From: Octopus vulgaris
Lineage: Eukaryota
NCBI GenBank assembly: GCA_951406725.2
Contig: OX597814.1
Coordinates: 223,448,001-223,512,000, forward strand
Reading direction: 5' to 3'
Length of the DNA: 64,000 bases
The notes under the pieces are model-generated. The model did not search any database and was not told the DNA's origin. It was given only the letters and a program-made list of their open reading frames with translations. Both the position numbers and the translations under genes were made by a program. Each line of letters begins with the position of its first letter. Within the stretch, counting starts at the first letter, position 1. This document shows positions 1 to 64,000 of the stretch, piece by piece.

Positions 1-92
1 CTATTTGAGAAGAACAAACTTTTTCACAATTGTGCAGTTCTTCACACGGCTTATAAAAACGTATAGTAAGTGTTTGTATAAACTAATCAACA

Positions 93-97
93 ATACA

Positions 98-186
<89 letters not shown>

Positions 187-271
187 ATAAAATATGATAT
201 ATATATATATATATAATTCCCTAATATTATTATTATATATATATGTGTATATATACATATATATATATATG

Positions 272-327
<56 letters not shown>

Positions 328-361
328 CATGTGTGTGTGTGTGTCTATATATATATATATG
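93..361. repeat. (TACA)n/(TA)n compound microsatellite
   Basis: Direct reading; source of the YI/IY-repeat ORFs at 1-391. Confidence 0.95.
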
Positions 362-1230
362 TGTAATATTGTTTACAAAATTCTAACTTGACATGGGCAG
401 AACCGGCAATTCGTATATTAGATGTTACAAAAAAGTATTTAAAAATCAAAGATGTATGGTAGTTAGGAATTCTTAAATGCGATTCAACGTTCGCAGTGTG
501 AACTCTTATGTCATCAATGCATTATCTCTCGGTAGTTTTTGTGAACTTTTGAATGTCAGTGGTGTGCATCATTACTTGTATTTTTTACTGACGTCTCTGC
601 ACTTTCACTATTTAAGAGGTGGGTCATGTGTTACAAGTAACGTGGCTTTCTTTGGCTTTGAAAATTATTGCTCTTCGAGTCATAATATGTGTAATTATTT
701 TTCTATAAATATAATTTACAACGAGCTTCATGAAGTTATGTAGCCAAATATGATATATGATGATTCGTCTTAACCAGAAATTTCTTTACTACAAAATAGT
801 TCAATTCCCAGTTATTTAATATACATTGCTGTTGTTGCTATTGTTGTTGTCGTTGTCGTCGTTGCTGTTTGTTAACTGTTATTGCTTAGTCTCTGATTGG
901 CCCTGCTTAAGAAGACCTGTGTTCAACCACATTCTAGCAATAAAAATCTTTTCTATTTTTTCAGCTATCATGTATCGTAAACACAATACTACGATGAAAT
1001 TTTAGTTTAAAGTCAGTAGTCTATATTTTCAGGGATACTTGGAGGTTGTTGGAGGTCAGCTGTCCTAGTAGACTTATTTTGTCGGCTCTAATATAATTCT
1101 TATTAACAATCAACGGTAAAGCACGCTTTATAATTAGGCAGTTGAATATATTTGTACTTCAAGAATAATCAAGGAACTACAGTACTACCTCGGTTTTCGA
1201 ACATCTCTGATCACGAATAAATCGTGCTTC

Positions 1231-1328
<98 letters not shown>

Positions 1329-1329
1329 G

Positions 1330-1460
1330 TATTATATAAAATTCGTTCTGTCTGTCTGTCTGTGTGTCTTCAGGATCTCGGGCATCCTCCATCCGATTGC
1401 GCTCAAATTTGATATATAGATACCGACGGTATCAGCGCGTGTATAATTCTTGAAACGATT
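1330..1460 (+). mobile_element. Possible 5' remnant of a non-autonomous Helitron/Helentron-type element
   Basis: TATTATATAAAATTCG followed by (TCTG)n and CCGATTGCGCTCAAATTTG, a layout typical of HINE/Helitron-N 5' ends. No 3' end identified. Confidence 0.35.
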
Positions 1461-1599
1461 CATTACCTGTCAAAGACCGCAGAATAGTGTAGTAGAAGTG
1501 ATAATGTTGTTTTGAGTCTTGGTAACGTATTGTTGTAAGCTACGAAATTCTTACATTCTCTCGATTTCTTTTAATTCATGGTCTCATAGTCTGAACAGA

Positions 1600-2420
1600 C
1601 AAAATGGAAAACCCGTTACCCTGGAGGATGTCGAGGGCGATGCCCTGGAATATTCATTGTGACTCACGGGGTTCGCACTTGCGGGCAGCCATCACTGCTG
1701 CGATAGCGGTGAGCAGAGTTAAATACTAGGGGCCAAGAACGCCGGAGGCTCGATCATAAACCTGTCAGAGAGCGACCGATACCATGACAGTTTGCTTTTT
1801 TCAGTTTGACAAGCAGCGGAGCCTCGGCTAGTAGCTGAAGACACCAAACTGTCGCTGGTGAAGGCGTCACAGCATGAGTCATCGCAGATGATTAGCCACC
1901 TGTCACTGAACGGGAAATTTGTCATACCGTCAGGCCTTTTATCGTCCCCTCCATCTAACCCTCGACCTGGGAAAGGAAGTCTGCCGCATCCAGGCCATGC
2001 ATTAGGATTTCGTTAACGGCATCATAGCGTGGTAGACAGCCAGCACTATAATGGCATGACGATGGGTGGATCCCAAAAGGATTCACAGTATGTCCTTAGC
2101 GGCATTGTGAGGATAACGAACCTGGAGGCAAACTTTCAGGGAAACACCGATCCGTAGACAGTTGCTTTCAAGCTGAGTGCTAGTTGCGTGTGATGGCACC
2201 ACATTGAGGCAGGCTCCGCTGTGAGCCTCAACGCTTGAACAGAAATATGCCAGGCAGTACTGGTCATGACGGCGCATTAACTCGTCTGAGATCATGCTAC
2301 ATTCGACGCCCTCTCATTTCTTTTGAAAGGAGCTGGACGCCCACTGAGCGGATAGGGAAATGAAGCCAGCAGGACACAGACCAAGCTTAATCCATGTCGC
2401 GTAGCCCGCCTCACGCCCCT
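1600..2420 (-). mobile_element. Degenerate CRE-clade non-LTR retrotransposon, C-terminal region (post-RT, Zn-knuckle, restriction-like endonuclease)
   Basis: Minus-strand peptides SGACLNVVPSHATSTQLESNCLRIGVSL, KRPDGMTNFPFS...DSCCDAFTS...EKSKLSWYRSL and IALDILQGN match the CRE RLE pattern (SGAWL..., RPDG, WD.T..D, E..K..KY, QRGN). Frameshifted. Confidence 0.7.
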
Positions 2421-2756
2421 CGATCACAGTAGGTAAAGTTGTGTTGTGAGAAACCCTATGAACTCTATAGAGTGAACGAACATTCAACAACTGAGTTAAG
2501 AGACCAATAATCTTTAGACATCTCTCGAGAAGAGCAACATTCGAAAATATCAACCACCTCATTGCGAAGGCAGAGATTCTCCTCTTGTTTGTTTCTGGAA
2601 AACTTTTCTTTGTAGGTGAGAGTTTTTGAGTTGTTGTGTAATCAATTACTGACTGTAAATTTCGGCTCGGGTTGCAGCCAGTGATCGTCTTCAACATCTA
2701 GGACGGGAAAATTTATTAGTGATGTTCATATTTGTCTACCAATTTGACAACATCAA

Positions 2757-3042
2757 TGTATGTATGTATGTAAGTAAGTATGTATGTATGTATGTATGTA
2801 TGTATGTATGTATGTATGTATGTATGTATGTATGTATGTATGTATGTATGTATGTATGTATGTATGTATGTATGTATGTATGTATGTATGTATGTATGTA
2901 TGTATGCATGTATGTATGTATGCATGTATGTATGTATGTACGTACGTACGTACGTACGTATGTATGAATGTTTGTATGTATGTATGTATGTATGTATGTA
3001 TGTATGTATGTATGTATGTATGTATGTATGTATGTATGTATG
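2757..3042. repeat. Long (TATG)n microsatellite
   Basis: Direct reading. Confidence 0.95.
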
Positions 3043-4960
3043 TGCAGATTTGTATGTTTTATGTATGTATTCTCATGCATATAGTTGCATATCCAGGCAT
3101 ACTCATATATATTTAAATGATAAACTTCTTGAAAGTTTTGTAGATGTTTACAGTTCCAATGAAGGATTGGATCTGTAGTCTTCGAATTAGCTTTCACCTT
3201 TCTGGTTTCGAGAAGCCTAACTTCTCAAGATTGGTATTTAGACAGTGTGTTACATACCAGGGCACATGAACTTGTAATCTGGATAGAGTAACTGCAGATT
3301 TCTCAATATTTCAGCATAGGTGTTCTCTTTTTCACTGATCTTCAGCTTTATGTTAACATCCGCTGGGCAGCTAAATTCCACAGCTGTGGGCAGTTTCTCT
3401 TCTCTATCCCACATCATTATATCAGGTCTGCTGTGCTTACATTTTATTGAGGTCTTCACAAGTACATTCCACCAGTGTTTCTTTTTATATGAGTGGTTAT
3501 GGCTGCTACCATATTGTGGGTTCTTATTTCTTTGTCTTCGGGATTATCCTTCCGACGGATTTCATTATAGAGTGTCCTAGTTACGTCATGTCTCATCGGT
3601 AGATAATACTGCGATAACATTTTTGGACACCTGCTTATGAAGTGGCTGACATCTTCAGTGTGAAATCCACAAAGTCTGCATCGGTTGTCACACTTTACGA
3701 CTTTACCTGCATCTCTATCCCTTTTGTGCATCAGGTACTTGGTTGATATTTCCTCTTTCTGGATTTCAAACGCATATCCTTCAAAGTGGGAGGTAGTAAT
3801 CTGGCTATGGGACCATGATTTGATGATAAATGTCACTATCATCACGAAGCTTTCTAGTAACGTATCGATGCATAGTCTTCTGCTCATATAGGCTCATCGT
3901 TTCCTCTGATGATACGTTGCGGTAGAGTCGTGCGACTTCTTTGGGCATGTATTCTCGGTTATCAGACAAAGAGTGTTGCTTAAGGATCTGCCTTCCAGAT
4001 CTTATGATGTTATCAGCCTCATGTATGCAAACTTGGTCAAGGGATGCACTTCGACACTAAGTGGTTAAAAGATGATGCTGAAAAGGTATGATACGACATT
4101 CAAATGCATTTTGGGTCGAACTCATACCTCTTCCGTCTTGTTTCCGTTTTAGGTAGAGACGGTCTACATCACTGTTTATGTGGAAATTATGTATGCTTGT
4201 TAGTATTTTTCGGGTTTTCACATCAGTGACTTGGATCTCATCAACCGTCCAATCAAGCAGCCTAAATTTTGGTATGAGTACTGGCACTGCAAACACATTG
4301 GAATCCACTGTTTTATTGAATCCAGGGAGTTCTGAAGTCCAAATTTTCTTTAATTGGGTGAAATATTTTCTAGTGACACGTGTTTTGTTGCAGGTGGCAC
4401 TGTAAGATATATTTTCATCCACCCATAGCTACCTGTAACATTCCTGGTCAGATACAGGGAAACAGTCAAATCATTAATGAAGATGTTATTTGTCTGGTTA
4501 ATAATTTTCTCCCTTTTCATAACCATATAACAGCATTTATCCTGACCACACTCCAATCCTACATCATTTGAGAATGTTGGAAGTAGGTCAAGGCTCTTTT
4601 TCGTCTCATGCACATTGTTTGCGTAAAGTTTTAAGTCATCCACAAAGAAGCAGTGTGTTATGTTGGTACTTCTGTTTCCTTGTGGACCAGTGAAATATCC
4701 TTCAGAATTCCTTAACATGAATGACAAGGGGTTTACAGAAAGTATAAACAATATTACAGGGATGCTATCTTCTTGGAATATGCCTTTGCGATATTGTATT
4801 CTATCGGTGATAATACATTCACTCTTTGTGTTTGATTTCAAGATGGTGGCCCACGATGAAGTCCGCTCAGCTACGGTTTTGACTATTCTCACTGGAACTT
4901 TAGCAAGTTGAAGGGCTTCTAGTAACCATGAGTGAGGAACAGAGTCAACAGCTTTCTTGT
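3042..4960 (-). mobile_element. 5'-truncated R4/Dong-like (RLE) non-LTR retrotransposon; RT, CCHC finger and RLE pseudogene
   Basis: ORFs 4350-5102, 4057-4422, 3456-3887 and 3250-3459 give KKAVDSVPHSWLL, KGIFQEDS, THCFFVDDLKLYA, DVDRLYLKRKQDGRG, CRLCGFHTEDVSHFISRC...RHD and RPDIMMWD...EFSCPAD...KENTY. Stop near 3113, then a short 3' UTR. Several frameshifts. Confidence 0.85.
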
Positions 4961-5692
4961 ATGTATATAGGTATGTACATAAGCATGTATGTACGTAAGT
5001 ACATATGTATGTATGTATGTGTGTATGTATGTATGTATGAATGTGTGTATGTATGTATTTATGTATGTTTGTAGGTAGGCAGGTAAGCAGGTAGATTATC
5101 ATATCTGTATGAATATATGCACACGCGTATGTATGTATTTATCTAAGTGTGTATGTATGCTTGCATATGCGTATGCACGTATGTGTATGTGTATGTTAGT
5201 GTGAGTGCACGGCAGAGTGTTTATAGCATTGTAATCAAGGTCGTAAATATAAGCCTTTCGAAAAACTTACCCGCAACCGTGAATAAAGCGGACGGACTTA
5301 TAACAATGTAAGCAAAGAATCACTTTCATATATATGTGTGTATCTCAATTAATTTCCGTATGTGTGTGTGTGGGAGGGCACGTATGTGTGCATGTGTACG
5401 TGCTTGTCTGTGTAAGTGTGTGTGTGTGAGTGTGTGTGTGTGTGTGCGCGCGCGCGTGCATGGGGCACGTGTGTATGTGTATTCAGTTAAAATGTGAAAT
5501 ATCACAAGCTTAAAAATATTAACAGAATATGAGGCCGATAACTAGCGTATAGTCAGATATACCAAATACATTTATTGTCTGTAACTTCGAGGTTTCTCCG
5601 ATTGTATGGCGTATACAAGCTAAGAATCAATTCGGCAAAACTTCGAAGTCACATCAAAATAGCAGATATGTATGCGAGTGTGTATTTCTATA

Positions 5693-6097
5693 GGCGCAGG
5701 AGTGGCTGTGTGGTAAGTAGCTTGCTTACCAACCACATGGTTCCGGGTTCAGTTCCACTGCGTGGCACCTTGGGCAAGTGTCTTCTGCTATAGCCTTGGG
5801 CCGACCAAAGCCTTGTGAGTGGATTTGGTAGACGGAAACTGAAAGAAGCCCGTCGTATATATGTATATATATATGCGTGTGTGTGTTTGTGTGTCCGTGT
5901 TTGTCCCCCTAGCATTGCTTGACAACCGATGCTGGTGTGTTTATGTCCCCGTTACTTAGCGGTTCGGCAAAAGAAACCGATAGAATGAGTACTGGGCTTA
6001 CAAAAGAATAAGTCCCGGGGTCGAGTTGCTCGATTAAAGGCGGTGCTCCAGCATGGCTGCAGTCAAATGACTAAAACAAGTAAAAGAGTAAAAGAGT
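5693..6097 (+). mobile_element. Full-length tRNA-derived SINE (family A)
   Basis: A-box-like TGGCTGTGTGG, B-box-like GGTTCAGTTCC, internal (TA)/(TG) tract and AAAAGAGT-repeat tail. Highly similar copy at 53201-53625 on the minus strand. Confidence 0.85.
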
Positions 6098-6189
6098 ATA
6101 CATACATATACTAGATTGAGCACCTAAATGCGAAGTATTGTGGAATATATATACATACATACATACACACACACATATATATATACAGG

Positions 6190-6810
6190 TTGAAAATATG
6201 TGGAAAACAGATAAAAAGTGAAAGTGAAATGATTTCATTTCACATAGTTTAATATCTTTTTATAAAGACATTTTTAAAGATATATACATATTTTATGGAT
6301 GTTGTGATATCCAACCGGTTTTCACAATTTAAATTAGCTTTTCAAGGGACATTGTGAAGTAATCAATTCTTGTGACAAATAAGAATGAGTCTAGAGAGTG
6401 GACCAAGGGACGCAATAGGTGACAAGGGGGACAACTAACTCTTTGGTATAATTTTTGAAGTGGTCAAGTTTGTAAATTAAGGTGTGGTCTTTGCATTGGT
6501 ATTATGAAAAGATAAGGAAATTCGGCGTTTTATTTCTTGCGCATCTGTCGATATATTCGCTCTGGGTTATCTGCCTGTATTGGGGAAAATGAATCTGTTC
6601 TTTATGCAGCGTGACTCTGCGTCTCAAAGTTACGTTCGTTTAGCCCACATAATTGTGGCCACAACCTGAACAGGTTCGGACATATTAAAGGTTCTGGGAA
6701 GTACATGTGAAGTTGATCTTAATCCTTGCAGGGTTGTGAATGCCGAGCCTTCAGTTAGGCAAGAATATGTACCACAATTAGGTTATCTGCATTTTTTAAC
6801 TGTTGGTATC
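6190..6810 (-). mobile_element. Penelope-like element 3' fragment (GIY-YIG endonuclease and downstream region)
   Basis: Minus-strand translation: PTVKKCR*PNCGT...FTCTSQN.IYVRTCSGCGHNYVG*TNVTLRRRVTLHKEQI. A degenerate hammerhead-like motif lies downstream at 6307-6352. Confidence 0.7.
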
Positions 6811-6899
6811 GTATGTATTGAACATCCTAAACGCACTAAAATAAATATCCCGTTCACTCTAGCAAAAAGGATCTGGTAAAAAAGTATCTAACACAACCA

Positions 6900-7699
6900 C
6901 TCAGGAACTTCGCCAACAAGACCTCAAAATAACACTCATTGAACGTCAATACCCACCTGCACTTATAAACCATGGAGAACTTCTATAAGATCCAGAAGAT
7001 AGTGTGTATCACATCCCATATGGCAATATGACTGCCTCCCTTGAATAACTGAAGAGCAAGGTATTTCCAAACATTGCCACAAACTATAACAATCACAAGT
7101 GGCTAAGTGAAAGAACAATACTGGCACCATGGAATGATGCTGTAGACAATCTGAATCTAAATTTGTTGTCTCAGCATCCAGGACCTGAATGCTCATACAG
7201 ATCTACTGACTGTTCCTGGTCAAAAACAGGCAACGCATTACCCAGTGGAGTTCCTCAATTCACTTCACCAACCAGGATTTTCTCCACACATTCTGATCGT
7301 GAAAACAGGTGTTCCCATAATGCTATTAAGAAACCTTGATGCGCCCAGACTCTGCAATGGAACAAGATTGGTTGTTAAACCAGCCATGCTCCATGTGTTG
7401 GAAGCATCAATAATTACAGGCAACATTACGGGTGAGAATGTATTCATTCCAAGGATACTTCTCATCTCAAATGATCTCCCTTTCAGTTCAAGAGAGTGAA
7501 GTTTCCTGTCCAACTTGCAATGTCTATCAACAAAGCACAAGGTCAATCTCTAGAGGTGGTGGGACTTAACCTCCTTCAACCTTGCTTCTCACATGGTCAG
7601 CTGTATGTTGTATGTTCTAGAGTTTAAAAGAACCTCTACATTCTCAGTGATAGACATGGCAAGACAGAAAACACAGTATATGAAGAAGCACTTACCTGA
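6900..7699 (+). mobile_element. Helitron RepHel C-terminal PIF1-like helicase fragment (pseudogene)
   Basis: WLSERTILAPWNDAV; EFLNSLHQPGFSPHILIVKTGVPIMLLRNLDAPRLCNGTRL; VFIPRI; [36 protein letters not shown]. Contains stops and frameshifts. Confidence 0.85.
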
Positions 7700-7840
7700 A
7701 TAGTAGGTCCATATCATATACAGAAGTGTAAAATTATTGAGTGTTAAAGTATTACTATTACACTTTCACTTTTCGACTGACATGTGTGAATGTATATCTG
7801 TGTGTATAAAAGTGAAACAATAATGTGATATATTCACTGT

Positions 7841-7885
<45 letters not shown>

Positions 7886-8711
7886 CTACGCAGAGCTTTT
7901 CATTGTTTATAATCTGTACCTGTTTTTTGTTTACGAAAAAGTTACACAAACGTGTATATACTTTATATACCTATATGAGTTGAAATCTTTCTTTTCACAT
8001 TTCACTTAACGTCTATGTCCCATGCCAGCAAGGATTGCAGAGTTATGTAGAAAGTGGCTACTAGCAGTTGAGACCTGTGTAATCTAGACGGCGTTTATAA
8101 ATTTTATCATTTTCGTTGACCCAGGCAACACCCGATATTTCTTCTTACCTCTTCTCCCACTATCTTATCCTATTACTCTGTCACTCTTTCTTCCTCATTC
8201 CTCCTCCCTTGCTCATGTGGCTCCCACGTGACCATTGGCCATCTTTCTTTCTCTCCGTTGTATCTGGTACAAATAAGACGTGTTCTGGTTTGTCTCCTGT
8301 CCTAGCTTGATGTACGCATTTGCCACCACAACCTCGTTTAGGCTTAGCAGCCCTTCTTGTTTTTTTTACCAATTGTGACCCTCCACAAATTCCCAAATTT
8401 GATTTAATATGCTTTGCAGGAGCAACTTTTTATCGAAAGCGTATATTGTTGTTAATTGATCGAAATACGAGATTAGAAAAAAACAGCCAACAACAGTTGA
8501 AGAGACGTTCTTTACAGTGTTTGTTTTGTTTTCCATTTGTGTCTTTCGTTGTTCGAAAGAATAGTTCATGTTCCATGTACTCGTCCTTCATAATTTTTTG
8601 TTGTATACATTTCGTGACGTGCTGTGCTTACATATGCATATATATATATATATATATATATATCTCAACACATATAGATGTAAGTACGTACATATACGTA
8701 TGCATATATGT

Positions 8712-8788
<77 letters not shown>

Positions 8789-8913
8789 CAATAAGAGGCT
8801 CCCAAAATAGGAAAGCCTTGTGCCAGAAAGAGCAGTAGAAAACTCAAAACCACCAAAAAAGGATCAATTTTCGAAAGGAATGAAAATTAATAATGTTTAC
8901 CATCTCAATTATT

Positions 8914-8982
8914 TCCCAGACCATGGATTCTAACTATTTCCCGCAAAAAAACATTTGCTGAAGGCCAGTTTCATCAGTGGGA
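8914..8982 (-). ncRNA. Type I hammerhead-ribozyme-like motif, near-canonical
   Basis: Minus strand: UCCCA-CUGAUGA-stem II (AACU...AGUU)-A-GAAU-CCAUGG-UC-UGGGA. GAAA is mutated to GAAU. Confidence 0.5.
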
Positions 8983-9090
8983 CAGCCTCTTATTGTATTT
9001 CTATGTGAATAATATATAGTCTAATGTCTAATTCGTTTTTGTGCTAGACCACTGGTAATAGTAATTTCTTATCACCCTATTGTTATTTAT

Positions 9091-9135
<45 letters not shown>

Positions 9136-9209
9136 GAAAAAAGGTGTTCAGAATGCTGGATGGTTGTAAAAATATATATATATTTATTACATATCACATA
9201 TTATTTCTT

Positions 9210-9252
9210 CATATTAGCGCTTTCAACTACTCCTGTAGCTTCATCAGAAATG
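9210..9252 (-). ncRNA. Minimal type I hammerhead ribozyme, intact core
   Basis: Minus strand: CAUUU-CUGAUGA-AGCUAC[AGGA]GUAGUU-GAAA-GCGC-UA-AUAUG. Palindromic stem III AGCGCU; one mismatch in stem I. Confidence 0.7.
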
Positions 9253-10114
9253 TCAGTTTGTAAAGTTTTGCCTGTATTTATATTATTGGTAAACGAAGTG
9301 GGGAGACAGAGAGAGAGAGGGAGTGATAGGGAGAAAGAGGGATGGAGAAGGTGAAAGAGAGAGAATATGGGTGTGTGTGTGTTTTAAAACTGTGTATTTT
9401 TCTCTTTTTGGGGGGTTTTTTGTATTGTTTGGATGAGCCTTGTAAGAAATGGAAAGAGAGAAGGAAAAAGAGGGTTTGAGAGGGTTTGTTTTTCAATAGT
9501 AAGAGTGTTGCTATGTACACCCAACGTATATCCTTACATATAAACATATATATATATATATATCCACATACACTCACATATATATACACATATGGAGGAA
9601 CCTATTGTGTGTGTACATTTTCATAAACATTCATACATACATGTACTGTGTGTTCTTGTAAATGAGAAATAAAGAACGGGAAAACAATAAAATATAAAAC
9701 TAAAAATATAAAGAAAATATTGTGTCTATTCTTTACCTGGCACTCCCTCGGGTTTCTAAAAGAACAGGTGTTTGACCATTCAATGTTTGATATACATATA
9801 TATACACCTAAACACATATCAATATGTGTACATGCATACACACACATACATACACACACACATATATATACATACACACACATACATATACAAATATACA
9901 TGCACACACATACATACATGTACACACGCATACACACACACACATGTGAACATATATATGTACGCACAAATATATACACATGCATACCCACATATAGAAC
10001 CACACATACATGGATACACATACATATACTTGCATACATACATATATACACAACCACATATATCAACATATATATATATAAAATATATATAAAAATATAC
10101 AAAATTGTCTGTAC

Positions 10115-10146
<32 letters not shown>

Positions 10147-10367
10147 CACGTTATGCATATAAGCATGTATAATCACAAGCATACATAATCATAAGTTTAA
10201 GATTCATAACTGTATATATAAAAAAAAGAAAAGGGAGAATTCTTTCATTTGTATATAAAGATATAGAATGAGGTTTTTTTTCTTTTTTGTGTGTATCACA
10301 TATTTTAACAGATCATATTTTTTCTTTATCATCATCATTGTTTGATTTTTTTACTACTTTTACTTTT

Positions 10368-11875
10368 TTAGCCGTTCAATTTTGGGCTAAATTTTTCTAT
10401 AAAGTGCAGTTCCATAGCTTTACTGTATTCCGGGTCATTCCGTGCGCATTTGTAGAGTGGAATAATTTTAAATTTTCCATTTCTGCATAATTTTAGGTAT
10501 TTGCTTAATGGTATCTTGCGTAACTCTTCCTGTTTTATATGTTGTCTATGTATTCTGGCGCGTTGGCAGAAGGAGTTGTTCGTTTCGCCAATATAGTTTT
10601 CCTTGCAGTTTAGGCAAGTAATGCAATATATGAGGTCTTGCGTTTTGCAAGTCATATTAGCATTAATCTTAAAGAGAGGGCCATTTTTGAATTTTAAGTA
10701 GGAACTACATTATAGGTATTTGTAATTATTGTCATTGTTGCATGTTCCGCATCTTTTGTCTCCACATTCTGTTACTGAGAATTCTGGTCCCTTCTCCGAT
10801 CTGAATTCTACCCTTGTAAGGTGCTTTTTAAGGTTCTTTGGTTGGCGTTTGCTGTTGAGTAAGATTTTTGTGTGCATCAGGTTCCTCCTTTTAGGGCTTT
10901 GTAGAAGGATGAGTAAGTTTGATCTTACGTCCTGGAAAATATTTGTTATGCCAGGACTGTGTGTGGAGACGAATGGTATTGTTTGTTTATTGTTTTTTCT
11001 TTTGGTGTTCTTAATTTGGTGATGTTGAGTTTCAATGCCTTTTTAAAACCTTCCATTATCAAACCTGAAGGGTATTTTTGTATTTCGAGGAAGTCCTGGA
11101 GTTCGTCGAGTCTAGTGTTTCGTGATGCAGTGTCTCTTACTATAGTGCATATGCGTCTTGCCATGCAGTAGGGTATATTTCTTTTAATGTGTGATGGGTG
11201 GCAAGAGTCAAAGTTGAGATAGTGATGTGTGTCTGTTTTTATTTTTGTAATAAATGTCTGTAGTTACTCTGCAGTTTTTTTATTTTTATGAGAATGTCCA
11301 GGAATGGTAATGCCTTAAAGTTGGATTCTGTAGTAAATTGTATGGATGGGTGCAATTTGTTCAATATCTCTTTAAAGGTGTTTAGGTCTGTGTCTGATTT
11401 TTCCCAAAAGATGAAGCAATCATCAAGAAATCGTTTCCATTGTTTCATAATGTATATCTTGAATTCCTGGTCAAAGGTTTTTTCTACTTCTTTGAAGAGT
11501 TTTTCCTCCAGGAACCCCATGACCAGGTTAGCATGTGAAGGTGCAAAGCGTGTACTCATAACTGTGCCCTTTATTTGTTTATATGTTTTGTGGTTAAATT
11601 TAAATGTGTTTTCCTCCAGAACTATGCGTGTGGCTTTGGTGATGAGATCCGTCTTAAAACGTTCATCTATTTTATCTCTATGCCTTGTCACCCAGTATTC
11701 CACTGCTTCCAGACCTAGAGTGTGGGGAATGTTGGTGTATAGGTTGGTGACATCGAAACTTGTGAGTTTCTGGGACTGTGTCCGGGATATGTTGTAGGAA
11801 ATCGATGCCATCTCTTGCATAGCTTGGTAGGAGGGGGCATAGAAGTTTAAGTATGATGTCCAAAAAGTGGCTAAG
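10368..11875 (-). mobile_element. Penelope-like element, RT + GIY-YIG pseudogene
   Basis: SFDVTNLYTNIP, YKQIKGTVMSTRFAPSHANLVMG, WKRFLDDCFIFW, LPFLDILI, SCHPSHIKRNIPYCMARRI, CKTQDLIYCITCLNCKENYIGETNNSFCQRARIH. Frameshifted and 5'-truncated. Confidence 0.9.
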
Positions 11876-11884
11876 TTGTTAGCT

Positions 11885-11936
<52 letters not shown>

Positions 11937-11944
11937 TATATACA

Positions 11945-12085
11945 CTTCGGACTTCTTTCAGTTTCCGTCAACGAAATCCACTGATGTTGCAGAAGACACT
12001 TGCCCAAGTTATCACGCAGTGTTATCGAGCGCAGAATCATGTGGTTGGAATGTATGCTTCTTATCACAGAACCACGCAGGTGCCT
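11945..12085 (-). mobile_element. Partial SINE family A (5' half)
   Basis: CTTCTTTCAGTTTCCGTC...AGAAGACACTTGCCCAAG, homologous to 5693-5855. Confidence 0.7.
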
Positions 12086-12539
12086 ATATATATATATGTA
12101 TATATATATGTATACATAGAAACATACACACACAATCACACACACACACATCCACACCCATTTATATATATATATATAGATAGATAGATATATATTCAAT
12201 AAAGAATTAATGGCAGTGCTAGCGTTGTCGACCGCAGCACCTTAATGTATGTACTTTGGTTTCTCGCCGATTCGCTGTAGCATAGCGCCCGGGAGTTGAC
12301 ACCTTCCTTTCTCTGGTTGTTAAAATCCTATCCAATTTTTGTCACTTATCAGCTTCACGCGCGTTAATCGAACCGGAGTCGCACTGGATTGCTACTCTTT
12401 CGTAACGTATAAATAGTGTAAAAGTGATTTACTGGTATGGGATCGAAGTCTAGGTGCCTCGACACTTTCATGTGTTTTAACAATGAAAGGGTCGTCCCCT
12501 GGAAATTGAAGTGCGGCCGATAATGTATATATGTATATG

Positions 12540-12604
<65 letters not shown>

Positions 12605-12652
12605 CTAGTTTCATTCAAATATATATATATATATTTATACGTGTGTGTGTGT

Positions 12653-12751
12653 GTGTGTGCGTATGTGCGAATGTGTGTGTTTCGCTCGTTACATATTCAA
12701 ATACAAAGGTGCATAAACAAAATTCTTTGGATATTGACCATTATCTATCTG

Positions 12752-12826
<75 letters not shown>

Positions 12827-13050
12827 GTCTGTCTGTCTATCTATCAGTCTGTCTGTCTGTCTGTCTATCTGTCTGTCTGTCTGTATGTCTGCTATATATA
12901 TCTATTTATCTATCTTTCCATAGATAGATAGATAGACAGACAGACAGATAGATAAATAAATAATGGTCAATATCCAAAGAACTTTGGTTATGCACCTTTG
13001 TTTTGAATATGTAACGAGCGAAACACACACATTCGCACATACGCATACAC
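12653..13050. repeat. Fold-back inverted repeat, ~90-bp arms around inverted (CTAT)n/(ATAG)n arrays
   Basis: 12653-12744 is the reverse complement of 12960-13050 with a few mismatches (e.g. TTTCGCTCGTTACATATTCAAA / TTTGAATATGTAACGAGCGAAA). Confidence 0.9.
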
Positions 13051-13882
13051 TCTAACGCACACACACGCATATCATATGTATAAATACATTTACTTCTATA
13101 ACTACAGTCATATGCACATACATTTATATAAGAGGTTTTGTGTTTACGCTGATGTATGCTTGTGTATAATTGTGTACATTCTTATTGAGTGCGTACATAT
13201 GGGTCTTTGAAGCCGAGAAGACTAGAGTGCTTCAGATAAAAGCTATTTTATGTACTTAACGTTGTATTAATAGCTCATCACTTGATGGATTATTGCTTTA
13301 TTTCGTTTTTCTGCTTTTAGTATTTAAAAGAAATAAAGCTACTTGCCTTGTGTAACCATCCATGAAAAGGTTTGCATTTATATTTCTGTAGAAATGTCTT
13401 ACCTTTCCTTATGCTTTTATATAAGTGCATTTATAAACATCTAGAGAGATATGCTGCACGTATGCCTATGCTTCGGTTTGCAATTGTGTTTGCATCTAAG
13501 CATGTGTAATAGGAATGTAGTAGATGCGTACGTGAGTGTGTGTGTGTGTGTATGTGTGTGTGTGTGCGTGTGTGAGTGTATGTGTGTATGTAAATGTGTA
13601 AGTGTGGACATAATGGTTATCTGCGTATGAATGGATTGGTGAATATGTATATGAAAGTTTGGAGGCTTACATGGATGTCGCATAATCAAACCCACCTAAC
13701 ACACACACATACATACACACATAAAAACACGCATGCGCACACACACAGACGCATACACACTCACACACATGCAGCTAGAGTACACAAGTAACACACGTGC
13801 ATAGACAAACACGTTGATGCAAATAGATATATACATAGATAGATAGACAGACAGACAGACAGACCGACAGAGAGACAGACAC

Positions 13883-13958
<76 letters not shown>

Positions 13959-14176
13959 GATTACCATTATAGATGCATGTGTGTATGTATGTGTGTATGT
14001 ATCTTCTCTTCCTATCGTTAAAAATGCGTACAACAAAATCCATAATACTGTATGTATATGTATGTGTGTATGTGATTATATATATATATATATACAATCA
14101 CATACACATACACATGGAATATTAGGGTTTTTGTACGTATTTTTAAGGAGAGGAAGACAATTGAGAATGTTAGAGT

Positions 14177-14392
<216 letters not shown>

Positions 14393-14750
14393 TTGGTTGT
14401 TATAGAATTTCTTCTAGAGATTTGACCTTTTTCTGAAGATTTTTAATGCTCGACTTTTGTGGAGAAATGTCAAACTATACATCGCAGTCTTTTCATTCCT
14501 TGCATTGACGATTTTTTCAGAACGGATCTCTAATACACGAACGTCTGGATTTAATTGTTTATTTTGATAATAATACTCAGCAGAGCATTGAAGTTAGTAA
14601 ATGTCATTGTCAGGTACTATACGTATAGAGAGCTGGGACCTAAGTATCGCGATTGTAAAGGCACACAAGCACACTCATGCATATGTAACTATTCCACACA
14701 GTCACATATGAAATGTATATGTGTCTGAGTGTGTGTGTAAGCATATATAC

Positions 14751-14818
<68 letters not shown>

Positions 14819-14829
14819 TGTATGTATAT

Positions 14830-14879
<50 letters not shown>

Positions 14880-17800
14880 TCATGTACATGCATATTTATG
14901 TATACATGTGTGTACGTACATGTATAAACATATTTCTGCACATCTTTATTTTATATATATATATATATAATATATGTGTGTGTGTATACATATATGTACT
15001 TCCTCATGTACTTATGTCTCTCTCTCTCTATATATATATGTATATAAATGTATATATGTGTGTGTGTACATATATATGTATGTATGTATACGTTTGTGTA
15101 TATATATTCTGACAAACATTTCCTTATAATATTATATGTGTGTTTGTGCTTCAGTGTGCGCGTGCGTTTCAGCATTTACATTATCTCTGTGTGTTGATGT
15201 GCGTGCAATATACGCAAGCGGAATCAGAAGTGAGCCATTCAGTAACTCTTTTAATTCTAATGAGACGTATAAACATGTAGTTAAACATGTGCGCTCAAGA
15301 TTGCGCTTGCTTCTGTCTGTGCATGCGTGCGCATTTGTGTACGAGTGTATATGCATTCTGTGCGTATGAATATTTATGAATACCTTGATGTTATGATATC
15401 ATTTTATGTTTTCCTTGAAGAAAGAGCATTCTTACTGACTATATATATTTTTTCCCCTGCATATTTAATTCACGTTAGTTGCCTATTGTTTTCTTACTAA
15501 TGGCGTCCTTGCAATATTTAATATCTAAAGTATTGCATTTTTTTACCTTGACAAATGTATTATCTGCTATATTTAGTTACTGAATCTAGTGAATTCGATA
15601 AATGCGCGGAAGAATATACTTCAGAAGAAAAGTCTAATACAGGAGTCCCTTACTGCCAGAAAGATAGATGAATACCTTTTGTTTCGACGTTCTCCTTTTC
15701 TTAAGAAGTATGTATTTGTAGTCGCATTTTATAGCTACGTACATTAAATAGATTAACTATTACTTAACTCTTATAATACAGCCTAATACAGTAGTGAATG
15801 GCGTCTCTGACGTTTATACCTGCCATGTTGAGGGTATTATGAACATGCAGAAAGAAATGAAATATGTGCAATGAACAATCATTGTAATCACCTCGGATTT
15901 TTTCTCGTTCCTGTAAGAGAAGTTTTTAAAACCTGCATCGAATTTCTATGATTATATCGTAGACTATAACCAACTATAGATATTCATACTTTAAACGCGG
16001 TGTTCATTTTTTGTTGTATATTTGTGTTTCTTGTTGTTCTTTTGTTGTTGTCTTGTACCAAAGGAACTCTCATCGACCGGTCTTGTGCAAAAGAATTTCG
16101 GATGAGACACTCCGTTTTTATTTTTCCAAAAACTTAATGTATCAGAGACTACATTATCCAATATGTCTGGTTTTTGAAATGTGATTGTTGTAGCAATTCA
16201 CAACTACAGGCATTAAATAATTTTCTTATTTAATGCAGTAATGAATAGCCTCTTTATATAGCAGTTCGAATAGATTGTAGATTGTTGCAGGTTGGCTCGC
16301 TAATACATAACTGCATGCTTTTTTTTCTTCTGTGCAGGTTTCTTCATCTTTAAATGTCGTCGATCTGTGCATGTTGTTCACAATAGCGTCATCTTCATAA
16401 ACAACTGAGGCAAATCATAAGTGTCGAGCAGCTTGCATTCTCCGTTATTAAGAACTCATTTTTGCTTGGAGCCGATTATTCAACTGCAATGAAGTAAGAG
16501 AAAAGGAAGGATTACTACAGAGGAATTGAAACTCTTTCTCAATAGTTGTCATTTAAATTGCACCAATGACTGCAGTTTCAACGACATATCTCGGTTAATA
16601 AGAGACGTCGAGCTTACTTTTCCACTATATTTGGTATAACCCTCTTATCAATGTTCCTATAATTTTCAGCGTCCCTTTTGTTTTTATATAAGATGCTTAT
16701 AGGACAATAACTTCAGTGAGTATTCCTCTTCTATTTAGTTTAAAAACAGTAACTACCAGAAAATATTAAATTTCTCTAAAGTCTGTATTCGTTGCCTCAT
16801 CTTTCTAATATCGAGTTGAGATAGGTAGGGTTTTTGGTTCTTTGAAATTTATTACCAAAATATCAAAAATGGATTGCTCTAACAAGGATCGTCTTGAAAA
16901 TCATCTCAATTTAATTCTACTGACTAACAAAATATGCTAGACTTTACCTGCTACAATACCGTAGAGAACCGTGTTCATGCGTGACACTTATTCACTTCTA
17001 GTTCATTGACTGTTTACGAACTTTGAAACATTCAGTTGCCAACTAACCTGGCATGCCCAGATATTGTCAGTTGTATTCCCAGTTTTCTACCGATATTTGT
17101 TCTTTGTAAACAACTTTAAAGAAGCTGTTTTCTCAAACTGTCCCTTGAGAATTCAGAAGAGAAATGATATTCATCAATATTCGATGTTGAAATATTCAAA
17201 TTTCAAATAACAATACAGATGTTACTTCCGTTGGCTGCCGATGATGACGATAATGTTGAAGCGGATAATGAGGAACAGAAGGAGGAGAAGGACAATGATG
17301 ATGGTTTGGAAGAAGAGAAGGGGAATGATGTTCGCTTAATTAAGTTTGGTTTCCATTCTCTAAATTTTAGACGACTACAAACTTTTGAATTTCTCGTAAA
17401 ATCATCACGTATCACTAATGTTTTAAATTACTAATTGCTGGAATAAAAACAAGATATTTCACCGGCAAATATGAACACAAAAATATGAAGTGCTTTGTCG
17501 TTTCTTTATTATTATTATTATTAATATTATTATTATTATTATTATTAATATTATTATTATTAGTATTAGTATTATTAATAGTTGTATTAATATTATGATG
17601 ATGATGATGATGATCATCATCATCATCATCATCATCATCAATACTTTATTGAGCTGTAAATTTTTATACATTGCGTGACTCTAAAACGTTTTCATTCCAA
17701 AAATTATTATTTTTTATGTTTTAGTTGTTTTTGTACCTGTTGTTATCACTGGTAGTGTCGTGGCTGTTGTTCATGTTGTTCTTGTTGAGGTATTTTTGCT

Positions 17801-18232
17801 GTTTATCGTCAGGTGAATTCTGATATAAACCAAACTTATGATCAAAAGACTCCCAGACATGAATATTGTGTTTTATATATTTCTTCCAGCCGCAAGATAT
17901 CGTGGCCTATATATCCTGGTATGTCCAACCATTTTTCAGATTGTAATCTATGATTTGACAAGAAGTTGGCTGCTCGATCAGGTCTTACCTGGGGTTAAAC
18001 AAAAGTAACAAAAAGAACGGCAACAAATGCAGAAAGTTAAAACTGATTAAGAATATTTTGGGCTACGATGCTGAGTTGACTTCCATTAGTCGTAACAGTA
18101 ATCAGTGGGGCCACATGTGTTACCATAAGTATGTATGTATATATATATATATACATATATATACATACCATGTGTATACATATATATATACATATATATA
18201 CATACCACATGTATACATATATATATATAAAT

Positions 18233-18278
<46 letters not shown>

Positions 18279-18377
18279 CATACCATATATATACATACAT
18301 GGATATCTGTATGCATACTCACACAGACGCACATACGAACACAGACATGCATACATGCGCCCACACATACACACACA

Positions 18378-18416
<39 letters not shown>

Positions 18417-19149
18417 CGAGAGAAAAGACCATGGTCCTGTACTTGGCATTCCTTCATTTCGTCAGTTACAAATATTTCAGTAATCGGCATCAGATGATGT
18501 CATGCAACGAATACGATACTTAAAGACACCTCATAAGTGCACCTTGCATAAGTAATCCGAACGCTTTTTCTATATCCGTCATCAATCTCCACTGCTCCCC
18601 AAGCGATCACACAACTGTAGTTTAATGTGATGAAGATAAAAAGCCGAAACGTGACCGGTAAAATTTTTATGCGAGTTTCCATAGACGTTGATGTCAGCTG
18701 GATGCGTTGCGGTATTTGTACTGACACCCTTGAATTTGTGTTCAAATTCTACTGATGTCTGTTTCTGTGTCTTTCATTTCTGCGGAATCGGTAAGCAAAG
18801 TTCCAACCCAGCCAGTAGTTCAACGGAATAATTAGAATGTCTTACAATATTTGTTCTTGCTCTTCGTGTCCTGAAGATAATATTTGCGCGGGCATTGGAG
18901 CGAAGGTGTATTGCCTTTGCGTCTCACACACTCTCGTCTCCTCTCTTTCTCTGTTTCTCTGTTTCTCTGTTTCTCTCGCTCGCACGCTCACTTAAAAATC
19001 TTCGGTGATATGTTAAGCGGAAACCTGAATGCGAAACCAATTAAATGAGCGTTATAAATATATATATATATTCACACACACCTTAGTTTGTTTGTCTGTT
19101 TGACTGTTTACTTGATTATTCATATCATCTATGTCGTGGGTGGGATGTG

Positions 19150-19655
19150 TGTGTGCGCGCGTGCTCTTCGTGCGATGGCAGTGTTGTGGGTGATTGGATG
19201 AGCTTGCGCACAATAATCTTACTGTTCGGAATTCGCCTCTTGTTAAACTGCATCCCTGGAGCCCTGGTACGATCTTGAGGTGTGTGGAGCCACATCTTAG
19301 CCACTATTGTTCCTAGGTCTAATCTGACTAGAAGTAGTACCACTTCTTAGGTCCCAGAAATGAGTTAACTAGCATGTGATCCCATGGGAGTGAAAGAGCC
19401 CTAGTTCTCTTTAGAAAGGTATACTCATGTGAAAAAACTGAAGCGCAGCTGGTTTCTGGTTGTCTCAACCTTGGTTTTGCCACTAGATTTATAGCTGATG
19501 GCACTGAAAAGCAGGTCCTGTAATTTGCAAAACTTCATCCGCTCAAAGAAAATGCACACCGAAGAGCCTCTTGAATTTTCGGAATGTCTGAACTATTGTG
19601 TTTAAGCCTGGCCTATTGTGCTCAAGAACTTGTGTTACTAGGTCACGGGTAGACT
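19150..19655 (-). mobile_element. Highly decayed CRE-like remnant
   Basis: One minus frame reads HLKIVPGLQGCSLTRGEFRTVRLL, resembling the CRE WL..LP...G..L...EFR motif. 19390-19655 weakly resembles 2430-2755. Confidence 0.3.
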
Positions 19656-19804
19656 TCCACTATGTATGCATGTATGTATGTATGTTTGTATGTATGTATG
19701 TATGTATGCATGTATGTATGTATGTATGTGTATATTTATGCATGCATGCTTGTATGTATGTATGCATGCTTGTATTTATGTATTTATATATGTATGCATG
19801 TATG

Positions 19805-19843
<39 letters not shown>

Positions 19844-19999
19844 CTGTGTGTGTGCTGCATGCTAACGTATTTACGTATGTATATATGTATGTATATATGC
19901 ATGCATGTATGTACGTATGCATGTATGCATGCATGCATATATGAGTATGTATGTGTGTGTGCGTGCGTGTGTACGTATATATGTATATGTATATGTATA

Positions 20000-20760
20000 T
20001 CATTATTTAATTTCATTTCAAGATTTCTTGCCAATAGAGAAATAACCGGTTTCTAACCCAGATCGAAGGCCCCTTCATTGGACTTTCAACACCAAGAGGA
20101 TATTTTTGAATGAATGTATGTATATGTGCAGTATTTGGGGTCACTGTATGTGCAGATGTGTACGTTTTGTTTTATGTATGTATATCTGTATGTATGTATG
20201 TATGTATGTATGTATATACGTATGTATGTATGCTCATGCATATCTAGACCTACGCAGATATACTTACGAGAAATGATAGATTTCTTGAAAGTTTTACAGA
20301 CTTTTTCGGTCTCAGTACTGGTCTGGATCAGTAGTTTTCTAACCAGCTTTCTCCTTTCTGATTTTGAGAAGCCTAGTTTCTCAAGATAACTAATAGTTAG
20401 GCAGTGTGTTATATATCTCAGTGTGCCAATAATTACAGGTATAATCTGAACTTTTAACAGAGGTAGGGTAACACTAGAATTTTCAATAGTTCAGTACAGG
20501 TGTTTTCTTTTTCGCTGAACTTTAGTTTTATGTTAACATCCGCTGGGCAGTTAATTCCCATCCCAGATCACTATGTGTGTCATTATTCAGTTTATTTCTA
20601 GATTTCTTACCAATAGAGAAAGAACCAGTTTCCTTCATTGGAATTTCAACATCAACAACAGGGTATTTTTCTTTGTATGTATGTACGTATGTATGTATTA
20701 TGCATGTGCAGAATTTTATGTTTTATGCATTCTTATGCGTATAGTTACATACCTAGACGT
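20000..20760 (-). mobile_element. Two adjacent 3' fragments of the R4/Dong-like family
   Basis: 20270-20560 aligns with 3113-3380 (TTTATGTTAACATCCGCTGGGCAG, GAGAAGCCTA.TTCTCAAGAT). 20000-20110 and 20580-20675 are duplicated putative 3' UTR segments embedded in (TATG)n. Confidence 0.75.
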
Positions 20761-21219
20761 ATGTATGCATGTATGTATGTATTATGTATGTATTATGTAG
20801 TATGTGTACGAAATACATTCTCATTACGGTGTAAATCATGACACAAAATCTCACTGAATGAGGACAAAATATCCATACATTTTCTACGCAGCCTAGAACT
20901 TTGTCAACATTGACTCTAAGAAGATAATTTCTTTAAGAAGCAAGTGAAATGAAATAATGCTATATCACTGATATTTAACCAGGCAAACTCGAAGGGAAGA
21001 ATGAATTTATCAATAATTAATTTCAATAAACACGCAGTACATCACCAAATTTATACAATAATTATAACGATGCAATCATTCTAAAATTTGACCTCAGTCA
21101 TATTTTGATTAAAGATTTCTCTAATTAATTTGAAAAGAAAAAAGAAAATGGATTGCTTTTAAAATGATTACTATGAAGATTCGTATTTGCATGTTTAGGT
21201 GTGAATAGATCACGTTTAC

Positions 21220-21702
<483 letters not shown>

Positions 21703-22054
21703 TTAGGGATGTAGATATATCTCTGCGTATATGTATTTGTGAATGCATGTTTGTATGTTTGTGCTTGTGTGTATACACACATACATACTAATGCATGACC
21801 ATAGCTAGACGTGCTTCAGAGTAAGTCTACTACTTCCTCTTTATAGGTATCGTTGCTATTCTGCACTGTGGTTATAATTGTTTTAACTGTTGCTGTTCTT
21901 GGTTGTATTCGCAGCTATTGCTGCTGTTGTTGTTGTTCTTGGTGGGTTTCTTGCTTTTTTTTTTTTTCGTTTTTATTTTTTTGGATGCAGCAGCAGTAGT
22001 GAGGGATATTAATGTGCCTTGTTAATTAAATTCAGTAATTATCTGTCACAATCG

Positions 22055-22213
22055 AAAACAACAGCAACAATAACAAGAATACAATAAAAGCAACAACAAT
22101 GACAACAATAACACAAGAACAACAACAGCAACACCAACAACCATAACAACATCAATAATAATAATAATCATTATTATTATTTTCATTATTATTATTATTA
22201 TTATTATAATTAA

Positions 22214-22305
<92 letters not shown>

Positions 22306-23135
22306 TAGTGTAATTTTTTGTTTTGTTTTTTTTCTGGAATGAAGGTAGGAATGTTGTCATAAATCTAGTCGATATAATTTGTTTTTAGTAATCGCTGGCA
22401 AAATTTGGACATCAATCATAAGAAAATTAATTTTAATGAACCAACTTTGTCTTTGTTTTGCTTTTGTTTTTTGGGGGTTTTTTTTTCCCCTTTTCTGTTG
22501 CTTCTTGACTTCCCGAGATGTTGAAAGTAAAATAAATGCTGATGGCGCCGGTAGATGAGGTTTGAAGCGTGGCGGCGGGCGGGGGCTGATCTTAGAACTC
22601 CTGTGGCTAGTTAATGGGGAGTGTATTATTGACGGTTGCTTTTGGGAATATTAATTATGAAATAAACTGTGGCAGGTTTTAGTACTTCTTCGTAGTGGTG
22701 GTGGTGGTGGTGGTGGTGGTGATGGCGGCGGCGGCGATAGTGGTTGGGCGGTGAAAGTGGTGACGGTGGTCATGTTGGTGGTGGTTGTGGGTGATGGGTG
22801 GTGGGTGGGTAGTGTTTTGGTGCTGCTTGTGGTAGCGGTCGTAGTCGTGTTGGTGGTGGTGGTGGTGGTGGTGGTGGTCATGTTGTTGTTGTTGTTGGTG
22901 CGGTGGTGATGGTGGTGGTAGTGGTTATTGGAAGTTGATAGTCATGATGAAATGATTAACATGATCACCGTGCGGATGAAAATATCTTCAGGGAAATGAT
23001 GATGATGATGATGATGATGAAGATAACGACGATGACGATGATGACGACGACGGCCATGATGATAATGATGATGACGATGACGACGATGATGATGAGGAGG
23101 TGGAGAAGGATATTTGTGGTGGTGGTGATAGTGGT
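22055..23135. repeat. Cluster of trinucleotide microsatellites (AAC, ATT, AGT, GGT, GAT/GAC)
   Basis: Direct reading; source of the poly-L/I/T/P/H/M ORFs. Confidence 0.9.
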
Positions 23136-23282
23136 AATAAAATTCCAACTCAGTGAAGAAATTCCTACACTATTTTAATATAATTTAGCACGTATATTTT
23201 CGCGCAGAATCCTAGGCGGCGCCCAAAATTGCCTCCCAATGTCCTTTGGTGTAATGCCTATATATATATATGTATATGTATG

Positions 23283-23364
<82 letters not shown>

Positions 23365-23420
23365 CATACATACATACATACATACATAAATACATACATA
23401 CATATACATACATACATACA

Positions 23421-23452
<32 letters not shown>

Positions 23453-23509
23453 CATACATATACATACATGTATATTATTGTGTCATTGAATGGTCATTGA
23501 ATAGTTTAA

Positions 23510-24741
23510 ACTTCTAGATATTAGTAAGAAAAATAAATTCTTGCAACTAAATATAGAACGCTATAATGCGACTATCAACCCGATCGACCTTAATCAAGCC
23601 CTGATTTATAGAATGGGAAATTCCTTATCTGTCTCGACGTGAAATACATATTATACTTGTTGGGTGAGCCACTTTAGTAGATTTGGATAGTAGATTATGG
23701 TGTGGATTAGATAGGGAGAATGCTTTTGATATAGCAATGGGGTCATATGACTCCTCACAGGTCGCAGACCTAGTCGGAATATATATCCTTTCATTAATCC
23801 AGTCTTCCTCTCCGGAAATAACAGGGGGTCTATATAGGGATGATGCTTTTTTTCTAAACAGAAGTAGCAAATTAGAAAGTCATAAGAAAAATTTCTGTTG
23901 ATTAAAAAAAAAAAATTGGGACTAAACATTACTATGGGAAAGGATTATCGTAGAGTAAATTTTCTTCACGTTACCATCTGTATTGATATTGGATTATCTG
24001 AACCATTTGATAAGTCAAATGATCATATTAAGTACATAAATGTAGCATCCAACCATCCACCCTCGATAATACGGTGATTAGTTAAGAATATTTCTACAAG
24101 AATTTCTTGATTATCCGCTAATAATGAAATTTTCGAATCACATACAACTTATAATGCTGCTTTAGCTAGGGCTGGGTACCGTGAAAAAATTCAGTATATA
24201 CAAGAAGCAAGCATAAACAACACAACCCTGGTAATTCCTTCAATTGTAATACACATTGTACACTATCATAACGTCACGATTTGAGAACTCATGAGGATAG
24301 AGACTACAGGCCAGGAAGAATTGGGCAAGACAATGAACTACCAGAAAAAATCATAGACACACGTGACATAATAATCCAACTGCTTGTAACATTGTAAATT
24401 GTTCCAATCCTGTACACCACACTCGATCAAATAAGCCAAACAACACATATAGGAATCGGGATGTCCTCTGGTTCAACCCAATTTTCGGTTCGCATATTTC
24501 AATGAAGATCGCTGGAAAATTTTTTGTCGCTCTGGACAAATGTTTTCCTAAATCTATTCGATGTCATACTATTTTTAATCGGCACACCATGAAGGTACCC
24601 TACTCCAACTCTGCTAATTTAGAGCAGCTTATGCACCGCATAGACAATAGTAAAATGCAACAAAGTTCCAATAACCCACCTACTGGGTCTAGCGAACATA
24701 CGCATCTAAATACCAACAAAGGGGGAAAGAAACTGCAATGA
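23510..24741 (+). mobile_element. Penelope-like element of a second lineage (YRDD-type RT, possibly Naiad-like), pseudogene
   Basis: FDIAMGSYDSSQVADLVGIYIL...GGLYRDDAF; VNFLHVT; KYINVASNHPPSII; RNRDVLWFNPIF; HTIFNRHTMKVPYS. Many stops. Clade assignment is from memory and tentative. Confidence 0.8.
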
Positions 24742-24927
24742 AAACCACCAATTACGGCCAAATTGTGATAGTAGAAATACTTATGATACAGCTGAAACGG
24801 TACTGCTGGATGCTCCTGAACCAGTTGTTAAGTGACCCGCCCGTGAGGGATCGATGCTAGATGTGTCAAAAGAACTTTCATGATTAATAATGAATTCTCA
24901 TATATTCCATCTTCCGTCTTTCATTTA

Positions 24928-24987
<60 letters not shown>

Positions 24988-25437
24988 AGTTGATGTACAT
25001 CTACATAGATTATTCATTGAACACGTGGCGAAAATGTCAATTTACTGCACGGAAAGTTGATTGTTTAAGTAATTCCAATAACTGTTTCGTTACGAATCTT
25101 CCTGTGGCTAATTTAGATGTTAACTAGAAACTAACAGCAGATCCAAAATGAAGTACAATTCAATACAATACAATATGACTTAAGATAGTGTAATATAATA
25201 TGATATTATATATATTACATATGTATATATAAAAATAGACACATACATACACACATGCACATATAAACATACATACATAAACACACACACACACACACAC
25301 ATACAGACACACATGTATATATATATAAATACATACACACACATAGACATACATACATGTCATTGCCCTGAAAGAGTTCCTTCTATTAATTTTAATTCCA
25401 CAAGTGATCAGTTTATCTGTCTTTCTCTCCGTCTGTA

Positions 25438-25492
<55 letters not shown>

Positions 25493-25559
25493 TACACACA
25501 TATACACACACATACTTTATCTATCTACGTAGCTCTCTATCTCTCCAGAGATTTTCACG

Positions 25560-27060
25560 ATTTCTGGAAGCAGATTACAGTGTGTCCCGTTTGCAGACTG
25601 AACCATTGACTTATCGCTCCCATTCCCAATATGTAACAGGTTATAAACATCCACCTTCAAAACCTTGTGAATTCATGTACCACGTCAATGACCTACGATC
25701 TGTCAGGTCTACTACAGACTTCCTCTCCAATTTGACACACTTATAGATCCTTTATCAAAAACAACATTGTTACAAATAACGTTAGCGACATATTTTACTG
25801 TTGCTGGCTTGATAATTTATTTGTTAAACGAGAAGAACCTTCATGTAGGCAACTCATCATGCTAGAAATAATACTCAACACGTTCATAAATCACACCGTA
25901 CTGCCATAAATTAGGACATATTACTAAATGAATTCCCAGTTAAATTATTTCTAAAACTATACTAAAATTTATCAATTATTGAGCAACATTGGTGTTAAAT
26001 CTCCTCTAAGAAGAACTAGATTCCCAACAATGAATTATACTCCATCTATCATCCATTGAATCGTAACCTTCTTGTCAAATCTCACCATTGTATTGGTGCG
26101 GTGACTGGTAAGTGTGATCTACTATTTGTTTATCTTCCACACCCTTCCATATTCTTCCTCCTGTACATCAGTGACCTACTTAGTGCCACTTCTAATAACA
26201 TTTTCAGTCCAAGCTGACCTTTTACACTAATGTAACATCTACGAGCTTAATTCAAACCTACAGTAGCTTCATAAACAAACGCCTACACGCATTTCAATTC
26301 AGCAAGATTAAATATAATTTAATACATATATTTTTTTAATATATTATTGCTCACAGTCATTTTTCAAGTACCTTTGGACAGCCTACATCTATATATGAAC
26401 TTTAAGCGTTGGTATCTATTATTCATTGAATACTGGCGAAAATAGTTTCTTGCATCAAAAATAATCGATTATACTTGAAATCACATTATTTATTCATTTC
26501 CAATCTCTTTTTGCAAAATATGGATTTTAACACACAAATCAACATTAAAAGTATTTGAATATGTTTAATATAATTTATAGGTCACGCGAACGATGGAACA
26601 TAAGAGCGCCGGCTTAAATAATACGTATTCTTTAACATCCGTCCCTCAGTATTGTGGCTTCAAATCACGATTGCATTCGGATTTTTTTTTTATTTTTTGC
26701 TTTCATCAGTAATGGTCACAATTGTTGTATACTGAAGTTGATTGACACTAAAATACATCTGTCATAATACATCTAGGCATTGTCTGTCGAATTCCCAAAA
26801 TAAACTTTATCGTATAAGTTTATGCACCATATATATAATGGTCAAATCACATCATCACAGACAGTGATACTGGAACTCACTTGGGCTCCATTACACAATT
26901 AACTTTCACGTATTCTAACATCCGGTACTTTCTTTCCTCCCCTGCTTCCTCCTCCAGCAAGTACCTCAAGGACCTTGTTGTCACTTCTATGATACCATCA
27001 TTCGCCCTTTCCTAACCAACCATATGCAGTTTAGTCACCTCCGCTTAAACCACTACTCCC
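25560..27060 (+). mobile_element. Very decayed, interrupted LINE RT fragments (CR1/Jockey-like)
   Basis: Scattered peptides LRSVRSTTDFLSNLTH (~25695), IFFLLYISDLLSATSNNIFS (~26150) and WSNHII (~26840). Confidence 0.35.
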
Positions 27061-27329
27061 TCCAAAATTAAAAGAAAACTTATAAAAACGTATTTTCAAA
27101 TTTGTATATGAAATATTTTAAAGGAGCTCCTTTCCAGGCCACCACGAAAAGGGTGAGAGTTCTTTTACTATAATCCTTCTCGATGGTCTCACTAGCCTCA
27201 ATAAGGAACTTCATTCCATTCCGAGGAACTTTTAATCTCTTCTTTGTAAATAGTGTAGCATACCTTTTGTTATGCAACTGTTTTTATATTTTAATTTTAG
27301 TGAATTTTTTTTTTAAATGTAGATATGTT

Positions 27330-27690
27330 TCTTTATTAACCACACAGGGCTGAACACAGAGGGGACAAATTACAAAGTAGAGCTTTTCTTTTGGGGAGAC
27401 AAAAAAGGAAAGAAAAATAAAAAATAAAAAGGGGGTAGGTTTTCGATCAAAAGGGATTATAAAAAGTGAGAAAAAACGATCAATAGGGATCGTGTATTAC
27501 AGAAATGTCATGATGTAAAATGTAAAGGAGGAAGCAGATAAGGTTTATTCGTGGAAAGAAAAACCTACGGAAAAGACCACAGTAACCTCGGTCAATAATG
27601 TCACATGTTAACACATTTATTTGCAAGTAAGTAACTCTCTGTTTTAAATTCTTCCGGGTTCATAGGATTATGCTCAAGGTGGCTTTTTTT
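27330..27690 (-). mobile_element. 3' end/UTR of a non-LTR element sharing its terminus with SINE family B
   Basis: Minus-strand terminus TGTCCCCTCTGTGTTCAGCCCTGTGTGGTTAATAAAGAAA. The same end recurs at 63958-64000 and resembles SINE tails at 36113-36155 and 53668-53710. Confidence 0.55.
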
Positions 27691-27940
27691 TTAAACATTC
27701 GCTAATGTAGATAATTTCCTCGCAAATATTGTAAGACATCTTGATTATTCCTAATTGTAAGACATGCTGATTATTCCGCCTGTCTATCGGCTGGATTAGT
27801 ACTTCACTTTCCGATCCCGAAAAGAGGAACGGCAAAATAACAGACATCAGTAGAATTTGGACTGAAAGTGAAAAGAGTCGGTGAAAAATAAAAAATATAT
27901 ATTTATAGACAATACGGAACTAAAATTCTCATTGTAACTT

Positions 27941-28082
27941 TGTTGTCGCACGTTCGGCTGACCTCTACTCAACTTCACTCTCGACTCTAGTCTACCACTG
28001 CTACTCCTCACGTCTAGACTTCTCCCTCTATATCTACGTATTGGGCTAGTCTACTTCATCGTCTGGGGGCGTCCACACAACA
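27941..28082 (-). mobile_element. Solo LTR (142 bp) with 5-bp target-site duplication
   Basis: Termini TGTTGT...ACAACA; flanks AACTT at 27936-27940 and 28083-28087. Same family as the arms at 60789-61038, where a PBS defines the orientation. Confidence 0.85.
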
Positions 28083-28917
28083 AACTTACAAATACTTTAG
28101 TTCCATAATCACTAACGACGTTTTCTTAGCTCGTAGCAGTTGTCTCTCCAAATCTTATGTGGGGTGCATAATGAAATGCTGTTCCTACTCATCTACTGTG
28201 CTACTGCTGCTCTATATACGTGCATCAAAAATGTCATCAAAGAAGTCCACCCGGAATATTGACATATAGTCACTCAGCAATACATTTCAGCTTCTATACA
28301 GCAGTTAGAGTTAACCCATCTGAGAGACACGTCTTTTTTTCCTCTCATTGGATATATCGTGTTCCCCCTTTCCAGATGGACTTTGCTTTAGTCACACATG
28401 TATTCAATGCTACTATTCCAGACACAGTCGTCGACTTGGAATTGTCCAAGATGATTATCAAATATTAACCACATATAACTCAACAATTTCAGTAATGGCA
28501 GAGGCCGCAGAGGACTGGCGTCCAAATACTTCCTCCTATTCTAAATCACTATAATAGAAGATGGCAGCAGCAGCAGCAGCAGCAGTAGCAGTAGTAGTAG
28601 TAGTGGTGGTGGTGGTGGAGGTGGTGGTTGTTTTGGTGAATGGTGCGATGGTAGAGGTAGCAGTAGTTGTTCTTGTTTATATAGCACTTCTATTAAGAAA
28701 GCATAAAAGGAGAGACAAATCTGGATGAGCTGGGGCTACGGCTTGAAGAATTTTTTAGTCGTATGAATCTACTTCAGTACATATTTGTTAAGCTTGGTAC
28801 ATATTCTATCGAACTGTTTTGTTACAGGGCCATAAACACACCAACACCAGTATTCAAGTGGTAGTGCGGTACAAAAACACACACATTCATATATATATAT
28901 ATATATATATATATCAT

Positions 28918-29120
28918 CGCCATGTTGATTCGCTAGCCTCTGCACGCATTTTTTTCTCTCCTTTCTGTGTTTTTTCTCTGTGTATCTTTCTGTTGAAGAG
29001 CGTAGGCTCGAAACGTAAAAGACTTGTTTTATTTATATTCCTGAGCGCCATACTAATACAATTGTTTGTTCGTATTCCACCTGCCTTCGTCTTTTGTCTA
29101 TTTTCATAAAGCTTCCCGTT
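28918..29120 (+). mobile_element. Short repeat module (probable PLE pseudo-LTR remnant) carrying a variant hammerhead at 28985-29022
   Basis: TCTTT-CTGTTGAA-GAGC[GTAG]GCTC-GAAAC-GTA-AAAGA. Second copy at 39425-39600. Both copies are flanked by (TA)n. Confidence 0.6.
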
Positions 29121-29604
29121 ATATATATATATACAAAATACGCCCGCTAAGATAAGTTCCATTGTCTAAAGTCGTAAGACAGACGCTGTTTTAAAATTTA
29201 TTTTTGTTTTTTGTATTTATATTCGTATGACATCGTCCGCCTTTCTGTCCCTGTTTCGTATACATTCGATCCTCTTTCCAAGAAATCTAATGCTCGCAGC
29301 TTAGTTTTCCTTGAGGATAGCCGGATCTGAGCGAATCTAAGGATTAATTAGCCGAAATTTGCTAGGACGATCCGGTTCCTGACTGAAGATTAGAGGCTTC
29401 GAATGACCCGTCCGTTTTTGTGTCGTCTCTTTGTGTTTTTTACGCTCTTGTCCCATTTTTATATATAATTTTTATACATATATATATATAGGTACAAAAA
29501 ATTCAGGGTGAATACTTGATAAATGTAAGCACCTGTATATGCCAGTTAGTGGTGTAGGTGATAGGGCATATTTATCAAAAGAAAAACAGGATGCAAAGGA
29601 TTTA

Positions 29605-29677
29605 GTGGTACATATGTTTCTGGCTTTATTGGACAGTTTATATCAATGCATAATTGATGCAAGCCTTCTTCAGCCGC
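29605..29677 (-). ncRNA. Type I hammerhead ribozyme motif, intact core
   Basis: Minus strand: GCGG-CUGAAGA-AGGCUU...AAGCCA-GAAAC-AUAU-GUA-CCAC. Palindromic stem III ACAUAUGU; A-A mismatch at the base of stem II and weak stem I. Confidence 0.6.
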
Positions 29678-29780
29678 GCACAATTACCACACCAAAGACA
29701 TGTATTACATTATAGCAGGTTTGAGAAGTTTGGGAAAAATACGGGTTTCGTTGGGGATGCAAATCATATATATATATATA

Positions 29781-30103
29781 GGTGAAGGCGCGCGGCTCAC
29801 TGGTTAGGGCATTCGACTGACGATTGTAAGATCGTAATTTCAATTCCCGGCGACGCGTTGTTTCCTAGAGCAAAATACTTTTATTTCCCGTTGCTCCAGT
29901 CCATTCAGGTGGGAAAATGAGTTGTACCTGTATTTCAAGGGGCCAGCCTTGTCACACTCTGTGTCGCGCTGAATCTCCTTGAGAACTATGTTAGGGGTAC
30001 GTGTCTGTGGATTGCTCAGCCAGTTGCACGCTAATTTTACCAGCAAGCTGTTCCGTTGGTCGTATCAGCTTGGACCCTCGTCGTCGTAACCGACGGAGTG
30101 CTC
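29781..30103 (+). mobile_element. tRNA-derived SINE (family C)
   Basis: tRNA-like head GGCGCGCGGCTCACTGGTTAGGG...TTCAATTCCC. Body is shared with 46880-47000 on the minus strand. Confidence 0.7.
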
Positions 30104-30162
30104 CTAAATACACATATTTATCAGTCATTTTCGCATTCTAACCAATGCATCTATCTATGGTC

Positions 30163-30213
30163 GCATTCTGAAGAGAATTACTTACTCCAGTAAATCGAAA
30201 CGATCGTAAATGC
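30163..30213 (+). ncRNA. Minimal type I hammerhead ribozyme, intact core
   Basis: GCAUU-CUGAAGA-GAAUUACU[UACUCC]AGUAAAUC-GAAAC-GAUC-GUA-AAUGC. Perfect 5-bp stem I, 8-bp stem II with one mismatch, palindromic stem III ACGAUCGU. Confidence 0.8.
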
Positions 30214-30300
30214 CACACTCAGCTCTGCTTCTATTTAATTACAGACATGCCAGCGTAAACCATGAGTTTCCATTGTTATTATATCCATTTTCTTCTGTTA

Positions 30301-30337
<37 letters not shown>

Positions 30338-30478
30338 GATAAAAAATTAGAGATATATACAAATAAAATTTTTATATATAAAAGATGGAGGTGGAAACAG
30401 CAAAGAAGTAAATCTACGACTTTTCAATTAGGAAATAATTTAATAAAACGATTTTAAAATTATATAAAGAAATTATAA

Positions 30479-30521
30479 AATATTACCGGTTTCGATGATG
30501 AATTTCATCTTATCAAATATT
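30479..30521 (-). ncRNA. Degenerate hammerhead-like motif
   Basis: Minus strand: AAUAU-UUGAUAA-GAU...AUC-GAAAC-CG-GUA-AUAUU. Two substitutions in the CUGANGA box. Confidence 0.45.
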
Positions 30522-30776
30522 AATAAAAATTCATAAAAATTCGAAGTTAAAACAGTTTGTCTTCTGTTTGGTGATCAAACATGTCGGGAGTGTTTTCGTT
30601 GAAGTCTTCTTTAAATATAGTTTGCTATAGAGAATGTGTTAGAGAGAAAGAGAGAGGGTGTTGTTGTCTATTGTTTCAAAAAATCTCAGTGGGTTCCTGC
30701 CGTGGGAGTGGCTTAAAAGTATTTATTGAATGTTTCTTATGTCAAGCTGTGTGTGCGTGCGCACGTGTGTCTTTAT

Positions 30777-30894
30777 TAAAGCTGCCAAAATATCATAAAA
30801 ACTACTACTCAAAGTTTCACGTTCCAATTCCAGACGAACGGGAACGTGAAACTCTGACTAACAGTTTTTTTTTTGTGAAGTTTTTGCAGCTTTA
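30777..30894. repeat. Imperfect ~50-bp-arm inverted repeat containing a degenerate hammerhead-like motif
   Basis: TAAAGCTGC...AGTTTCACGTTCC versus GGAACGTGAAACT...GCAGCTTTA; internal CAGACGA-ACG[GGAA]CGT-GAAA. A related fragment lies at ~46630-46690. Confidence 0.6.
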
Positions 30895-30984
30895 CTATAA
30901 ACGCATATTTCTCTATATTCGGTTCTATTTTTTCCCACCTTGTTTTGCATCTATGTACTTACTCGTGGATATGTGTGTGTGTAT

Positions 30985-31280
30985 GTCTGTGTGTCTATAC
31001 AGGACGGACTTCTTTCAGTTTCCGTTTACCAAATCTACTCACAATGTTTCAGCTTACTCCATGCTATAGTGAAAGACACTTCCCCAGGGTTCCACACCGT
31101 GGGACAGGATCTAGAACCATGTTGTTTGGAATCAAGCTTCTTATCACGAACCCATTACGTTCTCGGGTAAAATCCGCCGAGGATGGTCTGTGCCTTTCAT
31201 CTTTCAGCGGGTCGACAAAATAAGTATCAGTCTAGTACTGGGGTCGATACTATCGACTTCCGTCTCCCCTACAAAACTGC
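30985..31280. mobile_element. Decayed SINE family A (-) abutting SINE family B (+) fragments
   Basis: GACTTCTTTCAGTTTCCGTTTACCAAATC and GCCTTTCATCTTTCAGCGGGTCGACAAAATAAGTA motifs. Confidence 0.6.
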
Positions 31281-34200
31281 TAGAAATATATATGCACGCA
31301 TGCAGTACACAGGAGACAACGAAGTGGTTTTCATGTGAGCCCTACGTCTATTGGCAACCAAATGTTCCTAAAATCACGTTAAACGTCTTATAGTAAAATC
31401 ATGTTAAATATTTTGTCCTGGTTCACGAAAAGACACTAGAACGATTAAGTTAGAATACATTTGACCACAGGTATAACTTTGAAGGTCTAACTTAAGTTTA
31501 AAAAATGACAACCACCTTTCACAGGTACGCACTTATAAATACATTCTCGCACATACTGGTATGACTTATATGGTTGAGTTTCGAGTTTAAATTTAAGTTT
31601 GCCAAATTTTAAGAATTTACTAGAAGTTGCAGTTTTATGATACAGAGATTAGGTCAAGGGGTTTGTACTGGATCTGGGTGGCGACAGTCTATAAATAGCA
31701 GCAACACCGTCATATAGAAACGAGTCTGATATAGGCGTTCTGAAGAAGCAGCTGAGTATTTTACATTCTTCCACCAGAAATCTAAACTTTTGACAAGCAA
31801 CTTTCATAATATAATATATGCCGTGTTGTCATACGAAGTAGCCACTGATTGTAGAAGTATCATTTGAAATGACGGATAATTTCAGTTGTGTGCTATTCAT
31901 GAACATATCAGATGAGATATCATACTTGATATGTTTAGTTTACTGTATCATTATAATGTTGATTAGATATTAGATTGTGATGATTCCCATTCGAATATAT
32001 TTTCTAGTTCTGTTAAGGAAAGAAATGAATGTCTGACAAGAAGTGGCGATGTTGTATGTGTTTAGAATATCAAATAGAATCTAAGACTATTTTGATCAGC
32101 ATGAATAAAGTGTTGTGAAAATAGTAATAACCTTCACCCTGAACAGACGAAAGAATGAGGAAGACACAATTTAGCTTTGAGTTAGACAAGAGTTGGTGGA
32201 GTGGAACCAAAGAGAGAACCTACCAATGCATGCAGCAAGGGGTCAGATCTAAGATATACAGAACGACTGCATAGCACAGGCCAAGTATTTCGTTTATTTC
32301 TTAGGCAAGATGCAGTAGTCTTTTCCCTGATCCTAGGTACAACAACATTGATTTAAAAAAGCTTTTTTGAAGATTCATAAGAGATAAGATCTGCCTCTAT
32401 TGAAGTTGCAGTCGCGGCCACTAGGCAGTTAATGTGTTTATGCTGCTCCAGGAAATATTGAGTAATTAAATGCCGAGTCGATCAGAAGACAGTTGGTAGA
32501 TCTCAATGTTCATCCTTGTTGTTGATGGTATGCGCTTCTTTTCCAGTGATAGAGATTGATCTCTAGTGATAGTATTAAAAAAGACGTGATATTGCGTTGG
32601 CTCGTTCGTCGGAGTTTTCTTATTTGGTGACTGTGTGAGATGGCAGCAAGGATGAGAGAAACCGCAGTGAGTTTCTATGAAGCTGCGCTGGCAACATAGT
32701 CACACAAGTTGTGATATTCTTGGAAAGGAGATTCCGAGACACGAATATGAAACCAACCAATTTCTGACATCTCATTAATTACCATTCCATTTTCTTTAAA
32801 ATTCTTCCAACAAATGATACATCACTTACCTATATAAAGTAAATAAGTAATTAAGTTGGCTATTAAACAAATATTTGAAAAGGATACTTAATATTTAGGC
32901 TGATAAAGCAGTGTTATATCTTGCTAATCTTTTATAAGATCAAATTTCTAAGCAGCCGAAATTTAACAGGGAAGTAAGATAAGAATGTTATAACATGGTC
33001 GTATGCCTATTTTGAGTTATCCTTACATAACTGCATAGACACACACTAATCACCGCACACATAATCAGTATTACTTTATCTTTCCTAGTCATTTATGTTC
33101 ATCGTCCTTCCTCTCTCTCTCTATCTATCTATCTTTATTCAAATCAAGCTAGTATATAAATATCACATGGTGCATATAGCGTATCAAATATATCAGCTTA
33201 CTCGGGCAACTTCACTGGACTCGAGGTCACAGGCTCAATGATTCATTCGATTAACGAATCATTTGGCCTATGGCTGGACGAAACACTATTAAAAATATCG
33301 ACTGCACATACGCATGGCCATGAATACGACTTAAACTAATTCACTGTAACTGAAATTTGGTGAAATAGATGCAGTTGTTTTACGGATACTACACTGAAAT
33401 ATCATCTACAATGAAGAAATGCATAACCTCTCCCTCTGCTTTCTTGCTGACAAAATAATTCTTCAATTGTTCATGCTTTGTCTCACAGCATGAGGAAGGC
33501 TCCGCAGTGTGATGTTTTTGACTATGGTGGTAATATGGAAGAGCTTTTAATAGTTCAACTTCATTACAGTCACGATTGCTGGCATGGAACTATATTTTAA
33601 TGAGTTAATGTCAGATTTTAGTTCTATCAATGTGCTTTTTTGTATTATTTCGAAAGAATAAACTCGACCATATTGAACACAACCAAGGAATGCGCTAACG
33701 GTTATAAAGACAGCTAATTGTTTTGTCACATTCGTCTAACCGTCATACAAATTAACAATGCCCACATGTAGTAAAAGATCCTAATACGCCTCTCTGTGCT
33801 CCAAGATATATTATTTAAAATTATAAATTATATAACTTGAACTTTAAAAATATTGAGAACGGAGTCGTCTCGTTTTTAGAACTAATCCAGTTTTATATAC
33901 AACATTTTTAAAATATAAAATACACAAGAAATATACGAAATATACACATACACACCTATGCATGTATACATACAACATATGGGTTGTATATATATATATA
34001 TATGATTATTGAGTTTCTGAACACTTTAATATCATCCTATAATTTTGTAAAATATTGTTTAAAACACTTTTATATTAGACAAAAGCCAAGCGAAACGTGA
34101 ATAGGATTTTGAAACTGAATTATTGCCCATTTATGAGTTTTTTCCAAGATCAATAAAAAAAAAAGAGAAATTATGGTATTTTAAAAAATAATCATCATCA

Positions 34201-35278
34201 TCATCAGTGAAGTCATCGTCGTCATCGGCAGCATCATTGCGGTTTTAAAAAATAGCATCCCATCGAAAACATACAAAAGAAAAAAAAAACTATCGCCACT
34301 TACTCACTAGATAATATATTCACCGATAGTAATCTAATTTATGAAACAGCCTGATCATTTTTAATGTTATTATTTCCCTTGATAGCGTGTATCTAAACAC
34401 GAACAACAGATTCACTATTAAAACTCCCTTTGCCTTCCACTGAAGAAATAAACGACAAAGCCAAGCTTGTATATTTTTCATTCTATGCACTGAATCATAA
34501 GAGAAATTGTTGAAATAATTTACAATAAATACAAATAAAACATTTGATGCTTATAAAGCACAGAAATCTTCTAACAGATTTGTTAACTGTTTATTCTCTT
34601 CCGTATATGTTTTGGTAAAATAGATTTTGTGATATTTATTTAGGTCTTTCTCGATGAAATCTTTTCACCCGAATATTAATTGCACTTAGTGATGCTATTC
34701 TAATAATCATATAAATGATAACATGAGTATATCGATACTATCTCTCAAATACTTAAGTGAAGAGAAATGAAAATGTGTTATCCAAGCCCTTCCTATGCGC
34801 ATCACTGCCAAAATTGACGTGAAATAGCTTCAACAGAAAGCCAGAGCAGTTTGCCATATTAATCCAAATATTATCAATGAATGAGATTGAAATGATATAT
34901 TAATGAGGTTAGTTTAATAAAGAACTTTTTTTGATTGAATAATTATACTTTGAAAACAAATTAACGTCACGAATGGTTTTAAAATACTCGAATGAAATAA
35001 CACACTTTCCTGAGTTCTCTGAAGCTTTAGCAATTGATATAACGAGGCAAGCCGAGGCAGTAACGTGTTGATGTAGAATGTTATATGGTTTTAATAATCT
35101 ATGGATTTTAAATAGGTTATCCTTGTATTAAAAACTTGGATTTTTTAGCAGCAATGCTAGTGTATTATTGATAACAGTTTCATAAAATGCTGGTAATGAG
35201 TTCGAATATGATCGAATACCATATGGCTAAAGTAAGAACTACCAACCCTAAGGAAACATTTTCTGAAGCAAAGTATTA

Positions 35279-35460
35279 ACGAGAGGTTGCTGAAAAGTTC
35301 CTGGATTTAAGGGTATCGCATAAGGCTTTGTTGGAGGCTCAACTGAAGGACCGCTGCAATAAGTGTGTGATTCTGAGAATGGAATAAAATCATAATTAAC
35401 TGATCCTCCCGTATTTTCTTAATATTCGTACTTGTATTTAAGTCTAAGAATTATTAGCAG
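35279..35460. mobile_element. Internally deleted mariner-type remnant (MITE-like)
   Basis: Mariner-like TIR ACGAGAGGTTGCTGAAAAGTTCCTGG and the C-terminal transposase trace DRCNKCVIL. Confidence 0.45.
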
Positions 35461-35944
35461 TAATATCACTGTATCATTGATGACAGTGTTATGAAACACT
35501 GGTACTTAGTTCAAATAGGATCAAATGACATATGGCTAAATTAAATCTGAACGTCCAACCGCAAAAGAAACATTTCAAGAAGCGAAGTAGTGTTCACCGA
35601 TTTAATAAGTTAAGGAGTAAGACCACAACGATATAGCGATCAATATAGAAGTTTGCTGTTAATTACTAACCTACAGGTTAGTACAAACATCAAAAACTGA
35701 AACAGAATTATTGCTAAAGCCGACAAAAATATTAGCAGTTTGAGTAGATTGTATTTATGAAAATATATCTTTGATTCAAAACAAAGTAAATATGTGTGTA
35801 GAGACTGAAGTAAACCTAAATGACTCACCACTGGTACAGTCAGTATTTTGTTTTCTCGACAACAACTTAACCACAGGTAAAAATCAACTTCGGTGGGATG
35901 TGAGGTCAAAACCTAGACCTGCAGATTTCAAATGTAAGTTATTA

Positions 35945-36333
35945 TTGGTTTCAAATTTTGGTACAAGGCCAGCAAGTAAGGGGAAGGAGGCAAGTCGAAT
36001 ACATCGAACTCTTTGCTTAGCTGGTACGTAGTTTATCGACCTCGAAATGATGAAAGGCAAAGTCAACCTCGGCGAAATTTGAACTAAGAAAGTAAAGATG
36101 AACGAAATACCTATTTCTTTACTACCCACAAAGGGCTAAACACAGAGGGGACAAACAAGGACAGACAAACGGATTAAATCGATTATATCGACCCCAGTGC
36201 GTAACTGATACTTATTTAATCGACCCCGAAAGGCAAAGTCGACCTCGGCGGAATTTGAACTCAGAACGTAACGGTAGACGAAATACCGCTAAGCATTTCG
36301 CCCGGCGTGCTAACGTTTCTGCCAGCTCACCGC
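35945..36333 (-). mobile_element. tRNA-derived SINE family B, composite/tandem copies
   Basis: Minus head GCGGTGAGCTGGCAGAAACGTTAGCACGCCGGG...GAGTTCAAATTCC; central GCCGAGGTCGACTTTGCCTTTC...GGGGTCGAT domain (Meta/MESC-like, from memory). Confidence 0.8.
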
Positions 36334-39300
36334 TAAGCATTTTGCAAGCTCACTGCCTTTATGTATGTTATTATTGCATCCAGTTTATTTTTTGCGAAAG
36401 GTTCCAAATGACGAAGTTACTTGTTAACACTCAACAGATCTAGTATGATTCTTCAAAATAGATTCATCTTGAAAGCGATTCGAATAAAGTAATACGTTGC
36501 TTATTATTTTTTCCTGCTGAGTTATGGAGGTGTGGGCAGCCACCATGAACCTTTATTTTTCTCAGGACCTCAGAACTTTTGCAGGGGCAAAAAGGAAGTT
36601 GATGGAATGTTGCTCAAATACTTATAACTAAGTATAGTCTACCAAAACGCAATCATGGATCCGTTGATGGTGTTAAAGCGAGAAATACATAGACAACCAT
36701 CCAAAATTTTAGCACTCAGACTACCGGAACACACACCACAAGGCATCTCATCTAATGCTCAAAATATTCCGCCAAAACACCGCTTTGAACTTGTCTATGT
36801 TAACGGCCCCGATAGGATAAATGGAAGAGGTAACGTGGAGAGATTCGAACTCAGAGTACCGAAATATATATCTGGCGGAATTTCGTTCAATGGTTATATT
36901 ATTAAGCCAAATTTTACCTCTATGTGAGAGGCTTAAAATAAACTCTTTGACTTAGACTGGTATGTTTGTTCGTGTAAATACTATAAAGTAGTAATTACTC
37001 AGCGCTGATGTATAATCGGGAGTAACATGTAATAAACATCAGTGAAGCTGCCAGAAACTGGAAATAGTAACTTGTATTTTGGGAAATGTTACATCAATAT
37101 AATAGAAGCTATATCAATATAGTTTACTACACCAGGAATATGGAGCAAATGGGAACAATGAACATTGTCCAAAATTTAACTATGTGTTATTGAAAATATG
37201 ATACATGTGTGTATATGCTTGTTATAAGTAGTTTGAATCCCGACTTTAAACTAGTATGAGGTAATAGCTCACACGATAGTCAATTTATATTCAATTATTA
37301 GAGGGAAAGTGAGCAGATAGTGTATTACTTGCTTTTATAAATATGAACAGAGGAAATGTCATGGAATGAGGGGAAATGGGAGCAAGTAGTAACTTGTCAT
37401 ACTAATGGGTTTTAGAGGTCCTACATGAAATAAAGCAGATCTAATTCAGCATCTGAATCGACTTGAGGTATCAAATCACAGAGAAATTGCCATCCTATCA
37501 CACTGTGAATCACAAAACAAAATATTGAGATGAGACTTAAATTAGAATATATTTAAAATAACATGATTAGGTACGAAAACTGTATATTTACGAACGGAAA
37601 AAATCGGGATATTGTGACATACACGAATTTACAAAGCCATAGAAAGCGGAAAGATAAAATCCGGTTGAAATGGTGTCCTTTGATGGCTGCCAGTGAAAAT
37701 GATAAGTATGTTGAAGTACTGGGCTTACTGCCTAAGTGCAAAGTTTTTTATATGATATTGGTGAAGTAAAATGATGTAAAATTTTAATAATCAGAAATCT
37801 AAACTTGCACATGACACAGCATATAATAATGTTTGTCTTGTTGATGAATTGAAGTCAGCGTTGTCCATACATTTTTAACGATAGCCTAAAATGTCAACAA
37901 GCACAGAGGCCCTCTCGCAAAACACATAAAACTGTAGAATCCATTCTTCCTTCCTAGTTGTATGAAGATAATGTCTGTCGTGATACGTCAGTGAGATATA
38001 AAAGATTTTACCACGATACCTACGATGATAATGCATTTATATTCTGAATTACAACTCTATTTCCAATTATTGTAATGCCATAATCTTGTCCTAAACCTCC
38101 CTGACATAAGTTCATCTTAATTGGAAAATCTCCGTTATTAACGATACTAATAAACGCAATTTTGACGCCAACATCAAGGGAATATTTGAAATACCAGACA
38201 AGTTCACATAATATTATAAAGAATTTATCACTATCAATATCCGCTTAACACACACACATGTATATAATACACAAGGATGGATACACACATATCTATATAT
38301 ACGTTTACATATGCATAGACGCACACATTCACGCGCACTCATATATACATATTAATGCGGTGTCTGTGTGTTTGCTTATGTTATAATACTCTTAGGTATG
38401 CATATGTATTGTATCGGTACTTTTGTATTTTTGTATTTCAATACTTGCAAGATGGATATCAATGCACATAAACATTCATACAATACACATAACTGCAAAC
38501 ACATATGTGACGGTGTGTGCACATGCTTATCTAATAAGTGCGAGTGCTTGTCTGTGTGTTTATGTGTGCGTGTGTATCTGTATGTGTGTATGTGTGTGTG
38601 TGTTCGTGTGTGTGCGTGTGTGCACACATTTAGATGTGATTATGAATATATATTCAAACGAAAAAATTTCACTGAGTAGCAATTTGTTTTGCTACAATCA
38701 GACATATACAAACACACATACAAGTACGTATATACATATACTCACACACACACACACACGCAGTCCTAAAGCTCATTTTAATATAAGATCACAAATTTGA
38801 GGGTTCGGTAATAGATGTAATTGACTCAAGTATATGACTAGAACTGTATTTTATTGACCTTGTTGAAATCAAAACGTAAACTGAAATTCATATTGCTCGT
38901 AAACTAAGTCAAAGTTCTTTGAAATGCAACATTATATTCTTAAAATATATCACAACCATAGTTAATTGGAATTAAGAATCAGGTTATAGAGAGGATTATA
39001 AAAGAAGTTATGATCATGACGCTAGTAAAGCAAATTATGTATCGCAACAGATGCCTTAATGGCAATTTTAGCTAGGTAATGGTGTAATGGCTGATTAAAT
39101 CGACACCAATGCTTCAATGACTATGGGTTGATGAAAAACAGGCGAGTAAAGCATGAAGCACAACTAAATACAGCGACAATGGGGAATGCAGAATAGATAT
39201 TAAGAAGCATCCTGGGAATATATTCGATAGATGGATAGATAGACATACATACAGACGGACGGACGGACAGACAGACAGACCGATAGATAGAAAGGTGGAT

Positions 39301-39361
39301 GGATAGATGGATAGATGGCTATTTAGCTAGAGGCATAGAAAGATAGACAGACACGAAGACA

Positions 39362-39423
<62 letters not shown>

Positions 39424-39424
39424 G

Positions 39425-39714
<290 letters not shown>

Positions 39715-39715
39715 G

Positions 39716-39795
<80 letters not shown>

Positions 39796-40495
39796 GTTTG
39801 AAAATGTATTTACAGATAAACATTTTAAAGACATCTATGTTAACTTTGGTAGCTTTTAAAAGCGAATAAAAGAGCAGTCGAGAAGCTACCCTACATTTTT
39901 GTAAATCTTCAGACTTATAGTTGGTATCATGAGTATAATACGAGGCAACTCTGAAAGCAATATATTCACCTTTGCGTCATGATTCTGTATTATTTTACCA
40001 CGGCTTCCTGTTGAACCCTTCCTTGAAACAGCCTTAAAACATTCTAGGAGTGTTTTTTAAGCGGAACAGGCGGAGAGCTTGAATTAAAATTAGTCAGTCT
40101 TATTTAAACATTGTGAAACGTTGCTCAGGTTACAATTAATGTTTTTTACTATCATAACAGCTAAAGCTATGTTGTTTATTTTGTGATTTCCGACGTTATT
40201 GGAAAGTATCTCTTAACTTTGCATTACTCACATTTGGTTTCTTAAAGAGGAAGGCTACACGCTCTGGCATATTAATTACCACATAAACATAACAAGGGTA
40301 TAACTGTATTTTTTTTTAATTATAGTTGCAATAGCAGAAAGTTTTCGCAGGAGCGGACATTCAAATATACATACGCTCACGCCTATGACAAATCAAATCT
40401 ATTTATCTATTTTATCCCAAAAGTAACATTTGAATAGCATGCATATAGATACACTCTAAATACACTGCGAGCATGTACTCATATATATATATATG

Positions 40496-40700
40496 CTAGC
40501 AGAGATACCCGGCGTTGCCCGTGTTACATACACTTAAAGAATTAGACTTTTCTGTTATATTTTCTGTAATGAACTGGAATACCTATGTTTCGAATTTCAT
40601 CAAAATTGCAGATGAGGGTTGTTTCCCTCTACACATCAAAACAAATTTGTAATCGTTCCACATATATCCTATACTACTTATTTTTATGCGCATATTCCAA
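40496..40700 (-). mobile_element. Helitron 3' terminus (extent uncertain)
   Basis: CTAG at 40496-40499 with the adjacent hairpin-like CCCGGCGTTGCCCG, as in the complete element at 56466-56862. Confidence 0.55.
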
Positions 40701-41788
40701 AATTCCAGTCTTATTAAACCTGTTAAAAAGATTTTGCTCCTGAAAAATGAGGTCATGGAGCTCTAAAATGTGAGAGTTAAGGCCTCTGTTGGGGGTGGGC
40801 ATCTTCATGCCAACCAGAGAAGTTGAATTGTTGAGAATTTTTTAACTTGTGTCATATATCTATTGTTTGAATTTCTTTGAAATAATAAATATATGTTCAC
40901 TGGGGTTGTAAAAGAGAGCAAATCTACAGGAAACCAAAAGAAGAATGGTCACAATAAGCAGTCAGTTACCCTACCCTAGTCGTTACCACTCCCAATGTAG
41001 GATTCCTCACCATCCAGGTGACAGGCACAGCCGTAAGATGCATTACGAATCTATAGCAATTGGAAGGACGTGACCCAACTGAAATAAACATTAACAACTG
41101 TGTGACGTGACGGCTTAGGAGAAATGAAAGCTGGAGTTTGCAAATGACCACTGTACTGATATGTAACTGGACAGAATATATATACAATCTATAAATGTCT
41201 TTGATTAACCAGTCACTCATCTGGGAAGGCCTTGAAAACAATGTTACCATCTGGGGACTATGTGTGACCCAGTGATAATAAAAAGACTGAAAGGAGATGC
41301 AATCAAATAACTTTACTCAACACTTTGCAACTGAATCAAGGGAGGCAAAAATGCCTCTCATTTACTTAACAATTTATGCAGCACATTGCAGAAATCACAA
41401 TCTAAGTGTATGTCAAAGCAAACTGTTACACTGTTGTACCATTGAATTAGAAATAATGCTCATCTTCTATGCTCGGATGACCCCACAGCTTCCAAGATTA
41501 CAACTATTCGTCTTTGCTTAGATAAAATGACAAAATTATGGGCGTTAAGTCCCCATGAAGGGGTCTTTCTAACTTGTAAGAAGATGAAATTATATAAATA
41601 CTACTTCATTTGTATCTAATATCTATGGTTAAAATTTCCTCAACAGCAAAATTGTATGAATTGTCATGAGGTTTATGGCCCTTATGCAGGGAATATAATT
41701 TCCAAATTTCATAAAGATCCATTCAGTACTTTTGACTTCGTTTTGGATCATAAAAGAAATGACTAAAATTTTTCTGTTGCTTCCTTTC

Positions 41789-42102
41789 AGCACGTAAAAA
41801 GCACCATCCGAACGTGGCCGATTGCAGCGTCGCCTTGACTGGCTTCTGTACCGGTGGCACGTAAAAAGCACCAACCGATCGTTGCCGCTGCCAGCCCCCT
41901 GGCACCAGCCGGCGGCACGAAAAAAGCACCCACTACGCTCACAGAGTGGTTGGCGTTAGGAAGGGCATCCACCTGTAGAAACACTGCCAGACCAGACTGG
42001 AGCCTGGTGCAGCCTCCTGGCTTCCCAGACCCCGGTCAAACTGTCCAACCCGTGCTAGCACGGAAAACGGACGTTAAAAGATGATGATGATGATGATGAT
42101 GA
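41789..42102 (+). mobile_element. 5'-truncated SINE with internal GGCACGTAAAAAGCACC repeats and RTE-like (GAT)n tail
   Basis: Three ~17-nt repeats, then GGTTGGCGTTAGGAAGGGCATCC, ending AACCCGTGCTAGCACGGAAAACGGACGTTAAAA(GAT)n. Confidence 0.7.
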
Positions 42103-43054
42103 TTCTCCCTCTTTGTTTCTCTCTCCTTTCTCTCTCACTTTCCCCACTCTCTTACTCTTCCTTTCTCTCAGACTCTCCCTCGCTTTCTCTTACTCTCTAT
42201 CTTTATCTATCTCTCTCCCATTTATAAAACAACAAGAGATCTTGAGTAAGTTAAGAAATAAAATATTTAGAAAGATCAATCATAAATATCAGGCAGTAAC
42301 AACGGAAAGGTCTGCTTCAAGGCAGACAGCAAAACAGTAACAATTTAAAAGGGACAGACGAACTTGCGAGCTGAATAAAAATAATAAAATATTGGAAACC
42401 AAAGTTTGAAGGGATAGAATCTGAGGATAGTAGAGTCACCATGGCTGGCATTTCTTAACGACGGACAGCAACGTTTTGACAGTTTAACGGCTGGCGTAAA
42501 ATGTTGAACTTGATGTAAAAGAAAATCCCTAAACACCAAGTTTTGAAGTGATTCTTTCTCTCGACAGTAGACTCACCATGGCAAGCATTCAAAACTTCTT
42601 CATCATGGACGGCAACACATTGACGATTAAAAGGCTGGCGCAAATTTTTTAGCTTGATGTAACAGAGAATTCCTAAACACCCGCTCCTTTAAATGTTAAT
42701 CCCCTTCCAGCCCCATTTAGACCCCTTTTCACATTTTGGTTAATATAACCCGATTTCATTCGGGTCTACTGGGGCTACATTTTATAAGATGAGGAATTTT
42801 GTCCTAGAGGTCACGCCTTTCCTTTGAGGAAAAAAATAGTTGTCATGCAAACTTGCCAGCACTTTTAACATAGGTCTGCATATTTTCAGCTCAACCGACC
42901 ACATAATGCACACATTATATATATATATATATATATATATATGGTTATCCGTGTGTGTGTGTGTTAATTAATTTGGAATAATTATCAATTACACCAAGTA
43001 GTCTTCGGCATGTAAAGTCATTCGTTCTAGTATTGTTAGTATTGCTTAGTATTA

Positions 43055-43114
<60 letters not shown>

Positions 43115-43121
43115 GTGTGTG

Positions 43122-43164
<43 letters not shown>

Positions 43165-43229
43165 ATATAAACGGCGGTGCGTCAGCATGGCCGCAGCTCT
43201 GAGCTGAAACTAGAAAAAAAATGTGTGTG

Positions 43230-43575
43230 TGTGTGTTGGATTCTCTCTCATACGTGAGCGTGTGTTGGATGTGGCGATGATAATTCTCTCTATGAATGCA
43301 GAATAGGTAGGAAATAGAGTGAGTGAAAAAGTGCTGGTAAGGGACCGTGCGTGAGTGAGGAAGACAGATACATTAAAGAATGGGAGTCGACTTGTCGAAA
43401 TGGGTTTTTTGCCCTAGCGACGACACCTTTTAAGATAGGGATTTCTAAGGTAGCCCACGGGCATCGTCACCTCATTTTACATGTCCCTGTAAATTTTGGA
43501 GTCAATCCGACGGGATGTAGTGGCCTTGAAAGCGATCCAAGCGTTCGAAACGCATTTCAGTTTTATATATAGAGA
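43230..43575 (-). mobile_element. Helitron-N 5' portion
   Basis: Minus strand begins A|TCTCTATATATAAAACTG, matching the TC...TATATAAAA 5' signature also seen at 56862. Confidence 0.4.
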
Positions 43576-43612
43576 TATATATAAGGCTTGCCGCCTTGAG
43601 GCTCAGTAAATA

Positions 43613-43755
43613 TTCTTTTCTACGCTAGGCACAAGGCCCGAAATTTTGGGGGAGGGGGCAGTCAATTAGATTGACCCCAATACGTAACTGGTACTTAATT
43701 TATCGACCCCGAAAGGATGAAAGGCAAAGTCGACCTCGGCAGAATTTGAACTCAG
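43613..43755 (-). mobile_element. SINE family B fragment
   Basis: TTTATCGACCCCGAAAGGATGAAAGGCAAAGTCGACCTCGGC. Confidence 0.75.
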
Positions 43756-45734
43756 GCTCAATAAACATTATGAGTTCAAAGTGGTTGGTTTACTGTGCTG
43801 AAAAGATCTTTCAGACGACCAGCATTTCAAGCGAAGACTCAGAATCTCTTACTATCAATTGATACTTCAAAATCCGATGTGAGATTCAGAACATAGTCTG
43901 TAAATGATGCTTCAATAAAGTTCTAAAGCCGTTGTGACGTAACCAAAAGTGTCTTTAGAATTACAAGTCAGTTTCATTCAAACTAGTTTCTACAATATTC
44001 TAAACTAAAAAAAAAAGCAAAGTACACAAATACTAACAATGTTCTCAATATATTAATGCATTTTCTTTTCTTTTTTTTTTTCTGATAATTCAAATGACGT
44101 CTCCTATGTCTATATTTTATTTTCAATTTCATTGTATCTTAAGCGTAATTATCAGAGTTAAGTTTTTCACTTCTTTTCCGCGCAGACTTTCGTGATTTTT
44201 ACATCATTTCTGCCAAGACTGATCAAATAGCAGGCGAATAGTTTTTCAGCCATATTTTAAAAACATTTCATTTCAAAGATGCAGACACTTATAAATGATT
44301 TCAACTTACAGTTTTAATTTTCATTTTCTGTCTCTCTTTATAGATGATTTTTTTCATTAGTTTTATGCCCAATTTTCCATAGTTTCTAACAATTTGCTGT
44401 TGTTGACATAGCTGGAATAATCAGATATATAAACCAAATCACTGTAGACTAGCTAAAAATTAAACCACAAATAAAGCTGTTTCTCTAATTCATGTCTGCT
44501 TTATTTAGCAGCTGATTATTCAATCTGCTACCTCTTCTCTTAGAATCGATCAACAAAACGGTGAAACTGTCAGTCAGAAGACTCCTTCCCATTTTTGCTA
44601 CCCATTCTATCATGAAAAGAATGCACATATATTCTTCCTTAATCCAGAGTGAAGCTTGGTAATACTTAACTTTCAGTTCGATTCATGCTGTTTTGCAGAA
44701 AATTGATAGTTTTTACGAAACATCGAACCGTCAAAAGCACAAATATGTAAATTAGACATATATACACACTGATATATGTGTGTACGCGTGTGCATTCGTG
44801 CCTGTGTGTGCAATTTTGTCTGTATAATATTTTAAATCTCATTATTTGAGTCTGTGAACTTACTACTTTCTCTTTAGTCGCTGACTATCATGAGATTAAA
44901 ACTATAATTCTAAATACCTGCTTGCATTTACTGTACTATTTATTATGAATCTAATACTACCTGAAGTTTGTGAAGCAGCTCTTGTCATCTCTTTCTCTTA
45001 ACAAGCTTTAAACAGCAAATGAATGAAATGTTCTGGATCCATTGGACATAAAACTTCCACTTCACACCTGTCATGAACCATAATGGTGCTTTATCTGTTG
45101 TATATTGCCAAGATTGCACACGTTAGTCATATACTTTAATCAACGAGATAGACATACAAATGCTATTTAATAATCATTTATACCCAGTTGACATGAGGGC
45201 TCAGCTCAAATTTTCAGTTGATTTCCATTCATATATTATGTCTATTTAGAAGACAAAGTATCTCGAAAGAAACTTCCAGCGAATATACATACTATATGTT
45301 CTCTAAAGTTAGTTTTTTCATAAGGTTCGTATTTGCATTTGGTTTGCAAGATTCTTGCTGTGAATTCGTGTGTTGAAAGAAATGCTATTGAACCTTGGGA
45401 GGGGTATGATGCCGGTAATAAACACACGCACTGGTTCAGTCCCTTTATAGCTATTGTTCAGTATTGTTAGTGTTGTTATTTGTTTTTATATGCAAAAGTT
45501 GGACTGTGATCAGTCCTAAATTCATTTATTGATTTCTCCACATTTTACCAAAACCTAAAATTTTCATTCACTTCATTGTTCACCGGAAGACAGTTCACGG
45601 AGAAAAACAAGTAAGTTTCATTTTCTTAAATACGCATGTGCTAAAATATGAAACTTCGCTATCGAAATTAGAAAACCATAGACACAAAATACACAAATCT
45701 AAACAAAATAATACATATTCATTTATTTTATTCT

Positions 45735-46092
45735 TTTATTTGTTTCAGTCATTTGATTGCGACCATGCCGGAGCACCGCTGTTGGTCAAATAAATCGACC
45801 CGAGGACTTATTCTTTGTAAGCCTAGTACTTATTCCATCGGTAACCACACCAACATTGGTGTCAAGCGATGGTGGGGGGACAACACACAAGATACATAGA
45901 TACATACATACATGCATATATATATATTTACAACGGGATTTTTTCAGTTTCTGTATACCAAATCCACTCACAAGACTTTGGTCGGTTCGAGGCTACAGTA
46001 GAACAGACTTGGCCAAGGTGCCATGCAGTGGCAGCGAACCCGGAACTATGTGGTTGGGAAGCAAGCTTTTTACCACATGGCCATTCCAGCGC
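45735..46092 (-). mobile_element. SINE family A, diverged near-full-length copy
   Basis: Colinear with the reverse complement of 5693-6097. Confidence 0.8.
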
Positions 46093-46124
46093 ATACACAC
46101 ACGCGCGCGCGCACACACACATAT

Positions 46125-46190
<66 letters not shown>

Positions 46191-46770
46191 ACCATGCATT
46201 CAACCGGGTAAGGTAAAATTAATCAATTTATAAATTGCTATATAAAAATATATATCAGGAGTGAACAGGTACGTGTACGAGTCCAACTGTTTGCTAGAAA
46301 GAGACACTAATGTATGCAAACTCCCTAACATATTACCATTAAAATAATACGCGTCGTACTCGTGCAAATAAACGAAACAGAATCATTGAACGGTTCAATT
46401 ACATATCAATTGATTTCAAGATTAAAGGACAATCCCCCTTAATCTTGATACCAGATTTTTGAATTTATATTCTGTTTATAAGGACGAATAACGTATTTAC
46501 GGTGCGGAGATTTTTCTGTTCCACAGTTGTTTATTTTATTTGTGGTTATGTGCATCGACATGGTTATATTACGCTGATGATAGAAAAAGAGTTGAAAAAT
46601 AGTACTCGAATACCAGAGGTAGAGTAATATGCTTTATTAAAAAGCGGCAAAAATATCACAAAAACAGTTACTTAGTTTCAGGTCCCCGTAATTTTTGCTG
46701 TTTTTTGATAAAGTGTATAAATATACATATATAAATATATACATATACATATACTTATCTATATCTATCC

Positions 46771-46822
<52 letters not shown>

Positions 46823-46879
46823 CTATCTATCTATCTATGTATTTGTATGTATATATATATATATATGTGTGTGTGTTTG

Positions 46880-47157
46880 CATGAAATTAACGCGTGAGTG
46901 GTTGAGAACTCCACAGTTACGTGTACCCCTAACGTAGTTCTCAGGGAGATTCAGCGTGACACAGTGTGTGACAAGTCTGGCCCTTTGAAATACAGGTACA
47001 AGAGAAACAGGAAGAAAGAGTGAGAGAAAGTTGTGGAGAAAGAGAACAGTAGCATTCGCCACTACCTCCTGCCGGAGCCTCGTGGAGCTTTTAGGTGTTT
47101 TCGCTCAATAAACACTCAGAACGCCCGGTTTGAGAGTCGAAACCGCAATCCCACGAC
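46880..47157 (-). mobile_element. SINE related to family C with a different 5' part
   Basis: 46880-47000 is the reverse complement of 29925-30040; tRNA B-box-like GGTTTCGACTCTC near 47135. Confidence 0.65.
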
Positions 47158-47178
47158 AACACACATACATACATATAT

Positions 47179-47247
<69 letters not shown>

Positions 47248-47291
47248 AAGAAAGATATGTAGCCACAGAGATACACACGCACGTATATATA

Positions 47292-47416
<125 letters not shown>

Positions 47417-48782
47417 TACTTTTTGACTAGTTTCAACCAGGAGTGAAGCCTTGCCCACTATCACTGATGCTAATTCCGATATGCATCGAACAGAATATTC
47501 GTCATTTTTTTTCTTTTATTTGAATATACAAATAAGTAATGTTGGAAATGTCAAAAGGATTGAATGTAAACTTCAACCTTTATAAAGAACAGGATTTCAA
47601 CGTGAATTTCCTTTTGTGATCCTAACGGCTCACTGATTGAATACCGTTTGATGCTATGTAAATTCATCCTCCAAGTTTATAGCTCAATGGATTTAACAAT
47701 GCATATTTTACAAATGAAGCGAGCGAGCTCCTCAGCAGATTTTACTTAAATCACACTTAACAGCGATTCCAGCTATTCATTAGGCATTTGTTCATCGTTT
47801 ACGTTTCAGATCAAAAGATATCTGTAACTTGGTAAATTTCTACCGCGTTCAAGCGCTTAGTTTGACCTTTCTGTAAGCCAATCAGCAACAGTTGACACGT
47901 ACTTTTGCTTCTTTGTTTGCGCTGATCAAAAGAAGTAACGTTCTGCATATTATTCTGGAATCAAGTGTAAAATATCATCGCTGCGAAATGTTTATTTAAT
48001 TGTTAGTTTTATCCTTTCTTTTGGAAGAGATGTAGAAAGTGGAGAAAATCTGTGACCTCTAAATAAATAATTAGTGATTGTCACAATGATTGGCAAACTT
48101 TAATTGCTTCATTTCGATATAATAATACAATTGTTTGTCGCGGACAAGTGAACGTGTTCTGTGCAACCTTCGCTTCGTTCTAAATTGTATTCTAAGCTTA
48201 AATAATTGCTTCTATTATAGTGATTGTATTAAACATCTAATACAAACGAACAGATATTATTCTTCGTGCTGTTATATTTTTAAGCAAAATCCCATAGTGC
48301 TAGAGGTTAACTTCGAGCAAGCCAAGATTGAGATGCAGCTCAATATCCACCTGAAGTTGATTCTCTTCACTAGCACTGTTAATAACAGTGGAAATTGCAT
48401 TAACACTTAAGCCTCCACCTTTTTCAAGCCCAGCTAAAAAATAAGCCTGGATTTTGTATTTAATCAGATAACACCATAAAAAAAAACTATAAATTATTGA
48501 TGAGATTACCGACAAGCCATTTATCCCCCTTGTTCTGCAAACAGACTTCGAATTTACATAATTATCACAATGTATTTGATGCTTTCCGACTAAAGATTTA
48601 TGGAATTATTTCTACCTCATTAAGGATATTACACGAAGAAAGAAAACGTGTAGTAGACGAAAGTTTCCAGTATGTGAAGTGCAGGAACTGGTTTCTATTC
48701 ATGTATAATATCATTGAGAAAAAATTGAACTTCAAGTAAATTCATTCCCATTCCCGAAAAGAAGCTTTCTAACAAATCGATG

Positions 48783-50010
48783 TATCAGGTCATCCCATAA
48801 GTAATGTTCGGATTTCAAATAAGGAAAACATGTGACCGACTCTTACATTTTAATGAAGCCTGATCGTCAGTAAGTTTCCATGATTATCTATGACATCTTT
48901 CCAACCACTCGTAAGCTTATTACTCCCATTATTGAAAGCCTCCTTTGGTTTGGAAGAGAAGAACTCTGAAAGGTTAGTTTCGACTTCCCTAATTCTTTCG
49001 AGAGTTAATTCATCTAAATGATTCTGGTAACTACAGAACAAATGTTAATCGAATGAGCGAGGCCTGTGAGCAATTTTCTCCCAACCAAGTTCATCGATCT
49101 TCTGTGACGTGATCTTTGCAGTGTGAGGCCTTGCATTGTCCTCATGAAACACCACTCCCTTTTGATTGACTAAAGTAGACCTTCTTCAAAGCAACGGTCA
49201 TACGCTCTAATTACTGACAGTAGATTTAAGCATTGATTGCTGCATTTGTTGGTAGCACCTCAAAGTGTATGACTCCTTTGAAATCTCACCACACAGAGAG
49301 AAGAACCTTCTTCGCATGGAGTTCCATTTTAGGTTGTGTTTGGGCCTATTCTCCTTCACCAAGCCAATGGCTACGACACTTTAACATTTTGATAAAAGAC
49401 CCAATTTTAATCCCCGGTCTCCACTCTATCCAAACAGGTCGAAATGAGTCCACGAGAACGAAGAGAAGGACCGATATCCACTCGTGATTTCCGGTTGACT
49501 TCAGACAAAGCATGAGGCACACATTTTCCGAGTTTTGGGACCTTTTCCAGCTGTTGAAGATGGCTTGGACGAAGCTTGTTCGCCATTGTTCGCCAATTAT
49601 TCTACTAAAACTGCATTATGTTTTTCAAGATCTGCCAAAAGAAGCTTGTCGTCAAACTCAATTGGACGTCCTGTTCGGAACTCAACTTGAATGCTGAAAT
49701 TTCCACTTCTGAATTTTATAAACAAGCTTCAGCAAGTTCTTTCAGGCACTCTTCTCCATAAGCTGCAGAGTTCCCTTTTTAAAACTCATAAAGCATTGTG
49801 TGTATCAAATGCTCCTTAAACACTTCCATGTTTGAAGCGCTATAATTAATGAAGTTTCAATTAGTTTATCCTGCTATAATTAATGACATTTAGTTTAAAT
49901 ATGTCCAAATACATATAAACTTGGTGTCATTAGACATTCTAAAATTTTATTAAAGCTTTTACAAATTGAAAATATAGAAGTCCGGACATTAATCATGAAA
50001 TTACGTGATA
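48783..50010 (-). mobile_element. Full-length decayed mariner (DD34D) transposon, ~1.23 kb
   Basis: TIRs 48783-48812 and 49981-50010 match at 23/30 positions and end in TA. Peptides LVNQKGVVFHEDNARPHTAKITSQKIDELGWE and LSEFFSSKPKEAFNNGSNKLTSGWKDVIDNHG. Confidence 0.85.
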
Positions 50011-50189
50011 TCTGGAATAACCATAACAATGACTTACCATATATTCAATTCAGATTTTATAGCTATAACGGGTAATACTGAGAATAAAATTTTGACGCTA
50101 TGAGCAATATTAGATAATGTTACATAGGTACAACAATTGTCATTATTTGTTAATATTACAAAGCTGTTATGCAAAATAATGGATTAAAA

Positions 50190-50553
50190 GATTAGTAGAA
50201 AGCCGGCAATTTCGTGGGAGGGGTCCAGTCGATTACAATCCCAGTATTCAGCTGGTGTTTACTTTATCGACCCTGAAATGATGGAAAGTAAAGTCGACGT
50301 TGAACTCAGAAAGAAAGAACGGACGAAATGCCGCTATGCATTTTTACCTGGCTCTTATACAAAATGATAATCATTTTTTAGTATAGGCACAACGCCTGAA
50401 ATTTGGAGGGTGGGGGCTAGTCGATTACATCGACACCAGTGCGTGACTGGTACTTATTTTATCGACCCAGAAATAATGAAACGCAAAATTGACTTTGGAA
50501 GAATATGAACTCAGAAGGGATAAACCAAATACCACTAAGCAGTTTACCCGGCT
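50190..50553 (-). mobile_element. Two tandem decayed SINE family B copies
   Basis: TTTATCGACCC...ATGAAA...AAAGTCGAC...TGAACTCAGAA motif occurs twice. Confidence 0.7.
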
Positions 50554-51280
50554 CTAATGCAAAGTAATAATGAAAGGAGAACTGATTGTCAAAATATCAA
50601 CAGTATTTAAAAAAGTTACAAAAGCAAATCTTTTAGCGTGTTCAAAGAAGCAGGAAAGAATACTGCGTGTGTGTGTGTGTGGGTGTGTGTACACATTCAA
50701 AGCAGTTTGCCAACGGCCCTTCACATACAACACCCTGATAAGCTCAGTGATTACTACTAAATTCAAGCCATGACAGACTATAAGATGTAGTTGAAGCCGA
50801 GGATTTCAAATTTACGGAGACTATATTTACATATCGCCTGAGGAGACACAACTAGATCTCATAATGCAGGGAATCAGTTCCATAATCAAGCACCTGCACT
50901 CCTGTAGAACTAAGCTGTGCGGAAATAATTGTAGTGAATAAGAGATAAATGTCCAACCGTACCCCTCCAATTGTTGACTCGAATTATTTCAGTTATATAT
51001 TCATACACGACAGATGCCCAAACACAAATCTGGAAGTACATTTAAATCTACTTCTGAATAGTACAGGGTACGTGGGTACGTCTGAAGGTGGACGAGCTTT
51101 ATACTGTAATTTACTACGTTCTTAACAGAATATACCATAACAACATAAATAGATACATACATAAATGTGTATATGAGTGTGCGTATTGTGTTTGTGTGGG
51201 GGGTGTAAGTTGACCAATTGGCAGATCAAATACCACCGAGGTTAACTTTGCATATCATAATCTCGGACCCAATGTTGTGC

Positions 51281-51336
<56 letters not shown>

Positions 51337-53200
51337 TCACACTCTTCTCTCCCTTTTCTATCTGGAAGAAATCGGCATTGATCGCAACTGGAAAGGAATT
51401 GAATCGACCAAATCGAAAAGATACTTCAGACACACTACATATCACGATCATACCCCAACGTTTCCATCAGGAGTTGAGTCTATGACATCATATCCAGAGA
51501 CAAATGACCTCTCACTACAAATTCCACTCGCCATTATCACAGATTACATTTAACCAATGGATTTAGCCTACAATGTATACGACATAACTCTATTCTGTAA
51601 CTAGGTATCCATCTGTAATACTGGCGAGTAAGGCCAGATGGCTTACTTCTGTCAGATGTATATATAATACATGTGTATATATATATATATATATACTCGT
51701 ATGTATGTATTTATATATATATACATATAGATACCGTTGCGTACTCTGACTGTAAAAATGGTTTCTGACATTTGGACACGATATATTACATGAGTGCCCT
51801 AAAGGTCTTTGGTTAGTATCTCATATTGGCGCTAAACAGTTAGGGCTTGTCACTATACAAAATGACAGGGGTTTTTTTCTATTTTAACTAGGTTGCTTAT
51901 TTACATTTAACTGCCATTTTATAGTCTGAAATAGGATAATCTTGCCCGATTTTTTTCGCCCTACTCACTCTGAAAATGAAAATCTCCAGTTAATGTTTTA
52001 ATATTGCTCCACTTTTCCGACATAACATTGAAATCACTTTCAAATCACATTTAACTGTGATTTGTTCTTTTTTTTTGTTTGTTTTTTTTTCTGTTTTTAT
52101 CTTTTTTTGTTTTTTTCTAAACAAACCGCAAATTCATTGAATAAAGTGAGCTTTTAAAATAAGATGGGTTGGTCAAGGCCAAAACGCCTTTTGATCACAG
52201 TTCTGCTCTGCTACATAACAAGATGAACAATAAACACAAAGAACTGATTGTATAAGAGCGACAAAAATCAACGGCACTACTGTGTTCAGTATCAGACAAA
52301 GCTCCATCAAGTTTTATATTTAAAAAATAAAAAGAATTACGACAGCGTTGACAAAATGTTTTACCGTGATTAGCCTTGACTATTTGTGTTCTAAATTCAA
52401 ATACTGCCGAGGTCTACTTCATTTTCGTCTTTCCGTGGACAACTAAATAATCACCAATCAAATATAATCGACTGTTGTCTCACTAAAAATACCTAGTCTT
52501 GTGCCTTTATACGAGATTGAAGCTTAGATTACGAAGTGGCAGACTTGTTAGCGCGTCGAACAAAGTGTTTCGAGACATTTAAGTACAGTCCTTCAAATCT
52601 CAGTTCAAAGCCTGGCGAGATTAATTTTGCTTAATATTTCTAAAATAAATAAAATAAGTACCAGTTAAGTACAGGAGTGAATATAAACTTACAAATGCTT
52701 GGGCGAGAGAAAAAGAGTAGCATCCATACGCATTTCATGGTTTGAGAGACTGATGAGAAGGAAGAAAAAATGGTATCAGTAGGGAGAGCTAACCCGATTG
52801 TTTCAAATGGAATGCATCCCATGAAGGATACTCGAATACCAGGCAACGGTTCAACTGTATCTTGGAGAATGTGAATGGTCTCTCTGACGCACTCAAACTG
52901 CTCAGGAAAAACACAAATTACTTAGGATATGGACTTTTACATTTCCACTGTAGGTAATATATGGTATGGTGTGTATGGGATTTCACTGATTCACAGTGTG
53001 GCTTTACGACGTAACGGAGAGAGTAAAACATGGGGAGCGATAGTGGCGAAAGTTGTATGTTTGCCATTCGGTAAAGATTTGGAAGATATGGAAGTGAGTG
53101 TTAAGAAGAGAAACATGAAATGGTATTTAGCGAAACGGCAGACACACTTATACACTCGTTTCTTCCTTATATGGAAAACTAAATATTGTATACTGTTTAC

Positions 53201-53424
53201 TCTTTACACTTTACTCTTTTACTTGTTTCAGTCATTTGACTGCGGCCATGCTGGAGCACCGCCTTTAATCGAGCAACTCGACCCCAGGACTTATTCTTTT
53301 GTAAGCCCAGTACTTATTCTATCGGTCTCTTTTGCCGAACCGCTAAGTAACGGGGACATAAACACACCAGCATCGGTTGTCAAGTAATGCTAGGGGGACA
53401 AACACAGACACACAAACACACACA

Positions 53425-53463
<39 letters not shown>

Positions 53464-53625
53464 GACGAGCTTCTTTCAGTTTCCGTCTACCAAATTCACT
53501 CACAAGGCTTTGGTCGGCCCGAGGCTATAGTAGAAGACACTTGCCCAAGGTACCACGCAGTGGGACTGAACCCGGAACCATGTGGTTGGTAAACAAGCTA
53601 CTTACCACACAGCCACTCCTGCGCC
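53201..53625 (-). mobile_element. Young full-length SINE family A with 12-bp TSD
   Basis: TATACTGTTTAC at 53189-53200 and 53626-53637; highly similar to 5693-6097. Confidence 0.9.
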
Positions 53626-53666
53626 TATACTGTTTACGCTTTTTCCTTTATTACTGAGATCTTATA

Positions 53667-54085
53667 TATTTCTTTATTGCCCACAAGGGGCTAAACATAG
53701 AGGGGACAAACAAGGACAAACAAACGGATTAAATCGATTACATCGATCCTAGTGCGTAACTGGTCCTTTATTTATCGACCCCGAAAGGATGAAAGGCAAA
53801 GTCAACCTCGGCGGAATTTGAACTCAGAACGTAACGGCAGACAAAATACTTATTTCTTTACTACCCACAAGGGGTTAAACACAGAGAGAACAAACAAGGA
53901 CAGATGAACGGATTAAGTCGATGACATCGACCCCAGTGCGTATCTGGTGCTTAATTTATCGACCCCGAAAGGATGAAAAGCAAAGTCGATCTCGGCGGAA
54001 TTTGAACTCAGAATGCAGCAGCGGACGAAATACCGCTAAGCATTTCGCCCGGCGCGCTAACGTTTCTGCCAGCTTGCCGCATTTC
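53667..54085 (-). mobile_element. Dimeric SINE family B with 16-bp TSD
   Basis: Two ~185-bp units in tandem; TTACTGAGATCTTATA at 53651-53666 and 54086-54101. Confidence 0.9.
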
Positions 54086-54765
54086 TTACTGAGATCTTAT
54101 AAGTGAATTACCACCGCTGAAGCGGTCCATACTCTTGTCTATCGGATTACAGTGGATACATGAGAATTACATTACACACCAATCTTTTTCCACCAAATTT
54201 CACTCGCATTTATTTGAGTGACTGGAAACTGTATTGGAAAACACTTTCCAGGGTTATGTGCTATTGAATGCGAAATCAAATACATAGAATGCGAAGCATT
54301 AGGCCATACGATTATTGCTTTGCCTATCTGTCAATAACACCACCCACAATGTTTGGTCTCATGCTTATATAATTAATAATTATTTTTAAAAAAAAGGAAA
54401 ATAAATACTATTTTGTATAAATATTGAAACAGCTATATCATTAAAAATTAATGTATTTATGTTAAGTTAAAACAAAACAACTCTTACGCTGTATACAAAA
54501 ATAATAAAGATAAATAATAGAAACTTCCAAATTCTCAGCCAAAAAAGTTTGTGAATTGCCACGAGATATTAGATTGCATAGAGATATTGCGATAGAATAA
54601 ATTTGAAAAATATATTCTGTGGAAAAAAAAACAGATTTTATATAATGCTAAATCGTATTTTGTTACACCACATAGTATATAGAACTATGAAAGGCCGCAA
54701 TTTTATGTGACTCTGAATGAAAACATCCTTTTAAATAACATTATCAGTCTCAATATGCTTAATCG

Positions 54766-54818
<53 letters not shown>

Positions 54819-54914
54819 ATTTCAACAATTGAAGGTAAAATTAATTAATTAATCAATTTCACCAAGTATTCAGTATGCAAAGGGACCATTTAAGGCGAAT
54901 TCAAATTATTACAT

Positions 54915-55183
54915 TATATAAAAGGGCTTAGTAAAATAAATTACTTTGCCGCATACTGAACTCATTAGAAATAGCAGCTAAAAAAACTTTTTCAAAAACT
55001 ATTTCCAATACTTAAAGAAAACCTCTCTCATATAGTGTTTGCTCAATTTTTGTGAGTTGAATTGAGCAAACACTATATGAGAGAGGTTTTCTTTAAGTAT
55101 TGGAAATAGTTTTTGAAAAAGTTTTTTTAGCTGCTATTTCTAATGAGTTCAGTATGCGGCAAAGTAATTTATTTTACTAAGCC

Positions 55184-55193
<10 letters not shown>
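54915..55193. repeat. Perfect inverted repeat, 134-bp arms, 11-nt spacer
   Basis: 54915-55048 is the reverse complement of 55060-55193, including homopolymer lengths; spacer TTTGTGAGTTG. Confidence 0.95.
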
Positions 55194-55257
<64 letters not shown>

Positions 55258-55649
55258 GTGTGTTTCGATTAGGCATGTTGAGACTGCTAATCGTGTGTAG
55301 AACTCAGTAAACTTATATATCAGAACGAAGTGAGAACCGAGTATAGAGTGGTAATAAGAAAGAGAGATGACAAAGAAATTAATGATTATCATATAAACTT
55401 CATTAGCTTGCAGCAGTTTCTGCTACATGATGCAATGGAATCGTAGCTGAGTGCATGAGTAGCCCCTTATAGCTTCGTCGAAGACTCGATTACGAAGTGC
55501 AATTTATTTCGGGAAGAATTACATTTGTGCCTGTATAGAGAGAACGACATCAACAATGAGAAAGTCAGTATATAAGAAAAGTGTATATCCACGATGTAAT
55601 TAGATCTATTAGTAGAAGTATACATATATATATATATATATATATACAT

Positions 55650-56265
55650 CACTTTTGCCCGACCCCACCTTGAATACTGCTGTCCACTGTGGTCTCCCTA
55701 CACAAAACAAAATATTATGAGAATTGAAGCTCCCCAAAGGTCAATCACAAAAAAGATAGATGGCATGTCAGACCTTGACTACTGGGGTAGACTAGAGAAG
55801 CTGAAATTGTATTCACTCCAAGGACGCCGTGAACGCTACATTATCTGTATGATGTGGAAAATATTCCATCAGCACTGTCCGAATGATGTTGGCATCACCT
55901 TCAAAATGCATCCAAGGCTAGGACCACGTGCCATCCGTCCACAACAAAAATCTAAATCGCATCACATAACGACAATACGGCACAACTATTTCCCCTCAAT
56001 TGGACCCGCTCTCTTCAACATTACACCAGGACACGTCAAAAAAGAAACTGACCACACAAAATTCAAGAAGTCTTTGGACAAATTCCTTCAAACAGTACCG
56101 GACAAACCACCCACACCCGGATATGCCTCCGCAAACAATAACTCTCTGCTCGAATGGGCCTTGGTGCCCAAATCCTGAACTGAAAGACTTCGCCAGGTGG
56201 TGCTATTAAGTTAGACATGGCCTGGGCCAATACTGGCCAAAACCTTTCTAAGTTATTCTAAGTTA
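55650..56265 (+). mobile_element. 5'-truncated CR1/L2-group LINE 3' end
   Basis: TFARPHLEYCCPLWSPY...IEAPQRSITKKI...YWGRLEKLKLYSLQGRRER...KFKKSLDKFL; short 3' UTR ending in (TTCTAAGTTA)x2. Confidence 0.85.
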
Positions 56266-56465
56266 TATTTACGTATGTATATGTATATGATATAGATAGA
56301 TAGATATTTTTATTATCCATTCACATACGACTGAAGCCCAAACGCAAACCTGAAGTACGTATAATACTATTACTAGATAGCACAGTGTGAAAGCTGAAAG
56401 TGGAAGAGCTTTATATTGTATTCTTGTACGCTCTTAACAGAGCATACCATAACTATATATATATA

Positions 56466-56859
56466 CTAGCAGTATCGCCCGGCGTTGCTCGGGTTTGTAA
56501 GGGAAATAACTATATAAGCATTTTAGAGATGTAAAGTATAATAGCCATCTCAATATGGCTAACCACAAAGGGGGGGGGGTTACTGTAGCTTTTTACGTTC
56601 TGAGATTTAATAATACATTTTTAGAAAGTTACTTCCCTTATATATGCCAAAAATGCATTAAAAATGGGAAAAATTGATGGTAAATTATTTTTTAAAATCG
56701 TAGACTCATCGTAGTCGCGCGCTAATAACCAGAAGTGCTCGATATGAATCACGACTATAAGATACCCGGTTTTGGTTAAACTGCACCGCAAAATGTGGGA
56801 GTAGTTAGGAATCTAAATCGTAGAAGACAGACAACACACAATCTCTCTTTTATATATGA

Positions 56860-56862
<3 letters not shown>
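56466..56862 (-). mobile_element. Complete non-autonomous Helitron (397 bp)
   Basis: Minus strand: A|TC start, 3' hairpin CCCG-AGCAACGC-CGGG, CTAG|T end; inserted in a TA tract. Confidence 0.85.
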
Positions 56863-56907
<45 letters not shown>

Positions 56908-57112
56908 TGAAATAGAAAGATGAATAATCTTGTTGCAGATTAATCAAAAGTTTAACCGATACCTTGGTAGCAAAAATCACAGCAGAAGACAGCACGGTTG
57001 GAGGTACAACCATATTGTGTTGCAACCGTGCGTTGGTGCGGATAATTGGATTTTAATATTATTAGTGAATTGAAGAAATGGAGTTGAACGAAGATTGAAC
57101 AGAAATCGTTTT

Positions 57113-57203
57113 ATTTCATTCTACACGTGTTTCGAAAGGCACAATTTACCAAATTCCGATTGAATAATGAGACTATATTGTGTCTTTCTCTTCAGGAAGA
57201 AAT
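57113..57203 (-). ncRNA. Type I hammerhead ribozyme, intact core, long stem II
   Basis: Minus strand: AUUUCUUC-CUGAAGA-GAAAGACACAAU...AUUGUGCCUUUC-GAAAC-ACGU-GUA-GAAUGAAAU. Palindromic stem III ACACGUGU. Confidence 0.8.
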
Positions 57204-57572
57204 AGGAAATCCGTTGGAAAAAACAAAAACAGAACAGAGGCGGAGCAAAACAAATCGAACTAGGCTCCTAAACGGCAGCAAAGAAAGACCTTATCACTGG
57301 GGAGATTTGCAACGCTGTGAGATACAATCTAGTTCCTCGCAATGTTACAAATCTCTCAAATTGTATTTTATATTAAATGTTACATGAAATATTTCTTTTA
57401 GTCTTATCCTTTCTCATGCAAATTTTGTTGTTGACCTGAGCTAGAATTTCTTGTAATACTTTGAAAACTTTCGTGAAGATTTTTCGATTTAGATGTATTT
57501 AGATATGCAGTGTTGAGTTCACGGATGTCTTATAATTCATATATATGTGTGTATGTGTGTGCATTATACATG

Positions 57573-58808
57573 CAGGGTGCGGGAGGTGTTTGAGGATAGA
57601 TGTGGTACTTTGATAAAACAAATCTAATCAAGCAAAAGCCATATGCATTTTAATAAAACTTTGAGCACATTTTCTAGATAAGCTTGCTTATGTGGTTCCT
57701 CTATAAATCCGCCTTCAGCTTCGGGAACTAATCCAATGCGGGATCGGGATCGGAATCGTTGACAAACCTACAGTAAATAATCCTTATTCATTTTGGACCT
57801 TATCTGGATAATGGAAGCCTCCAGCGAAGCTATGGTATACTGAGGATATTAATTAGTCTCCCTTTCAACAACGCCACGAACGTAGTAGTTAATGGAATAC
57901 AAATCTGGCGAGTTTAAAGGTCGCAAGTACGGTGCGACATGATTGTAAAGATTGTCTGACATCCTTATATTGGTTGCGTGGGTTTTGTGAGGAGGTGAAA
58001 AGTCTTGTAAACAGATATGACTTTTCACTCCTCACGTCATCTATCCACGGTTTCGTGTCTATATCGAGTACCTCAGCGTATCAAACAGCATTAATTTTAA
58101 GATCTTGCGGAAAGATGTGAGGTAGCATGATTCGACATTCTTGACTCATCATTCATAAAACTATCACAATTGCTGGAAATTTAGTGTGCATCATCACACT
58201 GGGGACATCAGAAGGATCTGCCCGTGAACATTTCTCATTTCTTCTGTTAGACCTTTGGTTTTTGTCGAAGGTTTTCTTAACAGAGAAGAACTAAAATGTG
58301 CCATGATCCTGTGGGTCAATAACCTTGTTACGTAACCGCTAGATACGGATGAAACAGTTTTCTCCTATCTTTCCAAAGAGGAATAGACCTCTCAGTATAT
58401 TTGTCTGGTACCGTATGTCGTCGTGCAATGTAGTTCTCATAGTCCATTCCAATACTTGAAGTTCGATAGCCTTTTTTCATTTCGTGGGATCATCGTCGGT
58501 TGTATTTGGAAACCCTTGGGTAAATTGCTTTGTATTTAGTGCTCAAACGTTTAGAAAATTATTTCTTTGATGCAGTTGAAATATTTCCACCAGAGGCTCC
58601 CATTGTCTACGAAAGATCTTGCGACATATAATAAGTTGCCAATTTCTAAATCGCTGTATTCGGTACGTATGGCATCACTGGCTACAAATCTTTTTATTCT
58701 TTGTGTTAGCATTTTATCTGCATGGGGATCTGAAAGAAATGAAGCCGTTTTAATTGGTTTCGATATATACTGTCAGTTAAGTATTTTTAAATGTTCCTTG
58801 CATCCTAT
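57573..58808 (-). mobile_element. Full-length decayed maT/DD37D-type Tc1/mariner transposon
   Basis: Minus-strand peptide from ATG at 58712: MLTQRIKR...[16 protein letters not shown]...TLHDDIRY...MHTKFPA...PHIFPQDLKINA...KPWIDDV...NSPDLYSINYYVRGVVERETN...EAEGGFIE. Degenerate CAGGGTGC-like ends. Confidence 0.8.
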
Positions 58809-58819
58809 TTGCATTTATG

Positions 58820-58937
<118 letters not shown>

Positions 58938-58972
58938 TTCTATTCATATATACATGTATGTACATATATATG

Positions 58973-59008
<36 letters not shown>

Positions 59009-60788
59009 ACCTTCTAGTCGTAGAAAGTGCCTATTATCTCACGACAACAAAACGGAGAGATATTTTCCAAAGCTTACGTCTTGGAAATTCTTTAGCAAAT
59101 TATTGTGCAACTTTACGGCGCCAATTAGTAGTAACAAATACTGAGATAAACTTCTATTTTGTCAATTTCGTATGCAAATTGCTTGAGGGACTAATTAATG
59201 CTGCCTTGTTTCTTTATTATACAGATGCTGCACTCATACTTGAAAACCAAATTTCATACATACAGGCATATACCAACTTCTTTATACACACACACACATA
59301 CATACACACGTATACAAATAAAGAGGGACACATATTCTGTATTCGCATACATATATCTACACGCACACTCTCACACACACACGCATATAGCTTTGTTCCT
59401 GTGTTGGTCCTATAAATGGATGTACTTATACTAAACATAAGCAATGCTAATTACATTCTTAAGAAATTTTAATGATTGCAGCTAATTTAGCTGAAACTTA
59501 ATTATATGTATTTGCTTTCAATATCTTTGCATGCAAATACGCTGGAAGACTGCAGCTAGCTTCCGCAGTTGATTTATGCACGAGCTTCGGTAGTGTATTC
59601 AATATATATCGATTATCTTTACTCTGTGTTCTTTATGCTTCTGTCTTCCTCCTGCTTCTAACTTACTCCCTTGTATTAATGAGAATATATTATGTTTTTT
59701 CTTTAACATTTGATTTTGACCCGAAACACGTTGAATTCCTTTGCAAGTTATTCATATTTTAAAAAGCCATGTCATTCCATATTCCCAATAGCGGTAGCAC
59801 GAAGTCTTCCAACATATATATTCCCGTGCACAATATGAATTATTTTCTGCATTCGGAAGAAAAACAATCCTTGCAAATAATACACACAAAAATGTATTTA
59901 CAATCACTTTGTTATTAACAAATAGCAATTTACGGAAGATGTTTGTACGGAGCATGTATCATTAAGAATTTATTAACGTGACGTGTATTTGACTGATTAT
60001 GACGATTATAACCATTATTAGTTTATTGTTAAATAATATATATTATTAACTCTTTTTTAGTGCGACGAGGTGCAAATATATACACTTAAAGTAGATGTTT
60101 TTGTTGTTGTTACTATTGATGTAGTTATTATTATTACTGTTGTTGCTGTTTTTAATATAGTCAAGTTCGATTGAACAAATCCATTAGCAGAATAATTCCA
60201 GCTGCATTTATCCTTTCTATTCAAGAGCCTTCAGGACCAGATGTATTTTCTCCAGTAAGGTATAATTTTAGGGGATTTTGGCTACTATTTGGATTTCGTT
60301 GCAGATGTTATGCAACAAGAGAAATTACAGCTTTGAACTATTGTCCAATTTATCCCTTCTTGCTTTCGTCTTTTTTCCAGAACCGACGTAGCAGATGTCA
60401 CAATACGTTTATTTATGCATATTTCTATGTATGTGTGTATACATGATATTACACGCACACGCACGCACACACACACAAACACATACACACACTCATACAC
60501 AGTATGCTAATCTTCTAGAAAACATATAACTTTATTGCATTCTAAAAGGTATTTGGGAACGCTTCTAGAAACTTCCATGGGAAGTTATACAAGCCTAGTA
60601 TTTTTTCAATTTTAGTTAGTGGATAGCGTGCCTTCCAGAAGCTATACCACTCACTCTCAAATACACTTGTTGTATTTTAACGTTCTTGCTATAATGATAC
60701 AAGACGTTACTTTCCTCCACAATGACCTTTATTAATAAATTTAATGCTTTCGCTACTTTAGTTTCAATGAAAGAAATAGGTAATTTAA

Positions 60789-61038
60789 TGATGTGTCGAC
60801 GCCCCCAAACGATGAAGTAGGCTAGCCCAATACGTAGATATAGAGGGAGAAGTCTAGACGTCGAGGGGTGAGTGGAGGTCATCCGAACCTGCGATATAAC
60901 AGTGGCGACGAGGATGAGATCCACTGTTATATCGCACGTTCGGATGACCTCTACTCAACTCCTCAACATCTAGACTTCTCCCTCTATATCTACGTATTGG
61001 GCTAGCCTACTTCAGCGTCTGGGGGCGTCTGCACAACA
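60789..61038. mobile_element. Palindromic LTR-PBS-inverted-LTR unit with a single 5-bp TSD
   Basis: LTR 60789-60901, G, PBS 60903-60920, CCAC, inverted LTR 60925-61038; TTTAA at 60784-60788 and 61039-61043. Confidence 0.85.
60903..60920 (+). promoter_or_regulatory. Primer-binding site complementary to a tRNA-Ser(GCT)-type 3' end
   Basis: TGGCGACGAGGATGAGAT lies 1 nt after an LTR ending in CA. It is 17/18 identical to the complement of the metazoan tRNA-Ser(GCT) 3' end as I recall it (TGGCGACGAGGATGGGAT). Confidence 0.75.
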
Positions 61039-61668
61039 TTTAATTCTTGTCATTTCTTTGCTAGATAAACTCTTAGACAAAAATTAAGAACTAACTTCCT
61101 GCTATTCGTATGTTTTCTCGCGGCTTTATTGACAAAGGGAGATTACTCCGGTTTATTTATATTTAATTGTAATTAAACGTATCAGTAAAATAACGAGAAT
61201 CAAATGAAACTATCTTCGAAATTGATCTTTTTACATTTCTCCACAAAAATTTATTTGACAATTCTTGTCATTCTACCAACAGCAGGTAGTAAAAGAAATT
61301 AGTTTAATTGAAAGACACATACATGTCACACAACATATTCGGTCAACTTAATTGTATTCATATCTCATGGATACATCATTAAAGCAGAGAATATATATGA
61401 AGACAACAAAATAGATGCCGAATGACATAACAAAATATGTCGATGTAAGCGCGTATTAATTGGGGTTTTTTTTATTTTTTGTTTTATCGTGTCCTATTCG
61501 TGTGTCTCTTCTCTTCGTCTGCCACAAATTGCCATATGTTCTCATAATGTCATATGTCATTCGTTGTACAGTAACTTATATTGCCCTTATCGTATCCTCC
61601 TTCAATCCCTCACTCTCATACACACACACACATTTTCTTTCGCTCTCTTAACCTCTCTCTTTCTCTTA

Positions 61669-61699
<31 letters not shown>

Positions 61700-61821
61700 A
61701 CTCACACATACACATAAAGCAAAAATCTGACGACCAGTTTTTAACAATAATATAAAATAAGATAGTTAATGTACAGATAAAATCTGGAATGTAGATTTTC
61801 AAGAAGAAGAAGAAAAAAGAA

Positions 61822-61855
<34 letters not shown>

Positions 61856-62099
61856 AAATCAATTACCTCGACCATTGACATCTTGAAATAAAACGTGATG
61901 GAAGAATAGAATTAAAATGGCGACGGAATGATAAAGTTTCATAAATTGTTTGGTTGGATGTCACGCTCGCAAGTAGCTTAATCTGTAAATACTTTTATTC
62001 TTTTGAACATAAATATTAAAACTGCTTCCCTACCATTCCTTAATGCTACAACACAAAATTGATCTGCAGACTGATAATGATGTTCATTTTTATTATATA

Positions 62100-62375
62100 T
62101 ATTTATTTATTTTTCAAATAAATTTTCTCTCTTTTAATATTAATCCTAATCTTTCTTAGAATAGAACGGAAGATTCCCTTTAACATAATTTTTCTCTACA
62201 CTTCTTGTATGTTCTTCATTCTTGAAAGTCTTTATGCGTCCATTATCGAATATTTTAGAAGATATACTTTTATCCGTCTTCTTACTCGTGGGAAAATTAA
62301 ATGATATCAAACAAATAGTAATTTTAGAAATATGTTTAAAACCAGTCATCATATTTAAAGAAATATCATTAACCA
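62100..62375 (-). mobile_element. Possible decayed Penelope-like fragment
   Basis: VNDISLNMMTGFKH...SISSKIFDNG...NLPFY loosely follows the motif order of 23950-24490. Confidence 0.3.
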
Positions 62376-62411
62376 TATTTATCATTGTTATTATTATCAT
62401 CATCATTTTTG

Positions 62412-62580
62412 CGAGCGGGTAGAATCGTCACCAGCCCTGGCAAAATTCTGCCGATGTCTATTTTCCTTTTCACCCTTTCGCTGGATCGATAAGTTCAGTA
62501 CCAGTGGAACACTGAGGTCGATGCAATCACCTGGTCCTACTCACCCAAAATTTCAGCTCTTGTGCTTTTAGTAGAAATGA
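62412..62580 (+). mobile_element. Decayed SINE family B
   Basis: CTGCCGATGTCTATTTTCCTTTTCACCCTTTCGCTGGATCGATAAGTTCAGTACCAG. Confidence 0.6.
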
Positions 62581-62583
62581 TTA

Positions 62584-62615
<32 letters not shown>

Positions 62616-62687
62616 GTTATTGTTGTTGTTGTTGTTGTTGTTGTTATTATTATTATTTTATTATTATTATTATTATTATCATTATTA

Positions 62688-62746
<59 letters not shown>

Positions 62747-62766
62747 TTATTATTATTATTATTATT
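62580..62766. repeat. (ATT)n/(GTT)n microsatellite
   Basis: Direct reading. Confidence 0.95.
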
Positions 62767-62768
62767 AA

Positions 62769-63328
62769 GCGCGTCAAGTGAAGTCCAATATCAAGACAAT
62801 GCTGACTTGTTTCATAGATGCGAAGGGAACTGTCCACGCAGAATTTGTTCCTCCTGGTCAAACTGTTAAGCAGACATTTTACTTGGCAGTTCTGAATCTT
62901 TTGCGAGACGCAGTGAGACGAAAACGTCCCGACCTGGGGTAAAATGGAGGTTTCATCACGACAATGCGTCTGCGCACACCGCCGCCTTGGGTGTGAGAGC
63001 TTTTGCCCAAAAATGGCATGACTCCGCTTACCCACCCACCCTACTCGCCCGATCTTGCTCCCTGCGATTTTCTTTTCTTCTTTTTTACTCCTCTGAATGA
63101 AAAAATGTTTTTAAAGAAAAAACTTTTGAAGATGTGGAAGTGGTGAAGAGAAAAGACGACGGCGACGATAAAGGCCTCGTTTTACAAGATTTCCAGGACT
63201 GCTTCGAAAACGCGTCTGGACCGCTGCATTGCTTCAAAGGCAGAATATTTTGAAGGAAATAAAGATGTAAACGTATAAAACTAAGTGAACAAAATAATAT
63301 TGCAAAATTCCAGGTTTTGTTAGAGCAC
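62769..63328 (+). mobile_element. Mariner transposase 3' half (pseudogene)
   Basis: KTMLTCFIDAKGTVHAEFVPPGQTVKQTFYLAVL...RRKRPDL; HHDNASAHTA; HPPYSPDLAPCDF; RLDRCIASKAEYFEG. Confidence 0.9.
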
Positions 63329-63766
63329 CTAATTAGATGATGCATAAAGCAGAGTTCTTATGGAAGTTAATTGTTACATCTGTAAGAAGTTAATTCTTGC
63401 TCGTACAGATATCTTGTTGATATCTGTGATTTTAACACCATATCGTATACTAAATAAGGTCTTCTCTGTCGCTCTATCACAAAAACACACTCCCGTAGGA
63501 AGTGAATATGGTCAATGAAATAGATTATTAAACTCAAACAATCAACCTCGGTAAAGTCATCTCATGCTAGATGGTTTGAATATAGCACATAGAAGTTTCT
63601 CACCTTGTTTAACTAATAATAACCGTCATAAATATCGCGTATCATATAAATAACATTTTATACCATTACAGTTCATTTAAAGCATTAAGAACAGCGTCAA
63701 CACATACATTCAAAAGACTATATATATAAAGAGAGAGTGAGATAGAGAGAGAGAGAGAGAAATAGT

Positions 63767-63935
<169 letters not shown>

Positions 63936-64000
63936 GGATAGATAGGTGGATAGATAACTTTCTTTTATTAGCCACACAGGGCTGAATACAGAGGGGACAA

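Follow-up and report, generated by a model that had tools for sequence, protein, structure and literature searches.

Anatomy of the palindrome

The window, by which we mean the whole 64,000-nucleotide stretch of octopus DNA analysed here, contains a palindrome of two LTRs at positions 60784-61043. It opens with one copy of a target-site duplication (TSD), TTTAA (60784..60788, plus strand), which is single in four empty paralogues. The left arm (60789..60901, plus strand) is a complete short LTR of 113 nt, TG...CA, of a Ty3/Gypsy family, with its U3 end facing outward. The same LTR also flanks gag-RT-RNaseH-IN elements that have a polypurine tract (PPT). Between this LTR and the primer binding site (PBS) lies a 1-nt spacer, G (60902..60902, plus strand), and the parent element has the same. 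The next 18 nt (60903..60920, plus strand) reproduce positions 76-59 of the mature host tRNA-Ser(GCT), its 3' end, and the last five of them are not in the parent's PBS. The CCA-C that follows (60921..60924, minus strand) is the spacer G and the first three PBS bases in inverted form. Its CCA equals the terminal CCA of the tRNA, and sister loci have versions of 3, 2 and 1 nt; it is likely a remnant left by RNase H. The right arm (60925..61038, minus strand) is a complete inverted LTR of 114 nt, again with the U3 end outward and with no PPT beyond it, and a second TTTAA (61039..61043, plus strand) closes the unit. The insert is ~250 bp long and its centre (G + 18 nt + CCA + C, 60902-60924) takes up 23 nt. 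The original prediction described this arrangement from TTTAA to TTTAA, with arms ~90% identical and neither PPT nor internal region. At the sequence level all of this is confirmed; 103 of 113 aligned arm bases match, with one gap. Folded as a single strand, the palindrome forms one hairpin whose loop is 15 nt long (z = -25 relative to 200 shuffles).

Both arms were also said to share a ~30-nt gap relative to a solo LTR of the same family at 27941..28082 (minus strand, 142 nt, TSD AACTT), which has a longer variable region. The arms do lack 31 nt, but this is not a private shared deletion, since the LTR stretch is hypervariable and the short form is also found in parent-linked LTRs (L324, L330, L078). 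LTR lengths in the family sample range from 93 to 185 nt. A purine-rich stretch midway along the LTR differs in nearly every copy (e.g. L068-L097 and L312-L341), and in some cases also within one element, from one LTR to the other. Imprecise first strand transfer is perhaps the source of this variability. Elsewhere in the window a dispersed repeat lies in inverted orientation at 5669-6092, 45891-46117 and 53210-53629, with up to 97% identity over 237 nt. The output of a window-wide repeat search was dominated by microsatellites.

Target site and empty sites

The palindrome sits in a low-copy host repeat that spans at least 60600..61250 (strand not assigned). Paralogues of this repeat are ~69-88% identical and free of the insert. 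In 4 of the 16 paralogues examined (L293, L295, L303 and L305) a single TTTAA stands at the join, which is what an empty site should look like. Most of the others also cross the site with no insert, but they have diverged there. The TSD flanks the whole unit, so the arms do not each have a TSD of their own. Two independent insertions and a local inversion are both ruled out by the TSDs together with the empty sites. The TG...CA ends, the 5-bp TSD and the single target copy at the empty site are all features of integrase insertion. They support the predicted insertion, as one unit, of a strong-stop product with two U3 ends.

The right arm and its flank are present in contigs of three other organisms, with 3-5 differences in 331-436 bases. 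Contigs with the empty-site joint turn up in all four runs. One of them has an identity of ~85% to the window, and we take it to be the paralogue rather than an orthologous empty allele. Among the loci fetched, no empty site was found for 16 other palindromic loci.

The primer tRNA

The 18-mer was predicted to match a host tRNA, and it matches tRNA-Ser(GCT) at 18 of 18 bases (15 encoded bases plus CCA). ARAGORN calls tRNA-Ser(GCT) in 11 of the 11 loci scanned. When a pattern of PBS plus T-loop was searched, 36 of 36 matches carried the element's variant. The base after the match is the A that follows TTCG, which we take to be position 58 in standard numbering. The copy thus ends one base before A58. 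This is also where retroviral plus-strand synthesis stops, one base before m1A58 (PMC8599865). Matches to the 3' end of tRNA-Ser(GCT) are clustered at two places in the genome, G000:C3:70854305-70896769 (14 matches) and C7:103873505-103889734 (6 matches). The loci scanned in the C3 cluster are tRNA-Ser genes.

The parent element

The LTR-retrotransposon parent that the prediction called for was found, and it is a Ty3/Gypsy element. In one copy (L151) direct LTRs occupy 209-321 and 5332-5444, the 3' LTR is preceded by a purine tract, and the TSD reads ATTAT. Open stretches in L151, L153, L154 and L155 match DUF7083, RVT_1, RT_RNaseH and Integrase_H2C2/rve. In L151 and L153 DUF7083, which is the gag region, precedes the other three in the Ty3/Gypsy order. 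The closest solved integrases to the parent's are those of foamy virus and Ty3. Within Gypsy its placement may be Mag-like. None of the 11 candidate-parent regions fetched first held a coding element of the family, and the parent copies examined are broken. The parent family is old and apparently dead.

The start of gag has 85 matches, and 30 gag-linked 5' ends were examined. The PBS of these 30 copies pairs with the tRNA for 11-13 nt, and none of the 30 has an 18-nt PBS. Bases 14-18 of the centre are therefore copied from the tRNA and not from element RNA. The CCAC could have been the parent's ordinary continuation after the PBS, but that candidate is excluded since none of the 30 gag-linked copies has it.

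The 5' leader of the parent is itself repetitive. In the copies inspected (L151-L155 and L262-L291) there are 0-3 copies of a 56-nt unit, then the final PBS and gag. Each unit is a 13-nt PBS, a spacer and an 11-nt copy of the U5 end. This implies that priming can start at several sites, every one of which comes with an integrase end. At G000:C3:44313367-44319453 (L143, L157) one LTR is followed by ~105 tandem 56-nt PBS units with the TSD CTTAC; this array is a satellite grown from the PBS unit. Shorter arrays of the unit are found at C3:85545799, C3:125747853 and C1:160246270. A related LTR family (L110/L126, L127, L214) has the same start to its leader spacer and several PBS units in a row.

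Palindromes across the genome

The host genome (G000, 2.8 Gb) was searched in two ways. The whole element has at least 88 matches, with the best 40 of 1410 candidates scored. An 83-nt junction query, for which the best 40 of 283 candidates were scored, finds at least 19 places that span the junction, and then single-arm matches only. Two of these (L018 and L019) share flanks and must be one duplicated insertion, so there are 18 insertions, and this count is a lower bound. TSDs are exact in 14, match at 4 of 5 bases in 2, and are absent or cannot be scored in 2. The last two are L002, where the right flank resembles another repeat, and L015, where one end is truncated. All 16 TSDs differ from one another. 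The original prediction expected a search with the junction to give many copies with distinct 5-bp TSDs, and this is what was found.

Fourteen of the 18 insertions have a near-identical junction. At its start the right arm reads CCA in 14, CA in 1 and A in 2; these remnants of the tRNA end are 3, 2 and 1 nt long. One locus (L023) has an 8-nt centre and no loop. Arms within a locus have diverged by 6.7-14%, which makes the insertions old, and there are no young copies. TSD base composition in 14 palindromes and 21 other products shows some difference at the centre position, in numbers too few to weigh.

A junction pattern that tolerates two mismatches was used for other families. It gave 117 matches against 16 in the control, and the 16 matches with 0-1 mismatch are the known loci. 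Among the 101 two-mismatch matches, none of the 34 that were checked has inverted arms. Only one case outside the family therefore stands (L036, G000:C2:185900958). It belongs to a second LTR family, and the same centre of 23 nt lies there between U5 ends in inverted orientation. Its inverted arm continues into PPT-like and 3' internal sequence. It is old, and no TSD was scored.

One founder or repeated formation

For the case of many copies, the prediction suggested a MITE-shaped non-autonomous element. It is worth asking whether the copies descend from one palindrome. Arms were compared at 14 loci with both arms intact; L015, L018, L023, L231 and L233 are broken or duplicates and were excluded. 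The difference between arms is 10.0% within loci and 11.4% between loci (permutation p = 0.001). Without CpG columns the values are 7.3% and 8.1% (p = 0.02). Rare shared states average 1.43 within loci against 0.18 between loci (p = 0.001). This signal is modest, and without L019 it falls to p = 0.016-0.07 depending on the threshold. Private variants common to both arms are seen at L009, L016 and L019, and length types at L008 and L011. There are at least five arm types in which both arms are concordant, and such types recur in non-palindromic LTRs. The commonest is also found in parent-linked LTRs (L078, L324).

A single founder should leave columns that tell left arms from right arms, but only one column is skewed in this way and it is a CpG. 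A maximum likelihood tree that also includes 14 ordinary LTRs requires 13 changes of the palindrome label, compared with 11.8 for shuffled labels, and the palindromes form no clade in it. The tree is mostly unresolved, with 4 of 39 branches strong; the arms of L016 pair strongly, as do those of L019. Several LTR variants with concordant arms, no clade and no left/right markers are what repeated de novo formation would give, and as far as the arm sequences go we favour that reading. The multi-copy MITE of the prediction is not supported by this evidence. It must be noted that 9 of the 14 loci in the alignment have one LTR start type in common. Of ~64 loci with that start 7 are palindromes, against very roughly 1-2% of all family LTRs. 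Given this enrichment a burst or some secondary copying may also have contributed. The palindrome is likely a recurrent by-product of copying and not an element that spreads itself.

Other products with a tRNA copy

The 18-mer pattern has 66 matches in the genome against 1 in a control, and all 66 were read. From the U5 end upstream, 44 of them were assigned to the family by eye, and the counts are minimum figures. The remaining 22 belong to other LTR families or are chance matches and were left out. Beyond base 18 the 44 family loci go separate ways. Inverted LTR follows in 9 (8 insertions), leader spacer in 28 (in several registers), the pol/3' region in 3, U5 in 2, an inverted leader unit in 1, and sequence from elsewhere in 1. 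Divergence immediately after base 18 to so many landing sites implies that base 18 behaves as a free 3' end.

The 28 LTR-PBS18-spacer copies have an exact TSD in 18 cases, a TSD with 4 of 5 bases matching in 6, and none or an unscorable one in 4. The sequence continues into gag in none of the 28 but in 5 of the 21 copies whose PBS is 13 nt long (Fisher p = 0.011). The simplest reading is that the PBS18-spacer copies are short duplexes that were inserted directly. One locus went further along the tRNA (L205, G000:C11:89173142). It has copied 49 bases of tRNA-Ser, through A58 to the anticodon loop, and the copy is identical to the gene L107 over 46 encoded bases. It then jumps through ~10 nt of homology into the 3' region of the parent. 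The result is a two-LTR mini-element with an exact TSD.

Three further loci were noted. L209 (G000:C13:12931039) has U5-type ends on both sides, with inverted leader units back to back, and by eye a 5-bp repeat, GTAGC, on both flanks. L202 (G000:C11:13717156) passes from PBS18 into an inverted leader unit that starts at CA and then into forward units, with an exact TSD. In L232 (G000:C3:37317839) an LTR-unit meets part of an inverted LTR, and a clear TSD is lacking.

A proposed route to the palindrome

The left arm and its tail have the features of plus-strand strong-stop DNA, an LTR plus 18 nt complementary to the primer tRNA in which the terminal bases are tRNA-derived. We argue that a plus-strand strong-stop DNA, once displaced, became linked by its end to the end of another strong-stop DNA, and that integrase inserted the resulting duplex with two U3 ends. 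We put the probability of this at about 0.65. In this scenario a plus strand primed from the PPT would copy the LTR, the G and 18 nt of the tRNA and halt at m1A58. It would then be unable to transfer in the normal way, because its last five nucleotides mismatch the parent's leader. RNase H would trim the tRNA and leave 3, 2 or 1 nt of it. A second plus strand, primed again from the same tract, would displace the first and end in G-TGG, G-TG or G-T, as in the PPT-recycling scheme of Ty3. The 3' end of the first strand would then jump with no homology onto the 3' end of the second and copy it up to the start of U3. Extension of the second strand back across the first would complete a duplex with two U3 ends, and both arms would derive from one template. 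Integrase would use the two CA-3' ends and leave a 5-bp TSD, and assembly would take place in the element's particle. Every copy would go back to an accident of its own on a single template molecule, and the product itself would not replicate.

Parts of this have a precedent in yeast. In Ty3 the PPT primes repeatedly, and the plus strand made first includes a copy of part of the tRNA and is then displaced as a dead-end product (PMC5371799). RNase H cuts there at or near the tRNA junction, and a second plus strand made on the same template ends at U5 and is displaced (PMC5371799). The palindrome calls for just such a pair of free plus strands with exact U3 starts. Ty1 integrase accepts any fragment that ends in TG...CA, and a dead-end Ty1 intermediate was found joined to the end of a foreign DNA (PMC2939329). 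The weak point is the jump. It has no homology to guide it, since the primer ends in AT and the template continues with CG, and the literature searched contained no report of a Gypsy reverse transcriptase making such a homology-free end-to-end jump. End joining by host repair would give an identical sequence.

The prediction had strong-stop DNA of the plus strand joined to the start of the minus strand. The strong-stop product is supported, but a minus-strand partner fits less well. A covalent join of that kind would continue into the PPT, and 0 of 18 insertions do, so a short plus-strand template fits the family better. The junction of L036 runs on into the PPT, which means the partner strand can be long.

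One can imagine a related route in which the strong-stop LTR joins tail to tail with the U5 end of a full-length cDNA, the dimer is inserted, and its inner part is later lost by recombination between LTRs. L036 speaks for it, since another LTR family there has the same centre and an inverted arm followed by PPT-like and internal sequence. Nor is the missing PPT in all 18 palindromes decisive, because a PPT precedes only 4 of 60 sampled family LTR matches. However, not one of the 18 insertions retains any internal part, and two-LTR mini-elements (L199, L205) have survived unrecombined. In the variable region the arms of one palindrome are also alike, while several longer copies (L151, L205) have two LTRs that are not the same in that region. 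We consider this long route unlikely. Other rivals are a chromosomal event after insertion, be it a fold-back duplication, an inversion or two adjacent independent insertions, and an artefact of assembly. DNA that forms hairpins rearranges easily and easily gives fold-back artefacts. In 16 of the 18 insertions, however, the whole unit lies between direct 5-bp repeats, and there are clean empty sites; the TSD series essentially refutes such events. They would also have to account for five tRNA-only bases that the parent lacks, for arms that differ by 10%, and for contigs of three other organisms that hold the right arm and flank.

Finally, one or a few founder palindromes could have spread as a MITE-like family, either at the DNA level by an integrase-like transposase of the Ginger/Tdd type or by RNA copying. 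A near-identical junction in 14 of 18 insertions and the shared LTR start type at 9 of 14 loci are in line with this, and the ends are TGTNR-like, as those of Ginger elements are (PMC2836005). The TSD of animal Ginger is 4 bp (PMC2836005). This reading was already weakened by the lack of a clade in a poorly resolved tree, by a sole left/right-diagnostic column that is a CpG, and by concordant arm types that recur in ordinary LTRs. The remnant also varies between 3, 2 and 1 nt, and no copy is young. With no PPT, an RNA copy presumably could not regenerate a precise U3 end. We regard spread from a founder as improbable, and the join of two strong-stop DNAs is the reading we prefer.

Wider implications

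A more general claim can be made with some hesitation, and we would bet slightly against it. It is that this Gypsy element routinely inserted duplexes made of strong-stop DNA only, which would include the palindromes, the LTR-plus-leader copies and the piece with two U5 ends. Many solo LTRs would then be direct insertions, and an LTR would become a terminal-inverted-repeat (TIR) unit in one step. If true, a sizeable share of the family's solo LTRs were never full-length, and ratios of solo to intact elements overstate the DNA loss that is due to recombination. To make such a TIR-type, integrase-competent unit out of an LTR would then take nothing but reverse transcription, and the unit would be a ready seed for MITE- or Ginger-like elements. 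The genome would also record where primer modifications stop synthesis, at position 58 and at one position in the anticodon loop.

That solo LTRs come from recombination only is an old assumption, and the sister products make it testable. An 18-nt as opposed to a 13-nt PBS is a built-in marker of the two routes, and it can be used in any genome with a Gypsy PBS shorter than 18 nt. Annotation would file LTR-derived inserts of the palindrome class as a MITE or as two solo LTRs. The scale is limited to ~20 copies, and nothing suggests a host function for the palindromes.

Comparison with known systems

We found no earlier description of an LTR-tRNA copy-inverted LTR form in the literature searched, which covered few subscription papers or Repbase-type catalogues. 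A familiar object to compare with is the solo LTR, which is also an LTR-only insert with TG...CA ends and a 5-bp TSD. The palindrome is different in having two inverted LTRs and a tRNA-derived centre, so recombination between the direct LTRs of a normal element cannot yield it.

TRIMs have an internal region that includes a PPT. Their LTRs are direct, whereas the palindrome has its LTRs inverted, lacks a PPT and gives no sign of propagating itself. TRIMs and tandemly arrayed TRIMs too are short, non-coding and LTR-derived, with a PBS and a 5-bp TSD (PMC4717578). Several copies with different TSDs are another trait of TRIMs that the palindrome shows. One maize locus has two inverted TRIMs inside one TSD, and this is the nearest structural report we found (PMC4717578).

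MITEs of the Ginger/Tdd type resemble the palindrome, with a size of ~250 bp, long terminal inverted repeats with a TSD, and TGTNR-like ends (PMC2836005). However, the "TIRs" of the palindrome are whole Gypsy LTRs and its spacer is a copy of a tRNA. The TSD of animal Ginger1/2 is given as 4 bp (PMC2836005), whereas that of the palindrome is 5 bp, as is the parent's. The element found with the palindrome's ends is a Gypsy, and no clonal amplification was seen in a tree that is poorly resolved.

The best comparison is with the dead-end strong-stop DNA of yeast Ty3 and Ty1. There too the genomic PBS is shorter than the stretch of tRNA that is copied, which makes the first strong-stop a dead end (PMC5371799). 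The Ty1 composite insertion MK44 likewise has the end of a dead-end strong-stop DNA joined to another DNA end (PMC2939329). In contrast to these, the octopus DNA stops at 18 nt and not at 12, the partner is a second LTR copy, and the insertions are natural ones in the germ line of an animal, where the copy is sometimes inherited. The yeast scheme of repeated plus-strand priming and dead ends comes from the laboratory. The octopus loci look like its fossils in an animal germ line, in which both the stop and the primer remnant can be read base by base.
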